Shown: in pieces, positions 1 through 24,638 of the stretch
How the letters are laid out: the number at the start of each line of letters is the position of its first letter
Numbering within the stretch: the first letter of the stretch is position 1
Virus genome (UHGV): UHGV-0052151
Source of the DNA: a virus
DNA length: 24,638 nt
Reading direction: 5' to 3' (one strand)
The notes under the pieces: generated by a model
Seen by the model: only the letters and a program-made list of their open reading frames with translations
Told to the model about the DNA's origin: nothing
Databases searched by the model: none
Made by a program: the position numbers and the translations under genes

Positions 1-415
1 TTGGTGTGGCAGCCTGCGTTTCTGACGTGCTGTTAGTGGCGCTGCTGAGTTGCACGGTGCCTTTTACCGTCAGTGAAGCTGCAGGCACATCCGTTATCTG
101 GCTCCACGGGTGCGTGTGACTGACAGGTGCCTTACCTGCTGCAAGGTCATATGCCGCCTTCACTGCCTTTGGTGTGGCAGCCTGCGTTTCTGACGTGCTG
201 TTAGTGGCGCTGCTGAGTTGCACAGTGCCTTTTACCGTCAGCGAGGCTGCAGGTACACCTGTTATCTGATTCCACGGGTGTGTGTGACTGGCGGATGCTT
301 TACCTGCTGCAAGATCATATGCAGCCTTCACAGCCTTCGGTGTTGCGGCCAGTATTTCGGATTCACTGTTGGTCGCACTGCTTAACTGAGTAAAACCTTT
401 TGCGGTCAGCGAGGC
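1..415. repeat. Tandem ~168-bp (56-codon) coding repeats inside the tail fibre gene
   Basis: 1-168 and 169-336 are near-identical (a few substitutions); 337-~415 is a diverged partial third copy. The array is cut by the window edge. Confidence 0.75.
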
Positions 416-916
416 GTCCGGGTGACGTCGTGACTGTTCGTGCTCTGATATTTTGTCATCCACATACTTGCGGGTTGCCAGCACTACGGCAGGGTCGATT
501 TTCAGGGTGATATTGTCCGTGCTGCTGGTAATCAACACCATACGCACGGTCTGGGTACGCCCGCTGCCTTCAGCCAGTTGCGGCTTATAGCTTTCCGGGC
601 AGTTGCCCACGGCAATCAATGCCCCGGACTCATCAAACAGGCCCACTTCACGTATCCACCAACCGCCCTCGTTTTCAGGGATCACCTGTTCAGCAATAAT
701 CTGGCTGCTGTTCTGCGGGTCGATATAGAGCATATTCAGCGCAGCCCGGCGTTTCTCATTTACCAGTGCTGTCTGCTTTGCGTCCGGCGTTGGTAATGTT
801 CCGCCGCCATCGCCGACCGCCATATGGGTAATTTTTAACGGCACACCGAGCGCGGCGGCGCTGGCAAGTTTCGCCGCGCCAATATCCGTCAGCAGGGTAT
901 AAAATTTTGTGCTCAT
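1..916 (-). CDS. H: Tail fibre protein, N-terminal part (gene continues past window start)
   Basis: ATG at 916 overlaps the stop of I (ATGA). Minus-strand translation begins MSTKFYTLLTDIGAAKLA...ITHMAVGDGGG, like the conserved N-terminus of P2-type tail fibres, followed by SSATNS(T/E)SE...ATPKAVKAAYDLAAGKA repeats. Open to position 1; absent from the ORF track because no stop lies in the window. Confidence 0.8.
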   Translation of the reverse strand, partial: MSTKFYTLLTDIGAAKLASAAALGVPLKITHMAVGDGGGTLPTPDAKQTALVNEKRRAALNMLYIDPQNSSQIIAEQVIPENEGGWWIREVGLFDESGALIAVGNCPESYKPQLAEGSGRTQTVRMVLITSSTDNITLKIDPAVVLATRKYVDDKISEHEQSRRHPDASLTAKGFTQLSSATNSESEILAATPKAVKAAYDLAAGKASASHTHPWNQITGVPAASLTVKGTVQLSSATNSTSETQAATPKAVKAAYDLAAGKAPVSHTHPWSQITDVPAASLTVKGTVQLSSATNSTSETQAATP

Positions 917-1518
917 GGATTCACTCTCATTGTGTCAATAACATGGACCGCCCCGCCTTCATGCGCGGTGCCGCCGGAAATAATTGTTTCGTTGATATAC
1001 GGAAAGATCGTGATTTCTTCACCAAGATAACTGGCTGCCCCCAACCAATACGGGCCGCTGGTCTGCAGATTGATGGACATGCCGATCATGTGACGGCTAC
1101 ATGGTTTGGCATCGCTTATCAGCCTCTCAAGTTCCAGATAGGTATCTTCAGTGATGCCCTGGTCCTGCACGCCGATATCCAGGCGAAACGTGCCGGGTGT
1201 TTCTCCGGTCTGCCACCACTCAATAATGCGGATCAGAAAGCCGAACGGCTCCACCACCCGCCGCACGGCACTGGTGGTCCCTTTATGCTGATGAATATAA
1301 AAAGCATCCTTCACCACCTGGCGCTTGACGCTTTCTGTCCAGCCCTCGTCCCAGCGATCCACAGAGAACGCCCAGGCGAGATAAGGCAGGAAACTGACCG
1401 GACAGGTAGCCGGATTCCACAAGTCACGCAGCGGCACCTGCAAATCAGAAATCCCGCTACAGGTTTGCGCCAGTCGGCGCTCCAGTGAAGTTGAACCCGG
1501 TGGCAGCAGACTATTCAT
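913..1518 (-). CDS. I: Baseplate/tail assembly protein (P2 gpI-like)
   Basis: 201-aa ORF between J and H in P2 gene order; ATG at 1518; stop overlaps H start. Confidence 0.75.
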   Translation of the reverse strand: MNSLLPPGSTSLERRLAQTCSGISDLQVPLRDLWNPATCPVSFLPYLAWAFSVDRWDEGWTESVKRQVVKDAFYIHQHKGTTSAVRRVVEPFGFLIRIIEWWQTGETPGTFRLDIGVQDQGITEDTYLELERLISDAKPCSRHMIGMSINLQTSGPYWLGAASYLGEEITIFPYINETIISGGTAHEGGAVHVIDTMRVNP

Positions 1519-2419
1519 CCGTTCCTCCGTTGGTTACGCTCCACTGCGTACATGATGCCGCCTGTGTTTTGTTCAGGACCACATCCGCCAGCGGAGAAGC
1601 CAGTTCCACACGTTGAACACCCTCAACATGCAGAGCAGCAAAGATGGCGCTACGGCGAATATCCCGACCAAGCCTCGTCTGGCTGGCAATGTACTTCTGC
1701 AGACTGGCTTTTGCCGCTGCCATTACCGGCTCTGCTTCCGGTCCCGGATAGAGAAAAATGGTGGCTTCCACGCGATACGGAATGATTTCTGCGCTGCGAA
1801 CCGTAAGACGGTCAGCCACCGGGCGGACGTTCTCACTGTTCAGGGCTTTCTCCACCACATCCAGCAAGTCTTTTTCTGCTGTTCCGTCGCCTTCACGACT
1901 CAGGACAGTCAGTACCACCTCTGCAGGTGCCGGACTGGTTGCACTGGCATCCGCCACCCGACCGTCGGCGCTTCGGGCATGAAATTCATAAGCGGCAGTT
2001 GGCCCCGCAACAGAAAGCCCTTCAAAGGCTGCGGGCACACGCAGGCGTAACGCTTCATCGCTTTCCATCACAGCCGCAACGGGTGGCACAGCGTCATTAT
2101 CAGCAGGCGTCACCGTCAGGCGTTTCACGTTGTAGTTGGCAGCGAGCTGGTCAAGATCGCCGCCCATCGCGTAAGCCACCATCACAGCCTGCGCGGCTTC
2201 GTTAATGCGCTGGCGCAGAAGCAACTCACGGTAAGCGTTCTCCTGCAGCAATTTGGTGACGGGTTCAGATTCCAGTTCCAGCGTGCGGATCACGGCTTCC
2301 TGCTCATCTTTCGGATGAAGCGCAACAAATTCGGCCTTGCGTTCGGCAAGCAGCGTCTCAAAGTCCGGCACATCGACAATCTGCGGCGCAGGCAACTGCG
2401 AAAGGTCAATCACTGCCAT
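1511..2419 (-). CDS. J: Baseplate assembly protein J (gp6-like wedge)
   Basis: Track ORF 1511-2458; internal ATG at 2419 (MAVIDLSQLP...) gives 302 aa, the P2 J length as I recall it; synteny W-J-I. Confidence 0.8.
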   Translation of the reverse strand: MAVIDLSQLPAPQIVDVPDFETLLAERKAEFVALHPKDEQEAVIRTLELESEPVTKLLQENAYRELLLRQRINEAAQAVMVAYAMGGDLDQLAANYNVKRLTVTPADNDAVPPVAAVMESDEALRLRVPAAFEGLSVAGPTAAYEFHARSADGRVADASATSPAPAEVVLTVLSREGDGTAEKDLLDVVEKALNSENVRPVADRLTVRSAEIIPYRVEATIFLYPGPEAEPVMAAAKASLQKYIASQTRLGRDIRRSAIFAALHVEGVQRVELASPLADVVLNKTQAASCTQWSVTNGGTDE

Positions 2420-2765
2420 TCTCTGCTCCTGTTGATACGGAAAGGGAAACAGGCACACCGTTATTACGCCGCCCGGTCAGCCCCACCACCATTGAACCGT
2501 CAAAATTGCTTTTAATGGTGATGGAATCCAGCGTCAGCCGTGGCTCCCAGCGACTCAGCGCCACATACACTGCCGACATGACCTGCAGGCGTAATGCCGG
2601 ATTTTGTGGCTGGTCTATCAGTGTCGACAGCAGGGAACCATATTCACGACGGGCAATGCGGCTACCCTGCGGTGTCAGTAGAATGTCCCGCACCGACTGA
2701 CGCAGATGGTCAATATCAGTAATGGCTTTACCGCTGGTATTGTTCATCCCGATATAAAGCGTCAT
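2406..2765 (-). CDS. W: Baseplate wedge protein W (gp25-like)
   Basis: 119 aa; ATGA overlap with V stop; position and size match P2 W. Confidence 0.8.
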   Translation of the reverse strand: MTLYIGMNNTSGKAITDIDHLRQSVRDILLTPQGSRIARREYGSLLSTLIDQPQNPALRLQVMSAVYVALSRWEPRLTLDSITIKSNFDGSMVVGLTGRRNNGVPVSLSVSTGAENGSD

Positions 2766-3340
2766 ACCGGGCCTCCGGTTGTATCGCCGCCTTTCAGGAC
2801 GCCAGTATGCTGATGCGCATCAACCACGATCCCGTTAGAACTCATCGCTCCGCCGCCCTGGGTAACGCCGCCATTGATCACCACTTCGCTGTTAATGCGC
2901 GTGCGGTCAGCCTCCAGTACAAACTCACTGGTTTTCATGGTGATGTTGTCAGCGGCCTCAATGACCATTGATTTGATGCCCCTGACATACCAGCGCCCGG
3001 TGGCGGGTTCGTATTCAAACCAGCCGCCGTCCGGGTATTCCGTCACGTTGCCGTCCTCAGAACCTGAAGGTGGCGGAAACTGGTTTGAGTAGACCGCAGG
3101 CAGGGCAAACGCGGTTTCCAGATTGCCGCCAAGACTGAACAGCACAACCTGCTCACCCACAGACGGTTTCCACCAGGTGCGCGATTTGCCCGCGCGCAGT
3201 GTCAGCCAGTTAATCCAGTTGGTTTCGAGGTCGCCAGTTTTCACCCGACACAGCCAGTTTGCCCTGTCCACTTCGGTGACTACACCTGTGCGGATCAGGT
3301 TGGTGATAAGGCGCATGATTTCGGTTAATTGTGCGTTCAT
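2762..3340 (-). CDS. V: Baseplate spike/assembly protein V
   Basis: 192 aa; ATG at 3340; synteny S-V-W. Confidence 0.75.
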   Translation of the reverse strand: MNAQLTEIMRLITNLIRTGVVTEVDRANWLCRVKTGDLETNWINWLTLRAGKSRTWWKPSVGEQVVLFSLGGNLETAFALPAVYSNQFPPPSGSEDGNVTEYPDGGWFEYEPATGRWYVRGIKSMVIEAADNITMKTSEFVLEADRTRINSEVVINGGVTQGGGAMSSNGIVVDAHQHTGVLKGGDTTGGPV

Positions 3341-3408
3341 AGGGAAAGGTTGCCATCAGGGGAAGAAAGGCGGCAGTGCTGCAACTTGTATCAGTGCTGA
3401 TACAAAGA

Positions 3409-3855
3409 TCACCCCGCCAGCCATTGCAGAATCATGTCGCGGGTCATTGCCTCAACATCATCATTTACACCCAGAAGGCGGCGTTCTGCGTAACGGACCT
3501 CAGGTCCTTTGCTACTGACGCGATCGCGCAAGCCGTAATGGTGAACACGGGCAATGCGCTGCACCTTACCTTCAAACTGTACGCTGGCAGAATCCGCGCT
3601 GGCGGCGGTTTTCAGGTATTTTGTGGTGCGCAGCTTTGCAAACATCTGACGTTTGATGCGCCCTTTTTTACTTCGTGCTGTTACCCGTCGCGGTTCATAG
3701 CTGCTGCCGTCAGGGTTGCGCTGCATCCTGATATTCTGCTGCTGTGTCCGGCGCAGTTCCTGCGCCAGCTGGCGCATCATGCGGCTTCTTGCGGCTGGCT
3801 CCAGATTCGCCAGCAAGGCACTCAGCCAGTCGTCCACTTTCTGCAGTTCAGCCAC
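3409..3855 (-). CDS. S: Tail completion protein S
   Basis: 148 aa; GTG start at 3855 overlapping R stop; synteny R-S-V. Confidence 0.7.
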   Translation of the reverse strand: MAELQKVDDWLSALLANLEPAARSRMMRQLAQELRRTQQQNIRMQRNPDGSSYEPRRVTARSKKGRIKRQMFAKLRTTKYLKTAASADSASVQFEGKVQRIARVHHYGLRDRVSSKGPEVRYAERRLLGVNDDVEAMTRDMILQWLAG

Positions 3856-4279
3856 GTTTCACCGTCCACATTTCTTCAGGTTCATCAGGTTCCGCTATAG
3901 CTTCAACGCTCGACACACTGCCGTCAGTGCTGACCAGCACACGCTCCGTCAGTTGCAGGTTGAGGCTGATATCACAGACATCGTTGCGCAGAATATCCAC
4001 CTCAAAGGTGAATAGCTTTTCCCGTAACGCCGGGTTATTGATGGCATCGGGCTGGTTATCACGCAGCCACAGCAAAACCGGGGCCATCAGCAGATTCTGG
4101 TCGCCGCTGAAATCCTCAATCACCACGTTCAGGGTGTAGCGGTACTCCCATGACATGGAGCTGGCCCCCGTGGCAACCAGCGAACCGTTATCCACAAACA
4201 GATGCAGTTTGTCCGGGTTATTGCGGACATAAGGCACCGCTTTATTGAGGGCGTGGCGCAGGGATTGTGGTTTGTTCAC
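3848..4279 (-). CDS. R: Tail completion protein R
   Basis: Track ORF 3848-4300; a GTG at 4279 preceded by AGGAG gives VNKPQSLRHAL..., the more likely start; synteny. Confidence 0.65.
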   Translation of the reverse strand: MNKPQSLRHALNKAVPYVRNNPDKLHLFVDNGSLVATGASSMSWEYRYTLNVVIEDFSGDQNLLMAPVLLWLRDNQPDAINNPALREKLFTFEVDILRNDVCDISLNLQLTERVLVSTDGSVSSVEAIAEPDEPEEMWTVKRG

Positions 4280-4532
4280 TGTTTCGCTCCTGACACGCAA
4301 TAATCATGTCCACTTTGTCTGCACAGACCGCCCAGGCGGCCTCCGTTTCATCCAGCAACGCATTCAGATCACCGTTAGTGCGCGGTGCTGCCTGCTCCAG
4401 CCGACACGGCGTCACTCGCGGACAACCACTGACGGTAAGCTGCACCTCCGGTGAGTGCCGGACGTTCCCGCAGCCGGATAATGTCAGCAGGCAAAGGAGT
4501 ATCAGCCCAGTGGCGTAAATCCTCGTTCTCAC
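4242..4532 (-). CDS. lysC: Outer-membrane spanin lipoprotein (Rz1/LysC-like)
   Basis: Begins MRTRIYATGLILLCLLTLSGC (signal peptide plus lipobox L-S-G-C); GTG start with GAGGA upstream; read in an alternative frame inside the 3' part of lysB and running into R, the classic embedded-spanin layout. Confidence 0.65.
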   Translation of the reverse strand: MRTRIYATGLILLCLLTLSGCGNVRHSPEVQLTVSGCPRVTPCRLEQAAPRTNGDLNALLDETEAAWAVCADKVDMIIACQERNSEQTTIPAPRPQ

Positions 4533-4803
4533 GTTTCAGTTCCTCGATCCGGCGTTGTCGTTGTCTCAGATGTGCGCTGGTCTGTTCTGCTTCGGCATAG
4601 AGCCGCGCCTGCTCCCGGTTATTGGTTTCAGTCAGAATGGACAGGCTGATAAGCTGGCTGTTGCTCTTTGCCAGTGCCTGGCTTTTGCTCTGCAGCTCGT
4701 TTGCCTGCGTGCTGATGGTCTGGCTGGCATCAGCCAGCCGCCACGTCTGCCAGCCCAGCGCCGCTAGTAATAACGCCAGCACAACCAGCAGCAACCGGTT
4801 CAT
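4375..4803 (-). CDS. lysB: Inner-membrane spanin (Rz/LysB-like)
   Basis: 142 aa; N-terminal TM segment MNRLLLVVLALLLAALGW, then charged helical region; ATGA overlap with lysA stop. Confidence 0.7.
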   Translation of the reverse strand: MNRLLLVVLALLLAALGWQTWRLADASQTISTQANELQSKSQALAKSNSQLISLSILTETNNREQARLYAEAEQTSAHLRQRQRRIEELKRENEDLRHWADTPLPADIIRLRERPALTGGAAYRQWLSASDAVSAGAGSTAH

Positions 4804-5177
4804 GCTGCTACCTGTTGCGCCATCTGATTACGGGTGATCCAGAAGGCAATAACGGTCAGTAGATAAAAGACCAGGGTAATAGCCCACCCCGTCCATGCGA
4901 GACTTACAACAATCAGCAATCGCATCACCCAACTGATAAATACGTTTTCTTTTCGGGTAATTGTCTTCAGCAAAGATGCCCTTAACTCCTGCCAGAGCGG
5001 GCCATTCTGAATTAACGCAGCCAGTGCTACCGGAATTACCGCCCATGTCAGCAAACAGGCTACCCAAACGCCGGACGCTGCCAGTACCGGAAAAATCCCC
5101 TGCGGATACACCATTGCTGCGATTAACAGCGCCATCCATAACATCAGAAACAGTCCGCTGATTAATTTCTTTTTCAT
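4800..5177 (-). CDS. lysA: Lysis-timing membrane protein (P2 LysA-like)
   Basis: Track ORF 4800-5249; ATG at 5177 (MKKKLISGLF...) gives a polytopic hydrophobic protein right after K; the longer form would overlap K. Confidence 0.55.
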   Translation of the reverse strand: MKKKLISGLFLMLWMALLIAAMVYPQGIFPVLAASGVWVACLLTWAVIPVALAALIQNGPLWQELRASLLKTITRKENVFISWVMRLLIVVSLAWTGWAITLVFYLLTVIAFWITRNQMAQQVAA

Positions 5178-5178
5178 T

Positions 5179-5691
5179 TCAGTTTGCTCCCTGTAAACAC
5201 CAGGCCATCTCCCGCGCACGGCGGTTATCCAGCCCCTGATTAAACACACCTTTTACATAAACCCAGCGCTGCAACTGTCGGCACGCATCCGCCCAGCGCC
5301 GCTGATTGAGCAATTTCACCAGCGTGGAGCTGCAGGCATTGCCCGTCCCCACGTTGAAGGCAAACGACACCGCAGCGTCATACACCTTCTGCGGTGGCTG
5401 TTGCTTCACACACCTTTCCAGTGCCCGCTCCACACGCAGCACGTTGGAGATCAGCCCTTCTGCTGCCTGTCGTTCCGTGATTGTTTTGCCGGGAATAACG
5501 CCCGATGTATTACCAATGCCGTCGGTCCAGACACCCGCGCTGCACTGATACGGCTGCAGACGACAGCCTTCGTAATCAGCAATCAGTTTCAGCCCCTCCA
5601 CGGAGGTGTGAAGCTGCTGAAAACCCGGCAGCGTGGCAGCAATAGCCAGCACGGCCCCGACAAGGCAGCGTTTAACGATTGATGGATTCAT
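5179..5691 (-). CDS. K: Endolysin (phage lysozyme, probable SAR-type)
   Basis: 170 aa; hydrophobic N-terminus CLVGAVLAIAATL, then EGLKLIADYEGCRLQPYQCSAGVWTDGIGNT (E...D...T lysozyme catalytic pattern). Confidence 0.85.
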   Translation of the reverse strand: MNPSIVKRCLVGAVLAIAATLPGFQQLHTSVEGLKLIADYEGCRLQPYQCSAGVWTDGIGNTSGVIPGKTITERQAAEGLISNVLRVERALERCVKQQPPQKVYDAAVSFAFNVGTGNACSSTLVKLLNQRRWADACRQLQRWVYVKGVFNQGLDNRRAREMAWCLQGAN

Positions 5692-5887
5692 AGTCCTCCC
5701 GCGAGATCTGCCCGTCGCGCAGAAGCTGGTAGGCTTTGTGTTTGTAGTACCAGTTGATAGCCAGCATCAGCACACCAATCATCAGGCCGCCCAGCGTTGA
5801 GGCATCCTTGATGGACAAATCGCCCAGCCAGGCCAGCACGACGGCGATGCAATACGTGATAAAGGCGCTGATTCGCTCAAGCGTCAT
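5672..5887 (-). CDS. Y: Holin
   Basis: 71 aa, two hydrophobic segments, charged C-terminus, immediately upstream of endolysin. Confidence 0.7.
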   Translation of the reverse strand: MTLERISAFITYCIAVVLAWLGDLSIKDASTLGGLMIGVLMLAINWYYKHKAYQLLRDGQISREDYESINR

Positions 5888-5890
5888 AAT

Positions 5891-6094
5891 TCAGTCCCAT
5901 AGCTGGACGGTCTGCACGGTGGTGGTGGTCGGAATGTCCGGCAGCTCCACCAGCAGCCCGTGAGGTAAAAAGGGGCCGTATTCGGCAAGCCCCGGATTTG
6001 CCTTCAGTACCTGCTCCGTGACACCCTGCGTGCGCCCGTAATGACGCCAGCAAAGCGCGTCCACCGTGTCATACTGATGCGCACGCACTTTCAT
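5891..6094 (-). CDS. X: Tail protein X
   Basis: 67 aa ORF between L and Y, the P2 gpX position and size. Confidence 0.7.
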   Translation of the reverse strand: MKVRAHQYDTVDALCWRHYGRTQGVTEQVLKANPGLAEYGPFLPHGLLVELPDIPTTTTVQTVQLWD

Positions 6095-6558
6095 CAGATA
6101 AGCTCCACTGTGCTGTGCGGCGCATCCTGCACCCGGCTGATGGCCCAGCGGGCGTCACGCCACAAATCACCGCTTGCTTCCGCCAGTTCCTCGCCCCGCT
6201 TCACACCGGACGCCGTGGCGTCATAGTCCTGGTAACGTTCGTTGAGCATGGCGCGTGCCCAGCAGTAAACCGCGTTGAAATAGTGCTGAATGCGCTCACT
6301 TTTGCTGTCCAGCTGTTCCGCCGGAACCTCTGCCAGCGAGGCATACCCCAGCATCTGCTGGCGTCTGCGAAACTCATACAGCTCTGCGTTGACCTCCGAA
6401 ATTGCCGACAGCGCAACCTGCTTTAAACGCGGCTGCGTCACCGTGCCGTCAGTGCGCATCACGCTGCGAAACTCCGACAGGTCCACATCAGGCCAGAACG
6501 GCGTATTCCTGATGATTTCCGCCTGTTCCGGTGCCTGTTCTGGCGCAACAAACTTCAT
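6094..6558 (-). CDS. L: Head completion/stabilisation protein
   Basis: Track ORF 6094-6621 (GTG); ATG at 6558 with AGGAG about 9 nt upstream (MKFVAPEQ...) is preferred; synteny M-L-X. Confidence 0.7.
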   Translation of the reverse strand: MKFVAPEQAPEQAEIIRNTPFWPDVDLSEFRSVMRTDGTVTQPRLKQVALSAISEVNAELYEFRRRQQMLGYASLAEVPAEQLDSKSERIQHYFNAVYCWARAMLNERYQDYDATASGVKRGEELAEASGDLWRDARWAISRVQDAPHSTVELI

Positions 6559-6653
6559 GCTGCTTTCTCCTGAAATAGAGGGCGGTGGACGGGGTTTTGA
6601 TGTGGCAGTGCCTTTCGCCACCCCGTGCCGCCCGTGCGCGGGGGCACGTTCTG

Positions 6654-7304
6654 TCAGCGACTGTCATTGCGCAGTCTGCGCTCCAGCTGCTGTTTGTCTT
6701 TTTTCACGCCACAGCGAGGATCGAGCTGTAACGCATGGTTGAGATGATTAAGGGCGGAAGCCGGGTTGCTTTCACTCAGGACAGCGCCAATCGCTTTATG
6801 CAGACGCGCCCGTGACTGGTCCGGCATATCCAGACCGTCTGTCAGCTCCAGCGTCTGCAGCAACAGGTCGGCATCAAAGCCGGTGGCGGCAAGCATTGCG
6901 CTCTGCGCCGCGTCTGCCATTTCCTCTGCCAGCACGGTCTGCACGTTGCGGTTACCCAGCGGCATCACCCAGCCATGACGCAGGGCATGACGCCCGATCT
7001 CCAGCGCCCCGGCATAATCTCCGGCATCAATGCGCCACAGCATCACGTACATCAGCACGTCATCCTGTTGAGCGCCTCCGGCAGCCAGAACGCCCTCCGC
7101 CCAGGCGGCATATTTCGGCAGCAGCTCCACCTTGATTTCCGCTTTTTTGACCGTGGACTGAACGCCCTTGAGACGGCGGCGGTCTTCCGCCAGTTGCAGC
7201 AGCATCAGGTCATAGCCCGACGCGTGGCGAACACTGCCACCCTCGCGAGCGGCCTGTTCAGCCTGAACGCGCAGGCGATGCTGCCGTGCGGGACTCAGGC
7301 TCAT
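6654..7304 (-). CDS. M: Terminase small (endonuclease) subunit
   Basis: 216 aa directly downstream of N; P2 gpM position. Confidence 0.75.
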   Translation of the reverse strand: MSLSPARQHRLRVQAEQAAREGGSVRHASGYDLMLLQLAEDRRRLKGVQSTVKKAEIKVELLPKYAAWAEGVLAAGGAQQDDVLMYVMLWRIDAGDYAGALEIGRHALRHGWVMPLGNRNVQTVLAEEMADAAQSAMLAATGFDADLLLQTLELTDGLDMPDQSRARLHKAIGAVLSESNPASALNHLNHALQLDPRCGVKKDKQQLERRLRNDSR

Positions 7305-7307
7305 GAA

Positions 7308-8366
7308 TTACGCTCCGGTTTCTGCTGCGGCGGCGCTGAAGTCACCAATCTGGATGTTTTCCACCAGTGCAGCGCAGCGATAGTCCTCAACCACATAGGC
7401 TTCGTTAACGGATTCAAAATTTTCAATCCGGTCACGTTTCGGGTTGTCGATAACTGAACGGCGGCGGGTATCTTCCTGCCAGTAGATGGACAGGTTATCC
7501 AGACGGGTGATCAGCAGCGCATTCGGCGGGAAGAACGGCGCACGCACCGCCTGCAGGCCACCCATGCGTTTCTGACTGATGATCATATCGGCAGCCAGTT
7601 TTTCACTGTTTTCCTGCTCTTTGTTGACCAGCGGGAAATACTTGTCAGACAGCAGTTCACGACCGCAAATCACCACCAGATCGTCATCGTCCTGGTAGAC
7701 CACGTCGATAAGCTCATTGACGGCATCCATCACCACGGCGTCCAGGTTGGCATATTCGCCACCTTTCCCGACTTTCACTGCGCCCGGTGTGGTTTCACCG
7801 CCCGTGGTGGTGCTGCCCATGACGTGATCCGGTGCATCCTCACGGATTTTCTGCAGCCAGCCTTTATTCACATCCTGCAGTAGCGGGTTTTCGCTACGGT
7901 TAGAGGTTTTCGCACGCTTCACGCCGTTAAAGCCGATCATGATGCGGTCCAGTGCCTGACGTTTCACGATGGCGTTACGGATACGCACCTGGAAATCCTG
8001 AAACTTCGCCCACAGGTCCAGCTTCGCGTAGGTCAGCACCGTGTCAAAGTTGGTCTGTTCGCATTTGTATTCCACATCGACCATCAGCGTCGGATCGACA
8101 GGTTCACGCTCTTTCGCGGTGGTGTCAGTGGTTCCGGCAATGGTGCTGCCAACACCCAGCCCCAGCAGCTGACCGGACTGCTCAGTCACTGGCGTGACGT
8201 TAATCAGCGTCAGGAAAGCGGCGGACTGCTGGATCTGGTCTTCCAGCGTCTGCTGCACAGACGGCTCCACAGTGAACTTGCTGGACAGTTCTTCAACTGC
8301 CACACCGTTCAGACGCGCCAGCTGCTGCAGGTAAGCGTTAAAAGCAAAGCGGGTATTCTTCTTCAT
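7308..8366 (-). CDS. N: Major capsid protein
   Basis: 352 aa, starts MKKNTRFAFNAYLQQLARLNGV; P2 gpN-like size and position between O and M. Confidence 0.9.
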   Translation of the reverse strand: MKKNTRFAFNAYLQQLARLNGVAVEELSSKFTVEPSVQQTLEDQIQQSAAFLTLINVTPVTEQSGQLLGLGVGSTIAGTTDTTAKEREPVDPTLMVDVEYKCEQTNFDTVLTYAKLDLWAKFQDFQVRIRNAIVKRQALDRIMIGFNGVKRAKTSNRSENPLLQDVNKGWLQKIREDAPDHVMGSTTTGGETTPGAVKVGKGGEYANLDAVVMDAVNELIDVVYQDDDDLVVICGRELLSDKYFPLVNKEQENSEKLAADMIISQKRMGGLQAVRAPFFPPNALLITRLDNLSIYWQEDTRRRSVIDNPKRDRIENFESVNEAYVVEDYRCAALVENIQIGDFSAAAAETGA

Positions 8367-8382
8367 CGGGTTTTATGCTCCA

Positions 8383-9216
8383 TCAGCAATTGGTCAGAGT
8401 GTCAGCGGGGGCGTTACCGCCTGTTGCACGCTGGCGGTAGTCCTGGCGGCAGTCCTCATGGCTCAGCTTGTCCACCAGTTCGTTAAAGGCGGCCTGTTGT
8501 GCCTGCAGGGCAGTCTCCAACTTAGACAGGCGTTCTTCCTGCTCAGACAGGGATTTTTCGGTGCGTGCGCTCAGGTTTTGCTGCTCAGTGGCGACCAGCT
8601 CCACGGCCTTATGCACATCAGAGAACCGGGCATCGTCGGACTGCTCTTTTTTGGTGAACAGCGCCGTGACGCGGGCAAACAGGGACGGCTTGTCCTCCTG
8701 GATTTCTTCCAGTTCGATCACCGTTTCCTCTGCGGCGGTAAAGAGATTGGCGGGATTCTGCTTGCGGTTTGCCAGCGGGTTATGGGCTGCACTGGCGCTG
8801 AATGTCAGCATTTCCGTACCCAGACTGGCTGGATCATCAGTGGCGGCCAGGCCAACCAGGTAGGCTTTGCCCGTATCAGCGAACTTCGGGCTGACTTCCA
8901 TAGAGGTGAATAATTTCTGGCCTTTTTTCACCAGTTCCACCAGGGACTCCGTTGGCTCAACGTCGGCATACAGTGCCATCTTGCCCGCCAGCGGGCCTTC
9001 CGTGATTTCTTCAGCAAACAGCGCCGTCACCTTGCCGTAGCGGTTAAAGGTGCTGTCCGGCAGATAAGACTTGATGTGCTCAAGGTTAATCAGCGCGGTG
9101 TACACCGCCGGGTTGTAGCTGGCTGCCATCTGTTCCAGCCATTCACGCTGGATTTCGCGTCCGTCGGTGGTGGCACCTTCCACCCCGATGCGAAAACGCT
9201 TTGCTTTCACTGTCAT
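8383..9216 (-). CDS. O: Capsid scaffolding protein
   Basis: 277 aa; first gene of the minus-strand late operon, divergent from P. Confidence 0.85.
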   Translation of the reverse strand: MTVKAKRFRIGVEGATTDGREIQREWLEQMAASYNPAVYTALINLEHIKSYLPDSTFNRYGKVTALFAEEITEGPLAGKMALYADVEPTESLVELVKKGQKLFTSMEVSPKFADTGKAYLVGLAATDDPASLGTEMLTFSASAAHNPLANRKQNPANLFTAAEETVIELEEIQEDKPSLFARVTALFTKKEQSDDARFSDVHKAVELVATEQQNLSARTEKSLSEQEERLSKLETALQAQQAAFNELVDKLSHEDCRQDYRQRATGGNAPADTLTNC

Positions 9217-9294
9217 GAGCCGTGCTCCGTTAGAAAAAACTTACTGGAGCCTTATGGTTGCGGTGATGGGGGCAGTGAAACAATGCGCGGTATT

Positions 9295-9312
9295 TGTACC
9301 GACTACCACACA
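9295..9312. promoter_or_regulatory. Candidate late-promoter activator site (TGT-N12-ACA dyad) in the O/P divergent region
   Basis: TGTACCGACTACCACACA lies in the 142-bp intergenic region between O (start 9216) and P (start 9359); P2-family late promoters are recalled to carry a TGT-N12-ACA element for Ogr-type activators. Confidence 0.35.
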
Positions 9313-9358
9313 AACCGCAGGCGGGGAAAGCCTTCATTCAAGGCTGTAGGTTTGTGCC

Positions 9359-11125
9359 ATGAACACCACACTGACACCCGCAGATCTCGATCCCCGTCGG
9401 CAGGCCATGCTGCTGTACTTTCAGGGATACCGTGTAGCCCGCATTGCTGAAATGCTGGGCGAGAAAGTTGCAACCGTTCACAGCTGGAAGAAACGCGACA
9501 AGTGGGGTGACTATGGGCCGCTGGATCAGATGCAGCTCACCACCGCCGCACGCTACTGCCAGCTCATTATGAAGGAGCACAAAGAAGGGAAAGATTTCAA
9601 AGAGATTGACCTGCTGGCGCGCCAGTCGGAACGCCACGCGCGGATCGGCAAGTTTAACAATGGCGGCAACGAAGCCGACTTAAACCCTAACGTCGCCAAC
9701 CGCAACAAAGGCCCGCGCCGTCAGCCGGAAAAGAATGTTTTCACCGATGAGCAGATTGAGAAGCTGGAAGAAATCTTCCATTCCTCCATGTTCAACTACC
9801 AGCGCCACTGGTGGGAAGCCGGAAAAACCAACCGCATCCGCAACCTGCTGAAGTCACGCCAGATCGGCGCGACCTTTTACTTTGCCCGTGAAGCCCTGAT
9901 TGACGCTCTGCTTACCGGACGTAACCAGATTTTCCTTTCCGCCAGCAAGGCACAGGCCCACGTCTTTAAGCAGTACATCATCGACTTCGCCAAAGAAGTG
10001 GAAGTGGAGCTGAAAGGCGATCCGATGGTGCTTCCCAACGGGGCCACACTGTATTTCCTCGGCACCAATGCCCGCACGGCCCAGAGTTACCACGGCAACC
10101 TGTATCTGGATGAATATTTCTGGATACCGAAATTCCAGGAGCTGCGCAAAGTGGCTTCCGGTATGGCTATTCACAAAAAATGGCGACAAACCTATTTTTC
10201 CACGCCATCCAGCCTGACACACAGTGCTTATCCGTTCTGGTCCGGTGCGCTATTCAACCGTGGGCGCAATAAAGCCGACAAGGTGGACATCGACCTGTCC
10301 CACAGCAATCTGGCTCCAGGCCTGCTGTGTGCAGACGGGCAATACCGCCAGATAGTCACCGTGGAAGATGCGGTGCGCGGCGGCTGTAACCTGTTCGACC
10401 TTGACCAGTTGCGCATGGAATACAGCCCGGACGAATACCAGAACCTGCTGATGTGTGAATTCGTGGACGATCTCGCGTCCGTATTTCCGCTCAGCGAGCT
10501 GCAGGCATGCATGGTGGACAGTTGGGAAGTCTGGACCGACTTTCATGCACTGGCCCTGCGCCCGTTTGGCTGGCGAGAAGTGTGGATCGGTTATGACCCG
10601 GCAAAAGGTACGCAAAACGGCGACAGCGCCGGATGCGTGGTGGTGGCACCGCCAGCCGTGCCGGGTGGTAAGTTCCGCATTCTTGAGCGTCACCAGTGGC
10701 GCGGGATGGACTTCCGCGCCCAGGCTGACGCCATCAAAAAACTTACCGAACAGTACAACGTGACTTATATCGGTATCGACTCAACCGGCGTTGGTCACGG
10801 GGTTTACGAGAACGTGAAAGCGTTCTTTCCTGCCGTCCGGGAGTTTGTCTACAACCCCAACGTTAAAAACGCCCTGGTACTCAAGGCCTACGACATTATC
10901 AGCCACCGCCGTCTGGAGTTTGACGCCGGGCACACCGACATTGCGCAGTCATTCATGGCAATCCGTCGCGCAACCACCGCCAGTGGCAACCGCCCAACCT
11001 ATGAAGCCAGCCGCAGCGAAGAAGCCAGCCACGCCGATCTGGCCTGGGCAACAATGCACGCACTGTTTAACGAACCACTGCAGGGCGAGTCCGCCAATAC
11101 CAGCAATATTGTGGAGATTTTTTGA
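9359..11125 (+). CDS. P: Terminase large (ATPase) subunit
   Basis: 588 aa (P2 gpP about 590 as I recall); divergent from O; ATGA overlap with Q. Confidence 0.9.
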   Translation: MNTTLTPADLDPRRQAMLLYFQGYRVARIAEMLGEKVATVHSWKKRDKWGDYGPLDQMQLTTAARYCQLIMKEHKEGKDFKEIDLLARQSERHARIGKFNNGGNEADLNPNVANRNKGPRRQPEKNVFTDEQIEKLEEIFHSSMFNYQRHWWEAGKTNRIRNLLKSRQIGATFYFAREALIDALLTGRNQIFLSASKAQAHVFKQYIIDFAKEVEVELKGDPMVLPNGATLYFLGTNARTAQSYHGNLYLDEYFWIPKFQELRKVASGMAIHKKWRQTYFSTPSSLTHSAYPFWSGALFNRGRNKADKVDIDLSHSNLAPGLLCADGQYRQIVTVEDAVRGGCNLFDLDQLRMEYSPDEYQNLLMCEFVDDLASVFPLSELQACMVDSWEVWTDFHALALRPFGWREVWIGYDPAKGTQNGDSAGCVVVAPPAVPGGKFRILERHQWRGMDFRAQADAIKKLTEQYNVTYIGIDSTGVGHGVYENVKAFFPAVREFVYNPNVKNALVLKAYDIISHRRLEFDAGHTDIAQSFMAIRRATTASGNRPTYEASRSEEASHADLAWATMHALFNEPLQGESANTSNIVEIF

Positions 11126-12159
11126 TGGGAAAGAGTAAGAAAAACCGCGCTGCGGCGACGAATCAGATCCAGCATAAAAACCAGACTTCAGCCGAAGCAT
11201 TCAGCTTCGGTGATCCCGTTCCAGTACTTGACCGCCGCGAACTGCTGGACTATGTGGAATGTGTTCAGACAGATCGCTGGTATGAGCCTCCCGTCAGCTT
11301 TGACGGACTGGCGCGCACCTTCCGCGCTGCCGTGCATCACAGTTCCCCGATTGCAGTAAAGTGCAACATTCTGACCAGTACCTATATCCCTCATCCGCTG
11401 CTCAGCCAACAGGCTTTTTCGCGTTTTGTGCAGGACTATCTGGTATTTGGTAACGCCTACCTGGAGAAACGCACGAACCGATTCGGTGAAGTTATCGCCC
11501 TTGAGCCTGCGCTGGCAAAATACACCCGACGCGGGTTAGACCTGGATACCTACTGGTTTGTGCAATACGGTATGACAACCCAGCCGTATCAGTTCACGAA
11601 AGGCAGCATTTTTCATCTGATGGAACCGGACATCAACCAGGAGATCTACGGCCTGCCCGGCTATCTTTCTGCCATTCCATCCGCCCTGCTCAACGAATCC
11701 GCCACGCTGTTCCGCCGTAAGTATTACATCAACGGTAGTCATGCAGGCTTCATCATGTACATGACCGACGCCGCGCAGAATCAGGAGGATGTGAACAACC
11801 TCCGCAACGCGATGAAAAGCGCCAAAGGTCCAGGCAACTTCCGCAATCTGTTTATGTACTCGCCTAACGGCAAAAAGGACGGACTTCAGATTATCCCGTT
11901 GTCAGAAGTCGCAGCGAAGGATGAGTTTCTGAATATCAAGAACGTGAGCCGCGATGACATGATGGCAGCACACCGAGTGCCGCCGCAAATGATGGGGATT
12001 ATGCCTAATAATGTCGGGGGGTTTGGGGATGTGGAGAAAGCCAGCCGCGTCTTTGTTCGCAATGAGTTGATACCTCTGCAGAAGCGCCTTCAGGAATTGA
12101 ACGACTGGCTTGGAGAAGAAGTCATGCGTTTTGAAGATTATAATTTAGGTATTGAATGA
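11122..12159 (+). CDS. Q: Portal (capsid vertex) protein
   Basis: 345 aa (P2 gpQ about 344 as I recall); immediately after P. Confidence 0.9.
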   Translation: MMGKSKKNRAAATNQIQHKNQTSAEAFSFGDPVPVLDRRELLDYVECVQTDRWYEPPVSFDGLARTFRAAVHHSSPIAVKCNILTSTYIPHPLLSQQAFSRFVQDYLVFGNAYLEKRTNRFGEVIALEPALAKYTRRGLDLDTYWFVQYGMTTQPYQFTKGSIFHLMEPDINQEIYGLPGYLSAIPSALLNESATLFRRKYYINGSHAGFIMYMTDAAQNQEDVNNLRNAMKSAKGPGNFRNLFMYSPNGKKDGLQIIPLSEVAAKDEFLNIKNVSRDDMMAAHRVPPQMMGIMPNNVGGFGDVEKASRVFVRNELIPLQKRLQELNDWLGEEVMRFEDYNLGIE

Positions 12160-12164
12160 TATTT

Positions 12165-12195
12165 AAAAGCCTGTACAAACAGGCTTTTATTCTTT
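12165..12195. terminator. Bidirectional rho-independent terminator between convergent Q and cargo operon
   Basis: AAAAGCCTGT-acaa-ACAGGCTTTT hairpin with an A-run on one side and a T-run on the other, 6 nt after the Q stop. Confidence 0.6.
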
Positions 12196-12228
12196 AGTTT
12201 AAAATCACCAAGACATGAGCATTAAAAC

Positions 12229-12894
12229 TTAAAGATCCGGATCTACAGGCTCATGATATAGATTTACAGGGTAATGAATAACTTCATAATTCAGTTGAGT
12301 AACTGTGTGAACATGCTGGCTATAAAAAACCAATGGATTTTTTTGACAAGGAGTAATCGTTATAGATTTACAGGCATGAATTCTTGGTGCGAATTTATCT
12401 AAATGCGCCTTCCAGTTGCTCATCATTTCATTACATTTTCTATTACGAGTATAGATAATCAATCCACCACTTGCGCTGTCTACGGTCCCTGTACTATATC
12501 GCTCAGTGAGTTGAGCATACCCTTTAAATAAATAACTATATGAAGATGTATGTTTTTTGGCTTCGCCATGCCAAATATAATCCTTTAGTTTTATTGTAAT
12601 ATCACAATGTCCGCGCTGATTATTTTCATGATATGCTTCAATGCCCATATCTTTATTTTTGATATTGGCCAATAAAATTAAAGTAAGCTGATCTTCTGTT
12701 AAATCGAAGTTTAACTTATTTGAATTCTCTTCTATTTCCTTTACAGCAGAATCAAGTTCAATCCTGACAAATTGTTTGAAATTATCGTACGATTGAAGTG
12801 CAAATCTAACACGAGTAATAGAAGCATTAATACGCTGAAGAAAAATATCATTATCAATATCAGCCAAACTCATTGCTGCAGACATTTTTAACAT
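12229..12894 (-). CDS. Hypothetical protein, third gene of AT-rich three-gene operon; weak PD-(D/E)xK-like motif
   Basis: 221 aa; ATG at 12894 shares one base with the upstream stop (TGATG); AT-rich codons; segment GHCDITIKLKDYIWHGEAKK; no family recognised. Confidence 0.6.
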   Translation of the reverse strand: MLKMSAAMSLADIDNDIFLQRINASITRVRFALQSYDNFKQFVRIELDSAVKEIEENSNKLNFDLTEDQLTLILLANIKNKDMGIEAYHENNQRGHCDITIKLKDYIWHGEAKKHTSSYSYLFKGYAQLTERYSTGTVDSASGGLIIYTRNRKCNEMMSNWKAHLDKFAPRIHACKSITITPCQKNPLVFYSQHVHTVTQLNYEVIHYPVNLYHEPVDPDL

Positions 12895-13328
12895 CAGATA
12901 ATATCCTTTGATTTAGATTCATCTAATGTAAAAAAAGGAAATACGAATGACTTATAGTCATACATAAGCTCCCCTGTAAATGGGTTTGCTAAAGATTGAC
13001 TGATTTCCGCCTCAATAACTTCCTCTATTTCAAGTTCTACAGGGTCATGAAAATCATCAACGAACCAATAATTGAGTTTTAAAAAATCAACCTTTGGGCT
13101 ACAAAGAATTTGTATGGCCGGATAGATAACCTGCTCATACGTTTCTGGCTGTAAAACCTTATTATAACCACCAGCTATATTAAATAAATCCTTATAACTT
13201 AAAGCTATATTTGATGATTTTTTAGCCCTTGCCTCGATTTCATCGTACAAATAGCAAGCTAACGCCCCAATTTCAGGGCGTTCTGCACACATTTCTTTGA
13301 TGATCTTGGGCATATCACCATCCTTCAT
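12894..13328 (-). CDS. Hypothetical acidic protein, second gene of the operon
   Basis: Track ORF 12894-13340 (TTG); ATG at 13328 with GGAG 6 nt upstream preferred; acidic C-terminal half (EIEEVIEAEISQS...); no family recognised. Confidence 0.55.
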   Translation of the reverse strand: MKDGDMPKIIKEMCAERPEIGALACYLYDEIEARAKKSSNIALSYKDLFNIAGGYNKVLQPETYEQVIYPAIQILCSPKVDFLKLNYWFVDDFHDPVELEIEEVIEAEISQSLANPFTGELMYDYKSFVFPFFTLDESKSKDII

Positions 13329-13340
13329 TGCTGACTCCAA

Positions 13341-14447
13341 TTATAATATCAGCTTTGTGAGGGTTTCGAAATCATCTTTGGATATACATTTACTTAATAT
13401 AGCATAGTTAACAGGAGAGCAACTACTCCCTCCTAGATGCCTGCGGAGTGTTCCCGGAATGATAAGCTCTACGTTATCCGCTAATTGCAGTTTTGGATTA
13501 TTTCTATCAACTCTAATTCCAATACGATACAAACCAATACTGCCTACTGCTTTGATGCCTTCCTTATTAAACAAATCATCACGTAAGTCTTTAGTGGCCA
13601 CATTTTTCTTTTCTTTATGCGTAGTCCCCTCATTCGTCAAAAATGACAAATCAAAGACTTTATAGCTTAATTTTGAATAAGGCAATGAATTTTGTTTGAA
13701 AATTGGCTCAATTAACGGATAAAAATCTTTTTCCGATGATTTAAATTCATAACCGACATGATTATACAATTCACGAATAATGTTACTCTTTGCAAAAGTA
13801 ACATTATCACCAATAATATTACCATTAGTATCTACCAAAACATGAATTTTATTAGTAACAGAGTCTAATATACAGACATCAAAACATTGTCGCTTTTCTT
13901 TTCGCTTTGCAATAATTTCATCAAACTGCTTGTATTGCGCAAGTGCTGACGGGGGAATTTTTTCTCTTACAACTAATTCTCTGACAGATGAAAAAACAAG
14001 TATTGACTGGGTGTTTTGAATAGAATAATTAACAAGTTCAGGTTGATTTTTTACAGCATTTTGCAATTGGACATCATCAAGGATCGAATCAACCAATAAT
14101 GATGGTTGATTCATCAAATTCCATTGAAAACTAAATCTGTCATTTAGTGTTTTAATTACACTATTATCTACAGTCAAACTAAATATTGCTTTTTCACCAT
14201 AAACGACCTGACCAAAAATTAGGTCATTTACGTTTGCCATAATGCCATCAAACTTTTGCCTATCTTTACTTTTAAGATCAATGAGGCTTTCTAGTATTTT
14301 TTCGTTTGTTGCTTCACGCCCCCTACCTGTTGGCAGCCCTAAAGACGCAATAATTGGCCTTGCAACGTTCCATGTGAAACGTTCAGTTAAGGTCAAGATC
14401 GACTTTAACTCAGACTTAGAAAGCACTACTGGGACACTACCTGTCAT
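13341..14447 (-). CDS. Hypothetical protein, first gene of the operon
   Basis: Track ORF to 14456 (GTG); ATG at 14447 preceded by AGGTG; about 368 aa; no P-loop or other motif recognised. Confidence 0.6.
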   Translation of the reverse strand: MTGSVPVVLSKSELKSILTLTERFTWNVARPIIASLGLPTGRGREATNEKILESLIDLKSKDRQKFDGIMANVNDLIFGQVVYGEKAIFSLTVDNSVIKTLNDRFSFQWNLMNQPSLLVDSILDDVQLQNAVKNQPELVNYSIQNTQSILVFSSVRELVVREKIPPSALAQYKQFDEIIAKRKEKRQCFDVCILDSVTNKIHVLVDTNGNIIGDNVTFAKSNIIRELYNHVGYEFKSSEKDFYPLIEPIFKQNSLPYSKLSYKVFDLSFLTNEGTTHKEKKNVATKDLRDDLFNKEGIKAVGSIGLYRIGIRVDRNNPKLQLADNVELIIPGTLRRHLGGSSCSPVNYAILSKCISKDDFETLTKLIL

Positions 14448-14597
14448 AACTTGCACCTAGTCATCCAAAAAGCAATAAGAATTTGCTCTTGTCTTAATTT
14501 ATCCTTCGATACCTAACAAATTACCTCAATGTTGAAAAAATTTGCAAGCCATTTGCTTCTAAAAAGCGACCTTACTCAGAGTGTTACAAAACTAAGC

Positions 14598-14633
14598 GAG
14601 CGCGCGCTCGTATCCCCGCCACGCCTGCCCGCT
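14598..14633. other. Candidate cos (cohesive-end) site
   Basis: Minus strand reads GGCGTGGCGGGGATACGAG; its first 13 nt match the P2/186 19-nt cohesive end as I recall it (GGCG[A/T]GGCGGGGAAAGCA[C/T]). It sits in a GC-rich island between Q and A, where cos is expected; a 14-bp perfect palindrome CGAGCGCGCGCTCG (14598-14611) is adjacent. Confidence 0.4.
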
Positions 14634-14947
14634 TTATGTAGTGGTTTTCATGCACCTGCATGTTCTACGTAAAAGCCCGCTAGTTCTGGCGAGCCTTAGC
14701 AAAAACGATCCTTAAACGATCATGCGATTTCATGCAGCATAGTCATGCACTGTCTAAGAGAAGTGAAAGTCCGTATCTGAATGACCACTTGAAAAACGAA
14801 ACATACAGACTTACAAAGATGAAGCTCTACTGTGAGCGAGGAACATACATAGTTGCTCTGTAATAGCCAAATTTTAAGCAGGAAATCTCTTTTTTATGAC
14901 AAAACTATAAAGAAAAACAGACCGTTTCATCGCTCGATGAAAATATA

Positions 14948-16525
14948 CTACAATACTTTTCTCTCGATGGTATTTTTAATAGTCAACATATCTTTAGGAA
15001 TACTTTTTTTCCCCTCTATACGTATGGTAAACACAAAAAGAATAACGGCTGATCTCACAATTTTCATGAGTTGTAAGAGCTGTTTCTCAAACTTTTCTTT
15101 CTCAATAAACCTCACCTCATCAAAAAACCCATAAGAATTATATAAATCAACTAACATGTCTTTCTCGTGAATAACTAACAGTTTATGTTCTAAATCATTC
15201 CTCCATTCTTTAAAAAAAGCAAGCTCACCATTTTTATCATTCAAATCCATAGCAATACTAAACAAACCCAGCAATCCTTTATTATTTATTTTGTTTATTT
15301 TAAGCTTTCTTTTTTCATCACTAATCCGCCAGAAGTTATGAAAGTATATATGTCCTCTATCTGGTTTTAAATCAAATAATTGACACAGAGCAACTGCTAT
15401 TTTATCCAAGATACCAAAGCAAGCTCTAAATGCAACCCTTAACTTCTCAACATTTTCATACAATATTTCTCCATTATACAATTCAGAATAACATACCTCC
15501 GAATCCTCATCAAAAAACTCACTATCAACCTTATATTCAAAAAACATTTTTCGTGCTAAGGAATACTCAGCTTTAAGTCTATTTAACACCATTTCCATTG
15601 GCACTATAAAATCACCAAACACACCTTCCTCGGTGGTAGCAATAGTTATATTATCTTTAGATGACGCATAACAATTGCAATATAGCGAATGATCAGACAA
15701 CATTAGATTATTATCTATACAAAACCTCTGGTAGTTTGATAAAGTATCATACTCCTCCTGCGTGAGCCTTTCATCTGTACTTATATCCTCTATGCCATAT
15801 ACACATGATTCACTCAATATACTTTCGTTGTACTTTATTTTTCTTTGAAGAGCAACCTTCCATGAAGGAAAACATTTCCCTGACTTTATTGCACACTCAT
15901 AACCTCGAATAACTTCTTTAATCATTTTATATGTATATGTTGTAGATAATTCATTAAGCAATTCTAATGCCTCAGATCTGTTTACCCACGCCTGAGGAAT
16001 TGAGTTATCAATAGATATTGCTTGTTCATAATAATCCATTGATTCAGATATACGATATTGTTTTTTTAATACATTAGCTAGATTAACTATTAAATCAGGG
16101 GGCACCCATCCATCTTCTTGTGAAAGTTTAAACGCTTTCCAGTAATTATTTTTTACATCATTCAGCTTAATGAAACTATCAATATCTGCATTGTCATTAG
16201 GATTAAAATCAAGAACTGCGCTCATTCCATTTGCCAAGTTATAGTAATATAAGGATTCTTTCATTATAGTCAGAAATTCATTTTTATTGTTTATAAAGAT
16301 ATTTAAGCCTTCCTCTGCTATATTTTTTACATTACTAAAACTTCCGATATCAATAAGATTTCCGGCCAAATTAGATAATATAATTATTCTATTTTCTTTG
16401 ATTGTATTTATCTCATCGATACCGTTAAGAATATCCTTTACATTTTTATAGGCAGAATCAAATGAACCTGCATTAATAAGATCATCTACGAACCCCATTT
16501 TTGAAACAACATAGTTGATATCCAT
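14948..16525 (-). CDS. Hypothetical 525-aa protein; helical/TPR-like N-terminal region, C-terminal Rx4H (HEPN-like) motif
   Basis: ATG at 16525 with AGAGGA 6 nt upstream; strongly AT-rich; occupies the old/tin position of P2; no Walker A, no reverse-transcriptase YxDD motif; WRNDLEHK near residue 442. Confidence 0.6.
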   Translation of the reverse strand: MDINYVVSKMGFVDDLINAGSFDSAYKNVKDILNGIDEINTIKENRIIILSNLAGNLIDIGSFSNVKNIAEEGLNIFINNKNEFLTIMKESLYYYNLANGMSAVLDFNPNDNADIDSFIKLNDVKNNYWKAFKLSQEDGWVPPDLIVNLANVLKKQYRISESMDYYEQAISIDNSIPQAWVNRSEALELLNELSTTYTYKMIKEVIRGYECAIKSGKCFPSWKVALQRKIKYNESILSESCVYGIEDISTDERLTQEEYDTLSNYQRFCIDNNLMLSDHSLYCNCYASSKDNITIATTEEGVFGDFIVPMEMVLNRLKAEYSLARKMFFEYKVDSEFFDEDSEVCYSELYNGEILYENVEKLRVAFRACFGILDKIAVALCQLFDLKPDRGHIYFHNFWRISDEKRKLKINKINNKGLLGLFSIAMDLNDKNGELAFFKEWRNDLEHKLLVIHEKDMLVDLYNSYGFFDEVRFIEKEKFEKQLLQLMKIVRSAVILFVFTIRIEGKKSIPKDMLTIKNTIERKVL

Positions 16526-16812
16526 TCAATCCTCTTTAAACTAAGCTAATAATACCAATCATTATATGGATGAGATCAATATAGAACATGCCATCTCCGG
16601 CAAAAATCGTACTACATCAGACCAGTGCCCTTCAAATAATATAAATTGAACTTAGATACTTCTGCTTCAACCAGTGTGTTAAATCCATCGCTTGAACTCA
16701 GAACAAAAAGCGGACGATCACTTATCAAAATGGCCGTCCACCTAACGCCTCGTTTCACTCGTTGCCCAAAATAGTCCCCCATCAGAATGAATCCTCTTGG
16801 GGGCAACGTTTC

Positions 16813-17046
16813 TTAATGCAGCCAGCTGTCGTCTTCCCACACCTTCTGCATAATTTTCATCACTTGCTTCCTTTCTTCGTCCAGTTGCAGTCCGGTCAGT
16901 TCCACACCGTTAGAGCTACCTTTGCGAATGCGAATTACCGTTTTGGGATACAGGGGGCGCAGATTGCGGTAAAGCTCGGATTCAAGGGCGTCCAGGGTAG
17001 ACTGGCTAATCTTCTGCTCTTTATCGATCATTATTTCAATGCGCAT
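16813..17046 (-). CDS. DinI-like SOS protein (C-terminal-Tum-like)
   Basis: Track ORF 16813-17118; ATG at 17046 with GAGGTG upstream gives MRIEIMIDKEQKISQSTLDALESELYRNL...QKVWEDDSWLH, resembling the DinI N- and C-terminal patterns. Confidence 0.7.
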   Translation of the reverse strand: MRIEIMIDKEQKISQSTLDALESELYRNLRPLYPKTVIRIRKGSSNGVELTGLQLDEERKQVMKIMQKVWEDDSWLH

Positions 17047-17056
17047 AAAAGTCACC

Positions 17057-17245
17057 TCAGCTGATGACATCCATTGAGCGGTTGTATTCGTGGGTTCTGA
17101 TTTTTGCCATGAGTTCATCTGTCAGTTCAGAAACCCACTGCAGGGCCAGCCCCTTCTCTTCATCACTACACTCACTAGCCGCTACAAGCTTAAGAAAAAA
17201 ATCAATGCGCTGGAGCTTCAAAGACTCCAAAAAATAGTCCTGCAT
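17057..17245 (-). CDS. Small SOS-operon protein (possible antirepressor, 186 Tum N-terminal-like by position)
   Basis: ATG at 17245 with AGGAGG 6 nt upstream; 62 aa; LexA box 44 nt upstream; stop 10 nt before the DinI-like start. Confidence 0.45.
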   Translation of the reverse strand: MQDYFLESLKLQRIDFFLKLVAASECSDEEKGLALQWVSELTDELMAKIRTHEYNRSMDVIS

Positions 17246-17287
17246 CTTTCCTCCTATGACACCACAAGCAATACTGTATGCATAACC

Positions 17288-17307
17288 ACTGTTTATATTT
17301 ACAGTAT
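17288..17307. promoter_or_regulatory. LexA operator (SOS box)
   Basis: ACTGTTTATATTTACAGTAT: perfect CTGT-N8-ACAG with AT-rich centre, immediately upstream of the small ORF/DinI-like operon; a TTTACA -35-like hexamer lies just upstream on the minus strand. Confidence 0.7.
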
Positions 17308-17398
17308 ATAATAATCTTACTGATGTAAAACGTTTTTTTACGTTCATCAGCCTGATATACCTGGTATTATTAAGAGCACGAATTGTTAACCCGCGTAA

Positions 17399-19813
17399 TT
17401 AATACAGGTTCCGCCACTTATCATCTTCCTGCAAACGCTGGTTCCGATAGAAAATACGCAGGCCTGCTCCTGACGGAATGCTGCCGCCGCGAAGGAGTAA
17501 ATCGACCTCTTTCTCGCTGCCATCAAATCCTCTGGACTTCAGTTCATAGACGAGCTGCTGTCGCTGATGATCTGTAATTCGCTGTTTGTAGTCTCTACGC
17601 CGTTTCGGTTTCACCAGGCGTAACCTTGCAGCCAGTTCCCGACGCTCTTTTTTGTTCATACTGTGCAGGTAATCGTGCAATTCCTTGTCATCCATGCGGG
17701 TGATATCCGTTCTGGTATCCCCATCAGCTGATTTGTCTTTCCCTTGTTGGTACAAATTTTCAGCAAGGGGACAGTTATTGCCACGAGTCCAAGGGGCGCA
17801 AGCGCCATGGTCGGCTGCCGCCTCCTGAACGTCAACGGCCTTACGAACCATTTTCCACTTCACGGCATGAGTGCAGATCTTGCCCTCTGCAATAGGTGAC
17901 CAGATGCCATAAATACGAATGCCGTGATCGCCATAGGCGGTCGGCTCTTCGTTGATTTCATAAGCAGTTCTGATGAGGTGATATTTACGGGGAACCAGTA
18001 CGCCGCCCTGCTTCATGATGTAGGTGGCAAAACAACCAGCATCAGCAGCAGCCAGGATTGCATCAAGCCGCGGGTTATCCAGTACCGGCGCACCTGCTTT
18101 TTTGTCACCCTGTTGCCTTGCCGCCTGACCAGCCAGCAATCGCAGTTCACGGTAAGCCTGACGCCCCGGAATGCCAAAGAAGCGGAATTGCTGAACACGA
18201 TGCAGAGACGCCCAGGCATTCACGTATTCAGCGTTATCACGCAGGGATTTACCCGTTTCCTTGCTGATCTCGCCAGCCAGACCACGCCCGTCAATGTTCT
18301 TACTGATATATTTCGCGATGTAGCTTGTCGGCGTTCCTTTGCGCGGGTTAATCAACTCAGACTTAAAGCGTGGTCCCGTGTTATTCCCCAGCTCCTCGCG
18401 GTCTTCACGAATGGCAAACTTACGCAACAAAGCAGTAATGGCGCGGCGATCTTTTTTGCGCATAAAACACAACAGGTGCCAGTGAACTGTACCGTCATGA
18501 TGCGGCTCAGCCACCCGCACGCCATACCAGCGCAATCCGGCTTTGTGCATCGCCTTACGAAATGCAGCAAACATGCCAACCAGATAATCACTGCTTTGTC
18601 TTACCGTCGCATTTGTCCAGGTCGGGTTGGGCCTGCCGTTATTTAGCGTGGAATGGAAACGTGACGGACAGGTGATGGTGTAGAAAACGGCGCAGTCACC
18701 GCGCATTTCCGCGATAAGCTCCAGGCCTTTAACACAGGCCATCATCTCATTGCGGCGATGCGCAGGGTTGCTGCTGCTGGCGTTTACCACATCCTCCATG
18801 TCCAGCGTGTCGCCGTCTTCGTTCACCAGTTCATGAGAACGGAAAAACTCCAGCGACTTACGGCGCTGCTCACGTTTATGCATCACGGCTTCATAGCTGA
18901 CATAGGGAGATGCTTTTTTGCTGACCAGACAGACAGCACGCAACTGCTCTTCCCGCCATTCGCAACGCATCTTCCATAATTTCCGATACCACCAGTCGGC
19001 GCACAGCATACGCGCCAGCGAACCCGGAATGAGTTCATAGGGCACAGGTTTGCGGCGGTTTCTTTTCCGGCGGAGTTGCTCAAACGCAGGCGGTATGACA
19101 TCCAGTCGCAGGGTTTCTGCTGCCACCTTTTCCCATGTCTTGCGGATTTCTTCCGGCTTAACATCATCGGAGGCGTACAAATCACCACAAGCGGCATCAA
19201 GGCACATACTCATATGCGCAGCTACCAGGGTGGACAGGCGTTTCACCTGATCCTGACTCATTTCAGGCAGGATCAGCAGGCCGTCCAGCCCTTCATGGCT
19301 TGCCATAAAGCGAAAAGACGCAGATAGCTGACTGTCGCGTACATGCTCCAGTCGTTCCAGACATGGCTTAATCGTCTCACGCAAATAGCGGGAATAAGCC
19401 TTTGGCCTGCTCAGGCTGCTGAAGTATTCAATACGTTGCATCAGCGGCTTGCTGATATGGGAAGGCTGGGCGTTGACGTCCGCCAGAATGACCATATCCG
19501 GATTAAAACGCTGCTGCTCATGCGCCAGCTTTGCCCGACTAATGAGCTTATCCTGTTCCATTTCGCGCTGGACAGGATCACGGGATTCATTAAAGAAATA
19601 ACGCTCCCAGACCTGATCACTCAGCGCCTCACGGCGCAGCTGTTCCTGCTCGTTATCGGCAGCGTACAGAGTGATCAGGTTTGAAAGCGCAGAAACCGGC
19701 GCAACTTCCGCCGGGTCCAGATAAGGGTTAATGGCCTTTTTCGGGCTGTTCCATGAGAATGCTGCGGCGACCTCGTTAAAGCCGCTGCAGTTGTTCATAT
19801 CAGCATGGCTCAT
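17399..19813 (-). CDS. A: Rolling-circle replication initiator (P2 gpA-like)
   Basis: 804 aa; HUH motif (VHWHLL) and paired active-site tyrosines (YIAKYISK); ATG at 19813 overlaps the dam stop (ATGA). Confidence 0.9.
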
Positions 19814-20667
19814 GCACGCACTCCGTACACGGCAGAACTATCCACGCCACGCGAAGGATCAAATCCCACCCAGCAGCGCGGCCCGGAAACAGCGATGATT
19901 TCTGTTGCAGATTTACTCTCACCAGCTGCCACACCGATGCTGCGTTTTGCCTTGATGTAGTGGTGAGTAAAATTGCGATATAGCGAACGGATCAGGGATG
20001 TGTCACTGTTAGAAACAATGACCGGATGTCCTTCTGATGACCGATGTTCAAGAACGGATGCCAGGTGATACTGGTCATCTTCAGTGAAACCATCAGTGTG
20101 ATAGCCGGAAAACGTACCGTCATACGGCGGATCGCAATACACCACATCCCCCACCTGCAGCATCGCCAGCGTTTCATCAAAGCTTGCGCAGATAAACGTT
20201 GCCCGCTGGGCTTTCTCTGCAAATGCGCGAATTTCTTTTTCAGGGAAATACGGATTTTTATAATTACCGTACGGAATGTTGAAATGCCCGCTCTTGTTAT
20301 AGCGACATAAACCACGGTAACCGTGACGATTGAGATACAGGAAATATACCGCTTTCATGAAATCAGTAATTTCAGTTGAGTAATTAAACTCCTGCCTTAT
20401 GTTGTAATAAGCCACCTCCCTGTTTGCTTCCTTAAATAAAACTCTGGCGCGAGATATAAACGATTCACAATCAGCGGCAACCTTTTTATAGAGGTTGATT
20501 AAATCAGGATTAATATCCGCAACCAGATAGCTTGGATAATCCGTCGCCATCATCACAGCACAGGAACCTGCGAAAGGTTCAACCAGTCGCGGGCCAGCAG
20601 GAAGGTGTTTTTTCAGTTCGGACATAATTGCGGTTTTATTTCCCGCCCATTTCAGGATGGTGCTCAT
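19810..20667 (-). CDS. dam: DNA adenine methyltransferase (Dam family, orphan)
   Basis: Track ORF to 20727; ATG at 20667 ([11 protein letters not shown]...) preferred; motif [10 protein letters not shown] and motif IV DPPY (VYCDPPYDG); no adjacent restriction gene. Confidence 0.85.
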
Positions 20668-20891
20668 ACAGCACCTCCGTTGTAATGTTTGCCTTTCAGC
20701 TCTGCGATTTCCTGACAGGTAATGCAAAGCTGCACACCTGGAATGGCGCGGCGGCGTGCTGGCGGAATTGGCGCTTCACACTCAATGCAAAGCACGCGGG
20801 ACACGCCCGGCGTTTTGGCACGGGCAGCACGGATATGGCGCTGGCGTTCTTCTTCAACGCGCTGCTGTACGAGATCCATTGCATCAGCCAT
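20664..20891 (-). CDS. TraR/DksA-family C4 zinc-finger protein
   Basis: 75 aa with CIEC-x17-CITC spacing (CxxC-x17-CxxC) typical of phage TraR-like proteins. Confidence 0.65.
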   Translation of the reverse strand: MADAMDLVQQRVEEERQRHIRAARAKTPGVSRVLCIECEAPIPPARRRAIPGVQLCITCQEIAELKGKHYNGGAV

Positions 20892-21124
20892 TAGTGGATC
20901 TCCTGCGCTTCGTTCTGGATTGCTTCAGCAGTTACACGCAGTAGTTCTGCTGCTTCGACGTGGTTTAGCTGGCGGGATGTGATATGACACGCCAGGCTAT
21001 CAAGGCGAGCTGCCATTGCTTCAGCCCTTGCCCGGCGTTCTTCCAGACGAGCCTCTGTCAGTAAAATATTAAGCCCTGCATCATCCGGTCTGGTTTTAGT
21101 CGTGAGGGTTTCAATATTACGCAT
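20891..21124 (-). CDS. Hypothetical early protein
   Basis: ATG at 21124 with AGGAG upstream; 77 aa; coupled to the downstream zinc-finger gene. Confidence 0.45.
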   Translation of the reverse strand: MRNIETLTTKTRPDDAGLNILLTEARLEERRARAEAMAARLDSLACHITSRQLNHVEAAELLRVTAEAIQNEAQEIH

Positions 21125-21191
21125 AATCAATTCTCCTGAATTTAGATAAAGGGATACCCGGCGGGTTTACGCCATTAATTTCATTAGTTGG

Positions 21192-21533
21192 TTAATTCGG
21201 CATGGTTAGCCGTCTGGGAAATAAGCTCACCACTGCACGAAAATGATTCATTGCTTTAATCAACTCCCGCTTTTCGTCAGTGGTCAGCTCATTAATGCTG
21301 ATGCTATGACGTTCAGCTGGAATTTTTGCCATAAAGAATATAGCAGCCAGTGCCCGTTTATTTTGTTCGTTATTGATATCCCGTGGATCACGCATATCTT
21401 TAATAAACCGCTCAAGCTCTGACTCAATATTCAGGCCAAAAACTTTCGCCCTTAGCTCCGCAATGTGATTAAGTCCATTCAGGCGTTCACCGGGGCTTAA
21501 TGGAACAGTCGCCGCAGCGCCTTCAATAGCCAT
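21192..21533 (-). CDS. Hypothetical early protein
   Basis: 113-aa ORF, ATG at 21533 with G-rich RBS; position of 186 early genes between cII and A. Confidence 0.45.
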   Translation of the reverse strand: MAIEGAAATVPLSPGERLNGLNHIAELRAKVFGLNIESELERFIKDMRDPRDINNEQNKRALAAIFFMAKIPAERHSISINELTTDEKRELIKAMNHFRAVVSLFPRRLTMPN

Positions 21534-21697
21534 TTGTTCCCCCGTTTTTTCGTAGATAGTTCTGCCAGCAATTCATCTTGTGAACGGCACGGATGCCAGC
21601 GTTTACCATCCTCCCCCATGATCCAGCCGTGACCGTAGTGCATTGCCGGGCTTTGTTTTACCAGCAGCGATGCAAATGATGGTTCTTTCGTCAGCAT
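21497..21697 (-). CDS. Hypothetical early protein (position of 186 fil)
   Basis: Track ORF 21497-21727; ATG at 21697 with GAGGTG upstream, 7 nt after the cII stop. Confidence 0.4.
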   Translation of the reverse strand: MLTKEPSFASLLVKQSPAMHYGHGWIMGEDGKRWHPCRSQDELLAELSTKKRGNKWLLKALRRLFH

Positions 21698-21704
21698 AAG
21701 CACC

Positions 21705-22214
21705 TCACAGCAAACCGAATGACGCACCGAGGCCAGTTACAGTATCAACTGCACTTGCCATCGCAGGATTAGCCTGTAAACGGGCCTGCAATGAAACAGC
21801 CGCCAGCGCCATCAGTCGTGTTACAGAGTTAATGCTGCTGATGGCATCACGACGACCGGCACAGGTTTTTACATCGCCAGATACCGCACCTGCAGCAACA
21901 CGCCCGATCTCTGCGGTTGCACTCATGACGTAATGTGGCAGTTTCTCTTTTGCCACCTCATTAATCGGTACACATGGCAGACAATGAATCTGTGCCAGAA
22001 AACCATCTACCAGCGTTGAATCTTCAGTCAGATCGGTAAGCAGCCAGATTTCTGGTGCGGTTAATAAATGAGGCTGAGCTGGGTTCAGCTTGTTCCGCAG
22101 AATCTGCACATTCATGCCTGCACGTTCTGCCAGTTGCACCAGATTGTGGCGCAGTGCAAATGCACGACAGGCTTCATCAAAATGTGGATGTTTGGAAACT
22201 TGGTAATCAAACAT
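21705..22214 (-). CDS. cII: CII-like lysogeny-establishment regulator (186 type)
   Basis: From ATG at 22214 the product starts [24 protein letters not shown] and ends SFGLL, closely resembling 186 CII as I recall it; 169 aa. Confidence 0.8.
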
Positions 22215-22246
22215 GGTCAATGCCTCTGATGTATTTCAGAATCGAA

Positions 22247-22468
22247 CTAATTAAGGTTTAGATTGCATTCTGAAAGCGCATCAACGGTCATGGCTGCTAT
22301 GTTGATCATCACTTTTTCGCGTTTTTTATCTTTGCGCAAACGGTGACGGATAAGGCGTCCATCAGCCAACATGTCATTGATGGTATCGATGGACAGTCCT
22401 GTCAGCTCGCTATAGCGTTCAATAGTCACATGAGGCGTGGTAAGAGTGATTGAAATGTTAGGTCTCAT
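22247..22468 (-). CDS. apl: Apl-like excisionase/repressor of the lysogenic promoter
   Basis: 73 aa, first gene of the minus-strand early operon, divergent from cI, upstream of cII (186 apl position). Confidence 0.6.
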
Positions 22469-22593
22469 GATGCAACATTCCTCGTTTAATGATGATTAAT
22501 CAGGACGAATACGGATCGTTTGTATTTTGTGAACACCATAAACATACGATCGCACGATGAAATCGTCAAGATAAAAGTTCACTTGGAGTGACC
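22469..22593. promoter_or_regulatory. Lysis-lysogeny switch region (face-to-face pR/pL, CI operators expected)
   Basis: 125-bp region between divergent apl and cI; direct repeats ATACGGATCG (22509-22518) and ATACGATCG (22544-22552), each with a GATC, and inverted repeat ACGAT-GAA-ATCGT (22554-22566). Confidence 0.4.
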
Positions 22594-23163
22594 ATGAATT
22601 TGGAGAAAGGCGGACGAGGCGCTATAGAGCGCATGGTAGAAGCTTATGGATTCAAAACTCGACAGGCGTTGTGCGATCATTTAGGAATCTCTAAAAGTAC
22701 ACTCGCTACACGCTACATGCGTGACTCATTCCCAGCAGAATGGGTAATCCAGTGCGCCCTTGAAACGGGCACCTCGCTTAATTGGCTCACAACTGGACAT
22801 GGTTCAAAGCAAACTTCAGGTAATACAAATACGATGGAAGTTGCTAAATATGTATTATCTGATGGTGCCTTGCGTGAAGACGGTTTTTATATTTTTGATA
22901 AGGGATTTCTACCCTCTACGTTTAAAAAACCTTTTGTCATCACAGATAACAATTCTGAATTTATTTGTGATAAAGAATTTGATGATATACGTGATGGTAA
23001 ATGGGTAATAAGTATTGATGGCGAAATAACAATCCGCGACATTACTCGTTTACCCGGTGGAAGAATCTTCGTTGAAGGTGGAAACAGAGCCTTCGAGTGC
23101 AAGATAGAAGATGTTGAAATAATTGGAAAAATTATAAGTTTAACAATTAAGTACGTTAGGTAA
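22594..23163 (+). CDS. cI: CI immunity repressor (186 type)
   Basis: ATG at 22594 with GGAG upstream; 189 aa; segments VEAYGF, CALETGTSLNWLTTGHG and ITIRDITRLPGGRIFVEGG resemble 186 CI as I recall it. Confidence 0.85.
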   Translation: MNLEKGGRGAIERMVEAYGFKTRQALCDHLGISKSTLATRYMRDSFPAEWVIQCALETGTSLNWLTTGHGSKQTSGNTNTMEVAKYVLSDGALREDGFYIFDKGFLPSTFKKPFVITDNNSEFICDKEFDDIRDGKWVISIDGEITIRDITRLPGGRIFVEGGNRAFECKIEDVEIIGKIISLTIKYVR

Positions 23164-23178
23164 TACCGGGAGGAAACT

Positions 23179-23370
23179 ATGCTTGGTAAGGTATTTTTTG
23201 TGGTTTTATCATGCTCTTTGTTATTAAACCCACTAACTACCTATGCTAAAAATTATCCTTGTTCTGGGAAAAAGGGAGGTGTCTCTCACTGTACCTCCGA
23301 TGGAAAGTTCGTTTGCAATGATGGAACTATTAGTAAATCAAAAAAAATCTGTACTAAAAACTCGCGATAA
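23179..23370 (+). CDS. Small secreted cysteine-rich, lysine-rich protein (moron)
   Basis: 63 aa; GGGAGG RBS; hydrophobic signal-like N-terminus [23 protein letters not shown], then 5 Cys in about 40 residues; AT-rich codons; between cI and int on the lysogenic transcript. Confidence 0.5.
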
Positions 23371-23556
23371 TTTTTGCTTTTATATCTGCGCCTAATATAA
23401 CAATGAGCCGCAGGCTAACCGCAAAAGTCACATACTCACATAGCAAAAAATAGCCAACTTCATTATGGCTTCAGTGAGATGTATGGTCGCAAGATTTCAT
23501 ACATTGACACTGGTTATACATACAGTAAAAATGCTCTCTATTGGAGGGCATTTTTT

Positions 23557-24588
23557 ATGGCAGTACGAAAACTCACCACAGGAAAATGGCTTTGCGAATG
23601 TTACCCCGCCGGACGTAGTGGGCGTCGTGTGCGTAAACAATTCGCCACCAAAGGCGAAGCACTGGCTTTTGAGCGTCACACGATGGAAGAAACCGAAGCA
23701 AAGCCCTGGCTGGGCGAATCAGTAGATCGTCGAACCCTGAAAGACGTGGTTGAGCTATGGTTCAAACTACATGGTAAATCTCTGACTGCTGGGCAGCATG
23801 TCTATGACAAATTGCTGCTGATGGTTGACGCTCTGGGCAATCCCCTTGCAACCGATCTCACATCTAAAATGTTTGCCCATTATCGAGATAAACGACTGAC
23901 AGGTGAGATCTACTTCAGCGAGAAATGGAAGAAAGGGGCCAGCCCGGTCACCATTAACCTGGAGCAAAGCTATCTAAGTAGTGTTTTTAGCGAACTATCC
24001 CGCCTGGGCGAATGGTCGTATCCAAACCCACTGGAGAACATGCGAAAATTCACCATCGCAGAAAAAGAGATGGCATGGCTTACCCATGAGCAGATTGTTG
24101 AACTGCTGGATGATTGCAAACGTCAGGACCCAATTCTGGCACTGGTAGTCAAGATATGCTTAAGCACAGGCGCACGCTGGCGAGAAGCAATAAACCTTAC
24201 CCGATCACAGGTGACCAAATACCGAATTACCTTTGTAAGAACGAAGGGGAAGAAAAACAGAAGCATCCCTATCAGTAAAGAGCTTTATGAAGAGATCATG
24301 GCGCTTGATGGGTTCAATTTCTTCACAGACTGCTATTTTCAATTTTTATCCGTGATGGAAAAAACGTCTATCGTGCTCCCTCGCGGTCAACTTACACACG
24401 TTCTGCGTCATACGTTTGCGGCGCATTTCATGATGTCGGGTGGAAACATCCTTGCTTTGCAAAAAATCCTCGGACATCACGACATAAAAATGACTATGCG
24501 TTATGCTCATCTATCACCTGATCACTTAGAGACAGCTCTTCGTTTCAATCCACTAGCAACTTTGGATGTTACTAAATCAGATTCTTAA
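23557..24588 (+). CDS. int: Tyrosine integrase
   Basis: Track ORF from 23479; ATG at 23557 with GGAGGG RBS gives MAVRKLTTGKWLCECYPAG...; C-terminal HVLRHTFAAHF (HxxR) and MRYAHLS (catalytic Tyr) motifs; 343 aa. Confidence 0.9.
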   Translation: MAVRKLTTGKWLCECYPAGRSGRRVRKQFATKGEALAFERHTMEETEAKPWLGESVDRRTLKDVVELWFKLHGKSLTAGQHVYDKLLLMVDALGNPLATDLTSKMFAHYRDKRLTGEIYFSEKWKKGASPVTINLEQSYLSSVFSELSRLGEWSYPNPLENMRKFTIAEKEMAWLTHEQIVELLDDCKRQDPILALVVKICLSTGARWREAINLTRSQVTKYRITFVRTKGKKNRSIPISKELYEEIMALDGFNFFTDCYFQFLSVMEKTSIVLPRGQLTHVLRHTFAAHFMMSGGNILALQKILGHHDIKMTMRYAHLSPDHLETALRFNPLATLDVTKSDS

Positions 24589-24638
24589 AGGTTCAAGCAT
24601 GGTTAAGTTTTTGTTTCAATTCCCAATATTCGACTTCT

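Follow-up and report, generated by a model that had tools for sequence, protein, structure and literature searches.

The AT-rich stretch of ~4.5 kb described here is very probably a cos-proximal accessory region made up of two independently exchangeable cassettes, which are split by a 151-bp packaging site. The window (the whole 24,638-nucleotide stretch of DNA analysed, UHGV virus genome UHGV-0052151) is a P2/186-like prophage sharing 100% identity with E. coli F437. GC values of 0.34 in the left block, 0.52 in the core (14600-14750) and 0.32 in the right block were obtained, compared with 0.56 in the backbone, consistent with the initial annotation that the AT-rich DNA is not one block. The features considered are as follows, with coordinates referring to the window.

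11125-12159, plus strand: portal gene Q, homologue of P2 gpQ and 186 W (RefSeq annotation of the identical record).
12160-14599, minus strand: left cassette, in the slot between cosL and the portal gene (alignment breakpoints and edge of conservation in IMG/VR loci).
12164-12199, bidirectional: rho-independent terminator tQ, with a hairpin at 12164-12189 (11-bp stem, 4-nt loop, T run).
12229-12894, minus strand: operon gene 3, 221 aa, PD-(D/E)xK fold, putative nuclease effector (RefSeq start).
12894-13328, minus strand: operon gene 2, 144 aa, strongly acidic (RefSeq start; phrog_11490 match).
13341-14447, minus strand: operon gene 1, 368 aa, RdgC/RexA-like fold, putative DNA-binding sensor (RefSeq start).
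14600-14750, minus strand: conserved cos core (consensus over 74 IMG/VR loci; GC 0.52).
14607-14625, minus strand: 19-nt cohesive-end (cos cleavage) sequence (aligned with the joined genome ends of 186 and P2).
14751-16802, minus strand: right cassette, in the slot bounded by the cos core and the SOS operon (alignment breakpoints; drop in conservation at 14751).
14948-16525, minus strand: gene for a 525-aa LA2681-family HEPN protein with a putative TPR region, putative abortive-infection RNase (Pfam PF18733).
16813-17304, minus strand: LexA-controlled SOS operon, the conserved right border (Pfam DinI, annotation and LexA box).
16813-17046, minus strand: DinI-like gene (Pfam DinI, 1.3e-22).
17057-17245, minus strand: 62-aa gene of the SOS operon (annotation).
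17289-17304, minus strand: LexA box CTGTTTATATTTACAG, a perfect match and the single match to CTGT-N8-ACAG in the window.
17399-19813, minus strand: replication endonuclease gene A, outer marker of the gpQ-gpA hotspot (annotation).

The initial annotation had assigned all four cargo genes to the minus strand, with the three-gene operon (12229-14447) between the Q terminator and a cos-like island and the 525-aa gene between that island and the SOS operon, and this arrangement was confirmed. The terminator tQ serves as the end of both Q on the plus strand and the operon on the minus strand and is the positional counterpart of P2 tQ and 186 tW. The SOS operon is the equivalent of the p95/tum operon of 186 and is arranged as in that phage, by the end of gene A, which itself occupies the equivalent position in 186 and P2. 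A promoter scan returned sites no more numerous than expected by chance for either cassette. The operon and the 525-aa gene are separated by a non-coding stretch of 491 bp (14457-14947), which had been regarded as a conserved GC-rich separator. This description applies to 151 bp (14600-14750), the only part of the island that is both GC-rich and conserved, but not to the remainder of the ~490 bp: the flanks, 143 bp (14457-14599) on one side and 197 bp (14751-14947) on the other, are AT-rich and move with the left and right cargo, respectively.

The reverse complement of 14607-14625, GGCGTGGCGGGGATACGAG, matches the 186 cos at 15 of 19 positions. It also follows the family cos pattern, GGCG(A/T)GGCGGGGAAAGCA(C/T) flanked by GCGCGC, the flanking sequence being CGCGCGC in this case. 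When 14600-14662 was aligned to the joined genome ends, 79% identity to 186 and 78% to P2 were found exactly over their cos sites. A search of the window for the P2 cos allowing up to three mismatches gave no match because this lineage carries a variant cohesive end; the 19-nt sequence is identical in every relative examined. The core consists of GCGCGCG, the cohesive-end sequence, and 125 bp on the right-arm side. In 74 IMG/VR loci, agreement with the consensus is mostly 0.8-1.0 over 14600-14750 and falls sharply at both edges; this near-invariance within sharp borders indicates purifying selection. Judged by its sequence, the island is a genuine cos, and homology predicts that the phage's own terminase would cleave it at 14607/14625.

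In relatives with other left cargo, the alignment is lost between 12083 and 12152 and regained at 14599-14601. Conservation falls to random exactly at 14599 in the 74 IMG/VR loci, in which the left junction is fixed 7 bp beyond cos, and unrelated cargos (retron Ec67, AIPR, PIN, a small ORF, and others) diverge directly after ...GAGCGCGCGC. The left cassette forms the extreme left end of the packaged DNA, and the operon starts ~150 bp inside the left cohesive end. At the other side, the mismatch map against strain S40 turns from dense to sparse at 12064, and the last ~95 bp of Q (from ~12064) are carried along with the left cargo as part of its tract. Twenty-seven left-slot cargo types were distinguished among the IMG/VR loci. 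Of ten other proteins that were scanned, representing 10 cargo types of the left slot, seven matched PADLOC models, namely PDC-M03A, ShosA, PDC-S06, Hp1, retron RT, PtuA, and PDC-S33. In PMC5694545, with reference to Dodd & Egan 1996 and Nakayama 1999, the cosL-Q position is called a hotspot of foreign genes, and, as cited there from Dodd & Egan 1996, retrons Ec67 and Ec86 replace the DNA between cos and tW in a 186-related prophage. The slot so described, to which phiCTX ctx and phiRSY1 ORF1-4 also belong, has the same position and borders as the left slot of the window. In a relative, ECCTRSRTH03, retron Ec67 is found at exactly the left junction, beside the same HEPN gene. Unlike the retron or toxin carried in the slot in that cited account, the left cargo in the window is an unannotated three-gene operon.

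Where the right slot lies, P2 carries old/tin and 186 carries orf97. In relatives with other right cargo, the alignment is lost at 14749-14842 and regained at 16692-16803 (17056 in one case), and the slot is empty (~68 bp) in muskdeer13-4. Just inside the right-end part of cos (125 bp) comes the HEPN gene. In relatives, DarTG, a PD-Lambda-5-like system, and PDC-S42 occupy this slot. Some of its cargo does not resemble defence genes: lipoproteins are found there, as is a LysR plus SDR pair.

The 5,426 complete E. coli genomes surveyed include 21 with the three-gene block and 11 with the HEPN block; only one of these 31 carrier genomes, that of the source strain, has the two together. The three-gene block is otherwise accompanied by DarTG, a DUF6694 lipoprotein, ComF plus a hypothetical gene, DUF4145, or an empty slot, and the HEPN block by retron Ec67, AIPR, PIN, an AAA ATPase, or DUF262. 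Association was also assessed in 37 IMG/VR relatives picked by their cos sequence only. These loci contain 27 left types and 18 right types in 35 distinct pairs, and the mutual information between the left and right types was no different from that of permutations (P = 0.29; these samples are small and phylogenetically non-independent, and the types depend on our own clustering thresholds). The comparison of gene content across related prophages suggested in the initial annotation thus revealed independent variation in both data sets; blocks always occurring together, around an intervening sequence unrelated to cos, were not what was observed.

The 125 bp to the right of cos showed a median of 0-2 mismatches between pairs sharing right cargo and 17-18 mismatches between pairs sharing left cargo, the latter being the same as in unrelated pairs; across the population in these alignments, it is only with the right cargo that the cos core shows linkage. 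Compared with S40, there are five mismatches in 12064-14638 (99.8% identity) and dense mismatches outside this tract. Compared with ECCTRSRTH03, there are none in 14600-14980, seven up to 17320 (99.7-100% identity over the tract), and dense mismatches thereafter. The S40-like left tract and the ECCTRSRTH03-like right tract therefore meet at cos, within 14600-14638 (39 bp).

The possibility that the four genes constitute one composite system divided by cos, with interdependent parts, had been raised alongside that of separate acquisitions. All four genes are in tandem on one strand, read-through across cos is conceivable in the prophage, and the AT-rich character is common to both blocks, but the distribution of the blocks led us to reject this reading, which retains hardly any probability: besides the single co-occurrence among the carrier genomes, the operon is found with an empty right slot in L010 and alone, without the partner block, in a defence island of a distant relative, the HEPN gene is seen with at least seven other left-hand cargos, and the closest relatives differ between the blocks. 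It is also highly improbable that the whole Q-to-A interval, both blocks and cos included, was replaced from one donor phage in a single event. Such a donor may lie outside the sampled genomes, and gpQ-gpA is usually treated as one hotspot (PMC9122126); nevertheless, the combination is present in no other genome among the 5,426, the tract type switches at cos, and the core follows the right cargo alone.

An even smaller probability is assigned to the reading in which the island is a relic of cos, the working packaging site lies elsewhere, and the AT-rich DNA is one block with a fossil inside. The left cassette replaces the DNA between cos and the portal terminator, and the distance between the two is consequently 2.4 kb (12160-14599) compared with ~140-160 bp in P2 and 186, as might be expected of a relic. 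However, the window holds a single cos-like sequence, and a relic would hardly be preserved as a near-invariant core with sharp borders in 74 loci. A displaced cos is, moreover, the majority state, as the left slot is occupied in 34 of the 37 IMG/VR loci, and the same displacement was described for the retron Ec67/Ec86 prophages by Dodd & Egan (1996), as cited in PMC5694545. Two independent acquisitions on either side of cos, as originally suggested, are hence supported by the co-occurrence data, the partners, and the relatives, but they appear as replacements of cassettes with fixed borders and not as insertions.

The gpQ-gpA region is known as a defence hotspot adjacent to cos, with the old/tin slot (Rousset 2022, PMC9122126), and the same protein accessions as those of the window are included in Table S5 of that study. 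The region analysed here likewise lies between Q and A, by cos, and is variable in content; its right cassette shares both the position and the variable, defence-rich content of the P2 old/tin (TO) region. The two-slot architecture is ordinary and has long been known for the P2 family, the cos-to-portal slot dating, according to later citation, from Dodd & Egan 1996. The layout is a textbook one for P2-family phages, and its finding here leaves the knowledge of them unchanged. Gene-based surveys take gpQ-gpA as one hotspot (PMC9122126, PMC13586616, and the preprint of Egorov et al.), whereas two independently assorting slots are distinguished here, the cos core going with the right one alone. 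If gpQ-gpA were divided at cos, its ‘gene arrangements’ would look about half as complex, and systems that are now lumped, e.g. DarTG with the three-gene operon, would be parted.

In the proposed exchange, each cassette would be swapped as a unit with fixed borders, the left one 7 bp beyond the cos cut site and the right one 125 bp beyond it on the other side; borders nearer cos would presumably destroy packaging. The outer crossover would fall in conserved flanking genes, which on the left means the 3' end of Q and on the right either the SOS operon or A. The joint at cos may be formed by homologous recombination in the invariant ~26-39 bp or by annealing of the cohesive ends of two different co-resident genomes. 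The acquisition points had been described as adjacent, which is true of the prophage and the circular form, in which the cassettes are neighbours, but not of the packaged linear chromosome, at whose opposite ends they would lie. A broader and rather doubtful proposal is that the P2-family defence hotspot may be physically exchanged at the cos cut site itself and that the left cassette, in addition, may be a new defence family. According to this proposal, the cohesive ends of co-resident P2-like genomes would anneal and be ligated, and the left-end and right-end cassettes would be reshuffled in the manner of cloning-vector arms. Such joining would account for the position of the left border 7 bp from the cut site, for the linkage of the 125-bp core with the right cargo alone, and for the left-type junction shared with P4 satellites. 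In the psu-int hotspot of the latter (Rousset et al. 2022), the variable DNA of the cloned loci follows directly after cos plus (T)GCGCGC, on the same side and with the same junction as the left slot here, although the element is a satellite and its outer border is int instead of the portal gene. Because the borders are sharp and fixed and the core is linked to only one arm, the right, the mechanism can be tested directly, with cohesive-end joining and short-homology recombination as the two candidates.

The 525-aa protein of the right cassette matches PF18733 (HEPN_LA2681) at residues 309-504 with 132.4 bits (cutoff, 27; E = 1.8e-38) and contains the Rx4H motif RNDLEH at residues 442-447, within the Rx4-6H consensus. 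TPR_10, TPR_8, and TPR_2 were matched at residues 145-174, all below gathering scores, and the PADLOC TPR model was matched with E = 3.5e-4. The Pfam match and the motif agree with the LA2681 family of HEPN domains (Anantharaman et al. 2013, PMC3710099). That family has been described as ‘fused to TPR’, to which the N-terminal TPR-like region may correspond, and its superfamily has been connected with abortive infection. The literature search found no experimental characterization of the LA2681 family as a defence system. A HEPN-TPR protein of a P4 element (pFR83) is listed in the tables of PMC9122126 among the additionally tested systems (Table S2B) and not among the validated ones (Table S2A).

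The three operon proteins of the left cassette had no match in PADLOC, Pfam, or NCBIfam. The gene 1 protein (368 aa) is basic (pI 8.8), and RdgC, a recombination regulator (PMC11077077), was its best and only significant structural match, with similarity over most of the chain but at the fold level only (TM 0.32-0.39; identity, 8-10%). It also resembles IML3, CHL4, and CENP-L, the same fold set as reported for RexA (PMC11077077), although RexA itself is absent among the structural matches listed. A profile search against PDB sequences found nothing, and the 36-member family of this protein had no Pfam match and belongs to neither the RdgC nor the RexA sequence family. Thus, the protein shares the DNA-binding fold of lambda RexA and E. 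coli RdgC without sequence similarity, and, in contrast to RexA, it is accompanied by an acidic protein and a nuclease in place of a RexB-like membrane partner. The gene 2 protein (pI 4.4 and net charge -13, as computed on a 148-aa ORF) is possibly an adaptor or inhibitor. The gene 3 protein has a restriction-endonuclease-like fold of the PD-(D/E)xK superfamily, and its presumed catalytic residues D98, E111, and K113 do not vary among 36 homologues; the D...ExK motif is retained in the L143 protein, which is 29% identical.

Both cassettes are probably lysogenic-conversion modules with anti-phage functions. The TPR-HEPN protein would act as an abortive-infection RNase. In the left cassette, the RdgC/RexA-fold protein may sense phage DNA or replication/recombination intermediates and then release or activate the nuclease, a step in which the small acidic protein may serve as adaptor or inhibitor. 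It is unlikely, though with some probability left, that the cassettes are ordinary morons serving host fitness or prophage maintenance, the operon perhaps being an accessory of repair or recombination. Several points favour this: the operon proteins match no known defence model, RdgC is itself a recombination regulator, the right slot also accepts the lipoproteins and the LysR plus SDR pair, and partition systems and a CDT toxin have been reported in the gpQ-gpA hotspot (Rousset et al., PMC9122126). An anti-phage role is nonetheless preferred because most occupants of the same slot in relatives are known or candidate defence systems, a distant homologue of the operon lies among restriction-type genes, the grouping of a nuclease with a DNA-binding and a small acidic partner would be a common defence layout, and the HEPN superfamily is associated with abortive infection.

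It is plausible that the left operon is a new three-gene anti-phage system; it is a well-delimited, mobile, and unannotated candidate with a recognizable effector. A comparable system is Rst_3HP (three hypothetical proteins, pFR109), which is active against P1 (PMC9122126) and likewise consists of three genes without recognizable domains in a P2-like, cos-proximal hotspot, but pFR109 occupies the right slot and the operon the left one. Blastp of the operon proteins against those of pFR109 found nothing below E = 0.4, so that homology to Hp1, Hp2, and Hp3 was not detected, and no protein of the window matched the PADLOC Hp1 model, although another left-slot cargo does. The operon family comprises ~424 clusters at 50% identity without Pfam or PADLOC annotation. 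In the distant relative, the operon is kept as a unit at ~30% identity beside Mrr, MmeI, Eco57I, and ResIII genes and an integrase, with gene 2 again adjoining genes 1 and 3, and in Pantoea, Serratia, and Klebsiella KP12 it is found in the same cos-operon-portal position.

The prophage of E. coli isolate F437 (NZ_OY754398.1) is 100% identical to the window. The gene order is of the P2/186-family type, starting with the capsid and terminase genes; dam, cII, CI and integrase follow replication gene A. The main features of the region are as follows.

9359-11125, plus strand, terminase P
ending at 12159, plus strand, portal Q
12164-12189, strong bidirectional terminator hairpin after Q
12229-14447, minus strand, three genes of the left operon
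14607-14625, 19-nt cos cohesive-end site, reverse complement GGCGTGGCGGGGATACGAG, matching 186 at 15 of 19 positions
14948-16525, minus strand, 525-aa gene
behind a perfect LexA box at 17289-17304, the DinI-like gene and a 62-aa gene
17399-19813, minus strand, replication gene A

All of the elements described in the initial annotation (the terminator after Q, three minus-strand genes, the 525-aa gene and the AT-rich blocks) are present, and the GC profile resolves two AT-rich blocks (0.34 on the left and 0.32 on the right) on either side of a segment with a GC content of 0.52, compared with 0.56 in the structural backbone. The conserved GC-rich segment reported to separate the blocks was confirmed only for 151 bp (14600-14750); the remainder of the 491-bp non-coding island is AT-rich. 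A promoter scan of the region returned 22 sites versus 22.3 expected, and therefore no promoter is claimed. A 64-aa ORF that is unannotated in RefSeq (16612-16806, minus strand, between the start of the HEPN gene, i.e. the 525-aa gene, and the DinI stop) has no family match and is probably non-coding promoter or terminator DNA of the right cassette.

The P2 cos sequence, used as a query with up to 3 mismatches, found no match in the window. Once the ends of 186 and P2 had been joined into circles, blastn aligned 14600-14662 exactly over the cohesive-end sequences of both phages, which identifies the GC-rich island as cos. The distance from cos to the portal terminator is 140-160 bp in P2 and 186; in the window, this spacer is replaced by 2.4 kb of cargo. 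A sequence ending in GGCGTGGCGGGGATACGAG-CGCGCGC is common to all relatives, and divergence starts at the next base. Alignments with relatives carrying other left cargo end at 12083-12152, in the 3' end of Q, and restart at 14599-14601, and those with relatives carrying other right cargo end at 14749-14751 (14842 in E. coli S40) and restart at 16692-16803 (17056 in E. coli ECONIH4, which lacks the DinI-like gene). In 74 IMG/VR loci, positions 14600-14750 mostly agree with the consensus at 0.8-1.0, and agreement falls to what is expected at random (0.3-0.5) at both 14599 and 14751; the conserved cos core is thus 151 bp long. It is not symmetric about the cut, reaching 7 bp towards the left arm and 125 bp towards the right arm. 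The minimal functional cos was reportedly described by Ziermann and Calendar (1990). We regard the 151-bp core as the putative functional cos; a '55-bp core' is mentioned second-hand in PMC5694545.

A short hairpin at 14597-14610, just upstream of the three-gene operon, consists of the GCGCGC palindrome beside cos and the first cargo bases, and a T-rich stretch comes after it on the minus strand (CGAGCGCGCGCTCG CTTAGTTTTG); the hairpin might limit read-through across cos from the HEPN gene. One contig from a Pantoea-type prophage (L017, positions 1-16; Logan SRR20907453) starts 4 nt before the cohesive-end sequence, which may stem from reads of linear virion DNA with an end close to cos or may be a coincidence. 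An IMG/VR locus (L092, 992-8979) contains two inverted Q-left slot-cos-DinI segments facing each other, with cos copies at 3442-3465 (minus strand) and 6704-6727 (plus strand); the segment copies are 81-92% identical, and the arrangement comes either from two prophage remnants lying head to head or from chimeric assembly.

The two cargo blocks do not travel together. A Q-to-A interval of this type is present in 1,275 of 5,426 complete E. coli genomes; the three-gene block was found in 21 of the 1,275 (9 at 99% identity or higher and 12 at ~85%) and the HEPN block in 11, and both blocks occur together in the source strain only, whose left-right combination is thus unique in this set. The right-slot partners of the three-gene block were DarTG (3 genomes), a DUF6694 lipoprotein locus (6), ComF with a hypothetical gene (2), DUF4145 (1) and other hypothetical genes, and the right slot was empty in 4 genomes (verified in muskdeer13-4). 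The partners of the HEPN gene were retron Ec67, AIPR, PIN, an AAA ATPase, a P-loop NTPase, DUF262 with IS2 and a small ORF. To obtain an unbiased sample, IMG/VR contigs were baited by the cos sequence alone; the 37 loci containing both Q and A showed 27 left-slot types, 18 right-slot types and 35 distinct pairs, with both slots filled in 26. In these small, related samples, with clustering thresholds set by the analyst, left-right mutual information was not above that of permutations (P = 0.29), and the direction of the result is unambiguous. The proposal of two independent acquisitions on either side of cos is therefore supported by co-occurrence in a single genome and by random left-right assortment, and the gene content of the two blocks varies independently across related prophages, both in the complete genomes and in the IMG/VR loci. 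The alternative raised in the initial annotation, that the four genes form one composite system split by cos, was rejected because each block is found elsewhere with other partners.

Sequence comparisons with two E. coli relatives point to separate histories of the two blocks. Compared with S40, whose left cargo is the same and whose right cargo is DarTG, the window shows 5 mismatches in 12064-14638 and dense mismatches on both sides of this tract. Relative to ECCTRSRTH03, which carries retron Ec67 on the left and the same HEPN gene, there are 0 mismatches in 14600-14980, 7 up to 17320 and dense mismatches from ~17700. In the backbone, the window is ~95-97% identical to both strains. Two tracts from different relatives, with identities of ~99.7-99.8%, therefore meet within 14600-14638, and the cohesive-end sequence lies at the centre of this interval. 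At the population level, loci with the same right cargo and different left cargo differ by a median of 0-2 mismatches over the 125 bp on the right-hand side of cos, compared with 17-18 where only the left cargo is shared, the same as in unrelated pairs. The tract switch and this linkage together place the module boundary at cos itself. Homologous recombination within the invariant ~26-39 bp and cohesive-end joining between genomes each fit these data; Rousset et al. (PMC9122126) speculated on such joining of cohesive ends.

The high-identity tract that accompanies the left cargo includes the final ~95 bp of portal gene Q (12064-12159). The portal proteins differ in C-terminus and length according to cargo type (341-352 aa in relatives), and an essential gene thus has its end reshaped by cassette exchange. 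IS elements were also observed in the interval: an IS5-family remnant beside DarTG in the right slot of S40 (L002, 3915-4022), an IS1 splitting the DUF6694 lipoprotein gene in the right slot of ECONIH4 (L009, 4308-5005), and an IS2 together with the DUF262 cargo in E. coli DSM 103246.

When one protein from each of ten other left-slot cargo types was scanned, 7 of the 10 matched known or candidate defence models (PDC-M03A, ShosA, PDC-S06, Hp1, retron RT, PtuA and PDC-S33). Right-slot cargo includes DarTG, a ParB-like protein with a C5-methylase, PDC-S42, lipoproteins and a LysR-SDR pair. An IMG/VR locus (L025) carries a system similar to the three-hypothetical-protein system Rst_3HP in the left slot, between cos and the portal gene (PADLOC Hp1, E = 1e-66), and the validated Rst_3HP of E. 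coli E1114 (pFR109) lies in the right slot, between cos and DinI (PMC9122126, Table S2A); the same kind of system therefore fits on either side of cos.

Several precedents exist for this layout. In the loci that Rousset et al. cloned from P4 satellites, variable DNA begins right after cos and (T)GCGCGC (PMC9122126), and thus the P4 hotspot is the positional counterpart of the left slot. Replacement of phage DNA by foreign DNA (retrons Ec67/Ec86) at the cosL-portal position was recognised by Dodd and Egan (1996), and the position is cited as a hotspot in P2-like phages (PMC5694545). P2 itself has its classical accessory region at the old/tin position. The whole gpQ-gpA interval was treated as a defence hotspot by Rousset et al. 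(PMC9122126), and later surveys likewise count it as one locus (PMC13586616; Egorov et al., preprint). The two-slot layout was therefore already known; what is added here is a quantitative demonstration of independent slot assortment, the precise positions of the fixed borders and the finding that the cos core is linked to the right arm alone. The chief points of note are the unannotated three-gene operon, a candidate system that makes one of the pair of cassettes uncharacterised, and the testable role of cos as an exchange point.

The three operon proteins had no match in Pfam, PADLOC or NCBIfam, nor among PDB chains in sequence and profile searches, and belong to PHROGs 12777, 11490 and 9664, all of unknown function. 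The middle protein is small, with a strongly acidic pI of 4.4. Close homologues occur only within Enterobacterales, and the homologous operon occupies the same cos-operon-portal position in Pantoea, Serratia and a Klebsiella KP12 record. Among phage records, megablast of the region matched only the backbone, and at the protein level the homologous operon was found only in this Klebsiella 'phage KP12'. A profile search yielded 424 clusters at 50% identity; none of ten scanned distant relatives of the 368-aa protein had a Pfam or PADLOC match. The whole unit (350, 137 and 206 aa; ~30% identity) is also present on a Logan contig (L143, 1-7718; SRR13374101), directly downstream of Mrr_cat, N6-methylase/MmeI-type, Eco57I and ResIII-helicase genes and with an integrase gene on the other, downstream side, a context that is a defence island outside P2-like phages. 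Another copy, 41% identical, resides in a P4-like satellite of Providencia manganoxydans (L015, 6001-8224; order: integrase, alpha-type primase, operon, psu, delta), ~2.4 kb from that satellite's cos (10623-10634); it is worthy of note because a 2026 survey reports that defence genes are almost never shared between P2 and P4. Comparison with the published protein sequences and with the PADLOC Hp1 model ruled out that the operon is Rst_3HP. Based on folds and context, we propose that the operon encodes a DNA-sensing nuclease defence system.

Residues 309-504 of the 525-aa protein match Pfam HEPN_LA2681 (132 bits; cutoff, 27); the protein also carries RNDLEH, an Rx4H motif, at 442-447 and gives weak TPR matches at 145-174. 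Anantharaman et al. describe a conserved catalytic motif in the LA2681 family and list the family as 'fused to TPR' (PMC3710099). The likeliest role of this protein would be that of an abortive-infection RNase.

Follow-up and report, generated by a model that had tools for sequence, protein, structure and literature searches.

A candidate nuclease-based defence cassette with a predicted RdgC-fold protein beside the cos site of a 186-like prophage

The window analysed here, the whole stretch of 24,638 nucleotides of UHGV virus genome UHGV-0052151, derives from a 186-like (P2/186-type) prophage of E. coli. Three genes, named here A (positions 13341–14447; 368 aa), B (12894–13328; 144 aa) and C (12229–12894; 221 aa), lie on its minus strand. 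The portal gene Q (11122–12159) is convergent with gene C, and the gap between the two contains a palindromic hairpin (12164–12189; 11-bp stem, loop of 4 and T-run in a terminator scan) that likely serves as a bidirectional terminator closing the operon. Upstream of A, a non-coding region (14448–14606, minus strand) extends up to cos and is the presumed promoter region; a consensus scan for sigma-70 promoters gave no match above chance, and no Rfam family matched there. The cos core, a 19-nt cohesive-end sequence (GGCGTGGCGGGGATACGAG) found as a single exact match on the minus strand (14607–14625), forms the border of the cargo slot and lies outside the A-B-C system. With Q ending at 12159, these coordinates bear out the position between portal gene and cos given in the initial annotation. 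Past cos lie a TPR+HEPN_LA2681 gene (14948–16525), the replication gene A, gpA (17399–19813; PF05840), and a Dam-type methylase (19810–20727) that belongs to the prophage backbone and lies outside the cassette. A DinI-like gene is also present near the locus.

An ORF check agrees with the initial description of the three minus-strand genes, their sizes, and their chaining, with 12 nt between A and B and a one-base overlap (TGATG) between B and C. The ATG start of gene A, which yields the 368-aa product beginning MTG, is backed by homologue alignment, and its frame stays open to a GTG at 14456. The TAA stop of A is followed by 12 nt (TTGGAGTCAGCA) containing a GGAG that stands 7 nt upstream of the ATG of B, a gene given 139 aa in RefSeq for one strain and 144 aa for another. 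At the second junction, the ATG of C has one base in common with the TGA of B (..ATCTGATGTTA..). The G+C contents of A, B and C are 34.1, 35.2 and 33.0%, respectively (GC3 24–31%), against 51.5% for the portal gene (GC3 61%) and 52–63% for the flanks. Computation thus upholds the AT-rich character (33–35% G+C) that had been judged by eye, and the three genes do belong to the AT-rich block, but the block continues to about 16,800 and takes in a fourth gene past cos. This foreign base composition marks the cassette as exchangeable cargo. The block matched no Rfam family (E≤1) and contains no meaningful repeats, and therefore harbours no retron-like non-coding RNA or CRISPR-like array. In a sequence comparison with the 85%-identical copy of E. 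coli KFu019, dN/dS values of 0.13 (A), 0.15 (B) and 0.06 (C) place all three genes under purifying selection, and a decayed prophage still carries them intact. Together with homologues in other phyla, down to about 20% identity, these values identify A, B and C as real genes.

The coordinates of gpA, cos and Q place the cassette in the gpA-cos-gpQ hotspot described for P2-like prophages (Rousset et al. 2022, PMC9122126), as had been proposed initially; variable genes are found between gpA and portal gene Q, adjoining cos, and protein A (WP_000148121) is present among the hotspot loci of Table S5 in that study. The cos variant of the window is the same as in pFR109, a P2-hotspot clone from the same work. 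Table S2 (PMC9122126) comprises 30-odd cloned systems, and A-B-C does not appear there, which rules out that it has already been assayed in that study. Reference phages P2 and 186 were expected to lack the cassette, and no match exists in the deposited genome of either. The TPR-HEPN gene was considered as a fourth component and rejected, since carriers of an identical or 85%-identical triad have other genes at that place and distant triads occur without it; it is an independent module. One validated system of the hotspot, Rst_3HP ('hp+hp+hp', pFR109), which acts against phage P1 (Rousset et al. 2022, PMC9122126), resembles the cassette in consisting of three genes without annotated domains in the same hotspot of E. 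coli P2-like prophages. However, its proteins have 333, 359 and 227 aa as compared with 368, 144 and 221 aa, and identity of the two systems is rejected by BLASTP (best E 0.4 against Hp1, Hp2 and Hp3) and by hhalign (<1% in all nine profile-sequence pairs). P4 beta and cII were likewise discarded as relatives, on hhalign alone, which gave no signal.

Searches of PADLOC-DB v2.0.0 (5027 models, E≤1) returned no family for A, B or C. Sixty-eight diverse A homologues gave nothing consistent in PADLOC, and the sole signal from that resource is a weak match (7.8e-5) between two distant homologues of C and the candidate PDC-S54. Pfam and NCBIfam contain no match for any of the three proteins, PHROGs gives three matches, all of unknown function, and searches of the PDB by sequence or profile yielded no match for A or C. 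No paper or entry naming the A-B-C cassette was found in the literature and databases; neither KELShedu nor a 'modularity' preprint proved to be related to it. The initial statement that none of the proteins can be placed in a family therefore stands as far as PADLOC, Pfam and NCBIfam models are concerned, but it overlooked a classical D-x12-E-x-K nuclease motif in protein C.

Structure modelling predicts that protein C is a PD-(D/E)xK endonuclease of the BamHI/BglII type. The modelled core has the restriction-endonuclease-like alpha-beta-beta-beta-alpha-beta fold, and its best structural matches are OkrAI, BamHI, BstYI and BglII, all type II enzymes, with which C shares 8–10% identity. The putative catalytic residues D98, E111 and K113 are invariant across 36 close homologues, and the motif GH.D...W.GE.K is present in 12 of 13 aligned members of the C family, cyanobacterial and metagenomic proteins included. 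Unlike these type II enzymes, C has no cognate methyltransferase: none is encoded inside the cassette across about 20 loci, which excludes a restriction-modification system, and the methyltransferases that neighbour the triad are components of other, complete systems or of the phage backbone, the Dam-type gene of the window being an example of the latter. A methylase-less form of restriction, type IV-like or solitary type II-like, in which C would be sequence- or modification-specific and A and B would act as specificity or control subunits, would suit the kinship of C with true type II enzymes and the finding that the triad adjoins or alternates with the type IV systems Mrr and GmrSD. We regard it as improbable, given the conservation of the cassette without a methyltransferase and the lack of resemblance of A and B to any known specificity, NTPase or controller subunit; moreover, sequence specificity is not predictable from similarity in the PD-(D/E)xK fold. 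Compared with the PD-(D/E)xK defence effectors HamA, NucC, Can2 and McrC, the cassette lacks CARF/SAVED, cyclase and helicase genes, and activation through cyclic nucleotides or a helicase partner is therefore not indicated.

Protein A is predicted from its model to adopt the RdgC fold, within the RdgC/RexA/IML3-CHL4 fold class. The global TM-score between the monomer model of A and RdgC is just 0.36–0.43, a relation at fold level only, and the relative orientation of the domains differs. E. coli RdgC (PF04381) forms a ring, binds DNA and modulates RecA. Its identity to A is 8–10%, and A exceeds it by 65 residues and bears a conserved helix-loop-helix at the N terminus. The rdgC gene stands alone on the chromosome, whereas gene A is always found with B and C. 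Pfam (E≤1), PF04381 included, contains no match for A or for 68 members of its family, and hhalign of A against E. coli RdgC gave a probability of 0.5%, that is, no signal. The A3 profile scored 0.2% against lambda RexA and 0.5% against the RexA-like protein of pFR81. The pI of A ranges from 5.0 to 9.3 across its family; a generally basic DNA-binding surface is therefore not evident from sequence.

Both RexA and RdgC bind DNA non-specifically and, to our knowledge, the RdgC fold has so far been tied to immunity only through lambda RexA. RexA is the RdgC-fold DNA-binding protein of RexAB phage exclusion (Adams et al. 2024, PMC11077077). RexAB and the cassette are alike in being prophage-encoded accessory cargo whose largest component belongs to the RdgC/RexA/IML3-CHL4 fold class, and the RdgC-like fold expected of a Rex-type sensor is found in the model of A. 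They would also share their logic, in which a DNA-associated sensor governs a separate effector. The cassette is nevertheless not a RexAB system, as it shows no sequence homology to RexA by hhalign and encodes no polytopic membrane partner like RexB (4 TM): the 19-residue Kyte-Doolittle maximum does not exceed 1.07 in any of the three proteins, and none of them thus has a transmembrane segment.

Triads with conserved gene order extend well beyond the window. They are found in P2-like prophages of Rosenbergiella, Plesiomonas and Klebsiella and in phage KP12, in Stx1a phages between Q and stx1A, and on plasmids of Enterobacter, Klebsiella, Calothrix (a cyanobacterium), Pseudomonas, Vibrio, Moritella and Pantoea. 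Homology in these triads was established with hmmsearch for A (1e-12 to 1e-39) and C (1e-27 to 1e-73), and with phmmer and the window protein for B (6e-7 to 9e-12). Among 50,697 phage records, matches occur only in KP12 and Stx1a phages, and 21 of 5426 E. coli genomes carry the cassette, the rare and patchy occurrence that would be expected of accessory defence cargo. This distribution bears on a role in the life cycle of phages or plasmids, such as control of recombination or RecA, a lysis-lysogeny bias, or the processing near cos of intermediates in replication or packaging. The predicted RdgC fold of A, the adjoining cos, the nearby DinI-like gene and the effect of RexA on the lambda switch without RexB, as reported in PMC11077077, would all fit such a role. 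We nonetheless hold it to be very unlikely: the cassette is missing from P2, from 186 and from almost all P2-like prophages, relatives reside on non-phage plasmids and chromosomal islands of distant phyla that share no replication or packaging context, the base composition is that of exchangeable cargo, and the genes on the other side of cos are swapped independently of the triad.

The neighbourhoods of the triad, of which about a dozen were sampled for defence genes, point instead to immunity. The triad lies beside CBASS SMODS+SLATT (L024), a reverse transcriptase (RT) with type I restriction-modification (L022), Mrr with an Eco57I/MmeI-like enzyme and a helicase (L025), an EcoRI-type methylase with GmrSD/HNH (L028), RT, Panacea and HATPase_c_3 (L019) and AbiEi (L011); its neighbour in the window itself is the TPR-HEPN gene, and on small plasmids its cargo slot alternates with GmrSD (L020). 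Relatives occupy defence islands and the cargo slots of mobile elements, which agrees with the earlier view of a horizontally acquired operon.

Protein B is small and acidic (pI 4.4); every triad includes a homologue, and 18 of 18 are acidic. Its family profile matches nothing in Pfam or the PDB. A PDB match of B alone to a designed armadillo repeat (3e-7) was judged spurious because it is lost with the family profile and no Pfam ARM/HEAT match exists. A small, uniformly acidic protein translationally coupled to a putative nuclease is also what an addiction module of toxin-antitoxin type would present, with C as DNase toxin, B as labile antitoxin and A as DNA-binding regulator or stabiliser, and with post-segregational killing retaining the prophages and plasmids. 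Small mobilisable plasmids of 6–9 kb carry the triad as their main cargo; it often adjoins RelE/ParE modules and persists undamaged in a decayed prophage, observations that agree with addiction. However, these small plasmids already have a RelE-type module, a large and strictly conserved third partner of 340–380 aa is unusual in type II toxin-antitoxin systems, and the repeated adjacency to restriction-modification, CBASS and RT genes, together with the TIR-fusion variant described below, points to immunity. We consider addiction unlikely as the main function; toxin-antitoxin behaviour and abortive infection are compatible, and the two explanations therefore overlap.

On balance, we lean towards the interpretation that A-B-C is a self-contained, mobile, three-component candidate defence cassette based on a nuclease and carried as prophage accessory cargo, directed against phages or other mobile elements. 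In agreement with the defence role suggested initially, no module with a function other than defence emerged to which all three proteins are confidently homologous. In the mechanism that we infer, which comprises the DNA binding by A, the trigger, the nuclease activity of C and the phenotype, A would bind DNA through its RdgC fold and helix-loop-helix and sense a DNA state associated with infection. By analogy with proposals for RexA, candidate triggers may be DNA ends, intermediates of replication or recombination, or a complex of a phage protein with DNA. B would act as an adaptor that links the sensor A to the nuclease C through putative A-B and B-C contacts; made in fixed proportion with C by translational coupling, it probably keeps C inactive until triggering. 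Once freed or activated, C would cut DNA and halt phage replication, whether by direct degradation of the phage DNA or through abortive infection.

At one locus (L016), a TIR-2TM protein carries a B domain at its C terminus (hmmsearch 1.5e-27), and this TIR_2-2TM-B-domain fusion takes the place of A and B, preceding a C homologue to which it is joined by a stop/start overlap. We tentatively suggest that the B domain and the BamHI-like nuclease could form the portable effector core of a previously unrecognised immune family that is widespread from Cyanobacteria to Enterobacterales, on phages, plasmids and islands, and whose front ends swap between an RdgC/RexA-fold DNA sensor and a membrane-anchored TIR. 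Pairing of this core with TIR as well would illustrate the recombination of defence modules and offer a handle for finding further systems. If confirmed, the cassette would add a new defence family of several genes whose sensor is unusual, make the RdgC fold one that recurs in immune DNA sensing outside Rex, and give Rex-like sensing a second output, a soluble one. The mechanism of lambda RexA is a decades-old puzzle, and a soluble, biochemically tractable system that combines an RdgC-fold protein with a nuclease could reveal what RexA-like proteins sense. Through its presence on P2-like prophages, Stx1a phages and small plasmids, the cassette could affect phage susceptibility and the outcome of phage therapy in strains of clinical relevance: Stx1a-converting phages, of O145:H28 among other strains, carry it directly upstream of stx1, and the small mobilisable plasmids with the cassette occur in Klebsiella and Enterobacter.

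The window corresponds to a P2/186-type E. coli prophage (100% identity to NZ_OY754398, 99.7% to strain MS 115-1), whose backbone includes capsid genes, terminase P (9359–11125), portal Q (11122–12159) and a Dam-type methylase (19810–20727). It also carries replication gene A (gpA; 17399–19813, PF05840), CII/CP76 (21705–22220), a 186-type CI repressor (22588–23163) and an integrase (23479–24588). The three minus-strand open reading frames described in the initial annotation lie exactly where it placed them: gene A (13341–14447; 368 aa), gene B (12894–13328; 144 aa) and gene C (12229–12894; 221 aa), referred to here as the triad. The TAA of A is followed by 12 nt including GGAG and then the ATG of B, while one base is common to the TGA of B and the ATG of C. 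Between C and the convergently oriented portal gene lies a palindromic hairpin (12164–12189). The cos core GGCGTGGCGGGGATACGAG is located at 14607–14625, so that the triad operon fills the slot between Q and cos within the gpA–cos–gpQ cargo hotspot of P2-like prophages. A DinI-like gene (16813–17046, minus strand; PF06183) lies just inside the hotspot, adjoining gpA. The AT-rich character of the block also holds: the triad has a G+C content of 33–35% (GC3 24–31%), whereas the portal gene reaches 51.5% (GC3 61%) and the flanks 52–63%. The block extends past cos to about 16,800, and this extension contains a minus-strand gene (14948–16525; 525 aa) with a HEPN_LA2681 domain (PF18733, 1.8e-38). 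A second AT-rich dip (22.8–23.6 kb) extends from the end of the CI gene across the CI–int intergenic region into the start of int, and holds no extra cargo.

The initial annotation could place none of the three proteins in a known family. PADLOC, Pfam and NCBIfam give no match, nor do sequence and profile searches of the PDB, and the PHROGs matches are only to three families of unknown function. No transmembrane segments are detected in A, B or C. Close homologues, which form 37 clusters for A, 11 for B and 37 for C, are all labelled ‘hypothetical', and those with an organism name are nearly all from Enterobacterales; their alignments are deep enough to yield confident AlphaFold2 models of A and C.

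The model of A (pLDDT 86, pTM 0.84) predicts an RdgC fold. Foldseek retrieves RdgC with an E value of 1e-5 and a probability of 1.0 over 316–351 columns, followed by CENP-N and CENP-L. Lambda RexA, RdgC and IML3/CHL4 constitute one fold class, and both RdgC and RexA bind DNA non-specifically (Adams et al., PMC11077077). Comparison of A with RdgC and RexA by hhalign gives no signal, and the predicted relation is therefore structural only. Residues ∼20–55 of A form a conserved helix–(extended) loop–helix with the family-wide pattern R.PW...L..L..G.GW..T..K, which may, judging from this pattern, resemble a SAP/HeH DNA-binding motif. Across the wide family, K86, D190, D206, R289 and G297 show little or no variation; two conserved aspartates would not be expected if an RdgC-like protein did no more than bind DNA.

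Protein C has a restriction-endonuclease fold (model pLDDT 90, pTM 0.86). Its homologues share an invariant motif, GHCD98-x12-E111-A-K113, as well as E67/D68, H89/E90, Q128 and R132/Y133, and the catalytic signature GH.D...W.GE.K is kept in 12 of 13 aligned family members, distant phyla included. No relative was detected for protein B. Each of the 18 members of its family that were examined is acidic (pI 4.3–5.2). A single-sequence match of B to designed armadillo repeats disappeared when a profile was used.

A profile search with the A family against 1.84 billion representatives returns 424 clusters at E≤1e-3, of which 225 reach E≤1e-10. Their lengths almost always fall within 340–380 aa, and the members checked have no Pfam domain and no name. 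Wherever flanking DNA sufficed, the A–B–C order and sizes recur (∼350–380, 97–149 and 206–266 aa), with mostly overlapping or closely spaced junctions. Local searches confirm that all three components are homologous, with E values from 1e-12 to 1e-39 for A and from 1e-27 to 1e-73 for C by hmmsearch, and from 6e-7 to 9e-12 for B by phmmer with the window protein as query. The triad occurs, always adjacent to portal Q, in P2-like prophages of Rosenbergiella, Plesiomonas and Klebsiella and in phage KP12. It is also found between antiterminator Q and stx1A in Stx1a-converting lambdoid phages (23 E. coli genomes, including O145:H28), where a distant copy in phage Stx1_499 (L006:4854–6961; A 22% identical) lies in the late-transcribed moron region, immediately ahead of the Shiga toxin genes. 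Further copies reside in metagenomic islands and on plasmids of Enterobacter, Klebsiella (6.1 kb), Calothrix (Cyanobacteria), Pseudomonas, Vibrio, Moritella and Pantoea. A life-cycle function, such as control of RecA or of the switch, is unlikely, because the cassette is absent from P2 and 186, is found on non-phage hosts and has a foreign base composition. A 2.9-kb contig labelled as a Turicibacter MAG (L003; JBOFCV010000430.1) carries the triad together with a fragment of a P2 portal gene; this Firmicutes occurrence is probably a binning error, since a near-identical cassette is present in a Plesiomonas MAG from the same study.

Genomic context, sampled at about a dozen loci, points to immunity. 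Neighbours include a CBASS cyclase and SLATT effector (L024); a reverse transcriptase, an HTH-M78 protein and a complete type I restriction–modification (R-M) system (L022); Mrr, an Eco57I/MmeI-like enzyme and a helicase, with an integrase adjacent (L025); an EcoRI-type methylase and GmrSD/HNH on a small GPA/integrase element (L028); SocA_Panacea, HATPase_c_3, a reverse transcriptase and integrases (L019); AbiEi (L011); and, in the window, the TPR–HEPN gene. Small ColE-like mobilisable plasmids (L020 and L021) have a backbone of MobC, Replicase/PriCT and RelE/HTH. In L020 (GCA_020615655.1, contig NOVY01000095.1) the triad fills the cargo slot of one copy, and GmrSD that of the neighbouring tandem copy; the index of the assembly collection lists P0090, the A protein found on plasmids of this type, in 230 blocks. 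The most telling of the loci, a phage-like contig (L016:2765–4764, JGI metagenome 3300064044), encodes a two-gene variant in which a 458-aa protein precedes, with a stop–start overlap, a C homologue (3.7e-73). The 458-aa protein has a TIR_2 domain (3.5e-12) and two hydrophobic helices, and its C-terminus is formed by a B domain (1.5e-27). This fusion upstream of C shows that B and C form a portable core, in which the RdgC-fold protein is exchangeable for a TIR module. Such front-end swapping is characteristic of defence systems.

A, B and C are real genes under selection, with dN/dS values of 0.13, 0.15 and 0.06, respectively, relative to the 85%-identical copy of E. coli KFu019 (portal gene, 0.065). 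In the decayed KFu019 prophage (L033, NZ_CP091700) the tape-measure, sheath and terminase genes have become pseudogenes, yet the triad and the portal gene are intact, which suggests retention of the cassette for host benefit. The cassette is present in only 21 of 5426 complete E. coli genomes and, at the DNA level, in no deposited phage.

The cassette resembles Rex-type systems in that its presumed sensor has an RdgC fold; however, it lacks both RexA sequence homology and a membrane RexB, which excludes it from RexAB. It shares locus and gene number with Rst_3HP, the validated three-gene hotspot system, but the proteins are unrelated. The accession of protein A figures in the catalogue of hotspot loci of Rousset et al. 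(2022, PMC9122126), although that study did not include the cassette in the systems it cloned, and no paper was found under accession, PHROG id or ‘RdgC-like'. The absence of a methyltransferase from the cassette sets it apart from R-M systems; a methylase-less restriction enzyme is a less probable alternative. In the best-supported model, A would bind DNA and sense an infection-associated DNA state, B, kept proportional to C by translational coupling, would link A to C and probably restrain C, and C would cleave DNA once triggered. An addiction or toxin–antitoxin-like module is also plausible, and this reading overlaps with abortive infection. We slightly favour a defence or exclusion system in the strict sense, and consider one likely once toxin–antitoxin-like abortive modules are counted in. 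The defence role initially suggested is supported as a hypothesis. The triad is best classed as a nuclease-based multi-gene defence candidate on mobile elements, and amounts to a new family marked by its distinctive sensor fold and its portable B/C core. As a clean, widespread candidate, it could open to experiment the long-standing question of what RexA-like proteins sense.

The gene beyond cos encodes TPR repeats followed by a C-terminal HEPN_LA2681 domain, and is a module separate from the triad on the opposite side of cos, since strains sharing the same triad have different genes at that position. Its product shows no BLASTP similarity to the partial sequences compared of two HEPN proteins tested without effect by Rousset et al.; the gene is probably a defence candidate in its own right, encoding a putative RNase as a single-gene system.

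What the first reader, a model, noticed from the sequence alone, without database searches (positions are those of the whole stretch)
14585..14840. GC-rich island with a cos-like 19-mer embedded in AT-rich cargo
A roughly 250-bp GC-rich stretch interrupts the AT-rich region. On the minus strand it contains GGCGTGGCGGGGATACGAG, whose first 13 nt match my recollection of the P2/186 cohesive end, immediately beside a perfect 14-bp palindrome. If this is cos, it diverges from the canonical end in the last 6 positions, and the prophage carries cargo on both sides of it.
Basis: partly seen in the sequence, partly recalled or inferred. Interest (0 to 1): 0.6.

Follow-up and report, generated by a model that had tools for sequence, protein, structure and literature searches.

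The report
Packaging (cos) site of Fels-2-like prophage
The flagged stretch is the DNA-packaging (cos) site of a Fels-2-like, P2-family prophage of E. coli, kept intact between two swappable blocks of accessory genes; this layout is already known, so the finding is correct but ordinary.

Summary
GGCGTGGCGGGGATACGAG lies on the minus strand at 14625->14607. A perfect 14-bp palindrome lies at 14597-14610; it overlaps the 19-mer by 4 nt. GC is 47% in 14585-14840, against 31-34% in the flanking genes.

The 19-mer is identical to the annotated putative cos of Salmonella phage SEN8 and E. coli phage Cartapus, and occurs in Fels-2. It matches the 186 cohesive end at 15/19 positions and P2 at 14/19. 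It sits between gpA and portal Q, oriented as in P2.

It is the centre of a 151-bp block (14600-14750) present in 1277 of 5426 complete E. coli genomes. Homology stops sharply at both edges of that block, and different cargo genes lie beyond each edge. The block contains the 55-bp P2/P4-type core, (T/C)GCATGA repeats, an inverted repeat and a terminator-like hairpin. Only 11 bp of the palindrome are conserved.

Cargo on both sides is normal for this lineage: 85 of 94 loci have it between cos and Q. The gpA-gpQ region is a published defence hotspot next to cos.

I found no report that maps the cut positions experimentally for this variant. Novelty: already known. A side note: no P4-like satellite sampled carries this cos variant.

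The parts
14600..14750 (-). Conserved cos block of 151 bp, the only sequence kept between the two variable cargo modules.
   Evidence: In 41 distinct sequences that carry the same 19-mer, per-column conservation rises sharply at 14750 and falls sharply after 14600. Megablast hits in 1277 of 5426 E. coli genomes end at 14599-14601 and mostly begin near 14750. Phage hits span 14599-14751.
14607..14625 (-). The 19-nt sequence GGCGTGGCGGGGATACGAG. It is the predicted 5'-protruding cohesive end (cosN equivalent), with nicks predicted 5' of 14625 on the minus strand and at the 14607/14606 boundary on the plus strand.
   Evidence: Identical to the annotated cos of SEN8 and Cartapus. It matches 186 at 15/19 and P2 at 14/19, in register. 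It is invariant in all 41 aligned relatives by construction. It is also kept in Chitinimonas and Pasteurella prophages whose flanks have diverged. The nick positions are inferred by homology only.
14600..14654 (-). 55-bp core equivalent to the P2/P4 shared cos core: TGCATGAAAACC...AAAGCGGGCA, then the 19-mer, then CGCGCGC.
   Evidence: Identity to the corresponding stretch is 42/55 for P2, 43/55 for P4, 46/56 for 186 and 54/55 for SEN8. The 55-bp core concept of Ziermann and Calendar 1990 is taken as cited in PMC5694545.
14597..14610 (.). Perfect 14-bp palindrome CGAGCGCGCGCTCG. Only 14600-14610 is conserved; the outer 3 nt (14597-14599) belong to the variable flank.
   Evidence: One search confirms the palindrome. 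One search gives conservation of 0.5, 0.2 and 0.2 at 14599-14597. Fels-2 and SEN8 have only GCGCGCGC here, and Cartapus has a 12-bp palindrome.
14649..14662 (.). Inverted repeat CATGCA-NN-TGCATG. It looks like a dyad-symmetric protein-binding site, and I infer that the terminase binds here.
   Evidence: Highly conserved. The central dinucleotide is GG in some species and CC in others while both arms are kept. 186 has CATGCAACTGCAT at the same place.
14671..14695 (-). Terminator-like hairpin GGCTCGCCAGAACTAGCGGGCTTTT. In most relatives it is a perfect GCCCGCCA/TGGCGGGC stem followed by TTTT.
   Evidence: Predicted to fold. Variants are tabulated over 127 distinct sequences. This prophage's copy has one C.A mismatch and one G.U pair. 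No clear compensatory changes were seen, so an RNA terminator and a DNA binding site cannot be told apart.
14703..14721 (-). Two direct GATCGTTT repeats, each with a Dam GATC site (14707-14710 and 14718-14721).
   Evidence: Read directly from the sequence. Conserved. Function not tested.
14720..14749 (-). Three direct (T/C)GCATGA repeats at 14749-14743, 14736-14730 and 14726-14720. A fourth lies at 14654-14648. I infer that these are small-terminase binding sites (cosB-like).
   Evidence: Four of the 15 minus-strand GCATGA sites in the whole window fall in this 151-bp block, where about 0.09 are expected. The GCAT cores are invariant in the alignment with 186 and P2.
12229..14456 (-). Left (Q-side) cargo: a three-gene operon of unknown function, 34% GC.
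   Evidence: ORFs; PGAP annotation. No Pfam, PADLOC or NCBIfam family. PHROGs 12777, 11490 and 9664, all of unknown function.
14948..16525 (-). Right (gpA-side) cargo: a TPR plus LA2681-type HEPN protein, 31% GC.
   Evidence: Pfam PF18733, E = 1.8e-38. PGAP annotation.
11122..12159 (+). Portal gene (P2 Q homologue), read toward cos.
   Evidence: Pfam Phage_portal. 62% identical to P2 gpQ.
9359..11125 (+). Large terminase (P2 P homologue), the enzyme expected to cut cos.
   Evidence: Pfam Terminase_6N, Terminase_6C and Terminase_5. 63% identical to P2 gpP.
6654..7304 (-). Small terminase (P2 M homologue), the expected cos-recognition subunit.
   Evidence: Pfam Phage_term_smal, E = 2.2e-40. 50% identical to P2 gpM over residues 3-171.
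17399..19813 (-). Replication endonuclease (P2 A homologue), which bounds the variable region on the other side.
   Evidence: PGAP annotation.

Best explanation
Window 14600-14750 is the cos site of a Fels-2-like member of the P2 family (Peduoviridae) integrated in E. coli.

Inferred mechanism, by homology with P2 and 186: the prophage's terminase (small subunit M at 6654-7304, large subunit P at 9359-11125) recognises the block. Recognition probably goes through the (T/C)GCATGA repeats and the CATGCA-NN-TGCATG dyad, which lie on the gpA side of the cut. The terminase then makes staggered nicks on either side of GGCGTGGCGGGGATACGAG (14625->14607). That would give virion DNA 19-nt 5' cohesive ends, which re-anneal to circularise the genome after injection.

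Shown here: everything between gpA and Q other than this block is replaceable accessory DNA. The block therefore survives as a backbone-like GC island between two AT-rich cargo modules that are exchanged independently.
For: - The 19-mer is identical to the annotated cos of SEN8 and Cartapus, and is present in Fels-2.
- It aligns in register with the 186 and P2 cos ends and their flanks. The 55-bp core matches at 46/56 (186), 42/55 (P2) and 54/55 (SEN8).
- It has the same map position and orientation as in P2.
- Portal and both terminase genes are intact.
- The block is found in 1277 of 5426 complete E. coli genomes, with sharp homology edges at 14599-14601 and about 14750.
- Cargo differs on each side between genomes. 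The same left operon sits beside DarTG or a DUF6694 lipoprotein. The same HEPN gene sits beside a PIN-domain protein.
- The exact 19-mer, with full cos context, occurs in 50 species representatives. In 120 of 128 loci it is next to P2-type Q and/or A genes.
- SEN8 is an infectious phage, and Cartapus DNA is found in virions.
Against: - No experimental mapping of the ends was found for this 19-mer variant. The SEN8 and Cartapus annotations were themselves made by sequence inspection or homology.
- Which elements the terminase binds is inference only.
- This copy's hairpin has a C.A mismatch that no other sequence in the set shares.
- Whether this prophage can be induced is unknown.
Confidence: 0.93

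Rival explanations
1. The block is a relic cos in a defective prophage: homologous to a cos site but no longer cut or packaged in this strain.
For: Inducibility cannot be tested here. The terminator-like hairpin carries a mismatch unique to this copy. Some related E. coli prophages are visibly decayed, for example the frameshifted terminase in NIPH17_0020.
Against: The 55-bp core differs by one base from infectious SEN8 (54/55) and from Cartapus, whose DNA is packaged into virions. The portal, both terminase subunits, scaffold and capsid ORFs are full length. The window is 96% identical over 75% of its length to Klebsiella phage 4LV2017.
Confidence: 0.04
2. The block is conserved mainly as a transcriptional insulator or terminator between two cargo operons, and the resemblance of the 19-mer to cos is incidental.
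For: The block contains a conserved terminator-like hairpin. It lies between the stop of the HEPN gene and the start of the three-gene operon, both on the minus strand.
Against: The hairpin covers only 25 of the 151 conserved bases. The best-conserved part is the 19-mer and its flanks, which align in register with the annotated 186 and P2 cohesive ends. No other cos candidate exists in the window.
Confidence: 0.01
3. The block is a target for site-specific recombination (like an integron attC or attI) that drives cargo exchange, rather than a packaging site.
For: Homology breaks sharply at both edges in more than a thousand genomes, and the two sides carry independent cargo.
Against: No recombinase gene is linked to the block. 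The cargo junctions flank the whole 151-bp block and do not fall at one crossover point inside it. Purifying selection on cos, combined with recombination in the flanks, explains the sharp edges. Rousset et al. proposed only that cohesive ends might stimulate recombination.
Confidence: 0.02

Closest known systems
Putative cos of Fels-2-like phages: Salmonella phage SEN8 (NC_047753, positions 1-19), E. coli phage Cartapus (OV696611, positions 1-59) and Fels-2 (NC_010463)
   Same: The 19-mer is identical. The 55-bp core matches SEN8 at 54/55 and differs from Cartapus by one base. The GCATG repeats and the hairpin are the same. Cargo genes lie on both sides, between gpA/DinI and portal Q.
   Different: The cargo genes differ. 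The 14-bp palindrome is 8 bp in SEN8 and Fels-2 and 12 bp in Cartapus. This copy's hairpin has one mismatch.
cos of phages 186 and PsP3 (GGCGTGGCGGGGAAAGCAT)
   Same: The first 13 nt are identical. The upstream CATAAAG(C/T)GGGCA and the downstream GCGCGC are shared, as are the CATGCA-NN-TGCAT dyad and the upstream GCAT repeats. Orientation toward the portal gene is the same.
   Different: Positions 14, 16, 17 and 19 of the overhang differ. In 186 and PsP3, cos lies about 175-180 bp from the portal stop with no cargo between them.
cos of phage P2 (GGCGAGGCGGGGAAAGCAC) and the 55-bp core it shares with satellite P4
   Same: It matches at 14/19 in the overhang and 42/55 in the core (43/55 for P4). 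The map position is the same.
   Different: Position 5 and the 3' part of the overhang differ. P2 carries cargo (old, tin) only on the gpA side. The head and packaging proteins are only 39-63% identical.
P2 gpA-gpQ defence hotspot (Rousset et al. 2022, PMC9122126; Dodd and Egan 1996 as cited in PMC5694545)
   Same: Variable AT-rich accessory or defence genes lie directly next to cos, between gpA and gpQ. The cosL-Q interval is also described as an insertion hotspot.
   Different: There is nothing new in kind. This instance combines a HEPN/TPR gene on one side with an unannotated three-gene operon on the other. That combination occurs in 1 of 5426 complete E. coli genomes.
Lambda cos (cosQ-cosN-cosB)
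   Same: The logic is the same: a nicking site that gives 5' cohesive ends, next to repeated recognition elements on one side. This comparison rests on established knowledge of lambda.
   Different: There is no sequence relationship. The overhang is 19 nt, not 12 nt. Here nearly all conserved sequence lies on one side of the nick site: 125 bp on the gpA side against 7 bp on the Q side.

Membership tests
P2-family (Peduoviridae) cos site | A 19-nt sequence homologous to the P2 and 186 cohesive ends. | tested here: met
   It matches 186 at 15/19 and P2 at 14/19, and is identical (19/19) to the annotated SEN8 and Cartapus cos.
P2-family (Peduoviridae) cos site | A conserved core of about 55 bp around the ends, shared across P2-family phages and P4. 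| tested here: met
   Window 14600-14654 aligns at 42/55 (P2), 43/55 (P4), 46/56 (186) and 54/55 (SEN8). The core definition is taken from PMC5694545.
P2-family (Peduoviridae) cos site | Located between the replication gene A region and portal gene Q, with the 19-mer reading toward the 3' end of Q. | tested here: met
   Q is at 11122-12159 (+), cos at 14625->14607 (-) and A at 17399-19813 (-). This is the same arrangement as in P2.
P2-family (Peduoviridae) cos site | Cognate P2-type terminase (gpM and gpP) and portal genes encoded by the same element. | tested here: met
   Pfam Phage_term_smal, Terminase_6N/6C/5 and Phage_portal. Identity to P2 proteins is 50-63%.
P2-family (Peduoviridae) cos site | Terminase cuts here in vivo and produces 19-nt 5' cohesive ends on virion DNA. 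| not testable with these tools
   This needs virion DNA end mapping. No experimental mapping of this variant was found in the held literature.
P2 gpA-gpQ defence hotspot | Variable gene content next to cos, between conserved gpA and gpQ, across related prophages. | tested here: met
   Cargo differs on both sides in strains S40, C 236-04A, M8 and NIPH17_0020. The distance from cos to Q is 509-3516 bp in 85 of 94 loci.
P2 gpA-gpQ defence hotspot | The cargo genes actually confer anti-phage defence. | tested here: inconclusive
   The right cargo has an LA2681-type HEPN domain. PADLOC gives no defence-system model for any cargo protein, only a weak TPR hit. Function cannot be tested here.
Rfam RNA families | A match to a curated RNA covariance model. 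| tested here: not met
   No match with E <= 1 in 14300-15100.

The most novel reading that the evidence does not exclude
The TACGAG-ending cohesive end may be a packaging-specificity variant that P4-type satellites do not use. None of 128 loci with this exact 19-mer carries the P4 genes psu, sid, delta or alpha. None of 74 cos sites found downstream of psu has this 19-mer. By contrast, 10 of 83 loci with other 19-mer variants are P4-like satellites. If the 3' part of the overhang determines terminase specificity, there are two possibilities. Fels-2-like phages, present in about a quarter of complete E. coli genomes, could be insulated from P4-type piracy. Alternatively, they could be exploited by satellites not yet recognised.
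Probability: 0.15. Interest if true: 0.5.

Novelty: already known. Interest (0 to 1): 0.15.

Why it matters
The finding has practical value for annotation. It fixes the virion genome ends of this prophage. It splits the gpA-gpQ variable region into two cargo slots that are exchanged independently. It also delimits, by natural variation, a 151-bp stretch that is probably sufficient for packaging in Fels-2-like phages. It teaches nothing new about how cos sites work or about defence hotspots. Two modest leads remain: the uncharacterised three-gene cargo operon, and the absence of this cos variant from the P4-like satellites sampled.

Tried and rejected
- Rfam scan of 14300-15100 at E <= 1: no match. 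An RNA gene is not supported.
- Sigma-70 promoter scan: no promoter-like site in the intergenic region. The terminator scan picked up only the GC palindrome and a weak stem, and missed the conserved hairpin because its T-run has only 4 T.
- RNA fold of 14640-14760: z-score -1.46, not remarkable as a whole.
- RNAalifold on the hairpin sub-alignment returned no consensus structure. Inspection by hand showed few compensatory changes, so an RNA terminator and a DNA binding site cannot be separated.
- Search for a second cos next to Q: none. The only other hit has 2 mismatches, lies at 19841-19853, and is at chance level.
- The primary paper on the P2 and P4 cos sites (Ziermann and Calendar 1990) is not in the held library, so I did not use its deletion data. 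I make no claim about packaging direction because I could not verify it.
- PADLOC, Pfam and NCBIfam searches on the three left-cargo proteins gave no family.
- Two loci with this cos but no Q or A nearby were checked. L038 looks like a prophage with large cargo. L079 has an IS3-type transposase and a Terminase_2 gene. Neither was pursued.

Full report
**What the window is.** The window is a P2-family prophage in reverse orientation relative to the P2 map.
- The scaffold (O), capsid (N) and small terminase (M) homologues are on the minus strand.
- Large terminase P (9359-11125) and portal Q (11122-12159) are on the plus strand.
- An AT-rich stretch follows from about 12160 to 16800.
- DinI, a small ORF and the replication endonuclease A (17399-19813) then lie on the minus strand.

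The variable region 12100-17400 is 100% identical to the chromosome of E. coli isolate F437 (NZ_OY754398.1). The closest phage records are Klebsiella phage 4LV2017 and related phages, at 96% identity over 75% of the window. The head and packaging proteins are only 39-63% identical to those of P2. The prophage is therefore a Fels-2-like member of the family, not a P2 or 186 look-alike.

**Checking the observation.**
- The 19-mer GGCGTGGCGGGGATACGAG is on the minus strand at 14625->14607.
- The palindrome CGAGCGCGCGCTCG is at 14597-14610 and overlaps the last four bases of the 19-mer.
- GC is 46.9% over 14585-14840. The cargo genes on either side have 34.2% and 30.7%, and the prophage backbone 48-56%. 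Only 14597-14630 is strongly GC-rich, at 79%.
- The 13-mer occurs once in the window without mismatch.
Its annotated cos is GGCGTGGCGGGGAAAGCAT. P2 has an A at position 5.
- Only positions 14, 16, 17 and 19 differ from 186, not all of the last six.

**What it is.** A distant BLAST of the intergenic region against the phage records finds one conserved piece, window 14599-14751, in 83-91 Peduoviridae records from Klebsiella, Salmonella, Escherichia and Yersinia, including Fels-2.

Two records are cut at or next to this sequence:
- Salmonella phage SEN8 begins with the identical 19-mer, annotated 'putative cos site'. Its genome announcement reports it as the cos site found during annotation (PMC5427200).
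- E. coli phage Cartapus annotates positions 1-59 as 'putative cos site, homologous to the cos of P2 phage', and that stretch contains the same 19-mer.

I aligned the window with junctions rebuilt from the two ends of the 186, P2, SEN8 and Cartapus records. The 19-mer falls exactly in register with the annotated 186 and P2 cohesive ends. The upstream AAAG(C/T)GGGC(A), the downstream GCGCGC, the TGCAT-AAAACC element and the upstream GCAT repeats are all shared. The stretch equivalent to the 55-bp P2/P4 core (14600-14654) matches 42/55 with P2, 43/55 with P4, 46/56 with 186 and 54/55 with SEN8. The core concept is cited in PMC5694545. Orientation is as in P2: the 19-mer reads toward the 3' end of the portal gene.

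**How far the functional unit extends.** A megablast of 14300-15000 against 5426 complete E. coli genomes hits 1277 of them. Almost every hit ends at window 14599-14601, and most begin at about 14750. An alignment of 41 distinct sequences with the same 19-mer shows conservation switching on at 14750 and off after 14600. Natural variation thus delimits a 151-bp block.

Reading the minus strand, the block contains:
- three direct (T/C)GCATGA repeats (14749-14720);
- two GATCGTTT repeats, each with a Dam site (14721-14703);
- a terminator-like hairpin (14695-14671);
- the dyad CATGCA-NN-TGCATG (14662-14649);
- a spacer;
- the 19-mer (14625-14607);
- CGCGCGC (14606-14600).

GCATGA is about 40-fold enriched in the block. 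The central NN of the dyad is GG in some species and CC in others while the arms are kept. That pattern fits a symmetric protein-binding site. The outer three bases of the 14-bp palindrome lie in the variable flank and are not conserved. The full palindrome is therefore specific to this junction; only the GCGCGC run and the end of the 19-mer are conserved.

**Breadth.** The exact 19-mer occurs in 54 species-representative genomes. Fifty of these have the full cos context. They span many Enterobacterales, Pasteurella testudinis and Chitinimonas, and in the last two the flanks have diverged more than the 19-mer. The other four hits are in unrelated phyla, lack the context, and fit my estimate of about four chance matches in 596 Gb. 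In IMG/VR, 120 of 128 loci with this 19-mer also encode a P2-type portal and/or gpA nearby.

**Cargo on both sides.** The left cargo (14456->12229) is a three-gene operon with no Pfam, PADLOC or NCBIfam family. The right cargo (16525->14948) is a TPR plus LA2681-type HEPN protein.

Other E. coli genomes combine these modules differently:
- The same left operon lies beside DarTG in strain S40 and beside a DUF6694 lipoprotein in C 236-04A.
- The same HEPN gene lies beside a PIN-domain protein in strain M8.
- Strain NIPH17_0020 has an HsdR-N protein on one side and a P-loop NTPase on the other.

Only one of the 5426 genomes has this exact combination.

Among loci with this 19-mer, the distance from cos to the Q stop is 509-3516 bp in 85 of 94 and about 140-173 bp in nine. 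Loci with the P2-type 19-mer mostly show about 169 bp, that is, no cargo. Two-sided cargo is therefore the rule for this lineage.

This is published. The gpA-gpQ locus is described as a defence hotspot adjacent to cos (PMC9122126; PMC13586616). The cosL-Q interval is named as an insertion hotspot, with reference to Dodd and Egan 1996 (PMC5694545).

**Mechanism and its status.**
- Shown: homology, position, orientation, the extent of conservation, the presence of intact packaging genes, and the modular exchange of the flanks.
- Inferred from P2 and 186: the terminase nicks on either side of the 19-mer to give 5' cohesive ends.
- Inferred from the anatomy: the GCATGA repeats and the dyad are terminase binding sites, and the hairpin stops read-through from the DinI/cargo operon.
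- Not found: any experimental mapping of the ends for the TACGAG variant. SEN8's site came from annotation. Cartapus DNA was shown to be in virions, but its ends were not mapped.

**Rivals.**
- A decayed cos is unlikely, given the near-identity of the core to SEN8 (54/55) and Cartapus and the intact head genes.
- A pure terminator or insulator role does not explain why the 19-mer and its flanks are the best-conserved part.
- A dedicated recombination site lacks a recombinase and a single crossover point.
- No RNA family matches.

**Seen in passing.** None of the P4-like satellites sampled carries this cos variant: 0 of 128 loci with the 19-mer, and 0 of 74 cos sites downstream of psu. Ten of 83 loci with other variants are P4-like. 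The samples are biased, so this is a lead and not a result.

**Verdict.** The feature is the ordinary cos site of a common prophage type, lying in a known hotspot. Novelty: already known. Interest is low.

Noticed in passing
window 12229-14456 (minus strand): A three-gene operon (371, 148 and 221 aa) fills the slot between cos and Q. It has no Pfam, PADLOC or NCBIfam family, only PHROGs 12777, 11490 and 9664 of unknown function. The same operon sits beside different right-hand cargo in other E. coli strains (DarTG, DUF6694 lipoprotein). It is a candidate uncharacterised anti-phage system.
   Followed up: partly
window 14948-16525 (minus strand): The right-hand cargo is a 525-aa protein with TPR repeats and an LA2681-type HEPN domain (PF18733, E = 1.8e-38). 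PADLOC has no defence-system model for it. The same gene occurs next to a PIN-domain left cargo in strain M8.
   Followed up: partly
loci L017-L220 and L275-L354 (IMG/VR): The TACGAG cos variant was never found on a P4-like satellite: 0 of 128 loci with the 19-mer, and 0 of 74 cos sites 155-167 bp downstream of psu. Those satellite cos sites carry AAAGCAC, AGAGCAT and similar ends. Ten of 83 loci with other variants are P4-like.
   Followed up: partly
window 14707-14710 and 14718-14721: Two conserved GATC (Dam) sites lie within direct GATCGTTT repeats inside the cos block. The prophage encodes its own DNA adenine methylase (window 19810-20727; PGAP annotation). A possible link between methylation and packaging was not examined.
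   Followed up: no
L222, L223, L227, L228, L231, L252, L255, L266 (Chitinimonas sp. BJB300 and C. taiwanensis): These betaproteobacterial genomes carry three to five copies each of the exact enterobacterial 19-mer, in a recognisable but diverged cos context. This suggests several P2-like prophages per genome and strong constraint on the 19-mer itself.
   Followed up: no
L079 (IMGVR_UViG_3300013991_000001, 11.9-kb contig), cos at 1730-1748: The same cos 19-mer lies next to an IS3-type transposase and a Terminase_2 small-terminase gene, with no P2-type Q or A in the 5.2 kb held. It could be a chimeric contig, cargo, or a different kind of cos-bearing element.
   Followed up: partly
window 14752-14843: About 90 bp on the gpA side of the cos block is shared at about 87% identity by only a subset of E. 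coli prophages (for example hits H128-H135). Its role is unknown.
   Followed up: no

Follow-up and report, generated by a model that had tools for sequence, protein, structure and literature searches.

Single-protein HEPN nucleases such as ApeA, AbiD/AbiF, PrrC/RloC and the CBS-HEPN protein DS-11 combine a regulatory or sensor domain and a HEPN RNase domain in one polypeptide, and they reside on mobile elements and in defence islands without needing a partner gene (PMC3710099, PMC13092281). An active HEPN RNase can be recognised by an Rx4-6H motif that closes a core helix and in which the R is followed by N, D or H, and by an acidic residue conserved further upstream (Anantharaman et al. 2013, PMC3710099), and the R and the H have been proven to be essential in RNase L, PrrC and RloC (PMC3710099). 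The LA2681 HEPN family was described in 2013 as TPR-fused, with fusion to TPR or a shared operon with it as a family trait (Anantharaman et al., PMC3710099). The HepT-MntA (HEPN-MNT) toxins are stand-alone domains of ~130 aa that are neutralised by an adjacent nucleotidyltransferase antitoxin. In P2 and its relatives, the cos-proximal region from gpA to gpQ is a defence hotspot, which in P2 itself is the site of old and tin (Rousset et al. 2022, PMC9122126).

Here, we analysed a gene for a 525-aa protein in the UHGV virus genome UHGV-0052151, of which the whole stretch of 24,638 nucleotides is referred to as the window. The gene is a catalogued, computationally described and machine-predicted defence candidate, and it is neither an orphan nor a new kind of element. 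The protein resembles the single-protein HEPN nucleases in having both parts in one chain and in its presence on mobile elements with no partner, but PADLOC and Pfam give no sequence match to any of them, and its regulatory domain is a TPR-like repeat where the others have CBS, an ABC ATPase or the ApeA N-terminal domain. Unlike HepT-MntA, it has no MNT neighbour, and its HEPN domain is fused to an N-terminal region of 300 residues. With old, tin and the other gpA-gpQ cargo the gene shares the slot, the AT-rich moron character and a predicted role in the exclusion of other phages (PMC9122126), but the protein is unrelated in both sequence and domains to Old (ATPase plus TOPRIM) and to Tin. The fusion of a TPR-type repeat to an effector of the nuclease type, and the sensor-effector logic proposed for it, recall the Avs/STAND NLR-like proteins (PMC9122126); however, the 525-aa protein has no NTPase module (no Walker A and no NB-ARC, NACHT or AAA match), and its repeat domain is N-terminal and short, with about 6 hairpins. 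No structural difference separates it from the LA2681 family (PF18733), of which it is a full member with a conserved Rx4H.

The locus and its cassette

The open reading frame starts with ATG on the minus strand and is preceded by an AGAGGA ribosome binding site (RBS) 4 nt ahead of the start codon. Its GC content is 0.307, compared to 0.53-0.56 in the flanking phage backbone. The first-pass annotation had described a 525-aa, AT-rich gene with a strong RBS at this position, and it was right in coordinates, length, base composition (0.307 against a backbone value of 0.56) and RBS. The features of the locus are as follows.

14948..16525, minus strand: open reading frame of 525 aa encoding an LA2681-family TPR-HEPN protein; the DNA is 100% identical to the RefSeq gene for WP_000354145.1
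14612..14625, minus strand: 186-type cos core, a context anchor outside the cassette
14843..16691, minus strand: swapped one-gene cassette with a GC content of 0.31, delimited by BLASTN against the sister prophage of E. coli S40
16526..16691, minus strand: cassette-borne upstream region with TATAAT (16561-16566), the AGAGGA RBS (16530-16535) and a small hairpin (16589-16602)

The gene lies in a low-GC island (~12000-16700) that extends beyond the open reading frame and is interrupted by a GC-richer stretch at ~14590-14660. On reading of the sequence, this stretch proved to contain a cos core of the 186 type (GGCGTGGCGGGGAT, as the reverse complement of 14612-14625); a search for the exact P2 cos 19-mer, with up to 3 mismatches allowed, gave no match. 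The sequence flanking cos is also present in pFR109, a P2-hotspot construct cloned by Rousset. The 525-aa gene has on one side a DinI-like gene, which matches Pfam DinI at E=1.3e-22, and gpA for replication, which matches Phage_GPA at E=1.9e-127, and past cos on the other side there are three more AT-rich genes (12229-14456) followed by the portal gene Q and the terminase gene P. This arrangement bears out the earlier placement of the gene between a cos-like island and SOS genes, in the position of old and tin. The same annotation had held that the product is neither Old-like nor a reverse transcriptase, with which we agree: there is no Walker A pattern, no ATPase, TOPRIM or reverse transcriptase Pfam match, only E>3 in BLASTP against part of the Old sequence, and no similarity to Tin in BLASTP.

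The junctions were mapped against the prophage of E. coli S40, which shares its backbone and the three-gene cassette past cos with the window. The backbone homology to S40 in BLASTN stops at 16692 and restarts at 14842, and the variable cassette is therefore 14843-16691, that is, 1,849 bp with the 525-aa gene as its sole open reading frame. The equivalent slot in S40 is occupied by DarT and a macro-domain protein (DarTG) and that in strain MS 115-1 by a DUF6694 lipoprotein gene, while two further E. coli carriers that we examined have the 525-aa gene in the same slot of a P2-like prophage, between the DinI gene and cos. The 525-aa gene makes up a self-contained accessory (moron) cassette of a P2/186-like prophage and occupies its cos-proximal defence hotspot.

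What lies across cos differs between carriers. Other E. coli carriers have an AIPR gene there, or IS2 and a DUF262 gene, and three P2-like IMG/VR contigs with the gene have yet other content. The three-gene cassette of the window is present in 21 RefSeq complete E. coli genomes, a single one of which also has the 525-aa gene. The co-occurrence counts and the differing content across cos show that the 525-aa gene and the three-gene cassette are independent modules. We also considered the three-gene cassette as the validated 'hp+hp+hp' system of Rousset and rejected this identification.

In a cross-species alignment, ~150 bp of upstream sequence travels together with the gene in E. coli, Yersinia and Salmonella, and the TATAAT is invariant. 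A consensus promoter scan of the upstream region called no sigma-70 site. A co-travelling upstream region with a TATAAT and an RBS fits expression from an own promoter, which the cassette may bring along.

Domain architecture and active-site motif

An AlphaFold2 model of the full-length protein, built from 40 homologs, was all-alpha with a pLDDT of 87 and a pTM of 0.88. Together with profile searches and an alignment of the 40 homologs, it divides the protein into the following parts.

15791..16525, minus strand: TPR-like helical repeat domain of 12 helices, residues 1-245 (AF2, Foldseek, phmmer)
15611..15790, minus strand: linker or neck, residues 246-305, with invariant H279, C283, C285 and D291 (40-homolog alignment)
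15005..15610, minus strand: HEPN domain of LA2681 type, residues 306-507
15185..15202, minus strand: Rx4H catalytic motif RNDLEH, residues 442-447, at the end of a helix (invariant in 40 homologs)

Residues 309-504 match the Pfam model HEPN_LA2681 (PF18733) over model positions 9-204 of 204, scoring 132.4 bits where the cut-off is 27 (E=1.8e-38), and one of the homologs likewise matches HEPN_LA2681 (E=8.2e-41). The RNDLEH sequence is the sole conserved Rx4-6H in the protein, and R442, N443, E446 and H447 are invariant across the 40 homologs at identities down to 38%. A second string of this kind, R390-GHIYF-H396, was considered as an active site and rejected since it is not conserved across the family. 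The first helix block of the domain is also invariant (M310, E311, L314, N315, R316, K318, E320 and R325), as are E360, R363 and D374, so that E311, E320, E360 and D374 constitute the invariant acidic residues upstream of the motif. In the model the C-terminal half is an all-alpha helical bundle in which a core helix ends in the motif: RNDLEH closes helix 436-447 and is followed by a beta-hairpin, which together with a helical insert of ~45 residues is carried by the HEPN core. Every mark listed for a catalytically active HEPN RNase (PMC3710099) is therefore found in the 525-aa protein, and the invariance of RNxxEH and of the acidic residues upstream is the pattern expected from selection on catalysis. 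Foldseek with the HEPN half gave nothing significant, a C-terminal profile run against PDB sequences gave no match for this half, and no solved structure of an LA2681-family member was found.

It is in this invariance that one alternative meets its main difficulty, namely that the HEPN domain is without catalytic activity and that the protein serves only as a TPR scaffold or as an RNA- or protein-binding adaptor. The active site has been lost in some HEPN families (PMC3710099), which lends the idea some weight, but the full RNxxEH and the upstream acidic residues are retained throughout this family, and we consider an inert domain very improbable.

The N-terminal domain is a TPR-like solenoid of 12 helices within residues 3-240, modelled at a pLDDT of about 90, and its stacked helix-turn-helix units form the alpha-solenoid expected of TPR according to both the model and Foldseek. 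The Foldseek matches were the TPR of OGT, consensus TPR (CTPR) proteins and MamA, all at a probability of 1.0, and phmmer against PDB sequences found engineered or consensus TPR (CTPR) at E=2.5e-11 as well as the TPR domain of O-GlcNAc transferase. Sequence-level TPR matches are confined to residues 145-190. No Pfam TPR model scored above its gathering threshold, the best being TPR_10 with 19.3 bits against a cut-off of 27.5 for a single repeat at residues 145-174. The peptide that had been quoted earlier as TPR-like corresponds to residues 165-190 and falls inside the only matching stretch. The accompanying statement that the N-terminal two-thirds are helical and repeat-like was correct as to the helical repeat and too generous as to its extent, which is about half of the protein (residues 1-245), the rest being linker and HEPN. 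Of the folds that had been suggested for checking, TPR (Foldseek) and HEPN (Pfam HEPN_LA2681) were both found, and there was no Pfam Abi match. As a caveat, fold matches between helical bundles are promiscuous.

Of the two halves, the N-terminal one is evolving faster, with a mean pairwise identity of 38% versus 59% for the C-terminal one in the overall alignment, and of 70% versus 86% in the close enterobacterial clade. Many polar residues of the N-terminal domain are invariant in the 40-sequence alignment (D59, Y95, N99, W129, Q156, R158 and R183), which is as compatible with a contact inside the molecule or with a ligand that is conserved as it is with a variable sensor of phage proteins. 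In the neck between the domains the cluster H279/C283/C285 is invariant, and so is C369.

Distribution and genomic contexts

The assignment of the 525-aa protein to the TPR-HEPN proteins of the LA2681 family is close to certain. The TPR fusion that is a trait of this family is present, the two-domain layout at ~510-550 aa is common to most full-length homologs, and RefSeq already annotates the gene, with WP_000354145.1 bearing the name of the LA2681 family. A word-indexed search returned 182 homologs, and the best 120 of these are almost all 510-550 aa long, align end to end and have 38-85% identity; the genera represented are Enterobacter, Yersinia, Salmonella, Erwinia, Cronobacter, Pantoea, Vibrio, Pseudomonas, Cellvibrio and Polaromonas, and metagenomes contribute as well. 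Among 1.84 billion cluster representatives that were scanned exhaustively with HMMER, 121 matched at E<=1e-30, a number that rose to 379 at E<=1e-10. The family is a small one. Profile searches with NCBIfam and PHROGs gave no match for the protein, and neither did tblastn against deposited phage genomes (INPHARED). In IMG/VR, 6 viral contigs carry the gene or a homolog. Among RefSeq complete E. coli genomes the gene is found in 11 of 5,426, in all 11 as a single chromosomal copy with at least 99.5% identity.

Outside P2-like prophages the homologs are solitary and sit on very different elements. The Cellvibrio homolog is on a relaxase-bearing mobile element together with AbiEii, Fic, a HigBA-like pair and ArdA, that of Vibrio is in the cargo of a Tn7-like element near a Cap4 nuclease gene, and that of Salmonella adjoins the gene for antiterminator Q in a lambdoid prophage. 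The homologs of Yersinia, Pantoea and Pseudomonas are in islands with integrase fragments, AbiEii or a PAAR toxin, and another one is at the IS-flanked edge of a Mu-like prophage. No neighbour gene is conserved across the contexts examined, and this includes MNT genes and antitoxin-like partners. The cassette is thus mobile without a partner gene.

Published record

The gene had been taken to be an orphan in the first-pass annotation. This is contradicted by the 182 homologs and the 121 cluster representatives at E<=1e-30, by the Pfam model and the RefSeq name, by the description of the family in 2013 and by a listing in the P2 hotspot in 2022. WP_000354145 is given as 'HEPN_LA2681' in the P2-hotspot arrangements of supplementary file 6 of Rousset et al., with at least 14 occurrences (Rousset et al. 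2022, PMC9122126), and it is absent from the tables of tested constructs in the same paper (PMC9122126). Two HEPN constructs are found in those tables, namely pFR83 'HEPN-TPR', taken from a P4 locus, and pFR103 'Putative HEPN', taken from P2; each is entered among the additional tested constructs only, and the table of validated ones has neither (PMC9122126). The presence of a HEPN gene in a hotspot is therefore no guarantee of a detectable phenotype. Identity of the 525-aa protein with either construct was rejected (BLASTP E>1).

DefensePredictor has scored an E. coli member of the LA2681 family as a predicted novel defence gene (PMC13092281), and the family is not in its file of tested constructs with DS designations (file 2). 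PADLOC-DB v2.0.0 gave nothing significant, with a generic TPR model at E=3.5e-4 and Csx1/Csm6 at E=0.074, and full-text literature searches found no experimental study of any LA2681-family member. The main practical yield of this work is the correction of the orphan label, since the candidate is already catalogued and the hotspot is well studied.

Proposed function and alternatives

Our preferred reading is that the gene encodes a prophage-borne, self-inhibited HEPN RNase that is triggered by infection and aborts it, and we give this whole chain of events a probability of roughly 55%. The mechanism is modelled on other HEPN enzymes, namely the RNase L/Ire1 KEN domain, PrrC, RloC, Cas13, Csm6 and HepT. 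The protein would be a metal-independent endoribonuclease that is produced in the lysogen, where the N-terminal domain is proposed to hold its own HEPN RNase inactive because no antitoxin gene travels with the 525-aa gene. Infection by another phage would be sensed by the TPR-like domain through binding of a phage protein or of a host protein altered by the infection. Sensing would then turn the RNase on, most likely through pairing of the HEPN domains as in other HEPN RNases. The activated HEPN may cut tRNA, rRNA or mRNA, of cellular or phage origin, and translation would stop and the infection be aborted. The idea of a single-gene abortive infection or defence protein had been put forward in the first-pass annotation, and as a prediction it stands on the intact HEPN motif, the TPR-like fusion, the hotspot position, the one-gene cassette and the exchange with DarTG; the novelty that it implied does not stand.

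If the prediction holds, the defence repertoire of E. coli would gain a further validated single-gene HEPN system, and the LA2681 clade, which was described computationally in 2013, would gain a first phenotype. At 1.85 kb, and apparently with its own upstream control region, the cassette should be easy to clone, and escape mutants could reveal the target that is recognised by the short TPR domain.

A more specific version of the sensing step is that the protein is a minimal, NTPase-free pattern-recognition protein, in which the TPR binds a phage protein directly and thereby frees or dimerises the HEPN domain, with H279/C283/C285, possibly together with C369, as a metal or redox switch. We put this forward tentatively and regard it as possible rather than probable. 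Were it true, it would establish a new and validated family of single-gene defence proteins, with no precedent in the LA2681 HEPN clade and with an activation unlike that of the ATP-driven Avs/NLR proteins.

The alternative that survives best keeps the same HEPN RNase without an anti-phage role and sees the gene as a selfish, toxin-like or competition module that stabilises the prophage or acts against plasmids, satellites (P4) or other mobile elements. HEPN domains do act as toxins in toxin-antitoxin systems (PMC3710099), the gene is found on several kinds of mobile element, and homologs adjoin toxin-antitoxin genes (HigBA-like, AbiEii, Fic and PIN/PhdYeFM) and a T6SS PAAR toxin. However, the contexts examined show no conserved antitoxin-like partner, validated anti-phage systems fill the same slot in sister prophages, and a machine-learning predictor (DefensePredictor) scores the family as defensive. 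We find this alternative unlikely.

Some phages themselves encode endoribonucleases, and the gene adjoins the replication- and SOS-related genes gpA and DinI, so that the protein could be a factor of the prophage's own that processes RNA or regulates during induction or lytic growth, or that works in counter-defence. A gene with such a role would sit poorly with a presence in just 11 of 5,426 complete E. coli genomes and with the other genes that fill the slot in most P2-like prophages. The foreign base composition (GC 0.31) and the close homologs outside phages, on a Tn7-like element, a relaxase-bearing element and genomic islands, argue in the same direction and make a function of this type improbable.

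That the protein is one component of a multi-gene system, either with the three AT-rich genes past cos (12229-14456) or with DinI, is suggested by four AT-rich genes lying adjacent on one common strand in the prophage but is largely refuted, since the three-gene cassette is present in only 1 of the 11 carriers of the gene and 20 of the 21 genomes with the cassette are without the gene, what lies across cos is different again in three further P2-like viral contigs that have the gene, cos puts the two modules at opposite ends of the packaged genome, and DinI is conserved backbone. The order of genes around cos in the window is annotated likewise in E. coli isolate F437 (NZ_OY754398.1), with 100% identity across both the 525-aa gene and the three-gene cassette.

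Cassette exchange at the P2 hotspot

DarTG and the HEPN gene illustrate cleanly how cassettes are swapped between fixed junctions, here at positions 16692 and 14842 of the window. The prophage of E. coli S40 is near-identical to the one in the window and carries DarTG exactly in the slot of the HEPN gene, and across cos it has the same three-gene cassette as the window.

L017 (E. coli S40, NZ_CP010235.1) 4722-6279: DarT and macro-domain protein (DarTG), same slot as the HEPN gene of the window
Window 12229-14456, minus strand: three abutting AT-rich genes of 371, 148 and 221 aa, GC content of 0.34

The three genes occupy the second half of the P2 hotspot, the one bounded by cos and the portal gene Q, and together they look like an uncharacterized defense candidate. 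Of 5,426 E. coli genomes, 21 carry the cassette, which comes in two alleles (identities of 99.7% and 85%). None of the genes gave a match in Pfam, NCBIfam, or PADLOC, and their PHROGs matches (12777, 11490, and 9664) are all labeled "unknown function." Identity with the validated "hp+hp+hp" system of Rousset et al. (2022; PMC9122126) was considered and rejected, as the two are unrelated. The third protein contains a D...E-A-K pattern (HCDITIKLKDYIWHGEAKK) that, when read by eye, resembles the motif of PD-(D/E)xK nucleases.

Two small features were noted on the upstream side of the HEPN gene.

Window 16612-16806, minus strand: 64-aa ORF with a TTG start, spanning the backbone/cassette junction at 16692
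Window 16589-16602, minus strand: small hairpin TGCC-GGAGA-TGGCA, approximately 25 nt upstream of the conserved TATAAT

The ORF, which sits between DinI and the HEPN gene and has no annotation in RefSeq, is probably spurious. Copies from Yersinia and Salmonella retain the hairpin (the change in Yersinia is compatible with a G-U pair), which is probably not a terminator since no T-run follows it.

Conserved residues, short homologs, and possible partners of the HEPN protein

Among 40 homologs, four residues of the HEPN protein (H279, C283, C285, and C369) never vary, and two more (C345 and C381) hardly do; all six fall within the neck and the first HEPN helices.

Window 15671-15691: residues 279 to 285 of the HEPN protein, the H279-C285 stretch with three of the invariant His/Cys residues

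These residues could form a metal-binding or redox site.

Several database homologs are N-terminally short (306 to 441 aa), as is WP_244588239.1 (only 335 aa), the LA2681-family member from E. coli that the machine-learning predictor DefensePredictor scored. Such proteins may be genuine HEPN-only variants, or they may owe their length to contig ends or truncated gene calls.

Close neighbors were seen next to two homologs.

L024 (Mu-like prophage edge) 2360-4663: 767-aa gene without a Pfam domain, preceding the LA2681-family homolog
L007 (Vibrio) 9619-11487: 622-aa gene with no Pfam match on record, following the LA2681-family homolog

Only 12 nt separate the 767-aa gene from the 41%-identical LA2681-family homolog, and the gap to the 622-aa gene in Vibrio is 40 nt. 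A partner gene is therefore possible for some LA2681-family members, which is hinted at by the remark "in operon with TPR" that Anantharaman et al. (2013; PMC3710099) made on this family.

Follow-up and report, generated by a model that had tools for sequence, protein, structure and literature searches.

The Rx4H motif of a 525-aa protein from a P2-like prophage lies in an LA2681-family HEPN domain: a candidate single-gene abortive-infection RNase

A six-residue motif in a 525-aa protein raises the question whether this protein carries a HEPN domain and, if so, which function it would have at its locus. The window, i.e. the whole stretch of DNA that was analysed (24,638 nt of the UHGV virus genome UHGV-0052151), shares 100% identity with a P2-like prophage found in E. 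coli isolate F437 (NZ_OY754398.1), and this prophage has the customary genes for tail, lysis, capsid, terminase, and portal as well as gpA, a CI repressor gene, and an integrase gene. The gene and the motif in question are located as follows.

14948..16525, minus strand: coding sequence of the 525-aa TPR-HEPN protein (open reading frame listing; annotated in NZ_OY754398.1)
15185..15202, minus strand: Rx4H motif R442-N-D-L-E-H447 at the predicted end of helix-3 (coordinates, invariance, secondary structure, and expected HEPN position)

The original prediction had singled out the segment EWRNDLEHK for its R-x4-H spacing near the C-terminus. Translation of 15205..15182 on the minus strand (TGG AGG AAT GAT TTA GAA CAT AAA) yields W441 R442 N443 D444 L445 E446 H447 K448 and confirms the segment, except for the leading E440, the codon of which (15206-15208) is situated just beyond 15182..15205. 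The Rx4H starts 84 residues from the C-terminus, in line with the predicted location. By itself the motif is weak evidence, as had been conceded from the outset, and lies within chance expectation for this protein: among 20,000 shuffles of the 525 residues, 17% contained at least one Rx4H and 43% an Rx4-6H, and the native protein also has a non-conserved Rx5H at residue 390. R442-x4-H447 is raised above chance because of its conservation and its context, namely the position inside a match to a Pfam HEPN family.

Residues 309-504 match Pfam PF18733 (HEPN_LA2681) with E=1.8e-38 and 132.4 bits at a curated gathering cut-off of 27, and this match spans profile positions 9-204 of 204. The RefSeq name of the protein is the same HEPN name as that of the Pfam match. 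No informative match was obtained from PADLOC, NCBIfam, and PHROGs; the PADLOC-DB v2 models reached the noise level only (TPR, E 3.5e-4; Csx1/Csm6, E 0.074). The domain and a second conserved element within it have the following coordinates.

15014..15601, minus strand: HEPN domain, Pfam PF18733 HEPN_LA2681, aa 309-504 (Pfam match)
15401..15406, minus strand: D374-K375, part of the invariant stretch 'ILDK' within predicted helix-2 (down to 18% identity, D374 is invariant and K375 almost so)

A search of 5.8 billion proteins retrieved 182 homologues, nearly all of which are 515-545 aa long and carry the same Pfam domain, and 38 full-length homologues with 38-84% identity all share R442, N443, E446, and H447. 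More distant relatives were collected with a profile of the C-terminal half, which was compared to 1.84 billion cluster representatives and detected 1332 clusters at the cut-off of E<=1e-3; the best 150 of these 1332 clusters are mostly 500-550 aa in length, and their domain occupies about residues 250-525. In 38 relatives with 18-40% identity nine columns are invariant (R158, E161, C283, C285, D291, D374, R442, E446, and H447), and N443, H279, and K375 are conserved to at least 90%. The polar residue following the conserved R, N443 in the protein studied here, is replaced by D in one of these 38 distant relatives. Both R442 and H447 are invariant across 76 aligned sequences. Due to the invariance of R442, E446, and H447 in the distant relatives, the motif is the most conserved feature of the family and not a chance match.

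As defined by Anantharaman et al. 2013 (PMC3710099), a HEPN domain bears the Rx4-6H at the end of helix-3 or at the start of the loop to helix-4, a polar N, D, or H directly after the R, and, in helix-2, a conserved acidic residue placed next to the motif; a beta-hairpin following the motif is also described there for Csx1. The C-terminal part of the protein (residues 250-525) was modelled separately, since TPR matches dominated the match list, and this model reached a pLDDT of 83 and a pTM of 0.86. It shows two long helices (307-334 and 357-384) followed by a helical insert, a helix (437-447) bearing R442-x4-H447 in its last turns, and a beta-hairpin (449-453, 471-475) leading to helix-4 (476-507). 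This predicted layout is the HEPN layout of the 2013 definition and fits a HEPN bundle. D374, located in predicted helix-2 (357-384), is a candidate for the upstream acidic residue of the active site. With regard to the comparison with HEPN folds that had been proposed along with the original prediction, the agreement in layout stands, so that the refuting outcome named there, a predicted structure other than a HEPN bundle, did not occur, and Foldseek against the PDB contributed no significant match (best E 0.5, HepT toxins ranking first). When profiles were searched against PDB sequences, they returned TPR proteins only with the full-length alignment and nothing with the C-terminal alignment. 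The note '1 TM' in the catalogue of Rousset et al. 2022 (PMC9122126) probably refers to the hydrophobic helix 476-507, which is the buried helix-4 of the bundle in the model, with a block-mean pLDDT of up to 96.

We regard the HEPN identity of the C-terminal domain as almost certain, and this genuine LA2681-family HEPN domain (aa about 300-510) has its catalytic signature in R442-x4-H447. The HEPN reading of the motif is thereby supported by the Pfam match to PF18733, the invariance of R442, E446, and H447, and the predicted fold.

The remainder of the protein consists of a helical half and a conserved linker.

15806..16525, minus strand: N-terminal TPR domain, all-helical (about aa 1-240), which presumably serves as sensor or interaction module
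15650..15706, minus strand: linker block L-x-L-[SN]-E-H279-x2-[YFH]-C283-x-C285-x5-D291-[DN]-L, aa 274-292 (alignments)

Weak Pfam TPR matches were obtained at residues 145-174. The fusion of TPR to HEPN_LA2681 corresponds to Table 1 of Anantharaman et al. 2013 (PMC3710099), where an LA2681-like HEPN family and its fusion or operon association with TPR were described; descriptions of this family are computational only. The linker block is situated between the TPR and HEPN domains, upstream of the boundary of the Pfam HEPN_LA2681 match, and is mostly coil in the models with a block-mean pLDDT of about 78-92. Its residues C283, C285, and D291 are invariant and H279 is nearly so, down to 18% identity, a conservation that equals that of the catalytic motif. 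Judged by this pattern, the His/Cys/Cys/Asp set may form a metal site or, alternatively, an allosteric hinge that joins sensor and nuclease. We know of no characterised HEPN defence protein with such a Cys/His element. The EH-x3-CxC-x5-D block is located outside the Pfam model and finds no mention in the accessible text of Anantharaman et al. 2013 (PMC3710099).

The HEPN gene is part of a low-GC island (12200-16600; 28-40% GC compared to about 55% in the phage backbone), which sits around cos between the portal gene Q and the replication gene A. Within this island the HEPN gene is found on the gpA side, between gpA/DinI and cos, which is the old/tin site of P2. A cos-like region (14598-14775) divides the island in two. 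Positions 14598-14660 (ctcgtatccccgccacgcctgcccgc...) are nearly identical to the cos-proximal stretch of the P2-like insert pFR109 of Rousset et al., and 14599-14775 is conserved (about 88%) in 58 P2-like phage records of Klebsiella, Salmonella, Escherichia, and Yersinia. The P2 cohesive-end sequence itself does not occur, neither exactly nor with two mismatches allowed; the cos-like stretch represents the pFR109 variant instead.

Gene order is constant in seven out of seven E. coli loci inspected: gpA, a small hypothetical gene, a DinI-like gene, the HEPN gene, cos, a variable cassette, and Q. The variable cassette across cos is a three-gene module, retron Ec67, or a gene encoding AIPR, PIN, a P-loop NTPase, or a small hypothetical protein. 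Because the HEPN gene and the three-gene module occur independently and the partner varies, the HEPN gene represents an autonomous single-gene cassette, and as such it belongs to the P2 gpA-cos-gpQ defence hotspot. It is a self-contained, horizontally acquired cassette, which includes a stretch upstream of the coding sequence.

16526..16810, minus strand: non-coding stretch upstream that travels with the gene and presumably holds its own promoter (locus comparison)

In E. coli loci that possess the HEPN gene and lack the three-gene module, the matching region reaches as far as query position 4651, equivalent to position 16810 of the window. In a consensus promoter scan of the upstream stretch, sites were no more numerous than in shuffled sequence. 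The 287-bp gap between the DinI-like and HEPN genes also contains an ORF of 64 aa that starts with TTG and lacks an annotation (16612-16806, minus strand); this stretch is probably non-coding promoter or leader sequence. Rfam at gathering thresholds gave no match within the window.

In the prophage studied here, the three-gene module (12229-14456, minus strand; 371, 148, and 221 aa) is located between cos and the portal gene Q. Its proteins have no match in Pfam, PADLOC, or NCBIfam and are assigned to PHROGs 12777, 11490, and 9664, each of unknown function. In Table S5B of Rousset et al. 2022 (PMC9122126) the module forms one entry, separate from that of the HEPN gene (system 100, see below). 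By length alone, its proteins differ from those of the tested 'hp+hp+hp' system pFR109.

The HEPN gene occurs in 11 of 5426 complete E. coli genomes, with all copies at least 99.5% identical, and was not found by tblastn in 50,697 phage GenBank records. In five other genera no conserved neighbour of the gene was observed, and the settings are mobile or related to defence: homologues adjoin AbiEii in Yersinia and Cellvibrio, belong to a Tn7-like element with a Cap4 nuclease nearby in Vibrio, and in Pseudomonas share an integrase island with a PAAR toxin. An 81%-identical homologue is present in Salmonella enterica (ABYWSB010000008.1, 6001-7578), where it lies in a lambdoid prophage beside an antiterminator-Q gene; due to this occurrence the cassette moves between accessory-gene sites of unrelated phage types. 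In E. coli ECONIH5 (NZ_CP026202.1, 4536-6077) the gene matches at 1577 of 1578 bases and is one base short. The annotated coding sequence of this copy is 1542 nt long, and therefore the C-terminal end of its protein differs; the copy may be frameshifted or decaying.

From domain composition and locus, the most likely function would be that of an abortive-infection RNase which acts as a single protein and senses through its TPR domain. Following established HEPN biology, the HEPN domain would act as a metal-independent endoribonuclease, the active site of which would be built by two HEPN domains pairing their Rx4H motifs. In the lysogen the protein would be held inactive until an infecting phage supplies a protein or peptide that the TPR array binds, which switches the nuclease on; cleavage of tRNA or mRNA would then stop translation and abort the infection. 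In its entirety, this explanation of an LA2681 HEPN RNase with TPR sensing that serves as a single-gene abortive-infection cassette in a P2-like prophage appears probable to us. As to its parts, we have good confidence in a putative RNase activity of the HEPN domain, lean towards an anti-phage role of the protein, and assign the TPR domain a sensor function only tentatively, at slightly less than an even chance. One may go further and speculate that LA2681 TPR-HEPN proteins, which comprise about 1300 clusters at 50% identity, constitute a widespread single-gene anti-phage system in which TPR senses a phage protein or peptide and E-H279-x3-C283-x-C285-x5-D291 acts as a metal-binding or allosteric switch; we consider this extension possible and rather doubtful.

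Alternatively, the protein may contain a real HEPN domain and serve another purpose than phage defence, for example the processing of host or phage RNA in lytic growth, stabilisation of the prophage as a toxin, or binding only. Some HEPN families are indeed non-catalytic or engaged in RNA processing (Anantharaman et al. 2013, PMC3710099), but the full signature (R, N, E, and H plus the upstream D) is invariant here, which argues against a binding-only role, and an accessory and rare gene fits poorly to a core phage function. A toxin would be in agreement with the location among toxin-antitoxin modules in Cellvibrio and Yersinia; against this, neither the E. coli loci nor the five other genera show a conserved antitoxin-like neighbour. 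No defence phenotype is reported in the literature for LA2681 TPR-HEPN proteins, and no PADLOC model matches the 525-aa protein, both of which leave room for a role outside defence, yet the cassette occupies the old/tin slot, where it swaps alongside validated defence systems. Altogether, we consider a function other than phage defence unlikely.

Far less probable is a multi-gene system formed by the HEPN protein and the three-gene module at 12229-14456. Both are encoded on the same strand of one contiguous low-GC island, but cos is located between them, the module occurs without the HEPN gene in the matches H2-H9, and the HEPN gene occurs together with retron Ec67, AIPR, PIN, or P-loop NTPase where the module would be expected. 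Moreover, the two are listed as separate systems by Rousset et al. 2022 (PMC9122126). A joint action of the HEPN gene and the module was rejected on the grounds of independent occurrence and separation by cos. That the Rx4H arose by chance in a helical non-HEPN protein, a reading compatible with its frequency among the shuffles and with the outcome of the Foldseek search, has a negligible probability and is effectively refuted by the Pfam HEPN_LA2681 match and the invariance of the motif in close and distant relatives.

Returning to the preferred reading of a single-protein abortive-infection RNase, the TPR-HEPN annotation is already known from the RefSeq name and the 2022 catalogue; the original prediction was correct and amounts to a rediscovery. 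Table S5B of Rousset et al. 2022 (PMC9122126) lists the P2-hotspot system 100, 'HEPN_LA2681/RNPP_C', with 33 occurrences and the remark 'Likely a RNAse', and over the part given in this table its sequence is identical to the 525-aa protein, at the same locus. System 100 was only catalogued there; Tables S2A and S2B, which give the systems that were cloned and tested, do not contain it. Two HEPN candidates tested in the same study, pFR83 'HEPN-TPR' and pFR103 'Putative HEPN', for which no phenotype was reported (PMC9122126), were rejected as relatives, with E 2.1 and 1.1 over the 399 residues shown. A protein of the LA2681 family is scored by DefensePredictor as a likely defence gene, and no sign of validation was found. 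In the full-text literature, experimental work on LA2681, PF18733, or the TPR-HEPN family was not found; the 2013 paper was the only result. Compared to the LA2681-like family of that paper (PMC3710099), the 525-aa protein is a direct member with no architectural difference.

As annotation, the TPR-HEPN finding adds nothing, and its remaining value is that of an experimental lead: a compact single-gene cassette with an intact signature, a plausible TPR protein sensor, and an invariant Cys/His block, which swaps alongside retrons and Abi genes.

Among the known systems, P2 old and tin are accessory phage-excluding genes in the same gpA-cos slot as the HEPN gene, but OLD is an ATPase-TOPRIM nuclease unrelated to the TPR-HEPN protein. 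HepT/MntA pairs (MNT-HEPN; SO_3166; PDB 5yep, 8xdj, 7ae2) consist of small toxins that are neutralised by an adjacent nucleotidyltransferase antitoxin. In contrast, the TPR-HEPN protein has no MNT partner, carries H447-K-L instead of the tyrosine of Rx4HxY, and is fused to TPR. Csm6/Csx1 (CARF-HEPN), PrrC/RloC (ABC ATPase-HEPN), and DS-11 (CBS-HEPN, PMC13092281) employ other sensors, whereas a TPR array is present here. By analogy, the ligand of a TPR sensor would more likely be a protein or peptide than a nucleotide as bound by CARF, CBS, or ATPase domains.

The best functional model for the TPR-HEPN protein would be HepS of the Gifsy-1 prophage (PMC13043305), which is likewise a prophage-encoded, single-protein HEPN with an Rx4-6H. 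HepS is inactive until direct binding of a phage structural protein and then cleaves tRNA anticodons; for both HepS and Tha, which are HEPN nucleases of prophages, the activator is a phage tail protein (PMC13043305). The two belong to other HEPN families than LA2681 and lack a TPR domain. In detail, HepS is a tetramer of a stand-alone HEPN protein from a lambdoid prophage, and with less than 250 aa and another HEPN family it was rejected as a member of the LA2681 family. If validated, the design of a TPR sensor and a HEPN effector would provide a function for roughly 1300 protein clusters and would join HepS and Tha among the few prophage HEPN nucleases for which the trigger is known.

Follow-up and report, generated by a model that had tools for sequence, protein, structure and literature searches.

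A Two-Cistron tumA-tumB Arrangement in the Putative SOS Induction Operon of a P2-Family Prophage of Escherichia coli

Do two small genes behind a LexA box form the SOS induction operon of a prophage, with the function of the phage 186 protein Tum divided between separate cistrons, or are they what is left of a tum gene broken by a frameshift? The question was raised by a stretch of 24,638 nucleotides from virus genome UHGV-0052151 (hereafter the window, meaning the whole stretch that was analyzed), which is 100% identical to the E. coli chromosome NZ_OY754398.1. Our analyses suggested, with a probability of roughly 80%, that the element serves a P2-family prophage of Fels-2/186 type, resident in an E. 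coli chromosome, as its SOS induction operon, in a two-cistron tumA-tumB form. Control by LexA, inactivation of the repressor CI by the 62-aa protein and modulation of RecA by the DinI-like protein are carried over from phages 186 and PSP3, and are accordingly worded below as predicted functions.

Operon Layout and Identity of the Two Products

The operon lies on the minus strand, and the 804-aa ORF directly upstream of it encodes the P2-type replication protein gpA (Table 1). A previous sequence-only reading had described a 62-aa ORF followed, after a 10-nt gap and in another frame, by a DinI-like 77-aa ORF with its own RBS, and all of these elements were recovered at the same positions. The near-consensus LexA box overlapping the promoter was likewise confirmed, as a box lying on the -10 hexamer; its earlier coordinates (17288..17307) had been quoted for the plus strand. 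Two details were absent from that reading, namely a second, overlapping box at 17289..17274 and a 96-aa reading of the small ORF from the ATG at 17347. The 96-aa version, chosen by many gene callers, was rejected as a gene-caller artefact: because its start precedes the promoter and the match to the PHROG family profile begins at residue 35, the real product is the 62-aa protein. For the second cistron, an automatic call had placed the start at a GTG one nt past the tumA stop, both in the window and in a near-identical prophage (L024); this start was dropped in favor of the ATG at +10, whose 77-aa product is kept elsewhere.

Table 1. Coordinates of the operon elements and of the repressor gene in the window.
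Feature	Coordinates	Strand	Remarks
-35 hexamer TTTACA	17324..17329	(-)	5/6 vs TTGACA; p95-like SOS promoter
Promoter spacer, 17 nt	between -35 (17329-17324) and -10 (17306-17301)	(-)	
-10 hexamer TACTGT	17301..17306	(-)	inside left half of LexA box 1; sequence read directly
LexA (SOS) box 1, TACTGTAAATATAAACAGTG	17287..17306	(-)	17/20 to consensus
LexA-type box 2, GTGGTTATGCATACAG	17274..17289	(-)	one-base overlap with box 1
RBS AGGAGG of the 62-aa ORF	17250..17255	(-)	sequence read directly; kept in related loci
tumA-like gene, 62 aa, putative CI antirepressor	17057..17245 including stop	(-)	ATG 17245, TGA 17059-17057
Second RBS, GAGGTG	17058..17053	(-)	overlaps stop codon of the 62-aa ORF
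Intercistronic gap, 10 nt	between the 62-aa and 77-aa ORFs	(-)	with frame change
Weak hairpin over tumA stop codon and dinI RBS	17051..17068	(-)	not significant
tumB / dinI-like gene, 77 aa	16813..17046 including stop	(-)	ATG 17046, TAA 16815-16813; frame differs from 62-aa ORF
Terminator-like hairpin and U-run 3' of dinI	16765..16803	(-)	candidate; t95a analogy
186-type CI immunity repressor, 191 aa	22588..23163	(+)	inferred target of the 62-aa protein

The homology of the 62-aa ORF to the N-terminus of 186 Tum and to PSP3 TumA is supported by profile comparisons. Pairwise BLASTP of the ORF against 186 Tum detected no similarity, and the relationship is visible at the profile level only. The ORF matched phrog_698 with E = 3.6e-38, a family that was also matched by the 186 Tum N-terminus (E = 5.9e-6); it further matched phrog_8554 (2.4e-8) and phrog_1993 (2.2e-3), the latter being the family of PSP3 TumA, and both of these were matched by the 186 Tum N-terminus as well. 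In a direct hhalign comparison of the 62-aa ORF with the Tum N-terminus/TumA, residues 6-42 of both aligned without gaps at 94.1% probability and E = 1.3e-7. The 62-aa ORF and the Tum N-terminal module share the motif C26-x6-[IL]-A-L-x-[LW]-[IV]-[AS]-E-[IL], and their families appear by eye to be bridged by the 'tum protein' of Yersinia phage YenM_06.16-2. There was no Pfam match and no meaningful NCBIfam match for the 62-aa ORF. The sequence-only reading had proposed an alignment with 186 tum and had regarded a lack of similarity to the Tum N-terminus as counting against its case; such similarity was found by profile.

An AlphaFold2 model of the 62-aa protein (pLDDT 90.8) predicted a two-helix hairpin with helices at residues 2-23 and 28-61, so that the invariant Cys26 would fall into the turn between them. 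When the PDB was searched with this model by Foldseek, only generic helical hairpins were returned, none of them at E <= 0.001. In the databases, the small ORF is labeled as 'hypothetical protein' in RefSeq and as 'levan regulatory protein' in some records.

The 77-aa ORF, as judged from its sequence, is a phage DinI-like paralogue and not the host dinI. The Pfam DinI model (PF06183) was matched with E = 6.6e-23 and 81.3 bits, above its cutoff of 24.2, and the match, over residues 14-76, covered the whole 63-position model; the structure of E. coli DinI, 1GHH, was matched with E = 2.7e-6. The NCBIfam equivalog for chromosomal DinI, PRK10597, scored 42.7 bits, below its cutoff of 111. The C-terminal W-E-D-D-S-W of the ORF aligned with W-E-S-A-D-D-W of DinI, and the protein was 100% identical to Fels-2 STM2726.1 and 78% identical to PSP3 TumB. 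The description of 186 Tum in the sequence-only reading, with about 146 aa and a DinI-like C-terminal half, proved accurate: Tum has 146 aa, of which residues 71-145 share 41% identity with the 77-aa ORF (E = 3e-24). The match of the DinI half to this part of Tum, the profile homology of the 62-aa ORF and the p95-like promoter together support the proposal that the Tum function is split between two ORFs here. As for full-length Tum, PHROG 189 carries it under the label 'DinI'.

Two RNA hairpins were considered as further elements of the operon. The fold at the junction of the two cistrons had z = -1.16, and 22 of 200 shuffled sequences folded equally well; a role in the translational coupling of tumA and dinI is possible. 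Past dinI, a CCCCCA/UGGGGG stem was present in the minimum free energy structure and was not better than shuffles (z = -0.37); by analogy, it is possibly the counterpart of the partial terminator t95a of 186.

Promoter and Double LexA-Type Operator

The promoter was assigned through analogy with p95 of 186, whose annotated layout it matches; the first six bases of LexA box 1 constitute the -10 hexamer. Of 37 related loci, 19 have TTTACA at the 17-nt spacing. A generic sigma-70 promoter scan did not call this promoter, because its -10 hexamer matches at just 3 of 6 positions.

The operator appears to be double. The 16-mer of box 1, CTGTAAATATAAACAG, is followed by the second box (17289-17274), and one base is common to both, so that two 16-bp boxes of the form xTG-N10-CAG with one shared base lie at the promoter. 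The left half of box 2 reads GTG and not CTG, which is likewise the case in colicin operators. The operators of colicin N and cloacin, located approximately 43 nt upstream of their genes, are identical to the operator here at 30 of 35 positions by hand count, and the geometry of two 16-bp boxes sharing one base is common to them, whereas a bacteriocin is driven there and a prophage antirepressor would be driven here. In colicin genes, the dual boxes are reported to be bound by two LexA dimers and to give very tight repression (PMC2994835). By this analogy, the operator here would be a colicin-type double LexA site and would repress tighter than the single site of 186.

Of 37 loci in the phrog_698-type subfamily, 20, Fels-2 included, carry such a dual box, with a variable spacer sequence; it was not found in 186-, PSP3-, ESSI2- and YenM-type promoters, and 186 and PSP3 carry one box. 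The searchable literature, which did not comprise Bunny 2002, held no mention of a dual operator at the tumA promoter.

Repressor, Mechanism, and Alternative Readings

The CI repressor encoded in the window is of 186 type and not lambda-like; it is 32% identical to 186 CI and has the same architecture of an N-terminal HTH and a C-terminal domain. Comparison with related phages showed that TumA is far more conserved than CI. In phages whose TumA is 100% identical to the one here, among them Cartapus and Klebsiella 4LV2017-type phages, CI is only 41-54% identical to that of the window, with 69-79% identity in the HTH domain (residues 8-72) and 23-40% in the remainder; for 186 and PSP3, identity in the CI N-terminal domain is 41-49%. 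Across the species loci, the N-terminal domain was 57-95% identical and the remainder 25-42%, with three exceptions: the near-identical prophage L024 (88% and 92%, respectively), L058 (50% for the N-terminal domain, over a shorter alignment) and L044, in which a TumA of 84% identity is paired with a CI N-terminal domain of 38%. Six species loci gave no CI match, and in two of them (L032 and L043) CI lies outside the 7.5-kb flank. Within the subfamily, no quantitative covariation was detected between the identity of TumA and that of the CI N-terminal domain in this small sample, which is not phylogenetically independent, and the association stands at the family level alone.

Based on these features and on what is reported for 186, the following course of events can be proposed. 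In the undamaged cell, LexA would occupy the operator overlapping the -10 hexamer and keep the operon silent. Upon DNA damage, RecA-stimulated self-cleavage of LexA would free the promoter, and the 62-aa helical-hairpin protein would be made and bind the non-cleavable 186-type CI, keeping it from its operators; with CI inactivated, the lytic promoter would fire and the prophage would be induced. For 186, papers citing Shearwin 1998 state that Tum binds CI, blocks operator binding and is enough for induction. The 77-aa DinI-like protein from the same transcript probably targets RecA filaments, tuning the SOS signal, and would be dispensable for antirepression.

The reading of an SOS induction operon with two functional cistrons has to be weighed against other accounts of the locus. 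A LexA-box match might be fortuitous, with the operon expressed constitutively or on a lytic transcript and without SOS control, and the failure of the generic scan to call a promoter would agree with this; so would the 16-bp core CTGT-N8-ACAG, whose single occurrence in the window is not significant alone (0.35 expected by chance, at least one in 29 of 100 shuffles). Against chance stand the 20-mer within 3 mismatches of TACTGTATATATATACAGTA, which was found once in the window and in 0 of 100 shuffles, the LexA box, which keeps its relative position in each of the 12 phage loci examined, and the stricter pattern TACTG-N10-CAG, which precedes tumA in 32 of 36 species loci. Position and sequence of the box are kept across divergent loci with differing flanks, the box coincides with the experimentally defined p95/LexA site of 186, and box 2 reproduces the colicin operator, so that we give a fortuitous match hardly any credence. 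Equally hard to credit is that the two ORFs are the decaying remains of a fused tum recently interrupted by a frameshift or nonsense mutation, an option that the sequence-only reading had set beside a natural two-gene arrangement. It is true that 62 and 77 aa combined approximate the 146 aa of 186 Tum, and that the in-frame split of PSP3, with 3 nt between its genes, resembles a simple stop codon. When 36 genomes at the species level, drawn from across Enterobacterales, were surveyed together with 11 annotated phage loci, however, both cistrons proved to be under strong purifying selection, with dN/dS of 0.067 for tumA (321 pairs) and 0.054 for dinI at dS of approximately 1. Among the 36 species loci, 29 had a small ORF of exactly 62 aa, and the intercistronic gap was 8, 9, 10, 11 or 12 nt, in all three relative frames, with the second cistron always having an RBS of its own and a conserved ATG. 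The gpA-tumA-dinI segment was matched in 1,125 of 5,426 complete E. coli genomes, about a fifth, and the two-gene arrangement extends to many genera. No fused form of the phrog_698-type subfamily was found among the 36 species loci, the 120 nearest clusters of proteins or a set of 86 representative clusters from a library of 1.84 billion proteins, and the 25-residue linker of 186 Tum has no counterpart here. The fused 146-aa Tum was confined to the 186 type (186, MHG75, EtG, Kp4882-2 and BIS20); in PSP3 and RCIP0057 the split is in frame and leaves a gap of 3 nt, only the TumA-like gene is present in ESSI2-type and YenM-type phages, and dinI was absent from 15 of the 36 species loci. Of the two options of the sequence-only reading, the natural arrangement thus stood and the frameshifted tum did not: on comparative sequence grounds, the arrangement here is an old, stable pair of separable modules and not a broken tum.

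A further alternative accepts the SOS control of the operon and denies that the 62-aa protein is a specific antirepressor of its own CI; the protein would have another role, such as that of a general modulator or an action on another protein, and induction would proceed via something else. The much stronger conservation of TumA than of CI, the lack of covariation between the two within the family and the mismatched pair in L044 would all be in line with such a role, as would the fact that antirepression is attributed to phrog_698-type members from other subfamilies, PSP3 TumA belonging to phrog_1993. On the other side, there is support for homology of the ORF with the Tum N-terminus and with TumA, the ORF has the position and regulation of 186 tum, and the CI HTH domain is 57-95% identical wherever the phrog_698 TumA type occurs, which offers a plausible common target. 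In addition, Fels-2 is named in the title of Bunny 2002 as the reason why Salmonella does not survive a lexA null mutation, and such lethality fits a LexA-repressed inducer since Fels-2 carries this very operon. Taken together, we consider it unlikely that the 62-aa protein has such another role, and retain its reading as an antirepressor of the co-resident CI.

If the 62-aa protein does act on CI, the retention of the CI HTH domain beside a far more conserved TumA would fit, as a hypothesis, recognition of the DNA-binding domain and hence a broad specificity. It is tempting, though on present evidence rather doubtful, to suppose that the phrog_698-type TumA is a broad-spectrum antirepressor which acts via the conserved CI HTH domain and cross-induces heteroimmune P2-family prophages, and that the double LexA operator makes induction later, tighter and possibly bistable compared with 186 and PSP3.

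Comparison With Known Prophage Induction Operons

The split tumA-dinI arrangement in Fels-2-type phages is already known from publications of 2002 and 2011 and from the annotation of PSP3. Lemire 2011 (PMC3121763), citing Bunny, Liu and Roth 2002, states that tum is split in two in Fels-2 and PSP3 and that the upstream gene is the antirepressor, a role which for PSP3 is given there as a personal communication of E. Christie. Because of this statement and the PSP3 annotation, the finding was already present in the literature and in GenBank, and confirming a split tum here just corrects database labels. What the comparison of sequences appears to add is modest, namely the colicin-type dual operator and the pairing of identical TumA proteins with CI repressors sharing only the HTH domain. 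The dual operator and the asymmetry of conservation between TumA and CI provide modest, testable leads on induction thresholds and prophage crosstalk; and as the operon is very common, recognizing it as the SOS trigger is relevant to forecasts of which P2-family prophages can be induced by DNA-damaging antibiotics.

At the DNA level, the segment shares approximately 97.5% identity with Salmonella phage Fels-2; for many Peduoviridae of Klebsiella, Salmonella and E. coli the figure is 94-98%. In Fels-2, a prophage of Salmonella Typhimurium LT2 (NC_010463), STM2728 is 98.4% identical to the 62-aa ORF and STM2726.1 is 100% identical to the DinI-like protein, and the promoter, the dual LexA box, the 10-nt gap and the frame shift between the cistrons are all as here. 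The Fels-2 record describes STM2728 as hypothetical and STM2726.1 as a DinI family member, with a note pointing to 'TumB [phage PsP3]'. The two phages differ downstream, where Fels-2 has the orf97-sized gene STM2726 (243 aa) and an AT-rich island carrying a TPR + HEPN_LA2681 gene begins in the window. Their CI repressors diverge strongly: in RE2010, a Felsduovirus relative of Fels-2, CI shows 40.8% identity to that of the window.

PSP3 shares a two-cistron operon with a LexA box after gene A, and its record (NC_005340) annotates tumA as 'similar to 5' end 186 tum; UV induction of prophage' and tumB as 'similar to dinI and 3' end of 186 tum'. Its TumA, of phrog_1993, is nearer to the 186 Tum N-terminus than is the phrog_698-type ORF here, and its in-frame split, 3-nt gap and single LexA box contrast with the 10-nt gap, frame change and dual box of the window.

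In 186, the position after gene A, the -10 hexamer TACTGT within the LexA box and the order of an N-terminal antirepressor and a C-terminal DinI module are the same as here, whereas a single polypeptide there comprises both modules, with approximately 25 residues of linker between them, and its gene lies behind a single LexA box and is followed by orf97. A fused Tum of this type was not found in the window, where a stop codon, the 10-nt gap and the frame change intervene between the modules. Over the gapless alignment, the 186 Tum N-terminal module shares about 21% identity with the 62-aa ORF (8 of 38 positions, counted by hand). Annotated in the 186 record are p95 with its LexA site and Tum, the latter with the remark 'inhibits CI DNA binding'. 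The record also lists an internal GTG start that yields a separate 76-aa DinI-like product, which 'modulates SOS induction' and is the counterpart of the second cistron in the window.

[quoted passage not shown] These prophages are lambdoid, dinI comes first in the reversed order, and the families of antirepressor and repressor are unrelated to those here; deletion of dinI was without significant effect on their induction in the same study.

The tumA operator and the start of the small ORF

The operator of tumA, which encodes the putative CI antirepressor TumA, was compared with known SOS boxes, and by its sequence it belongs to the colicin-type dual overlapping kind. By our own count, 30 of 35 positions were identical to the colicin N and cloacin operators, and the dual box was kept at 20 of the 37 loci of the subfamily to which the window's TumA belongs. 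In contrast, phages 186 and PSP3 carry a single SOS box.

The position of this promoter region also bears on the length of the gene product. Many database entries (P0005, P0007, P0008 and others) give 84-101 aa for the small ORF, for example a 96-aa version starting at ATG 17347 (region 17245-17347, minus strand). These long starts lie upstream of both the -35 element and the LexA box and are thus artefacts of gene calling. The product that is conserved has 62 aa. In addition, RefSeq names the small ORF "hypothetical protein", and a number of UniRef and GenBank entries give it as "levan regulatory protein". PHROG 189 ("RecA filament binding protein DinI") is a 151-position profile that takes in the N-terminus of the Tum antirepressor, with the result that full-length Tum goes under the name DinI. 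The scope of this profile and the labels of the small ORF are annotation problems.

Features of the window considered here
Feature	Coordinates	Strand	Evidence or remark
tumA operator, dual overlapping SOS box	17274-17306	minus	CTGTAAATATAAACAG + GTGGTTATGCATACAG, one G in common
Six-pair hairpin with tumA stop codon and part of dinI RBS inside	17051-17068	minus	fold
TPR + LA2681-type HEPN protein, 525 aa	14948-16525	minus	Pfam E = 1.8e-38
AT-rich island, between dinI and late genes	about 12000-16500		28-40% GC
371-aa ORF in island	13341-14456	minus	
148-aa ORF in island	12894-13340	minus	
221-aa ORF in island	12229-12894	minus	Rep3_C, sub-threshold
CI repressor (compared with TumA, 17057-17245, minus)	22588-23163	+	

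The DinI partner and the CI repressor

Of the 36 species genomes, 15 had a solitary LexA-controlled tumA-like gene that lacked any dinI within 1.5 kb (species loci listed as L029, L033, L042, L046-L055 and L057-L059), so the module can do without its DinI partner. In the window, translation of dinI could be coupled to that of tumA through the junction hairpin, which folded no better than shuffled sequence (z = -1.16).

Among 50,697 phage records there was no close relative of the window's CI (best 53.5%), and many of these records carried a 100% identical 62-aa TumA. Among phages with this TumA, CI conservation was limited to the HTH N-terminal domain (57-95% identical), the remainder being 23-42% identical. 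Some 186-type CI repressors, of about 287 aa, had two tandem copies of this domain (L013, L014 and L021, from Kp4871-2, ST340-VIM1phi10.2 and PSP3, respectively).

The AT-rich island and the HEPN gene

The island, at 28-40% GC against 50-54% for the phage core, contains the HEPN gene and three minus-strand ORFs, and was probably gained by horizontal transfer as a moron or defence hotspot. None of the three ORFs had a Pfam or PADLOC match above threshold, the sub-threshold Rep3_C being their sole match. The HEPN product, named "LA2681 family HEPN domain-containing protein" in RefSeq, may be defence or abortive-infection cargo. Its gene lies 287 nt downstream of the SOS operon on the same strand, and SOS read-through transcription could reach it. 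The combination of SOS operon and HEPN gene was common to only 11 complete E. coli genomes; the HEPN gene occupies the place of orf97 in 186 and of STM2726 in Fels-2.

Follow-up and report, generated by a model that had tools for sequence, protein, structure and literature searches.

The window analyzed here, a 24,638-nucleotide stretch of virus genome UHGV-0052151, carries an early region of the P2/186 family (Peduoviridae), in which cI and int diverge from an apl-cII-fil-...-A operon, the promoters lie face to face and the replication gene encodes a GPA-type nickase. The plus strand holds a 186-type two-domain CI repressor (22588-23163; PF07022, 2.8e-33, and PF16452, 2e-28), which has the recognition helix SKSTLATR and 32% identity to 186 CI, and a tyrosine integrase (23479-24588; PF24624 and PF00589). 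On the minus strand, a predicted early lytic promoter pR (22541-22569; -35 hexamer TTGACG at 22569-22564, 17-nt spacer, -10 hexamer TATGTT at 22546-22541) precedes a series of early genes, the first of which (22247-22468, 73 aa) was assigned to the Apl/Cox position from its place between pR and cII; this ORF had no Pfam or NCBIfam match and shares 84-92% identity with the same-position ORF in two related loci (L003 and L008). It is followed by a CII-like regulator of lysogeny establishment (21705-22220; PF06892, 4.1e-42), a Fil-like cell-division inhibitor whose true start is probably internal to the ORF (21497-21727; PF10893, 2.5e-24), a DUF5347 gene (21192-21533; PF17282, 3.7e-33), a DUF2732 gene homologous to 186 Orf79 and P2 Orf80 (20891-21130; PF10809, 2.1e-28), a TraR/DksA-type C4 zinc-finger gene (20664-20891, 75 aa; PF01258, 3.1e-11), the DNA adenine methyltransferase gene dam (19810-20667) that is the subject of this section, and gene A (17399-19813, 804 aa; PF05840 Phage_GPA, 1.9e-127), a rolling-circle replication initiator whose relatives are annotated as "nicking at origin of replication". 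The early region is collinear with those of 186, Fels-2 and RE-2010, and phage 4LV2017 is 96% identical to the window over 75% of the window length.

Transcriptionally, pR was the sole minus-strand sigma-70-like site between cI and A (the promoter caller also recovers the annotated 186 pR), and a search for an internal promoter that might serve dam in a lysogen found no minus-strand promoter-like site between pR and A. An Rfam scan of the window likewise returned nothing at gathering thresholds. The proposed CI-repressed unit would run pR-apl-cII-fil-DUF5347-DUF2732-traR-like-dam-A, placing dam and the rolling-circle initiator on one message with dam immediately before A; given this position in a repressed early operon, dam is probably expressed only in lytic growth.

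The dam reading frame starts at ATG 20667-20665, behind a GGAGG Shine-Dalgarno sequence at 20678-20674, and stops at TGA 19812-19810, giving a 285-aa protein predicted to be an orphan D12-class, GATC-specific N6-adenine DNA methyltransferase. A longer, 305-aa reading from TTG 20727 was rejected since ATG 20667 has the GGAGG, and both the annotations of relatives and the N-terminus of E. coli Dam (EcoDam) fit the shorter start. As the initial annotation had proposed, the product belongs to the Dam family: it covers the whole PF02086 profile (positions 1-253 of 253; 6.9e-77, 259 bits against a cutoff of 22) and scores 323.9 bits with TIGR00571 "dam" (cutoff 114.85), both above the curated cutoffs, and is 47.7% identical to EcoDam in the structures 2G1P and 4GOL (E 4.5e-74). 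Catalytic motif IV is intact, with D179-P180-P181-Y182 aligned to EcoDam D181-Y184, and across an alignment of 41 clade members (55-97% identity) its Asp, second Pro and Tyr are invariant, the first Pro being Ser in one. Motif I lies ahead of motif IV, the alpha-class order of EcoDam, and is a variant of FxGxG (F32-A-G34-S-C36 aligned to EcoDam F35-V-G37-A-G39) whose last Gly is Cys in all 41 phage members.

Specificity can be read from the EcoDam residues with described roles in GATC recognition (K9, Y119, N120, L122, R124, P134 and Y138; PMC4417163), six of which have identical counterparts in the window protein (K6, Y117, L120, R122, P132 and Y136), while the seventh, N120, is replaced by R118 throughout the clade. 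The equivalents of K9, Y119, L122, R124, P134 and Y138, together with DPPY, are kept in at least 38 of the 41 members, with K9 and R124 invariant. On the strength of these six of seven recognition residues, we infer that the window encodes an active GATC-specific adenine methyltransferase of a 186/Fels-2-like P2-family prophage; since the N120-to-Arg and motif I Gly-to-Cys changes are clade-wide, its flank preference or kinetics may differ from those of EcoDam. Comparison of dam with its relatives gave dN/dS values of 0.06-0.18, that is, purifying selection. Like the window protein, EcoDam has the D12/alpha-class fold and motif order and is an orphan. However, EcoDam R137 is Asn across the phage clade, the window protein carries a 22-aa C-terminal tail with no EcoDam counterpart, and the EcoDam gene sits in the host damX-dam operon rather than in a repressed phage lytic operon. 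Scoring against the chromosomal Dam equivalog (NF008152/PRK10904) yielded 290 bits, short of the cutoff of 441, which excludes a host orthologue and, at the level of profile scores, places the window Dam in a phage subfamily.

The initial annotation had further remarked on the missing restriction partner, and the profile searches agree. The best PADLOC model for dam is the orphan methyltransferase oMTase (4.3e-112, against 2.8e-87 for MTase_II); its flanking genes, the TraR-like gene and A, had no nuclease family match among Pfam, NCBIfam and PADLOC profiles, profile searches found no GATC endonuclease in the window, and the cargo ORFs 5 kb from dam had no nuclease family match, three of them having no match at all. 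A type II restriction-modification arrangement is thus not what is seen here: neither the operon nor any of the 44 related loci contains an endonuclease gene, and the neighbours of dam in these loci are always the traR-like gene on one side and, on the other, A or an insert of 0.4-1 kb (in L012, a PAPS-reductase-like one).

At both of its ends, dam shows a stop/start overlap with an upstream Shine-Dalgarno sequence. Downstream, its stop and the A start share the ATGA at 19810-19813 on the minus strand (TGA 19812-19810, ATG 19813-19811, read from the sequence), and A has its own GGAG at 19824-19821, 7 nt upstream of its start. Upstream, the TraR-like stop and the dam start share an ATGA at 20664-20667 on the same strand, an overlap that the initial annotation overlooked and that is also annotated in RE-2010, Fels-2 and a prophage of K. 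pneumoniae Kp52145. The DUF2732 gene in turn overlaps the start of the TraR-like gene, by a single nucleotide, and dam thus belongs to a series of overlapping early genes. In a survey of 43 related loci (44 rows with the window counted), an ATGA or GTGA overlap runs onto A in about 27 of the 43 and onto an inserted ORF in about seven more, and another gene lies between dam and A in 8 of 44 dam+ relatives.

Functionally, the overlap had been taken to mean that the methylase is co-expressed with replication. The dam stop does overlap the A start, but the arrangement belongs to the expression of A and is not specific to dam, since other genes fill the same slot and overlap A likewise: a PAPS-reductase-like orf84 in phage 186 and a DUF5405 ORF, orf83, in P2. 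According to the 186 record, A appears to be translated only if translation proceeds to the end of orf84, and by analogy dam and A may be translationally coupled here. The likeness to 186 extends into A itself, where the 186 terminator tM1 lies about 86-113 nt into the gene and a GC hairpin occupies nt 100-118 of the window A (19696-19714), although the T-tract of this hairpin is poorly conserved and the window A protein shares only about 33% identity with A of the 186-type lineage. We also considered an RNA structure over the A ribosome-binding site, as in the minimum-free-energy fold (z = -2.3) GUACGGAGUG base-pairs with CACUCUGUAC, which lies about 150 nt further downstream, and the Shine-Dalgarno sequence would be sequestered; this candidate was dropped because the pairing is lost in relatives.

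The gene itself is an ordinary and already known one, a routinely annotated prophage Dam. An annotated E. coli chromosome carries a sequence 100% identical to it, and the records of Fels-2, RE-2010 and Klebsiella phages list the gene as well. Felsduovirus-type P2-family phages (Fels-2 STM2730, RE-2010 gp10, Klebsiella phage 4LV2017, SopE-phi and the retron Ec67 prophage) carry the same gene in the same place, sharing with the window an 858-bp dam between a 228-bp traR-like gene and a 2415-bp A with 4-nt overlaps; their immunity modules (CI, apl and pR) and cargo loci vary, and otherwise nothing substantial differs. At the nucleotide level dam is 96-98% identical to its counterparts in RE-2010, 4LV2017 and an E. 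coli record, and its product shares 73% identity with those of Fels-2 and SopE-phi. The family was described with retron Ec67 (Hsu, Inouye & Inouye 1990), in a paper whose title speaks of "Dam methylase functions", and the Fels-2 record notes that the Fels-2 homologue (STM2730) resembles the retron Ec67 Dam. As a separate observation, M.EcoMIV of E. coli EC958, reported to be transcriptionally silent in the lysogen, may be the same gene as the window dam, a candidate identity that we do not use as evidence. More distantly, P1 Dmt and T4 Dam, which are GATC-specific orphan enzymes also encoded by phages, belong to the same Pfam family (36% and 23% identical to the window Dam, respectively) but differ in genomic context and documented roles.

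Such a gene could in principle be a neutral passenger or a decaying remnant that contributes nothing to the life cycle of the phage. What occupies the position between the TraR-like gene and A does vary, the occupants in 186 are annotated "not essential", and dam is disrupted in two relatives (L044 and L045), so it must be dispensable at least in resident prophages. Set against this are a dN/dS of about 0.1, catalytic residues that are essentially invariant among the 41 homologues at 55-97% identity, and the retention of dam in about a quarter of the complete E. coli genomes (1242 of 5426); the neutral reading is already disfavoured, and we regard it as extremely improbable.

Phages that encode a Dam are not known to avoid GATC, and P1 Dam is needed for pac-site cleavage. 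Within the P2 family, GATC content follows dam carriage: the observed/expected ratio is 0.79 in the dam+ window and 0.76 in Fels-2, as against 0.13, 0.20 and 0.22 in the dam- phages 186, P2 and PSP3 (the PSP3 record contains no dam gene), so that the tetramer is depleted 4-7 fold in the dam- kin and stands at about 0.8 of expectation in dam+ relatives. Across 284 loci gathered from four independent seeds, the medians were 0.80 for dam+ and 0.35 for dam- loci, and in the same comparison no other 4-bp palindrome showed a comparable difference. The dichotomy could also reflect lineage history rather than dam, since few deep lineages are involved (Felsduovirus-like versus Eganvirus and Peduovirus). 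The association between dam carriage and GATC content is new comparative evidence and favours self-methylation of replicating phage DNA. More broadly, a single phage family in the same hosts, with dam presence set against GATC content, offers a natural comparison for what selects against GATC, be it MutH, SeqA or restriction.

Enterobacteriophages are known to avoid GATC, fast-replicating phage DNA is poorly methylated, and phage yields are lower in dam- mutH+ hosts (PMC5014478); host Dam is described as limiting for high-copy DNA. We therefore posit, with moderate confidence, that the phage Dam most likely raises the Dam capacity available to the phage's own DNA during lytic replication. Phage DNA would be copied faster than scarce host Dam can methylate it, and the added enzyme would leave progeny genomes fully methylated at GATC, removing a penalty on un- or hemimethylated sites for which MutH incision, SeqA binding and cleavage by methylation-sensitive GATC endonucleases are the candidates. 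Relief of this penalty would account for dam+ phages tolerating normal GATC while their dam- relatives have been purged of it. Dam activity may also come at a price, since a study that used E. coli, Salmonella and P1 Dam describes retron-Sen2 toxicity triggered by Dam overproduction, and overproduction can thus be costly.

Of the functions that the initial annotation had offered, methylation of the phage's own DNA is the one that fits best, as GATC is undepleted in dam+ phages and depleted in their dam- kin; the same dichotomy does not separate avoidance of MutH and SeqA from anti-restriction. The latter would have the phage pre-methylate its progeny against MboI/DpnII/Sau3AI-type endonucleases or other defences that read unmethylated GATC, a widespread interpretation of orphan phage methyltransferases and one echoed in a published discussion in which Dam counts as an anti-restriction gene directed at type II systems. 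Restriction avoidance would equally predict normal GATC in dam+ phages and depletion in dam- kin. However, the hosts (Escherichia, Salmonella and Klebsiella) are themselves Dam+, such that phage DNA is already largely protected, the profile searches found no GATC endonuclease in the window, and methylated GATC would sensitise the phage to DpnI-like methyl-dependent enzymes, so we consider this function unlikely. It is compatible with self-methylation, and both may act together. Dam could instead be aimed at the host, over-methylating its chromosome in lytic growth and thereby disabling mismatch-repair strand discrimination or SeqA sequestration of oriC, from which the phage would benefit. Dam overproduction is linked to mutator phenotypes and perturbed strand discrimination in the discussion of PMC5014478, and the operon holds other host-directed genes, such as the Fil-like division inhibitor; such an effector would leave unexplained why phage GATC content tracks dam presence, and we judge it very improbable.

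Returning to pR, its spacer holds a GATC (22551-22548) located 1 nt upstream of the -10 hexamer. This site and a second GATC (22514-22517), both correctly placed by the initial annotation within the repeats of the switch region, form the outer ends of an imperfect palindrome (22514-22551; two 18-nt arms, 78% complementary) that takes in the -10 hexamer together with the pR start region and is probably a repressor or Apl operator region. Two GATC in the 119-bp switch region are within chance (about 0.42 expected; P about 0.07 for two or more). The position of the spacer site, by comparison, is strongly conserved: among 25 representative promoters of the window's CI subfamily, spacer positions 13-16 are G, A, T and C in 23, 23, 21 and 23 cases, respectively (1.4-1.6 bits), whereas the remaining positions carry 0.07-1.1 bits, with the exception of G at position 11 (1.47 bits).

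Mechanistically, the spacer GATC, which lies in the central copy of the repressor's operator-like repeat, and its palindromic partner could render repressor binding, or the strength of pR, sensitive to methylation, an epigenetic control of the switch that we regard as doubtful, although several observations are in its favour. Since dam is transcribed from pR, the phage Dam would feed back on all newly replicated switch copies, and by marking each of them the phage might fix the lytic decision or set a time limit on it. A C follows all 15 central copies of TGNGAT and none of the 16 non-central ones, and all 60 phage records with the window's CI type (HTH at least 60% identical; 56 from the homologue list and four ESSI2-type records inferred or checked separately) seem to encode a Dam homologue. 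P2 and PSP3, although depleted of GATC, have likewise kept one in their early promoters, and there any such effect would work by way of host Dam. According to a review, Dam methylation favours excision of SopE-phi, which has a Dam of this family and the same CI type. Yet an operator-like repeat, TG(T/C)GA(T/A), includes the GAT, and with three of the four GATC bases so explained we offer a regulatory role for methylation only as a hypothesis; the C at -14 may be constrained for other reasons as well, since it is kept in GAAC variants (L139 and L152). Our literature search found no paper on methylation of such a pR GATC.

Evolutionarily, the site occurs in 23 of 39 dam+ and 4 of 19 dam- immunity clusters, and the association follows clade structure. 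At least 15 dam+ immunity types are without it, three or four dam- types have it, and ESSI-2 and ev129 combine a related CI and dam with no pR GATC. We therefore rejected the pR GATC as a Dam-specific adaptation of dam+ phages, an idea confounded by clade structure and by the GAT operator motif and broken by ESSI-2 and ev129. What stands of the suggestion that GATC in the switch repeats modulates phage gene expression is a real and positionally conserved site, for which a regulatory role may be hypothesized. A GATC held so firmly in place within pR suggests a possible epigenetic input to a P2-family genetic switch, and could relate to the reported Dam dependence of SopE-phi excision.

The dam gene, an orphan D12-class methylase ORF, runs on the minus strand from an ATG at 20667-20665 to a TGA at 19812-19810 and encodes 285 aa, with a GGAGG 6 nt 5' of its start. 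The next ORF downstream is gene A, the replication initiator (17399-19813, minus strand, 804 aa), whose ATG (19813-19811, GGAG 7 nt 5' of it) shares the tetranucleotide ATGA with the dam stop, as the initial annotation had claimed. Absent from that annotation were two further junctions: the upstream ORF 20664-20891 stops with a TGA (20666-20664) that likewise overlaps the dam ATG, and ORF 20891-21130 overlaps this successor by one base. With overlaps at both of its ends and further upstream, dam is thus part of a series of early genes that each overlap the next. No endonuclease family was found adjoining dam or elsewhere in the scanned ORFs (Pfam, PADLOC, NCBIfam), and the best PADLOC model for the protein was 'orphan methyltransferase'; together with the profile matches and the ATGA overlap, this confirms its original identification as an orphan Dam lacking an adjacent restriction partner and chained to the replication initiator.

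Contextually, Pfam matches identify CI repressor (22588-23163, plus strand), integrase (23479-24588, plus strand) and CII (21705-22220, minus strand), and, as further neighbours of dam, Fil, DUF5347, DUF2732, a TraR/DksA zinc-finger protein and the Phage_GPA nickase A, which marks the region as the early lytic operon of a 186/Fels-2-like phage in the P2 family. Over 75% of its own length, the window is 96% identical to Klebsiella phage 4LV2017. The only minus-strand sigma-70-like site between cI and A, TTGACG-17-TATGTT at 22569-22541, was taken as the predicted early lytic promoter pR, using a simple promoter caller that, run on phage 186, also finds pR where it is annotated. The first lytic-operon gene, in the Apl/Cox position (22247-22468, minus strand, 73 aa), had no Pfam or NCBIfam match, and only the two closest immunity types carry a counterpart at 84-92% identity.

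This dam is an already known, common feature. Genes annotated as 'DNA adenine methylase' in 43 phage records, among them RE-2010, 4LV2017 and KP12, are 96-98% identical over the 858 bp; positions 19700-20900 are 100% identical to E. coli JML285; and dam with both junctions occurs in 1242 of 5426 complete E. coli genomes, where PGAP annotates a DNA adenine methylase between a TraR/DksA regulator and a replication endonuclease. A table for a K. pneumoniae prophage holds the identical 228/858/2415-bp layout with 4-nt overlaps, and the window protein shares 73% identity with Fels-2 STM2730 and with the homologue of SopE-phi, the Fels-2 record noting similarity to 'retron EC67 DNA adenine methylase'.

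Functionally, the protein matches the whole of PF02086 (D12-class N6-adenine methyltransferase; 6.9e-77), and TIGR00571 'dam' scores 324 bits (cutoff 115); the equivalog cutoff for chromosomal Dam was not reached (290 versus 441 bits). Among solved structures E. coli Dam (EcoDam, the chromosomal enzyme) was the best match (4.5e-74; 47.7% identity), followed by DpnM and T4 Dam. GATC recognition in EcoDam involves K9 and Y138 for reading the first base pair, contacts of L122 and P134 with the third and of R124 with the guanine of the fourth, intercalation of Y119 and a base hydrogen bond from N120 (PMC4417163). Apart from N120, the window protein keeps all of these recognition residues, as do nearly all of 41 phage-clade members, and the DPPY motif is intact in the window Dam; GATC specificity and methylase activity are strongly inferred. 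The clade carries its own signature at three positions: R118 replaces EcoDam N120 (Arg in all 41), N135 replaces R137 (Asn, with Lys in three members), and C36 replaces G39, the second glycine of motif I (Cys in all 41), substitutions with a possible effect on flank preference or processivity. Values of dN/dS against relatives were 0.06-0.18. Some relatives carry disrupted copies (short ORFs in loci L044 and L045, a split tblastn match in CP019275.1), and dam therefore decays in some resident prophages.

The coupling to A, which the initial annotation described for the methylase, holds as an overlap but is not specific to dam. In phage 186, the PAPS-reductase-like orf84 lies directly 5' of A with a 4-nt overlap, and the record notes that reaching the end of orf84 in translation 'appears necessary' for making A protein; in P2, orf83 overlaps A. 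Across 44 loci, comprising the window and 43 dam-containing loci of species-representative genomes (Dam 55-97% identical), dam always lies between a TraR-like gene and A, and in approximately 27 of them the dam stop and the A start share an ATGA or GTGA. Eight of the 44 have an extra gene of ~1 kb between dam and A, and in ~7 of these the extra gene itself begins at such an overlap; the insert of L012 (4852-5862), the one locus covered by the scan, is PAPS-reductase-like, and uncharacterised inserts of similar size occur in L016, L018, L019, L021 and L043. The arrangement holds across two A lineages only ~33% identical to each other. Between the TraR-like gene and A there is thus an accessory slot whose content varies, with dam alone in the window, dcm between dam and A in ESSI2_ev129 (L245 846-2704), and an exonuclease subunit, DUF5405 and PAPS reductase in 186 (L082 24890-26747), and its occupants are predicted from their overlaps to be translationally chained to A. 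Since orf84, orf83, the inserts and dcm overlap A likewise, the coupling appears to belong to A.

Within A, 100-118 nt from its start, lies a GC hairpin (CCGGCG-GAAGTTG-CGCCGG, 19714-19696, minus strand) that recalls terminator tM1 of 186, placed at about the same position (86-113 nt inside A) and 'expected' to act when the A gene is untranslated. A single compensatory variant, CCGGAG/CTCCGG in L022, was found among relatives, in which the T-tract downstream of the window hairpin is not conserved. Close by, 30 nt (GCGCTTTCAAACCTGATCACTCT, with the GATC at 19673) hardly vary in nucleotide sequence among A proteins 72-100% identical.

Genome composition, assessed as observed/expected GATC under a second-order Markov model, splits by dam status. 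The dam-containing window (24.6 kb; 87 sites) and near-complete Fels-2 (117 sites) have ratios of 0.79 and 0.76, versus 0.13 for 186 (14 sites), 0.20 for P2 (25 sites) and 0.22 for PSP3 (25 sites), three complete genomes that lack dam. Early-region loci collected from four independent seeds (284 in total) show a split in agreement with this: 0.75 for 43 dam-positive loci (Dam seed, genome contigs) and 0.80 for 76 (window CII, viral contigs), versus 0.44 and 0.29 for two sets of 80 dam-negative loci (186 CII and P2 A, viral contigs). Per-locus medians were 0.80 with dam and 0.35 without (Mann-Whitney p = 3.5e-38, the loci not being phylogenetically independent), and other 4-bp palindromes gave no comparable difference. 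The signal is clear but phylogenetically shallow, with few deep lineages behind it, and this dichotomy inside one phage family offers a modest, testable lead, the gene itself being of low interest.

The split agrees with the classical picture of GATC avoidance. According to PMC5014478 and works cited there, enterobacterial phages avoid GATC, methylation of their fast-replicating DNA is poor, and unmethylated sites do harm in mutH+ cells; host Dam is also described as limiting on high-copy DNA. Most likely, then, the phage Dam would act on the phage's own genome as it replicates in the lytic phase, and such self-methylation would lift the penalty on GATC and relieve counter-selection, a role that the position of dam directly before the rolling-circle initiator fits. 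Protection from GATC-cleaving restriction enzymes is also compatible with the comparative data, which do not separate it from MutH or SeqA avoidance.

The two GATC sites first noted in the switch region are real, and lie at either end of an imperfect palindrome with 18+18-nt arms (22514-22551, 38 bp). One of them (22551-22548) covers positions 13-16 of the pR spacer, 1 nt 5' of the -10 hexamer. Clustering of 197 loci by CI at 80% identity gave 58 clusters; the layout TTGACN-N12-GATC-N-TAnnnT, shared by Fels-2, was found in 21-23 of these, all dam-positive and all with the CI recognition helix S(K/Q)ST(M/L)A(N/T)R. Across 25 representative promoters the spacer GATC carries 1.4-1.6 bits per position, equal to conserved -10 positions, versus 0.07-1.1 bits at other spacer positions save a G at position 11 (1.47 bits). 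We found no paper on this site in a literature search; SopE-phi excision is favoured by Dam methylation according to a review. Several observations make an explanation specific to Dam less likely: GAT is part of a TG(T/C)GA(T/A) motif repeated upstream of -35 and downstream of -10, two clusters have GAAC instead, ESSI-2 and ev129 have related CI and dam without GATC at this position, and many dam-positive immunity types lack the spacer site, while a few dam-negative ones (PSP3-like, P2) have GATC in the early-promoter spacer. Nevertheless, C follows 15/15 central TGNGAT copies versus 0/16 flanking ones, and P2 and PSP3 keep the promoter GATC though it is purged elsewhere (~5-fold depleted; chance ~0.02 per promoter), the site occurring in only one of ~8 P2-type immunity variants. 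A methylation-sensitive switch at pR is a possible but improbable reading, and the fixed promoter GATC is a modest, testable lead. In the P2 early promoter Pe (L246 25884-25923), operator O1 and the base that follows it together make up the GATC (GTTTAGATC), and operator O2 reads GTTTAGATG; PSP3 pR (L248 24108-24136) reads TTTACA-N13-GATC-TATAGT.

Elsewhere in the window, a minus-strand cargo locus (12229-16525) has a DinI-like gene (16813-17118) on one side and the portal gene on the other. It encodes a 525-aa TPR and HEPN_LA2681 protein (14948-16525, Pfam 1.8e-38), followed by ORFs of 371, 148 and 221 aa that had no Pfam, PADLOC or NCBIfam match. At the equivalent slot, a known P2 hotspot, RE-2010 encodes an AIPR abortive-infection protein and 4LV2017 a 'retron St85 family effector', so this cargo is probably an uncharacterised defence cassette.

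What the first reader, a model, noticed from the sequence alone, without database searches (positions are those of the whole stretch)
23179..23370. Small secreted cysteine-rich peptide on the lysogenic transcript between cI and int
The 63-aa ORF has a strong RBS, a signal-peptide-like N-terminus, 5 cysteines in the mature part and many lysines, with AT-rich codons unlike the neighbouring cI and int. Its position means it would be expressed in the lysogen, as expected for a lysogenic-conversion or superinfection-exclusion factor.
Basis: partly seen in the sequence, partly recalled or inferred. Interest (0 to 1): 0.5.

Follow-up and report, generated by a model that had tools for sequence, protein, structure and literature searches.

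The report
Prophage-borne YdcA-family periplasmic mini-protein
The 63-codon gene between the repressor and integrase genes of this E. coli P2/186-like prophage is real and encodes an exported, disulfide-stapled, very basic 40-residue protein of the widespread but uncharacterised YdcA family; it is already annotated, so it is ordinary as an object, but its conserved place behind phage repressors and its domain's fusions to secreted nucleases give a testable idea of what the family does.

Summary
The ORF at 23179-23370 (+) is real. RefSeq already annotates the identical protein (WP_001321204.1) as "YdcA family protein". It passes the NCBIfam cut-off and is under strong purifying selection (pN/pS about 0.05). 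About 12% of complete E. coli genomes carry it, always with this cI type, BL21(DE3) included.

It miscounted the cysteines: four are in the mature part and one is in the signal peptide. The "AT-rich unlike cI" contrast fails, because the 3' half of cI is equally AT-rich.

The repressor-then-YdcA order recurs in P2-like prophages of Yersinia, Haemophilus (unannotated in HP2) and beta-proteobacteria.

The only solved relative is Dis2 of the Legionella Dot/Icm secretion system. The domain is also fused to three unrelated secreted-nuclease folds and sits in T6SS clusters.

My best reading is inferred, not shown. It is a lysogen-expressed periplasmic binding module for a polyanion, probably DNA, that interferes with incoming DNA. 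Superinfection exclusion or lysogenic conversion remains untested.

It is a member of a known family. Interest is moderate.

The parts
22594..23163 (+). cI repressor gene (186-type: Phage_CI_repr plus Phage_CI_C domains); first gene of the lysogenic operon
   Evidence: Pfam E-values are 2.8e-33 and 2e-28. PGAP annotates it as 'phage repressor protein CI'. The C-terminal half has 33.6% GC.
23168..23173 (+). Shine-Dalgarno sequence GGGAGG, 5 nt upstream of the ORF's ATG
   Evidence: Read directly from the sequence. It is conserved in E. coli alleles that are 93-100% identical.
23179..23247 (+). Codons 1-23: Sec-type signal peptide ([23 protein letters not shown]), predicted signal peptidase I cleavage after A23
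   Evidence: It has a hydrophobic core and a T-Y-A site. A23 is invariant or nearly invariant while the rest of the N-terminus varies freely across the family. AlphaFold predicts a helix over residues 3-15. No valid lipobox is present.
23248..23370 (+). Codons 24-63 plus stop: mature 40-residue YdcA domain ([40 protein letters not shown]), 4 Cys
   Evidence: NF007463 scores 116 bits against a cut-off of 93. It matches phrog_6000 and PF27300 'YdcA'. In the mature part pS is 0.35 against pN 0.011. Dis2 (7muc_AN) is hit at E 3.1e-5 by sequence, and is the top Foldseek match with probability 0.98.
23370..23428 (+). Long imperfect hairpin immediately after the stop codon (no U-run); part of a structured intergenic region
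   Evidence: The RNA fold of 23360-23575 gives -57 kcal/mol, z = -4.29, and 0 of 200 shuffles fold as well.
23504..23532 (+). Promoter-like site TTGACA-17-AAAAAT upstream of int (function unproven)
   Evidence: The consensus scan matches 10 of 12 positions. In the Yersinia prophages a 'TTGACT ... TATACAGTAAAT' stretch upstream of int resembles it by eye; the alignment does not place it in the same columns.
23527..23555 (+). 13-bp hairpin (AAAAAUGCUCUCU / GGAGGGCAUUUUU) that contains the int Shine-Dalgarno (GGAGGG, 23543-23548) and ends 1 nt before the int ATG; terminator-like and likely to occlude translation
   Evidence: It appears in both the MFE and centroid structures. The last ~60 nt of the spacer are conserved in prophages that lack the ORF (H109-H112). 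That segment therefore belongs to the int module.
23557..24588 (+). int, P2-type tyrosine integrase
   Evidence: Pfam Int_N E 2.7e-32 and Phage_integrase E 4.1e-22. PGAP annotates it as 'phage integrase'.

Best explanation
The ORF encodes a prophage-borne member of the YdcA family (Pfam PF27300, NCBIfam NF007463).

Shown or strongly supported:
- It is a genuine protein-coding gene under strong purifying selection.
- It has a cleavable Sec signal peptide.
- Its 40-residue mature domain carries four invariant cysteines and six to eight lysines.
- It sits 15 nt behind cI with its own strong ribosome-binding site, so any transcript that makes repressor also carries it.
- A structured spacer follows, ending in a hairpin that buries the int ribosome-binding site.

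Inferred:
- The protein is exported to the periplasm and stapled by two disulfides. Its solved relative Dis2 is disulfide-bonded in this way.
- It is made continuously in the lysogen together with CI.

Inferred mechanism (my best guess, about 1 in 3): the YdcA domain is a small extracytoplasmic binding module for a polyanion, most likely DNA. The prophage copy coats or traps DNA that crosses the periplasm, such as a superinfecting phage genome or transforming or conjugative DNA. It would thus act as a cheap lysogen-expressed entry-exclusion factor.

My confidence in the identity and export part is above 0.85. My confidence in the DNA-binding and exclusion mechanism is about 0.3.
For: Identity:
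- NF007463 scores 116.1 bits against a cut-off of 93.
- PGAP names the identical protein 'YdcA family protein'.
- It is 57% identical to chromosomal E. coli YdcA.

Coding:
- pS 0.26 against pN 0.014 overall, and 0.35 against 0.011 in the mature part.
- The signal peptide varies while the mature domain is nearly invariant from Escherichia to Neisseria and Brucella.

Export:
- 252 of 264 relatives have a hydrophobic region plus a small-x-small site directly upstream of the domain.
- E. coli YdcA is described as having a signal sequence and being predicted periplasmic (bioRxiv 10.1101/2024.02.12.579971).
- Dis2 is seen disulfide-bonded under the outer membrane (PMC8486379).

Lysogenic co-expression:
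- The gap after cI is 15 nt, with no terminator-like site on the + strand there.
- In HP2 the homologue overlaps cI by ATGA, downstream of the annotated pL promoter.
- The order repressor-then-YdcA, same strand, is seen in Yersinia, Iodobacter, Comamonas, Deefgea and Hydrogenophilales P2-like prophages.
- Phage repressors are the commonest immediate neighbours across 56 other loci.
- The cI allele occurs in 648 genomes and the ORF in 654 genomes.

Polyanion or DNA binding:
- The domain is fused behind a signal peptide to three unrelated nuclease folds. These are SNase (P0119), Endonuclease_NS (P0168, P0203, P0208, P0250) and PLD-type (P0179).
- It occurs as tandem arrays of two or three copies.
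- It occurs together with the PBCV basic adaptor domain.
- The core domain has a median net charge of +4.

Precedent:
- Mobile elements place periplasmic DNases in the path of incoming DNA: IdeA, SxnA, Dns (PMC12378983).
- The cI-int gap hosts defence genes: PDC-S20 KAP NTPase, the Vibrio K139-like hotspot (PMC9122126) and K139 glo (PMC4870250).
Against: - No experiment or dataset examined here shows transcription, translation, export, DNA binding or exclusion.
- The only solved relative, Dis2, sits on the periphery of the T4SS outer-membrane cap. It faces the membrane and contacts the lipoproteins DotC, DotD and DotK, not a DNA or substrate channel.
- A subfamily is embedded in T6SS gene clusters. 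This fits an envelope-scaffold role at least as well.
- The known phenotypes of chromosomal ydcA concern organic-acid and acid stress (PMC7642389).
- The fusion census covers only about 20 long proteins out of 1857 clusters.
- There is no PADLOC match.
- IS insertions truncate the gene in some prophages.
- In Moraxella and Acinetobacter phages the gene lies in the tail-gene cluster, not next to a repressor.
Confidence: 0.4

Rival explanations
1. Outer-membrane-proximal adaptor. The YdcA domain is a protein- or lipid-binding plug that docks on the periplasmic face of the outer membrane or on its lipoprotein complexes, as Dis2 does on DotC, DotD and DotK. The prophage copy would modify an envelope machine, for example by masking a receptor, secretin or porin used by other phages, or by modulating T6SS or T4SS. 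In the nuclease fusions the domain would be a tether, not a DNA binder.
For: - Dis2 is the only solved homologue: profile E 8.1e-5, single sequence E 3.1e-5, Foldseek probability 0.98.
- Dis2 sits on the cap surface facing the outer membrane.
- A 133-residue YdcA-domain protein follows tssJ-tssE in the EAEC 042 Sci-1 T6SS cluster and in 16 Enterobacterales loci.
- One fusion to a VasL domain was found.
Against: - Deleting dis2 leaves the T4SS structure and function almost unchanged.
- No T4SS or T6SS genes lie in the window.
- Tethering does not explain why three different nuclease folds, and no other enzyme class, appeared among the fusions seen.
- The extreme conservation of the lysines across hosts with different envelope proteins argues for a generic ligand.
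Confidence: 0.22
2. Host-fitness cargo unrelated to phage exclusion. The gene would be an extra dose of a general envelope-stress or acid-tolerance factor equivalent to chromosomal YdcA. This is lysogenic conversion in the broad sense.
For: - It is 57% identical to chromosomal YdcA.
- Deleting ydcA in E. coli W makes it sensitive to 300 mM 3-hydroxypropionate. The same paper cites induction at pH 5 under YdcI (PMC7642389).
- ydcA transcript levels rise in persister-related transcriptomes.
Against: - E. coli already has ydcA, so a second copy adds little.
- The persistent linkage to repressor genes of P2-like phages in four bacterial orders, and to morons of other phages, suggests a benefit tied to the phage lifestyle.
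- The phenotype evidence comes from a single study and is indirect.
Confidence: 0.2
3. Periplasmic metal-binding (Cu or Zn) peptide that uses the four cysteines and the conserved histidine as ligands.
For: - Four invariant Cys and a nearly invariant His37.
- In six Atlantibacter and Citrobacter loci the gene lies next to DUF2946. By my reading of the sequences, it also lies next to a PepSY-type membrane protein. From my own knowledge these genes are often associated with copper uptake.
Against: - In Dis2 the equivalent cysteines form disulfides with clear density.
- There are no CxxC pairs.
- The periplasm is oxidising.
- A metal role does not explain the nuclease fusions.
Confidence: 0.06
4. 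Protease inhibitor or secreted antimicrobial peptide: a small cationic disulfide-rich knot.
For: Weak, non-significant resemblance to plant Pin-II proteinase inhibitors (E 0.18-2). The protein is cationic and disulfide-rich.
Against: - The E-values are not significant.
- There is no immunity or export partner.
- A conserved chromosomal copy exists in every E. coli.
- Nuclease fusions and tandem arrays do not fit this role.
Confidence: 0.04
5. Not a functional gene: a chance ORF or decaying remnant in an AT-rich spacer.
For: The ORF is short and AT-rich. IS insertions truncate it in at least two genomes.
Against: - pN/pS is about 0.05.
- It scores above the curated family cut-off.
- The family has 1857 clusters.
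- It is present in about 640 E. coli genomes together with this cI.
Confidence: 0.02

Closest known systems
E. coli K-12 YdcA (b1419; 57 aa; NCBIfam PRK10040 group, Pfam PF27300 'YdcA')
   Same: It has the same architecture of signal peptide plus 4-Cys basic domain. It is 57% identical overall and carries the same PCSG-KGG-SHC...FVCNDG-IS-SKK-C motif.
   Different: YdcA is chromosomal, lying between cybB/rydC and trg, not prophage-borne. It matches a different NCBIfam equivalog: NF007462 scores only 68 bits against a cut-off of 118 for the window protein. Its function is also unknown.
Legionella pneumophila Dis2 (Lpg0823), outer-membrane-cap component of the Dot/Icm T4SS (PDB 7MUC/7MUD)
   Same: It is the only solved structure with significant sequence similarity (E 3.1e-5 to 8.1e-5, both lobes) and it is the top Foldseek match. 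It is exported, disulfide-stapled and located in the periplasm.
   Different: Dis2 has two lobes with five disulfides and is built into a T4SS. The window protein has a single domain with four Cys and no T4SS nearby. The literature calls Dis2 Legionella-specific, and the two Dis2 papers read here do not mention any relation to YdcA.
Vibrio phage K139 Glo and the cI-int cargo hotspot of P2-related phages
   Same: It has the same genomic slot (between cI and int of a P2-family phage) and its product is periplasmic. PMC4870250 calls glo the K139 family immunity gene and links carriage of the prophage to superinfection exclusion. The hotspot is described in PMC9122126.
   Different: No sequence relationship was detected: tblastn of the ORF against 50,697 phage records gave no Vibrio hit. 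The exclusion phenotype of Glo was not re-examined here and is not shown for YdcA proteins.
Periplasmic DNases carried by mobile elements (IdeA of ICE VchInd5, SxnA of SXT, Dns of C. jejuni CJIE1)
   Same: They are exported, element-encoded proteins that act on incoming DNA in the periplasm (PMC12378983). YdcA domains are fused to the same kinds of secreted endonucleases.
   Different: The window protein has no catalytic domain. Any effect would come from binding alone.

Membership tests
YdcA family (NCBIfam NF007463 / Pfam PF27300) | Score above the curated family cut-off | tested here: met
   NF007463 scores 116.1 bits against a cut-off of 93, covering residues 5-63 and the whole profile. 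PF27300 is precomputed for the cluster representative. PGAP gives the product name 'YdcA family protein'.
YdcA family (NCBIfam NF007463 / Pfam PF27300) | Four conserved cysteines in the motif PCSGxKGG[VI]xxC...F[VI]CxDG[ST]xSxSKxxC | tested here: met
   C28, C38, C46 and C58 are invariant or nearly invariant in the 27- and 39-sequence alignments. The motif is found in 264 of 292 collected relatives.
YdcA family (NCBIfam NF007463 / Pfam PF27300) | N-terminal cleavable Sec signal peptide, periplasmic location | tested here: inconclusive
   Sequence heuristics and family-wide conservation agree. Neither SignalP nor an experiment was available.
Dis2 (Lpg0823)-type T4SS cap component | Sequence and fold similarity to a Dis2 lobe | tested here: met
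Dis2 (Lpg0823)-type T4SS cap component | Two-lobed tandem domain with five disulfides, encoded in a genome with a Dot/Icm T4SS | tested here: not met
   The window protein has a single domain with four Cys. The window is a P2/186-like prophage with no T4SS genes.
Prophage superinfection-exclusion or lysogenic-conversion gene | Encoded on the lysogenic (repressor) transcript | tested here: inconclusive
   The position (15 nt after cI, same strand, no terminator-like site) and synteny in HP2 and other P2-like prophages argue for it. No transcript data were examined.
Prophage superinfection-exclusion or lysogenic-conversion gene | Confers exclusion or a host phenotype when expressed | not testable with these tools
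   This requires plaque, conjugation, transformation and stress assays.
Known anti-phage defence systems (PADLOC-DB 2.0) | Match to a defence-protein model | tested here: not met
   No family matched at E up to 0.01. By contrast, the KAP NTPase inserted next to the gene in other prophages matches PDC-S20 at 2.4e-171.
Exclusion lipoproteins (Llp/Cor type) | Lipobox with Cys at +1 of the mature protein | tested here: not met
   The only early Cys (C12) lies in the hydrophobic core after K4, is too close to the N-terminus and is not conserved in the family. The conserved cleavage context is A followed by K or R.
Classical phage moron (own promoter and terminator) | Autonomous promoter upstream and terminator downstream | tested here: not met
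   No promoter-like site lies between cI and the ATG, and the gap is only 15 nt. No canonical terminator follows directly after the stop codon. The first terminator-like hairpin lies 157 nt downstream at the int start. The gene is operonic with cI.

The most novel reading that the evidence does not exclude
The YdcA domain (PF27300) is a previously unrecognised extracytoplasmic DNA-binding mini-domain. Temperate phages of many proteobacteria, notably naturally transformable Haemophilus, Moraxella, Acinetobacter and Neisseria, would express a free copy from the lysogenic operon. It would bind DNA in the periplasm and so block superinfecting phage genomes and/or transforming DNA that could delete the prophage. 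This would be a catalytic-domain-free counterpart of the periplasmic DNases carried by mobile elements. It would also give a first functional handle on E. coli YdcA, on the T6SS-linked paralogue and on Legionella Dis2.
Probability: 0.2. Interest if true: 0.7.

Novelty: new member of a known kind. Interest (0 to 1): 0.4.

Why it matters
YdcA proteins form a large family: 1857 clusters at 90% identity, found across alpha-, beta- and gamma-proteobacteria. No function is known for the family.

This prophage copy shows three things:
- The family is recurrent lysogeny-module cargo of P2-like phages.
- It is homologous to a structurally solved but functionally opaque T4SS component, Dis2, which the literature treats as Legionella-specific.
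- Its domain has been joined repeatedly to secreted nucleases.

Together these turn "hypothetical periplasmic protein" into a concrete hypothesis that is cheap to test. The identical gene sits in BL21(DE3).

If the hypothesis is wrong, the finding is simply an annotated small cargo gene of unknown role.

Tried and rejected
- The Pfam-A copy at hand has no PF27300 model and gave only a meaningless weak hit.
- phmmer of the tandem-domain relative P0081 against the PDB found nothing.
- An Rfam scan of 22200-24638 found no known RNA.
- PADLOC gave no match for the ORF.
- Literature searches for YdcA, PF27300, DUF3761 and PRK10040 gave no functional study. They turned up one deletion phenotype and some transcriptome lists. 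Many 'ydcA' hits concern unrelated genes of the same name in Bacillus, the gonococcal island and plasmids.
- I recalled from memory a resemblance to DUF3761. It could not be tested, beyond one UniRef name on a Serratia homologue, and I do not rely on it.
- The UniRef name 'Conjugal transfer protein' for the cluster has no support in the loci examined.
- I rejected the lipoprotein reading and the chance-ORF reading (see the membership test and the rivals).
- I first assumed that the whole window equals the prophage of strain SHP24. Only 22400-24638 was compared, and the upstream gene layout differs, so I claim nothing about the completeness of the prophage.

Full report
**What is there.** The window ends in the lysogeny module of an E. 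coli P2/186-like prophage.

- Positions 22400-24638 are 100% identical to the chromosomes of several E. coli strains. There the prophage lies next to rcdA.
- The gene order is apl/cox-like and cII on the minus strand, then cI (22594-23163), the ORF in question (23179-23370) and int (23557-24588) on the plus strand.
It has 63 codons, an ATG start, and a GGGAGG Shine-Dalgarno 5 nt upstream. It starts 15 nt after the cI stop codon.

**Is it real?** Yes.

- RefSeq's PGAP pipeline already annotates the identical protein (WP_001321204.1) as 'YdcA family protein'.
- It scores 116.1 bits against NCBIfam NF007463 (cut-off 93) and matches phrog_6000. Its cluster carries the precomputed Pfam family PF27300, named 'YdcA'.
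- Between E. coli alleles that differ at 5-7% of nucleotides, nearly all changes are synonymous. pS is 0.26 against pN 0.014 overall, and 0.35 against 0.011 in the mature part (alignment).
- Across the family the N-terminal 20-25 residues vary freely, while the rest is almost invariant from Escherichia to Neisseria, Comamonas, Brucella and Rhizobium.

**Corrections to the observation.**

- The protein has five cysteines, but only four (C28, C38, C46, C58) are in the mature part. The fifth (C12) sits in the hydrophobic core of the signal peptide and is not conserved.
- The AT-richness (34.9% GC) contrasts with int (46.5%) and with the window (49.2%). It does not contrast with the C-terminal half of cI (33.6%).
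- The signal peptide is supported by K4, a hydrophobic core, P18 and T-Y-A before K24.
- The alanine at -1 is invariant or nearly invariant. 252 of 264 relatives show the same hydrophobic stretch plus small-x-small site immediately upstream of the domain.
- No lipobox is present.

**Anatomy of the operon.**

- There is no room for a promoter, and no terminator-like site, between cI and the ORF.
- The 186-nt spacer to int is unusually structured: z = -4.29, and 0 of 200 shuffles fold as well.
- The spacer's last element is a 13-bp hairpin (23527-23555). Its 3' arm contains the int Shine-Dalgarno, and it ends one base before the int ATG.
- The last ~60 nt of the spacer are conserved in prophages that lack the ORF. 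That hairpin therefore belongs to the int module, while the ORF travels with cI.
- Counts agree with this. The cI allele is found in 648 of 5426 complete E. coli genomes and the ORF in 654. These include BL21(DE3), E. coli B and ATCC 8739, which carry the identical protein.
- Inference: whenever repressor is made, this mRNA is present and the ORF has the better ribosome-binding site. int appears to be attenuated.

**Conserved position.**

- In Haemophilus phage HP2 an unannotated 60-codon homologue begins at the cI stop codon (ATGA). It lies downstream of the annotated pL promoter and upstream of a second secreted protein and int.
- The order repressor-then-YdcA on the same strand recurs in Yersinia prophages. 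In P2-like prophages of Iodobacter, Comamonas, Deefgea and Hydrogenophilales it recurs too, sometimes with one or two genes in between.
- Across 56 further loci from a one-genome-per-species collection, phage repressors are the commonest immediate neighbours.
- The position is not universal. In Moraxella and Acinetobacter siphophages the gene lies in the tail cluster before the tape-measure gene. In Neisseria flavescens it lies next to a Mu Gam-like gene.
- In related 186-like phages the cI-int gap holds other cargo. Examples are a KAP NTPase that matches the PADLOC candidate PDC-S20 at E 2.4e-171 and lies right after the YdcA gene, a 558-residue ATPase, and a 349-residue protein.
- A cI-int defence hotspot has been described for Vibrio K139-like P2 phages (PMC9122126). 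A minor integrase-primase hotspot has been described for P2-like prophages (PMC13586616). K139 glo encodes a periplasmic protein in that slot (PMC4870250).

**What the domain may do.** The family comprises 1857 clusters at 90% identity, and 452 representatives at 50% identity. No function is known.

- E. coli YdcA is described only as a 57-residue protein with a signal sequence. Its deletion sensitises E. coli W to 3-hydroxypropionate.
- *Dis2.* Both the family profile (E 8.1e-5) and the window protein alone (E 3.1e-5) hit one PDB sequence. That sequence is Legionella Dis2 (Lpg0823), and the match covers both of its lobes.
  - The AlphaFold model has pLDDT about 90 over residues 31-50. Its top Foldseek hit is the same chain, at probability 0.98.
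  - Dis2 is a two-lobed, five-disulfide protein on the outer-membrane side of the Dot/Icm T4SS cap. It contacts the lipoproteins DotC, DotD and DotK.
  - Dis2 is dispensable and is described as Legionella-specific.
- *T6SS.* A 133-residue paralogue follows tssJ-tssE at the end of the EAEC 042 Sci-1 T6SS cluster and in 16 Enterobacterales loci.
- *Nuclease fusions.* Among about 20 longer family members scanned, six carry the domain behind a signal peptide and in front of a nuclease. Three unrelated nuclease folds are involved: SNase, Endonuclease_NS (four proteins) and PLD-type.
  - Other long members are tandem arrays of two or three domains, or carry a PBCV basic adaptor domain. One is fused to a VasL domain.
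  - No other enzyme class was seen.
- The core domain is basic, with a median net charge of +4.

**Interpretation.**

- Repeated fusion to unrelated secreted nucleases, tandem arrays and conserved lysines are what one expects of a small module that binds a polymeric polyanion, most simply DNA.
- Mobile elements are known to put periplasmic DNases in the path of incoming DNA.
- I therefore commit, at about one chance in three, to the following reading. The prophage copy is a lysogen-expressed periplasmic DNA-binding mini-protein that interferes with incoming DNA.
- The main rival is that the domain is an outer-membrane-proximal adaptor. The Dis2 structure and the T6SS linkage suggest this, and the nuclease fusions would then be tethers.
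- A third reading is a general envelope-stress role like that hinted at for chromosomal ydcA.
- None of these is shown. IS insertions truncate the ORF in at least two otherwise near-identical prophages. It is therefore accessory.

**Verdict.**

- The reading 'secreted peptide on the lysogenic transcript' is supported by anatomy and synteny. The reading 'exclusion or conversion factor' is plausible by position but untested.
- The object is an annotated member of a known family of unknown function, so its novelty is low.
- Interest is moderate because the comparative evidence links prophage, T4SS, T6SS and nuclease contexts of one mini-domain, and suggests simple decisive experiments.

Noticed in passing
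L001 2920-3102 (= Haemophilus phage HP2 NC_003315.1, about 2486-2668, minus strand of the record): An unannotated 60-codon YdcA homologue ([60 protein letters not shown]) starts at the cI stop codon (ATGA). It precedes orf1(S), which also begins with a signal-peptide-like sequence, and then int. The S2 record matches at the same coordinates as HP2 and also carries no annotation there.
   Followed up: yes
PDB 7MUC/7MUD chain AN (Legionella Dis2, Lpg0823), compared with window 23248-23367: Recent papers describe Dis2 as Legionella-specific with no structural relatives. It is significantly similar in sequence, in both lobes, to the widespread YdcA domain, so it looks like a tandem YdcA-domain protein.
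   Followed up: partly
Proteins P0119, P0168, P0179, P0203, P0208, P0250; loci L095 1446-1937 and L096 813-1799: These carry a signal peptide plus a YdcA domain fused to SNase, Endonuclease_NS or PLD-type nuclease domains. Other family members are arrays of two or three YdcA domains (P0079-P0082) or carry a PBCV basic adaptor domain (P0156).
   Followed up: partly
L090 9290-9691 (E. coli 042, NC_017626.1 4879863-4880264): A 133-residue protein with an N-terminal YdcA domain directly follows tssJ-tssE at the end of the Sci-1 T6SS cluster. It is followed by a GIY-YIG nuclease and a 3'-5' exonuclease gene, then VasL remnants. The same arrangement is seen in 16 Enterobacterales loci.
   Followed up: partly
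window 23504-23555: A promoter-like TTGACA-17-AAAAAT site runs into a 13-bp hairpin that buries the int Shine-Dalgarno and ends 1 nt before the int ATG. This suggests attenuation or translational control of int, and perhaps a separate int promoter. In the Yersinia prophages a 'TTGACT ... TATACAGTAAAT' stretch upstream of int resembles the promoter-like motif by eye; the alignment does not place it in the same columns.
   Followed up: partly
L088 1697-3028 and L089 3133-4464 (E. coli FDAARGOS_1251 and IH5): In some sister prophages a KAP-family P-loop NTPase is inserted between the YdcA gene and int. It matches the PADLOC candidate defence system PDC-S20 at E 2.4e-171. Other 186-like phages hold different cargo in the same gap (L093 3791-5467; L094 3567-4616).
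   Followed up: partly
window 12229-16525, minus strand: The cargo block between the replication gene A (17399-19813) and the portal gene contains a 525-residue protein with a C-terminal LA2681-like HEPN domain (E 1.8e-38). Three further ORFs (371, 148 and 221 residues) have no family match. None matches PADLOC. This is the known defence hotspot of P2-like phages.
   Followed up: partly
L098 980-2262 and L099 980-2123: The IS elements ISKpn26 and ISApl1 are inserted in the 3' end of the YdcA-like ORF in two E. coli genomes, removing the last conserved cysteine. The AT-rich ORF may be an IS target.
   Followed up: no
window 24600-24638: A further ORF starts 12 nt after int and runs off the window. 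In matching genomes it is a 240-residue hypothetical protein between int and the prophage end next to rcdA. This is the integrase-att slot reported as a minor cargo site in P2-like prophages.
   Followed up: no
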